Part shown: piece after piece, positions 1 through 697 of the stretch
Numbering within the stretch: the stretch's first letter is position 1
Layout of the letters: every line of letters begins with the position of its first letter
Assembly: GCF_003334335.1 (NCBI RefSeq)
Contig: NZ_QOWQ01000156.1
Origin: Escherichia coli
Lineage (GTDB): Bacteria > Pseudomonadota > Gammaproteobacteria > Enterobacterales > Enterobacteriaceae
Reading direction: 5' to 3' (one strand)
Length of the DNA: 697 nucleotides
Notes under the pieces: generated by a model
What the model was told of the DNA's origin: nothing
The model's database searches: none
The model's input: only the letters and a program-made list of their open reading frames with translations
Translations under genes and position numbers: made by a program

Positions 1-697
1 CTGGACCGGCTGGTACAGCAGGGCGGCTTTGACGGGCGGACGCAACGTTATCATTATGACCTGACCGGAAAACTCACGCAGAGTGAAGATGAGGGGCTTA
101 TCACCCTCTGGCACTACGATGCGTCGGACCGCATCACGCACCGGACGGTGAACGGCGACCCGGCAGAGCAGTGGCAGTATGATGAGCACGGGTGGTTAAC
201 CACCCTCAGCCATACCAGTGAAGGCCACCGCGTGTCGGTCCACTACGGCTATGACGATAAAGGCCGCCTGACCGGCGAACGCCAGACGGTGGAGAACCCG
301 GAGACGGGGGAACTGCTGTGGCACCATGAGACCGGACATGCGTACAACGAACAGGGGCTGGCAAACCGCGTCACGCCGGACAGTCTGCCGCCGGTGGAGT
401 GGCTGACCTACGGCAGCGGCTATCTTGCGGGCATGAAGCTGGGCGGGACGCCGCTGCTGGAGTTCACGCGCGACCGCCTGCACCGTGAGACGGTGCGCAG
501 CTTCGGCAGCATGGCAGGCAGTAATGCCGCATATAAACTGACCAGCACATACACCCCCGCAGGCCAGTTACAGAGCCAGCACCTGAACAGCCTGGTGTAT
601 GACCGTGACTACGGGTGGAATGACAACGGCGACCTGGTGCGCATCAGCGGCCCGCGACAGACGCGGGAATACGGCTACAGCGCCACGGGCAGGCTGG
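1..697 (+). CDS. rhs: Rhs-family YD-repeat core protein, internal fragment (5' and 3' partial; codon phase 0 from nt 1, last complete codon ends at 696)
   Basis: Seen in sequence: frame +1 is open across all 232 codons, while frame +2 hits TGA at nt 59-61. The translation carries repeated YD-repeat motifs: RYHYDLTGKL (aa 16-25), LWHYDASDRI (36-45), WQYDEHGWL (58-66), VHYGYDDKGRL (80-90), LVYDRDYGWNDNGDL (198-212), EYGYSATGRL (223-232). Third codon positions are G/C-biased. Established knowledge: this motif and spacing define the Rhs/YD-repeat shell, and the peptide matches my recollection of the E. coli Rhs core. Paralog (rhsA/B/C/D-like) not resolvable without alignment, so the symbol is generic. 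Confidence 0.93.
   Translation, partial: MDRLVQQGGFDGRTQRYHYDLTGKLTQSEDEGLITLWHYDASDRITHRTVNGDPAEQWQYDEHGWLTTLSHTSEGHRVSVHYGYDDKGRLTGERQTVENPETGELLWHHETGHAYNEQGLANRVTPDSLPPVEWLTYGSGYLAGMKLGGTPLLEFTRDRLHRETVRSFGSMAGSNAAYKLTSTYTPAGQLQSQHLNSLVYDRDYGWNDNGDLVRISGPRQTREYGYSATGRL

Follow-up and report, generated by a model that had tools for sequence, protein, structure and literature searches.

An internal segment of an Escherichia coli rhsE-type Rhs core gene encoding ten predicted YD β-hairpins of the Rhs shell

The 697-nt stretch of Escherichia coli DNA analysed here (the window; nt 1-697, plus strand, frame +1) is considered to be an internal piece of an rhsE-type Rhs core gene that encodes ten YD β-hairpins in the middle wall of the Rhs cocoon; the probability of this reading is estimated at about 0.96. 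A YD-repeat segment of an Rhs shell is already known, textbook-ordinary biology, several Rhs cocoons having been solved, and the assignment has little consequence beyond correct annotation; its outcomes are a clean ten-hairpin register and the predicted resolution of an apparent linker into two diverged repeats. The original descriptions of E. coli Rhs YD repeats date from the 1990s, and the classical E. coli Rhs elements are reportedly associated with Hill and colleagues. YD repeats have been recognised in E. coli Rhs proteins for decades (PMC3150448); the YD motif marks the transition from a strand to a sharp turn (bioRxiv 10.1101/2024.02.26.582050), and the Rhs core is described as a container of sequentially interacting hairpins around a toxin (10.1101/2024.02.26.582050; PMC8765631).

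All 232 codons of the window are open in frame +1, with 2-16 stops in each of the other frames; GC content is 63.3%, and GC at third codon positions (GC3) is 79% in this frame. A 95-aa open reading frame on the minus strand (nt 196-483) was judged a by-product of this GC-rich codon usage and rejected as a gene. The strict motif [YW]-x-YD-x(2)-G-x-L occurs three times in the translation, against a mean of 0.001 (maximum 1) in 20,000 residue shuffles, and a relaxed YD motif occurs six times, against a mean of 0.017 (maximum 2) in the same number of shuffles; the counts expected by chance are so far under those observed that the series of motifs is taken to be real. Neither the strict nor the relaxed pattern has a match in the five frames other than +1. 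A sequence-only reading of this DNA had quoted eight segments as YD-type units, and all eight lie in frame +1 with the letters and coordinates given for them; it had counted six of them as clean, of which three fit the strict pattern as written (aa 17-25, 58-66 and 82-90) and three require relaxed positions. The DNA itself carries no such periodicity: Tandem Repeats Finder reported no tandem repeat in the window, and a repeat search yielded only four direct matches, each short and in two copies, and two inverted repeats, both weak. The YD periodicity is a property of the protein, and the repeat is ancient.

At 100% identity, the window corresponds to codons 665-896 of WP_000014742.1, the 1,407-aa "RHS element core protein" of ETEC H10407, where it lies at L001:8001-8697 inside the coding sequence 6009-10232. 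Matches to the window occur in 3,864 of 5,426 complete E. coli genomes, at a median of 5 places per genome, and annotated RHS element core genes that are 100% identical to it are present in many of them. The complete host coding sequence aligns from aa 1 to 1258 with positions 1-1261 of the RHS_core equivalog profile NF041261 (model length 1,261 positions; cutoff 2,000 bits) at 2,768.8 bits; the window alone aligns over aa 1-232 with profile positions 669-899 at 484.7 bits (E 6e-145), a fragment of this length being unable to reach the cutoff. At its N-terminus the host has a weak PAAR-like region and DUF6531, as found by Pfam scan; RHS repeats extend across aa 320-900 (nine PF05593 matches at E < 1e-3; TIGR01643 at 158.8 bits), and the core ends with the PF03527 RHS domain (aa 1154-1190) and TIGR03696 (aa 1181-1258). 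An autoprotease motif, DPIGL...DPMGL, of the DPxG...PxxxxDPxGL type, is located at aa 1232-1258; the variable C-terminal tip that follows the DPxGL motif is 149 aa long and carries DUF6973. The host belongs to the E. coli Rhs core family, and all defining features of that family that were open to testing were found in it.

The gene order at the H10407 locus is yncH, VgrG, Rhs, ydcD and ISAs1/H-repeat transposase genes. The VgrG gene (TIGR03361, 624 bits) lies upstream, with 67 nt between its end and the Rhs start, and an ORF of the YdcD family overlaps the stop codon of the Rhs gene; GC content is 63-66% in the core, about 50% in the flanks and about 32-33% in the extension and ydcD. Comparison with E. 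coli RhsE and NF041261 shows identical DNA, the same chromosomal locus (yncH ... ydcD) and multiple copies per genome, and a GC-rich core, an AT-rich extension, YDxxGRL[I/T] repeats and the PxxxxDPxGL demarcation are common to both. The identity of the gene and its context are established. Gene order at the K-12 rhsE locus matches that of H10407; the host differs from K-12 rhsE in being an intact allele with a VgrG gene, and in nothing else of substance. In some strains, K-12 among them, the rhsE-type locus is a truncated pseudogene.

A rival reading takes the window from a truncated or orphaned Rhs core that no longer functions, its repeats being relics; truncated cores and orphan fragments are common at Rhs loci (PMC3150448), and the K-12 rhsE pseudogene, which is 2,049 nt long and has no VgrG, retains window nt 196-697 at 100% identity. 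The same pseudogene is without window nt 1-195, which points to a source strain whose rhsE-type gene is intact; in addition, the frame is intact over 232 codons, and many genomes carry the identical sequence within a full-length 1,407-aa gene that has VgrG upstream. Origin from a remnant is accordingly held to be unlikely, and would bear on the state of the gene rather than on what the sequence encodes.

Within the rhsE-type core gene, the window is predicted to form a single unbroken series of ten hairpins, based on the register of an alignment of relatives together with structure models of the fragment and of the whole shell; all units lie on the plus strand. The window opens with LDRL (nt 1-12), the tail of an earlier YD unit that has its YD just outside the window on the upstream side (host aa 655-670, GSHSDFSYDALDRLVQ), as located by a repeat HMM self-trained on the host protein. 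Unit 1, YHYDLTGKL (aa 17-25, nt 49-75), is canonical; it matches the strict motif, scores 16.1 bits with the unit HMM and is modelled as strand 14-19, turn 20-24 and strand 25-30. Unit 2, WHYDASDRI (aa 37-45, nt 109-135), has D where the motif has G, and I where it has L; it matches the relaxed motif, scores 8.6 bits, and has predicted strands at 33-39 and 45-50 around a turn at 40-44. Units 3 and 4 are again canonical strict matches. The former, WQYDEHGWL (aa 58-66, nt 172-198), is overlapped by a Pfam RHS_repeat match at aa 60-94 (E 1.8e-4) and is modelled as strand 53-60, turn 61-65 and strand 66-73; the latter, YGYDDKGRL (aa 82-90, nt 244-270), scores 13.6 bits and is modelled as strand 76-84, turn 85-89 and strand 90-98.

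The middle of the window is more degenerate. Unit 5, HAYNEQGLA (aa 113-121, nt 337-363), has YN for YD where relatives have HxYDxLG, and G119 is invariant; its predicted strands, 105-115 and 121-126, flank a turn at 116-120. Unit 6, LTYGSGYLA (aa 135-143, nt 403-429), is non-canonical, with a predicted three-residue GSG turn (138-140) between strands 132-137 and 141-147; Y137, G138 and G140 are invariant. Unit 7, FTRDRLHRE (aa 155-163, nt 463-489), keeps the YxYDxxGxL register but has R for Y, H for G and E for L, and is modelled as strand 150-157, turn 158-162 and strand 163-168. It is followed by a variable surface loop, GSMAGSNAA (aa 169-177, nt 505-531), which is predicted with low pLDDT, is rich in insertions and deletions in the alignment, and is the sole non-hairpin element of the window.

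Units 8 to 10 carry substituted YD dipeptides. Unit 8, STYTPAGQL (aa 182-190, nt 544-570), has YT for YD where relatives have YDxxGRL; conservation reaches 90% or more at Y184 and L190, the window sequence itself scores 2.0 bits with the held-out unit HMM described below, and the model gives strand 178-184, turn 185-189 and strand 190-195. Unit 9, YGWNDNGDL (aa 204-212, nt 610-636), has WN for YD; it is a relaxed match overlapped by a Pfam RHS_repeat match at aa 206-232 (E 0.014), with predicted strands 201-206 and 212-216 around a turn at 207-211. Unit 10, YGYSATGRL (aa 224-232, nt 670-696), has YS for YD and is cut by the end of the window; it is also a relaxed match (unit HMM 12.3 bits), and the shell model places a strand at 221-226, a turn, and a second strand at 232-239. 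The anchors of the ten units lie at aa 19, 39, 60, 84, 115, 137, 157, 184, 206 and 226, spaced by 20, 21, 24, 31, 22, 20, 27, 22 and 20 residues; a period of 20-25 residues, as first proposed, is slightly too narrow, and the measured range across the ten units is 20-31.

Standard profiles detect only part of this series. Pfam RHS_repeat (PF05593) matches the window at aa 19-52 (E 1.4e-3) in addition to the two matches given above, and TIGR01643 (YD_repeat_2x) matches aa 19-58 at 22.7 bits against a cutoff of 15.8 bits; an HMM iterated on repeats taken from the host itself recovers all six clean units. These matches, and that of NCBIfam RHS_core, are the outcome of the profile-HMM scan that had been proposed as a check on the sequence-only reading, and they support it. 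No unit was found between window aa 92 and 199 by Pfam, TIGR01643 or the host-trained HMM. The middle units become visible only after alignment of diverse relatives, a held-out unit HMM and structure prediction.

The alignment (A1) comprises the window and 25 collinear relative segments, clustered at 50% identity and sharing 29-84% identity with the window; the chimeric or fragmentary sequences P0003, P0007 and P0010 and the non-collinear generic YD proteins P0113, P0122 and P0133 were left out. The held-out unit HMM was trained on the six clean positions alone and applied to the 26 sequences of A1. It matches at the anchors of unit 5 (aa 115) in 16 of 26 sequences, unit 7 (aa 157) in 20 of 26, and unit 8 (aa 184) in 24 of 26; only three matches are off register. 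The matches at unit 7 are weak, with a median of -1.8 bits at a permissive threshold, and at the anchor of unit 6 (aa 137) the HMM matches none of the 26 sequences. Unit 6 was rejected as a profile-detectable YD repeat and is accepted solely as a predicted structural hairpin with a shortened three-residue turn. The repeat status of units 6 and 7 rests on register and predicted structure, neither having a significant profile score.

An AlphaFold2 model of the fragment, built from A1, is all-β with a mean pLDDT of 92.3, and contains 20 strands that form 10 hairpins; all ten anchors end a strand before a tight turn, and the turns are five residues long except for the three-residue GSG at aa 138-140. 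A whole-shell AlphaFold model (host aa 300-1258, 959 aa; pLDDT 86.1, pTM 0.79) has the same strand boundaries in the window region as the fragment model, which indicates that the register is not an artefact of folding a fragment. The shell model closes into a β-cocoon whose wall is an antiparallel sheet of YD hairpins running in a spiral. Foldseek searches with the fragment return Rhs shells first (Tse5 at E 3.5e-13, TMq 0.67), and after them the BC components of Tc toxins and teneurins; the whole shell aligns with Tse5 (8cp6_B) over 972 columns at E 1.2e-72 and TMq 0.81, and with Tse15 (8uxt), RhsA (7q97) and VgrG-Rhs (8qja) at TMq 0.77-0.78. The repeat register, the predicted fold and its superposition on solved shells are demonstrated here. 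The earlier proposal that the repeats are hairpins of a Rhs/teneurin-type shell is supported by the profiles, the AlphaFold models and the superposition on Tse5; the structural check proposed with it gave an all-β model and a whole-shell model that superposes on the solved Tse5 shell (TM 0.81). Two segments that had been called weak units, nt 319-360 (aa 107-120) and nt 400-426 (aa 134-142), correspond to units 5 and 6 and are real hairpins in the predicted structures.

The stretch aa 143-197 (nt 427-591) had been described as having no clean YD unit and as either a linker or a diverged repeat. The description is correct as to the motif, although the degenerate STYTPAGQL at aa 182-190 had been missed; as to the two options, diverged repeat is judged correct and linker wrong. 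The stretch is predicted to hold FTRDRLHRE and STYTPAGQL as two diverged units, with a single short loop between them, and it forms regular hairpins in both AlphaFold models. A non-repeat linker or inserted domain between two YD blocks would be consistent with the silence of Pfam, TIGR01643 and the host-trained HMM over this part, and with the character of the nine-residue loop at aa 169-177, which is indel-rich and of low confidence (mean pLDDT of 69 for the 10-residue block in the fragment model; below 50 at aa 171-173 in the shell model). Such a linker is nevertheless very improbable: both models give strands at 141-147, 150-157, 163-168, 178-184 and 190-195 with turns at 158-162 and 185-189, the held-out unit HMM matches at positions 157 and 184, aa 182-190 read YDxxGRL in relatives, the stretch aligns without a break to residues of the Tse5 shell, and no other part of the window is as conserved.

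Tse5 of P. aeruginosa (8CP6) is the closest solved Rhs shell by sequence, and its residues 571-801 are collinear with window aa 1-232; 8cp6_B matches at E 1.6e-23 with the single window sequence and 2e-82 with the family profile, at about 31% identity. Its barrel contains 40 hairpins with the consensus YDxxGRLV, in which DxxGR forms the turn; the YD tyrosine faces the cavity and is often swapped for H, R, W or F, and the D and R of the motif are often swapped for N, S, L or Q (PMC10684867). The substitutions in window units 2, 5, 7, 8, 9 and 10 are those described for Tse5 (PMC10684867), and Tse5 has the same series of hairpins as the window, including WLTYGPGHL and FERDALHRE. The two differ in species, in the N-terminal region and in loop lengths, for example at window aa 169-177; the toxins also differ, Tse5-CT being a pore former while the tip of the H10407 host carries DUF6973.

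The same YD spiral β-cocoon is seen in RhsA from P. protegens (7Q97), Tse15 from A. baumannii (8UXT), Advenella VgrG-Rhs (8QJA), Photorhabdus Rhs1 (7PQ5) and Vibrio RhsP (8H8A), at TMq 0.65-0.78; these T6SS Rhs cocoons differ in sequence (18-28% identity), in their N-terminal loading domains (PAAR, clade domain or VgrG fusion) and in their toxins. The shells of the Tc toxin TcB/TcC and of teneurins share the YD-hairpin architecture and shell topology (whole-shell Foldseek E 1e-22 to 1e-38), at 11-16% identity to the host and TMq of about 0.2-0.6. Tc shells differ in being built from two proteins, with a β-propeller gate, and in docking on TcA, and teneurins are extracellular animal receptors; in teneurins only family-profile positions 14-105 align, whereas the part with units 6 and 7 does not. 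Pfam scans of the host found none of the accessory domains of these systems (TcB β-propeller, eukaryotic extracellular domains). The relation to Tc and teneurin shells is one of shared repeat architecture and not of family membership.

In the predicted structure each unit contributes an aromatic or bulky residue that closes a strand, a tight turn formed by D-x-x-G-x or a variant of it, and a next strand that pairs back on the first; successive hairpins join side by side into one antiparallel sheet, which winds in a spiral until the shell is closed. Function is extrapolated from characterised homologues, with Tse5, RhsA, Rhs1 and Tse15 as the models for encapsulation, autocleavage and T6SS dependence. 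On that basis the variable C-terminal toxin of 149 aa, which comes after the DPxG...DPxGL autoprotease motif, would be kept inside the shell until delivery; the complete protein would sit on the spike made by the neighbouring VgrG and be shot by the T6SS into adjacent bacteria, and immunity would be provided by the YdcD-family protein encoded downstream. Rhs proteins were early regarded as exported cell-surface proteins of unknown function (PMC3150448), and under that pre-structure view of Rhs and WapA the YD repeats would be exposed ligand- or carbohydrate-binding repeats of an adhesin rather than the wall of a container. This is hardly credible for the present host: the modelled shell is a closed cocoon that matches, on superposition, solved Rhs cages with a toxin inside, and the gene encodes an autoprotease motif and a variable toxin tip and is linked to a VgrG gene.

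Units 6 and 7 of the predicted shell wall are the least canonical yet the most conserved; their mean column identities are 0.81 and 0.83, and those of the remaining units about 0.5-0.65. Y137, G138, G140, R157, D158 and E163 are invariant in the 26 sequences, at identities down to 29%, and L160, H161 and R162 of unit 7 are at least 90% conserved; the family consensus is WLTYGSGHLHG for unit 6 (WLTYGSGYL in the window) and FERDxLHRE for unit 7 (FTRDRLHRE in the window). The signature reads WLTYGPGHL...FERDALHRE in Tse5, LVYGSGHI...FQRDDLHRE in Tse15, WLRYGAGHV...FERDNSHRA in Advenella VgrG-Rhs and LYYGSGHL...FQRDRLHRE in P. protegens RhsA. It is tentatively suggested, as a rather doubtful possibility, that the two units may form a specialised site of T6SS Rhs cages, such as a charged cluster touching the enclosed toxin or plug, or a folding nucleus of the spiral; alternatively, they may simply be a well-packed repeat. 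The main texts of the papers on the Tse5 and RhsA structures do not mention the residues of units 6 and 7 by number; the numbering was counted by hand from alignments, so that an offset could hide a mention. The invariant non-canonical pair (YGxGH..., FxRDxLHRE) is common to T6SS Rhs shells and can be examined in existing coordinates.

Two non-canonical hairpins carry the highest conservation within the segment; these are unit 6 (WLTYGSGYL; window nt 403-429, aa 135-143) and unit 7 (FTRDRLHRE; window nt 463-489, aa 155-163), which together hold six invariant residues. Four experimentally determined shell structures, those of Tse5, Tse15, the Advenella VgrG-Rhs protein and RhsA, also contain the signature of the pair; by hand-counted numbering, the residue numbers of units 6 and 7 are not mentioned in the main text of the Tse5 and RhsA structure papers. 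Outside the window, the AlphaFold model of the whole shell features a helical insertion of approximately 65 residues (host aa 1076-1141, model residues 777-842; nt 9234-9431 of L001, the ETEC H10407 rhsE-type locus). It is predicted to have four to five helices and to follow the final long hairpins, ahead of the C-terminal spiral, with lower confidence in parts.

The rhsE pseudogene of K-12 (nt 7891-9939 of L002, the K-12 rhsE locus) starts 12 nt upstream of the equivalent of window nt 196, and the locus does not have the upstream VgrG gene. Of the window, nt 196-697 are preserved in K-12 with 100% identity, whereas nt 1-195 are missing; the truncation point therefore lies inside the window (nt 184-196), within YD unit 3. 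Three metagenomic representatives among the database matches (P0003, P0007 and P0010) have the window segment fused to other parts of Rhs cores; in P0010, unit 6 is followed by a direct jump to the C-terminal YYDP...DPIGL region. Such sequences represent Rhs genes that have undergone recombination or deletion, or else chimeras created when paralogues were assembled together.

The window sequence is found at a median of five places per E. coli genome, and at up to nine, with 15 matching places being plasmid-borne; the best match per record mostly shows 90-95% identity. Several matches per genome are consistent with paralogous Rhs cores, from which the family takes its name of "rearrangement hot spot". 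The base composition of L001:6001-11000, where the window occupies nt 8001-8697, forms an abrupt mosaic, with a GC content of 63-66% in the Rhs core, roughly 50% in the chromosome flanking the gene, and approximately 32-39% across the toxin tip, ydcD and the H-repeat region. This mosaic is the classical pattern of an Rhs element, and suggests that the core and its extension differ in origin.

Antisense to the Rhs frame there is an ORF of 95 aa that starts with GTG (window nt 196-483, minus strand), in a frame that contains just two stops over the full window; it is most likely a by-product of GC-rich codon usage in the sense frame, where GC3 reaches 79%.

What the first reader, a model, noticed from the sequence alone, without database searches (positions are those of the whole stretch)
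1..697. GC-rich composition, atypical for an enterobacterial chromosome
By hand count the first 60 nt are about 60% G+C, and the rest looks similar, with strong G/C preference at third codon positions (ctg, ggc, acg, cgc, ccg dominate). Rhs cores are known to be markedly more GC-rich than the roughly 51% E. coli background, while their C-terminal tips and downstream regions are AT-rich. That pattern is taken as evidence the core was acquired from a higher-GC donor. If the host is enterobacterial, this window should stand out as a compositional island.
Basis: partly seen in the sequence, partly recalled or inferred. Interest (0 to 1): 0.3.

Follow-up and report, generated by a model that had tools for sequence, protein, structure and literature searches.

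The report
GC-rich E. coli Rhs core segment
This 697-base stretch is an internal piece of an Escherichia coli Rhs toxin "core" gene, and its 63% G+C content really does stand out from the 51% genome around it, but this is a feature of Rhs elements already described in the 1990s.

Summary
The window is 63.3% G+C (its first 60 nt are exactly 60.0%) and GC3 is 78.9% in the single open frame (+1). It is 100% identical to "RHS element core protein" genes of E. coli, at the rhsE locus (yncH-vgrG-rhs-ydcD), codons 665-896 of 1,407. In 330 kb sampled from the same chromosome (50.7% GC), no 697-nt window and no gene reaches these values. About one third of the excess comes from the amino-acid content of the YD repeats. 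About two thirds comes from G/C-ending synonymous codons that do not follow E. coli usage. The predicted sharp drop exists (63% to 36%), at the PxxxxDPxGL core/tip junction, but it lies about 1.03-1.09 kb beyond the window. Inside the window the composition is uniform. The "higher-GC donor" reading remains an inference. It fits several results: divergence between subfamilies kept GC high, cores within one Citrobacter genome differ by more than 10 GC3 points, and core GC3 does not track host GC3. However, no donor was found, and every credible relative is enterobacterial. Verdict: real, correctly interpreted, already known, low interest.

The parts
1..697 (+). Internal fragment of an Rhs core ORF in frame +1: codons 665-896 of the 1,407-codon 'RHS element core protein' at the rhsE locus of E. 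coli (RhsD-E subfamily, clade I). Uniformly GC-rich: 63.3% GC, GC3 78.9%.
   Evidence: Open frame and composition. 100% identity to E. coli RHS core genes. Position in the H10407 gene (L001 20001-20697 within CDS 18009-22232). RHS_core profile positions 669-899 of 1261. 100% to K-12 rhsE, 91.8% to rhsD, 77.4% to rhsA/B/C.
55..156 (+). YD (RHS) repeat unit, aa 19-52
   Evidence: Pfam RHS_repeat PF05593 i-E 0.0014. TIGR01643 YD_repeat_2x over aa 19-58.
178..282 (+). YD (RHS) repeat unit, aa 60-94
   Evidence: Pfam RHS_repeat PF05593 i-E 0.00018.
616..696 (+). YD (RHS) repeat unit, aa 206-232, cut by the window end; a weak match
   Evidence: Pfam RHS_repeat PF05593 i-E 0.014.

Best explanation
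SHOWN: the window is codons 665-896 of a 1,407-codon Rhs polymorphic-toxin gene of E. coli. The gene sits at the rhsE locus, directly downstream of a T6SS vgrG gene, and is followed by ydcD and ISAs1/H-repeat transposase genes. It encodes YD repeats. By sequence homology to the solved Rhs effector Tse5, these form part of the beta-cocoon wall that encloses the C-terminal toxin. The window's 12.6-point GC excess over the genome has two parts. About 4.4 points come from what the protein is made of: rich in Gly, Thr, Tyr, His, Arg and Asp, and poor in Lys, Ile, Phe, Met and Ala. About 8.2 points come from synonymous choice of G/C-ending codons, at GC3 78.9% against 56.3% expected for the same protein with E. 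coli usage. T-ending codons are nearly absent, including GGT, CGT, ACT and GCT, which established knowledge lists among the preferred codons of highly expressed E. coli genes. The GC-rich block spans the whole core (63.8%). It ends abruptly at the PxxxxDPxGL junction, where the AT-rich tip (40.7%) and ydcD (27.1%) begin. INFERRED: the synonymous component is a historical legacy. The clade I core lineage acquired its composition in a GC-favouring background before, or independently of, its residence in E. coli. It has been kept similar among the several copies per genome and is losing GC only slowly. The AT-rich tips and their partner genes are separate modules of different origin, recombined onto the conserved core end.
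For: Identity and context: (full-length protein 2,768.8 bits against a curated cut-off of 2,000). Homology to Tse5 residues 571-801, E=1.6e-23. Outlier status. Split between amino-acid and synonymous parts, with simulation z=7.3. N3 composition G 38.8, C 40.1, A 9.5, T 11.6% against background 29.5/26.6/17.6/26.3. Change-points at L001 18093 (51% to 66%) and 21729 (63.3% to 35.9%), next to the motif at 21753-21782. All five K-12 cores are 61.3-63.3% GC with tips at 36.5-41.3%. Evidence for a legacy origin: at the 58 synonymous third-position differences between this window and rhsA, both copies remain 64-67% G/C, with 18 G<->C swaps and 0 A<->T swaps, so the subfamilies diverged under a GC-favouring regime. 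Three clade I cores in one Citrobacter youngae genome have GC3 71.6, 83.0 and 80.4%. Across 16 loci core GC3 does not track flank GC3 (Spearman -0.20, p=0.46), and the excess ranges from -2 to +26 points. So the present host does not set the value, and no uniform family-wide force does either. Polarised changes since the RhsD/RhsE split lean toward GC loss (S>W 19, W>S 8, p=0.052). [quoted passage not shown]
Against: No donor was identified. The genome scan found clade I relatives only in Enterobacteriaceae with 50-57% GC flanks. The apparent non-enterobacterial hits that I checked are mis-binned E. coli DNA. The scan's two peptide patterns were narrow, so it could not have found distant high-GC relatives. 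Jackson et al. 2009 (PMC2935791) argue that rhs is an ancient, largely vertically evolving enterobacterial family, and that loci at positions 1, 5 and 6 predate E. coli. A recent import is therefore unlikely. The polarised-substitution test is underpowered (27 events). Its implied equilibrium GC3 of 0.67 has an approximate 95% interval of 0.42-0.82, which falls only just short of the current 0.83. The RhsE lineage alone shows no bias (6 against 4).
Confidence: 0.65

Rival explanations
1. The GC-richness is actively maintained inside enterobacteria rather than inherited. One route is GC-biased gene conversion among the several nearly identical core copies per genome, which are classic recombination hot spots. 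Another is selection for GC-rich core DNA, for example to keep the core free of H-NS-type silencing that targets the AT-rich tips.
For: Cores are multi-copy (median 5 places per genome) and paralogous cores are near-identical (rhsA/B/C give the same 77.4% match; PMC2935791). 14 of 16 clade I loci in six enterobacterial genera are GC3-richer than their flanks despite 60-70% amino-acid identity, a divergence at which synonymous sites are probably saturated (my inference). The RhsE lineage shows no net GC loss (6 S>W against 4 W>S). Serratia clade II core is 67.7% against a 46.4% tip (PMC2935791).
Against: The excess is very uneven, from -2 to +26 GC3 points, and differs by more than 10 points among copies in one genome. 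A uniform force would not produce that. From general knowledge, reported bacterial gBGC effects on GC3 are a few points, not about 22. Pooled polarised changes lean toward GC loss (19 against 8). No direct evidence of conversion bias was obtained.
Confidence: 0.2
2. The GC excess is just a consequence of the protein sequence: YD-repeat proteins need Gly, Arg, Asp, Thr and Tyr, whose codons are GC-rich.
For: Gly 11.6%, Thr 9.9%, Arg 7.8%, Tyr 6.5% and His 5.2% are 1.4-2.5 times background. Lys, Ile, Phe and Met are 0.2-0.4 times background. GC2 is 46.1% against 41.1%. The same protein with E. coli codon usage would already be 55.1% GC.
Against: That explains only about 4.4 of the 12.6 points. 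Observed GC3 is 78.9% against 56.3% expected (5,000 simulations, sd 3.1, maximum 66.4, z=7.3). Homologous segments with the same repeat architecture range from 55.8% to 71.0% GC.
Confidence: 0.03
3. The codon bias reflects translational selection in a highly expressed E. coli gene.
For: Several favoured codons (CTG, CCG, GGC, CGC, GAC, AAC, CAC, ATC, CAG) coincide with E. coli optimal codons (the optimal-codon list is from established knowledge).
Against: Optimal codons that end in T or A are avoided: GGT 0/27, CGT 3/18, ACT 0/23, GCT 0/10, GTT 0/10, TCT and TCC 0/15, and GAA only 40%. Non-optimal G-enders are enriched: ACG 52%, GGG 26%, CGG 22%, GAG 60%. The bias follows base composition, not tRNA preference. 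From general knowledge, rhs genes are poorly expressed in laboratory E. coli.
Confidence: 0.02
4. The window is not an outlier because the host is itself a roughly 60% GC organism.
For: None.
Against: 100% identical copies lie in many complete E. coli chromosomes. 330 kb of one such chromosome is 50.7% GC.
Confidence: 0.01

Closest known systems
E. coli Rhs elements, RhsD-E core subfamily (Hill laboratory nomenclature; clade I of Jackson et al. 2009, PMC2935791)
   Same: 100% identical to K-12 rhsE over the part K-12 retains, and 91.8% to rhsD. Same locus neighbours (yncH, ydcD, yncO, H-repeat/ISAs1). Same architecture: a GC-rich core of about 3.8 kb, the PxxxxDPxGL junction, then an AT-rich tip.
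   Different: Nothing of substance. The source strain carries the intact vgrG-rhs version of the locus, whereas K-12 carries a 5'-deleted pseudogene.
T6SS-delivered Rhs cocoon effectors with solved structures (P. aeruginosa Tse5, PDB 8cp6/9i9y; Photorhabdus Rhs, PDB 7q97; Tse15, PDB 8uxt)
   Same: The window's 232 residues align end to end with Tse5 residues 571-801 (E=1.6e-23) and with other Rhs shells. A vgrG gene lies immediately upstream.
   Different: The relationship is distant and rests on sequence only. No structure was predicted here, and the E. coli protein's toxin tip (Pfam DUF6973) is unrelated to theirs.
Compositionally atypical genomic islands attributed to horizontal transfer
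   Same: Atypical GC and codon usage, sharp boundaries, adjacent IS elements, and presence/absence variation among strains.
   Different: Most E. coli islands are AT-rich, whereas this one is GC-rich and is joined to an AT-rich module. The family appears old in Enterobacteriaceae (PMC2935791), and no donor is known.

Membership tests
Rhs element core protein (NCBIfam NF041261 RHS_core; E. coli clade I) | YD/RHS repeats | tested here: met
   TIGR01643 E=9.8e-5 in the window. Pfam RHS_repeat hits, best i-E 1.8e-4. Six stretches in the full protein, E=9.9e-48.
Rhs element core protein (NCBIfam NF041261 RHS_core; E. coli clade I) | Full-length match to the curated equivalog model above its cut-off | tested here: met
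   The parent gene in H10407 scores 2,768.8 bits against a cut-off of 2,000, covering profile positions 1-1261. The window alone scores 484.7 bits because it covers only positions 669-899.
Rhs element core protein (NCBIfam NF041261 RHS_core; E. coli clade I) | Core ends in the hyperconserved PxxxxDPxGL motif, followed by a variable C-terminal tip | tested here: met
   PIQVIDPMGL at aa 1249-1258, followed by a 149-aa tip. Rhs_assc_core TIGR03696 over aa 1181-1258. This lies outside the window.
Rhs element core protein (NCBIfam NF041261 RHS_core; E. coli clade I) | GC-rich core joined to an AT-rich tip and downstream region | tested here: met
   Core 63.8%, tip 40.7%, ydcD 27.1%. Change-point 63.3% to 35.9% at L001 21729. 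The same holds for K-12 rhsA-E.
RhsD-E core subfamily | Much closer to rhsD/rhsE than to rhsA/B/C (subfamilies differ by about 22-29% according to Wang et al. 1998, recalled from memory; the paper is not held here) | tested here: met
   100% to rhsE, 91.8% to rhsD, 77.4% to rhsA, rhsB and rhsC.
T6SS Rhs polymorphic toxin system | Genetic linkage to vgrG and a small downstream partner (immunity) gene | tested here: met
   vgrG (TIGR03361, 624 bits) ends 66 nt upstream. ydcD overlaps the rhs stop by 17 nt. An immunity function for ydcD is inferred, not tested.
T6SS Rhs polymorphic toxin system | Cocoon fold, autoproteolysis, toxin delivery and toxicity | not testable with these tools
   There is only sequence homology to solved cocoons. 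No structure prediction or experiment was done.
Horizontally acquired island from a higher-GC donor | Composition and codon usage atypical for the host | tested here: met
   0/6,497 windows and 0/200 genes reach its values. Synonymous bias z=7.3.
Horizontally acquired island from a higher-GC donor | Closest relatives lie in a higher-GC lineage (an identifiable donor) | tested here: inconclusive
   All credible relatives are Enterobacteriaceae, and the odd MAG hits that I checked are E. coli contamination. The search patterns were too narrow to reach distant clades.
Horizontally acquired island from a higher-GC donor | Ongoing amelioration toward host composition | tested here: inconclusive
   S>W 19 against W>S 8, p=0.052. 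Implied equilibrium GC3 0.67 (approximately 0.42-0.82) against the current 0.83.

The most novel reading that the evidence does not exclude
The GC-richness of clade I Rhs cores is not a fading relic. It is actively maintained in enterobacteria, by GC-biased gene conversion among the multi-copy cores or by selection for a sharp GC/AT contrast. That contrast would keep the core transcribable while xenogeneic silencers hold the AT-rich tip and orphan modules in reserve. The compositional step at PxxxxDPxGL would then be a functional feature of the toxin-swapping mechanism.
Probability: 0.12. Interest if true: 0.45.

Novelty: already known. Interest (0 to 1): 0.08.

Why it matters
It matters little as a discovery. 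The GC-rich core and AT-rich extension of E. coli Rhs elements have been textbook material since the Hill laboratory's work in the 1990s. The practical value is modest:
- The window is a clean positive control for compositional scans.
- The GC step is a reliable marker of the core/toxin-module boundary when annotating polymorphic toxin loci.
- The split found here (about one third amino-acid content, two thirds synonymous bias) and the large copy-to-copy variation in GC3 within single genomes slightly sharpen a question that is still open: where did the composition come from?

Tried and rejected
1. The primary paper for the acquisition argument (Wang, Zhao and Hill 1998, PMC107404) is not held. 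Three further literature look-ups gave only passing mentions. I therefore re-ran its logic on the data.
2. The protein homolog search returned mostly partial E. coli entries and only a few other enterobacterial genera.
It cannot speak to distant high-GC relatives.
4. Apparent hits in Akkermansia, Lentisphaerae, Oscillospiraceae, Collinsella and Frankia looked like cross-phylum transfer. The two I checked are 99.4-99.6% E. coli over the whole contig, so I rejected them as mis-binning or contamination.
5. The antisense 95-aa ORF at 196-483 has no support. It is the expected by-product of high GC3 on the coding strand.
6. The window has no Rfam match, no tandem repeat and no inverted repeat, and only one chance-level 14-nt direct repeat.
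7. Translational selection and amino-acid content alone were both considered as sole causes and rejected.
8. The polarised-substitution test is too small to decide between decay and maintenance.

Full report

Yes. The window is 63.3% G+C and its first 60 nt are exactly 60.0%. Frame +1 is open over all 232 codons, while the other five frames carry 2-16 stops. GC at codon positions 1, 2 and 3 is 64.7, 46.1 and 78.9%. The commonest codons are CTG (18), GGC (18), GAC (12), ACG (12), CAG (11), ACC (10), CGC (9) and CCG (7). In 100-nt windows the composition stays between 56 and 70% with no trend. A two-segment likelihood test finds no change-point inside the window (LRT 3.5).

**2. What is it and where does it sit?**

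- The window is 100% identical to genes annotated "RHS element core protein" in many complete E. coli chromosomes. 3,864 of 5,426 complete genomes have a match, with a median of five places per genome.
- It matches NCBIfam RHS_core positions 669-899 of 1,261 (E=6e-145) and contains Pfam RHS/YD repeats.
- In ETEC H10407 it is nt 20001-20697 of locus L001, which is codons 665-896 of a 1,407-codon gene (18009-22232). A T6SS vgrG gene precedes that gene, and ydcD, yncO and two ISAs1/H-repeat transposase genes follow it. The surrounding genes are yncH on one side and pptA on the other. This is the rhsE locus of K-12.
- The full protein passes the curated RHS_core cut-off (2,768.8 against 2,000 bits) and carries the Rhs-associated core domain at aa 1181-1258.
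- The window is 100% identical to K-12 rhsE over the part K-12 retains, 91.8% to rhsD and 77.4% to rhsA/B/C. That places it in the RhsD-E subfamily, which is clade I of Jackson et al. 2009 (PMC2935791).
- Its 232 residues align end to end with residues 571-801 of the solved P. aeruginosa Rhs effector Tse5 (E=1.6e-23). I infer that it encodes part of the beta-cocoon wall.
- Nothing else is in the window: no Rfam match, no tandem or inverted repeats.

**3. Is it a compositional outlier in its host?**

I sampled 330 kb from seven places on the H10407 chromosome. The sample is 50.7% GC.
- None of 6,497 overlapping 697-nt windows reaches 63.3% (maximum 61.8%).
- None of 200 gene proxies reaches GC3 78.9% (mean 55.3, sd 10.0, maximum 71.3).
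- None of 777 in-gene 232-codon windows does either (maximum 73.3%).

Genes flanking the locus average 52.2% GC and 56.8% GC3. The rhs gene as a whole is 61.3% and 71.6%, and vgrG is 55.6% and 67.9%.

**4. Where is the predicted boundary?**

GC rises from 51% to 66% at L001 18093, just inside the rhs start. It falls from 63.3% to 35.9% at L001 21729, right at the sequence coding PIQVIDPMGL (21753-21782). The core is 63.8% GC (GC3 76.7%), the 447-nt tip 40.7% (GC3 28.7%) and ydcD 27.1%. The step is real and sharp, but it lies 1,032-1,085 nt beyond the end of the window. All five K-12 elements show the same pattern, with cores at 61.3-63.3% and tips at 36.5-41.3%.

**5. What makes the window GC-rich?**

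I re-encoded the same 232 residues with the synonymous usage of the 200 background genes. That gives 55.1% GC and GC3 56.3% (5,000 simulations: sd 3.1, maximum 66.4). The observed GC3 is 7.3 sd higher.

So of the 12.6-point excess over the genome, about 4.4 points come from the protein's make-up. Gly, Thr, Tyr, His, Arg and Asp are enriched 1.3-2.5 fold, while Lys, Ile, Phe, Met and Ala are depleted. The other 8.2 points or so come from synonymous choice.

Third positions are G 38.8, C 40.1, A 9.5 and T 11.6%, against 29.5, 26.6, 17.6 and 26.3% in the background. The bias is not translational selection. Preferred E. coli codons that end in T or A are avoided (GGT 0/27, CGT 3/18, ACT 0/23, GCT 0/10, GTT 0/10, GAA 40%). 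Non-preferred G-ending codons are enriched (ACG 52%, GGG 26%, CGG 22%, GAG 60%) (the list of preferred codons is from established knowledge).

**6. Does the "higher-GC donor" reading hold?**

It cannot be proved here, but three results bear on it.

First, at the 58 synonymous third-position differences between the window and rhsA, both copies are still 64-67% G/C. There are 18 G<->C swaps and no A<->T swaps. The subfamilies therefore diverged under a regime that favoured G/C. [quoted passage not shown] I could not read the paper here.

Second, a scan of one genome per species found clade I relatives only in Enterobacteriaceae: E. albertii, Citrobacter, Trabulsiella, Phytobacter, Lelliottia, Enterobacter, Yokenella, Superficieibacter, Atlantibacter and Pseudocitrobacter.
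- Their homologous segments range from 55.8% to 71.0% GC (GC3 65-90%), against flank genes of 52-60%.
- 14 of 16 non-redundant loci are GC3-richer than their flanks, but the excess runs from -2 to +26 points.
- The excess does not correlate with flank GC3 (Spearman -0.20, p=0.46).
- Three copies in the single genome of C. youngae have GC3 of 71.6, 83.0 and 80.4%.

So neither the present host nor a uniform family-wide force sets the value. Lineage history does. This agrees with Jackson et al.'s remark that rhs of one clade in different genomes differ in base composition.

Third, I polarised synonymous changes since the RhsD/RhsE split over the whole core, with RhsA and RhsC as outgroups. There are 19 changes from G/C to A/T against 8 the other way (p=0.052). 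The implied equilibrium GC3 is 0.67 (approximately 0.42-0.82) against 0.83 today. This leans toward slow decay but is underpowered, and the RhsE lineage alone shows 6 against 4.

Against the donor idea, no donor lineage was found, although the scan's patterns were too narrow to find a distant one. Jackson et al. also regard rhs as an ancient enterobacterial family, with the oldest E. coli loci predating the species. My best reading is a historical legacy that is decaying slowly (about 0.65). Active maintenance by biased conversion or by selection is the main rival (about 0.2).

**7. Comparison with the known, and verdict**

Every defining feature of an E. coli Rhs core that could be tested is met, whether in the window or in its parent gene. 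The compositional pattern is the one by which Hill and co-workers defined the core and core-extension (PMC2935791). The feature is already known. Interest is low (0.08).

Noticed in passing
window 196 (L001 20196; K-12 locus L009 2903): The deletion that makes K-12 rhsE a pseudogene ends inside this window. K-12 lacks L001 15767-20195 (4,429 bp), which holds vgrG and the first 2.19 kb or so of rhs. The two flanks overlap by 3 bp at the junction. The window must therefore come from a strain with the intact vgrG-rhs locus, not from K-12.
   Followed up: yes
L013 (1-3462), L014 (1-3574); also L016, L042, L043: Short contigs in public MAGs or assemblies labelled Lentisphaerae, Akkermansia muciniphila, Oscillospiraceae, Frankia tisae (433 bp, coverage 0.8) and Collinsella carry this Rhs core. 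L013 and L014 are 99.6% and 99.4% identical over their full length to E. coli vgrG-rhs. These are mis-binned or contaminant E. coli DNA, not cross-phylum transfer. L016, L042 and L043 were not checked.
   Followed up: partly
L017, L020, L033 (Citrobacter youngae ATCC 29220): One genome carries three clade I cores whose homologous segments have GC3 of 71.6, 83.0 and 80.4%. This copy-to-copy spread suggests different residence times or origins.
   Followed up: partly
L030 (Trabulsiella guamensis), L018, L022/L024, L025: Some clade I cores have almost no GC3 excess over their flanks (-2 to +6 points), as if fully ameliorated. E. coli, E. albertii, Superficieibacter and two of the C. youngae copies keep +16 to +26 points.
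   Followed up: partly
L001 21783-22698 (downstream of the window): The C-terminal tip of the H10407 Rhs protein matches Pfam DUF6973 (E=6e-11). The following gene ydcD (YdcD family, 27% GC) overlaps the rhs stop codon by 17 nt. This is the usual toxin/immunity arrangement, but neither function is characterised.
   Followed up: partly
window 196-483, minus strand: There is a 95-aa antisense ORF. It is the expected by-product of very high GC3 on the coding strand, and nothing supports it as a gene.
   Followed up: partly
L001 15834-17942: The upstream vgrG gene is also somewhat GC-enriched (55.6% GC, GC3 67.9%) relative to flanking genes (52.2%, 56.8%). The compositional island may therefore start at vgrG, with a dip to 48% in the last 300 nt before rhs.
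   Followed up: no
L035 (Yokenella regensburgei, 2192-2791): This is the most extreme relative: its homologous core segment is 71.0% GC with GC3 90%. The contig is only 2.8 kb, so its context is unknown.
   Followed up: no

What the first reader, a model, noticed from the sequence alone, without database searches (positions are those of the whole stretch)
1..697. Probable multi-copy sequence: recombination substrate and assembly hazard
In E. coli and relatives, Rhs cores exist as several near-identical multi-kb copies per genome. These act as substrates for RecA-dependent duplications, deletions and inversions, and for tip or orphan-toxin swapping. A 697-bp core fragment will probably map to several loci, so assigning it to one paralog, or trusting a short-read assembly around it, is unsafe.
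Basis: established knowledge. Interest (0 to 1): 0.3.

Follow-up and report, generated by a model that had tools for sequence, protein, structure and literature searches.

The report
Paralog-specific island of rhsE/rhsD core
The window is an ordinary piece of an E. coli Rhs toxin gene (rhsE/rhsD type); unlike the identical sequence on either side of it, it is the one stretch that tells the two copies apart, and its ends fall exactly where a short-read assembler would break at that repeat.

Summary
The window is a 232-codon in-frame fragment of an E. coli Rhs core: aa 665-896 of the 1407-aa RhsE of ETEC H10407, RhsD-E subfamily. Paralogs exist (3864 of 5426 complete genomes hit, median 5 places per genome), but most are distant. 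In H10407 the window is 100% identical to rhsE and 91.7% to rhsD. K-12 rhsA/B/C are 77.4% identical.

At 95% identity or higher, the discriminating part (78-477) is single-copy in about 90% of the genomes that carry it. For window 196-477: 1049 genomes, 1134 places, maximum 2. Only the last 220 nt are usually duplicated (median 2).

In H10407, rhsD and rhsE have no differences over gene nt 1-1600 and 2701-3400. The window lies on the roughly 1-kb island between those tracts. A k=77 de Bruijn graph of H10407's rhsD and rhsE loci returns exactly this 697-nt sequence as one bubble arm. The window is therefore most likely a short-read contig cut at the repeat.

The same 697 nt sit in rhsE in some strains and in rhsD in SY3626. 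Strain 720632 has both (100% and 98.4%). That shows exchange between the paralogs.

Its prediction that this fragment maps to several loci at 95% or higher mostly fails. This is known biology of low interest.

The parts
1..697 (+). In-frame fragment (frame 1, 232 codons) of an Rhs core gene of the RhsD-E subfamily. It equals codons 665-896 of the 1407-aa RhsE of ETEC H10407 (gene nt 1993-2689) and encodes YD-repeat cocoon wall.
   Evidence: Open frame; RHS_core profile positions 669-899 of 1261; RHS_repeat; 100% identical to L001 12001-12697; position within the gene; best solved relative is Tse5, 8cp6_B residues 571-801.
1..77 (+). Left 77 nt, identical in rhsD and rhsE of H10407 and in K-12 rhsD. 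This is the shared k-mer at the entry of the assembly bubble.
   Evidence: First difference from rhsD is at position 78; the k=77 unitig starts exactly at window position 1.
78..620 (+). Paralog-discriminating part of the divergent island: 57 (K-12) or 58 (H10407) substitutions against rhsD, no indels, mostly at third codon positions (12/8/37), giving 17 amino-acid changes against K-12 rhsD.
621..697 (+). Right 77 nt, identical in rhsD and rhsE. This is the shared k-mer at the exit of the bubble and the start of about 850 nt without any rhsD/rhsE difference.
   Evidence: Last difference is at 620 and the next at window-relative position 1469; the unitig ends exactly at 697.
195..196 (+). Position of the K-12 rhsE truncation junction. 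A deletion of about 4.4 kb removes vgrG and the first 2187 nt of rhsE, so K-12 rhsE matches only window 196-697, at 100%.

Best explanation
The window is the middle of the core of a type VI secretion-associated Rhs toxin gene of E. coli, RhsD-E subfamily. It encodes part of the YD-repeat cocoon wall, upstream of the PxxxxDPxGL self-cleavage motif and the variable toxin tip.

In genomes such as ETEC H10407, rhsD and rhsE are exact repeats over 1.6 kb and 0.7 kb of core. They differ only in an island of about 1 kb and in the tips. The window is the rhsE-type version of that island. It is therefore the locally unique part of a repeat, not the repeated part.

Its ends are not biological. They lie exactly 77 nt outside the first and last rhsD/rhsE differences, so the window is most likely a whole short-read contig: one arm of a k=77 de Bruijn bubble. 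It would come from a genome holding a full-length rhsE-type copy plus a K-12-type rhsD (inferred).

Across strains the island moves between the two loci by homologous exchange. This is inferred from mosaics, and the mechanism and direction are not shown. So the sequence alone does not say which locus it occupies.
For: Identity and family. The full H10407 gene scores 2768.8 bits on RHS_core (cut-off 2000). It carries Rhs_assc_core and the motif PIQVIDPMGL at aa 1249. VgrG lies upstream and a YdcD-family gene downstream.

Subfamily: 100% to K-12 rhsE over window 196-697, 91.8% to rhsD, 77.4% to rhsA/B/C.

Island structure: H10407 rhsD against rhsE shows 0 mismatches over nt 1-1600 and 2701-3400, and up to 16 per 100 nt in between.

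Copy number at >=95%.

Assembly origin: the k=77 unitig from H10407 L001+L012 equals the window. k = 21, 33, 55, 99 and 127 give 43, 220, 510, 864 and 1259 nt. The result is unchanged with both strands and K-12 rhsA/B/C added. Configurations like 720632, SY3626 and K-12 do not reproduce it. The record is only 697 nt long.

Exchange: the window is 100% identical at the rhsD locus of SY3626, whose rhsE element is deleted. 720632 rhsD is rhsE-like over nt 701-2400.

Background: rhs elements cause contig breaks and false polymorphisms in K-12 shotgun assemblies (PMC3045373).
Against: The source record and its assembler are unknown. That k=77 is a usual final k of SPAdes-type assemblers is my own knowledge, not a tool result. 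Only the rhsD and rhsE loci of H10407, plus K-12 rhsA/B/C as stand-ins, were put in the graph, not a whole genome.

Copy counts at >=95% come from sub-queries with E-value cut-offs, not from whole-window alignments per genome. Intragenomic gene conversion cannot be separated here from import of a mosaic allele from another strain. Only four non-K-12 genomes were inspected locus by locus.
Confidence: 0.88

Rival explanations
1. One reading: in its own genome the window is one of several near-identical (>=95%) core copies, so it multi-maps as a whole.
For: Strain 720632 has rhsE at 100% and rhsD at 98.4%. 85 of 1049 genomes have two places at >=95% for window 196-477. The last 220 nt have a median of 2 places.
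Against: About 90% of carrier genomes have one place at >=95% for the discriminating part. In H10407 the next copy is 91.7%. A 720632-like genome gives a 1764-nt k=77 unitig, not the window.
Confidence: 0.08
2. The window sits at the rhsD locus, not the rhsE locus, of its source genome: an rhsD that has taken up the rhsE-type island, as in SY3626.
For: SY3626 carries the 697 nt at 100% inside rhsD between ybbP and ybbC. Two of the 40 listed 100% hits, SY3626 and MLI104K2, are annotated rhsD.
Against: 38 of those 40 hits are not annotated rhsD, and the three of them inspected lie at the yncH-ydcD site. In SY3626 there is no second D/E copy, so no bubble forms and the unitig runs on for the whole locus. 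A source with the rhsE-type island in rhsD and a rhsD-type island elsewhere was not observed.
Confidence: 0.1
3. The 77/77 symmetry is a coincidence and the window is an arbitrary cut from a longer sequence.
For: The provenance of the window is not given.
Against: Both the length (543 + 2 x 77) and the offset must match at once. Only k=77 of six k values reproduces it. The source length equals the window length.
Confidence: 0.04

Closest known systems
E. coli rhsE (K-12 b1456 pseudogene; full-length in ETEC H10407, ETEC_RS08345)
   Same: 100% nucleotide identity: the whole window in H10407, and window 196-697 in K-12. Same locus context, yncH-(vgrG)-rhs-ydcD-ISAs1/H-repeat-pptA.
   Different: K-12 lacks window 1-195 because of a deletion of about 4.4 kb. 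The same sequence can also sit in rhsD.
E. coli rhsD (K-12 b0497)
   Same: Same subfamily. Identical to rhsE over 1.6 kb and 0.7 kb of core in H10407. Identical to window 1-77 and 621-697.
   Different: 57-58 substitutions within window 78-620, giving 91.7-91.8% over the window. Different toxin tip from gene nt ~3400 onward.
E. coli rhsA/rhsB/rhsC (the classical near-identical rearrangement hot spots)
   Same: Same protein family and architecture. These are the copies that are near-identical to one another: A = B at 100% and C at 95.3% in the homologous stretch. They are the classical substrates of RecA-dependent duplication (Lin, Capage and Hill 1984, listed as a reference in PMC3045373; the RecA dependence is from my own knowledge).
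   Different: Only 77.4% identical to the window, and the longest shared exact word is 30 nt. They are not mapping or recombination partners for this fragment.
Solved T6SS Rhs cocoon effectors (Tse5 8cp6, Tse15 8uxt, RhsA 7q97)
   Same: The window aligns to the mid-cocoon YD-repeat wall, for example Tse5 residues 571-801 with E 1.6e-23.
   Different: These are distant homologues from other genera. No structure of E. coli RhsD or RhsE was found.

Membership tests
RHS element core protein (NCBIfam NF041261, equivalog) | Whole protein scores above the curated cut-off (2000 bits) along the full 1261-position profile | tested here: met
   The full H10407 gene that contains the window at 100% scores 2768.8 bits over profile 1-1261. 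The window alone scores 484.7 bits over profile 669-899, as expected for a fragment.
RHS element core protein (NCBIfam NF041261, equivalog) | YD/RHS repeats | tested here: met
   Pfam RHS_repeat; TIGR01643 within the window at 22.7 bits, cut-off 15.8.
RHS element core protein (NCBIfam NF041261, equivalog) | Core ends in the PxxxxDPxGL motif (Rhs-associated core domain), followed by a variable tip | tested here: met
   PIQVIDPMGL at aa 1249 and TIGR03696 at aa 1181-1258 of H10407 RhsE; the tip diverges from rhsD after gene nt ~3400. This lies outside the window.
T6SS-linked Rhs effector | Adjacent vgrG and a downstream small gene at the immunity-gene position | tested here: met
   VgrG (TIGR03361, 624 bits) lies immediately upstream and a YdcD-family gene overlaps the 3' end. 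Secretion, toxicity and immunity were not tested.
RhsD-E subfamily of E. coli Rhs cores | Much closer to rhsD and rhsE than to rhsA/B/C | tested here: met
   100% to rhsE and 91.8% to rhsD, against 77.4% to rhsA/B/C.
   Not met in H10407, where the copies are 100% and 91.7%, nor in about 90% of carrier genomes for window 78-477. Met in a minority such as 720632, and met for window 478-697 alone.
Short-read assembly bubble arm (k=77) | The sequence equals a maximal non-branching path bounded by k-mers shared with a paralog | tested here: met
   The k=77 unitig from H10407 rhsD+rhsE is the window exactly, and other k values fail. The actual assembly graph and its coverage are not available.

The most novel reading that the evidence does not exclude
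The roughly 1-kb divergent island, kept inside otherwise identical rhsD and rhsE cores and present in several allele classes (100%, ~96.7%, ~95.5% and ~86% over window 78-347), might be maintained by selection rather than being a leftover of incomplete homogenisation. For example, it could interrupt homology and so limit crossovers between the rhsD and rhsE loci, or it could adapt the cocoon wall to a given toxin tip. It is occasionally shuffled between loci by conversion.
Probability: 0.08. Interest if true: 0.35.

Novelty: already known. Interest (0 to 1): 0.15.

Why it matters
The value is practical rather than biological.
- The multi-copy warning for Rhs cores has to be applied per segment and per subfamily. 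This fragment is the uniquely mappable part of rhsE/rhsD, and the hazard lies in the exact repeats just outside it.
- A short contig's ends can reveal its assembler's k and the paralog structure of the unseen genome. Here they imply a full-length rhsE-type copy plus a K-12-type rhsD.
- The same island occurs at either locus in different strains, so SNPs here should not be used to name the locus without flanking evidence.

Tried and rejected
- Rfam scan of both strands at E <= 1: no match.
- Internal repeats: only a 14-nt chance pair, with no inverted repeats.
- Minus-strand ORFs, the longest being 95 aa at 196-483: treated as antisense open frames of a GC-rich coding region and not pursued.
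- The search table lists one place per record, so per-genome copy identities could not be read directly. I worked around this with sub-queries plus strict E-value cut-offs and with synteny-guided fetching.
- The first guess for the SY3626 rhsE site missed by about 20 kb and was corrected.
- The literature search for an explicit report of rhsD/rhsE gene conversion found none. Jackson et al. 2009 discuss homologous recombination for tip displacement only.
- I considered that the window belongs to the near-identical rhsA/B/C set and rejected it, because identity is 77.4%.

Full report
**What the window is.** The 697 nt are open in frame +1 from end to end; the other two forward frames contain stops. 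The 232-aa product matches NCBIfam RHS_core (NF041261) at profile positions 669-899 of 1261, with E 6e-145. It also matches YD/RHS repeat models. Its closest solved relatives are T6SS Rhs cocoon proteins, the best being Tse5 8cp6_B residues 571-801. No Rfam family matches and there is no meaningful internal repeat.

The window is 100% identical to genes annotated 'RHS element core protein' in many complete E. coli genomes. In ETEC H10407 it is gene nt 1993-2689, codons 665-896, of a 1407-aa protein. That protein scores 2768.8 bits on RHS_core against a cut-off of 2000. It carries the core-end motif PIQVIDPMGL at aa 1249. A VgrG gene precedes it and a YdcD-family gene follows it.

**Which paralog.** Three of the 100% hits I inspected (H10407, ZF34, 720632) lie at yncH-(vgrG)-rhs-ydcD-ISAs1-pptA, which is the rhsE site of K-12. 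Against K-12 MG1655 the window is:
- 100% identical to the rhsE pseudogene, but only over 196-697
- 91.8% identical to rhsD (57 substitutions, no gaps)
- 77.4% identical to each of rhsA, rhsB and rhsC

The near-identical K-12 copies are rhsA/B/C among themselves: A = B at 100% and C at 95.3% in the homologous stretch. They share no exact word longer than 30 nt with the window.

**Testing the multi-copy claim.** At low stringency the claim holds. 3864 of 5426 genomes match, with a median of 5 places per genome. The best place is >=95% identical in only 768 of 3871 records.

The table gives one place per record. I therefore counted places at >=95% using sub-queries and E-value cut-offs set to about 95% identity over the full sub-query. 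The weakest hits listed confirm the calibration (95.2-97.7%).

| Window segment | Genomes | Places | Median | Maximum |
|---|---|---|---|---|
| 196-477 | 1049 | 1134 | 1 | 2 |
| 78-347 | 1826 | 2043 | 1 | 3 |
| 478-697 | 3223 | 5960 | 2 | 5 |

For window 196-477, exactly 85 genomes have two places. The central 400 nt are therefore single-copy at >=95% in roughly nine of ten carrier genomes, while the last 220 nt are typically duplicated.

Individual genomes agree with this:
- H10407: rhsE 100% and rhsD 91.7%.
- 720632: rhsE 100% and rhsD 98.4%.
- SY3626: the window at 100% inside rhsD, with the whole rhsE element replaced by IS1.

**Anatomy of the repeat.** An alignment of full genes shows that H10407 rhsD and rhsE have no difference over nt 1-1600 and 2701-3400. 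They differ only in an island at nt ~1601-2700, with up to 16 differences per 100 nt, and in the tips from nt ~3400. The window lies on the island. Its differences from rhsD fall between positions 78 and 620 and are mostly at third codon positions (12/8/37), giving 17 amino-acid changes.

In 720632, rhsD is rhsE-like over nt 701-2400. In SY3626, rhsD is rhsE-like over nt ~1801-3400. Tracts with different ends, and the same island at two loci, show homologous exchange between the paralogs. Whether this is intragenomic conversion or import of mosaic alleles is not resolved.

**The window's ends.** The first and last differences from rhsD, at 78 and 620, leave exactly 77 shared nt on each side. 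I built a de Bruijn graph from the H10407 rhsE and rhsD loci. At k=77, the maximal non-branching path through the window's centre, including its junction k-mers, is exactly the 697-nt window. At k = 21, 33, 55, 99 and 127 it is 43, 220, 510, 864 and 1259 nt.

Adding both strands and the K-12 rhsA/B/C loci changes nothing. Configurations like 720632, SY3626 or K-12 do not reproduce the window. A ZF34 rhsE combined with a K-12-type rhsD does. The record is only 697 nt long.

I infer that the window is a whole short-read contig: one arm of a k=77 bubble, from a genome with a full-length rhsE-type copy and a K-12-type rhsD. That 77 is the usual last k of SPAdes-type isolate assemblies is my own knowledge. 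It also shows that the window is the unique interior, not the collapsed repeat. Every 150-nt read from the window has at least 2 differences from the H10407 rhsD copy, and 535 of 548 have more than 2.

**Comparison with the literature.** Rhs elements as rearrangement hot spots, and tip displacement by homologous recombination, are established (Jackson et al. 2009, PMC2935791; Lin et al. 1984 and Hill et al. 1994, listed as references in PMC3045373). [quoted passage not shown] Nothing here lies outside that picture.

**Verdict.** The family, the recombination-substrate claim, the assembly hazard and the unsafe locus assignment are right. The expectation that this fragment maps to several loci at >=95% is wrong for most genomes, including the configuration that reproduces the window. 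This is already known biology of low interest. The one modestly useful point is that the contig's ends reveal the assembler's k and the paralog structure of the source genome.

Noticed in passing
window 195/196; L005 5891-5905 against L001 7766-12196: The K-12 rhsE pseudogene results from a deletion of about 4.4 kb, relative to H10407, that removes vgrG and the first 2187 nt of rhsE. The two alignment blocks overlap by 3 nt at the junction, which falls inside the window.
   Followed up: partly
L002 9517-14232 (strain ZF34): A different deletion of about 1.7 kb (H10407 L001 9181-10858) joins vgrG to rhs. The result is annotated as a single 4716-nt 'RHS element core protein' CDS, a possible VgrG-Rhs fusion or a dead gene.
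   Followed up: partly
L011 24099-25843 (strain SY3626): The whole rhsE element (yncH, vgrG, rhs, ydcD and the ISAs1 copies) is absent, with an IS1 between pptA and yncG. The rhsE-type island survives only inside this strain's rhsD.
   Followed up: partly
window 78-347, across genomes: More than 1400 genomes, including O157:H7 and O111 strains, carry alleles 95-99% identical to this stretch, with clusters at about 96.7% and 95.5% at various chromosomal positions. The island is polymorphic with several allele classes.
   Followed up: no
window 1-697, plasmid records: 15 of the 19,551 megablast places are on plasmids; 5 and 6 plasmid places remain at >=95% for two of the sub-queries. Rhs core sequence on plasmids was not examined.
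   Followed up: no
window 196-483, minus strand: A 95-aa antisense ORF with a GTG start is the longest ORF that the ORF lister reports. I took it to be a chance open frame opposite a GC-rich coding region.
   Followed up: no
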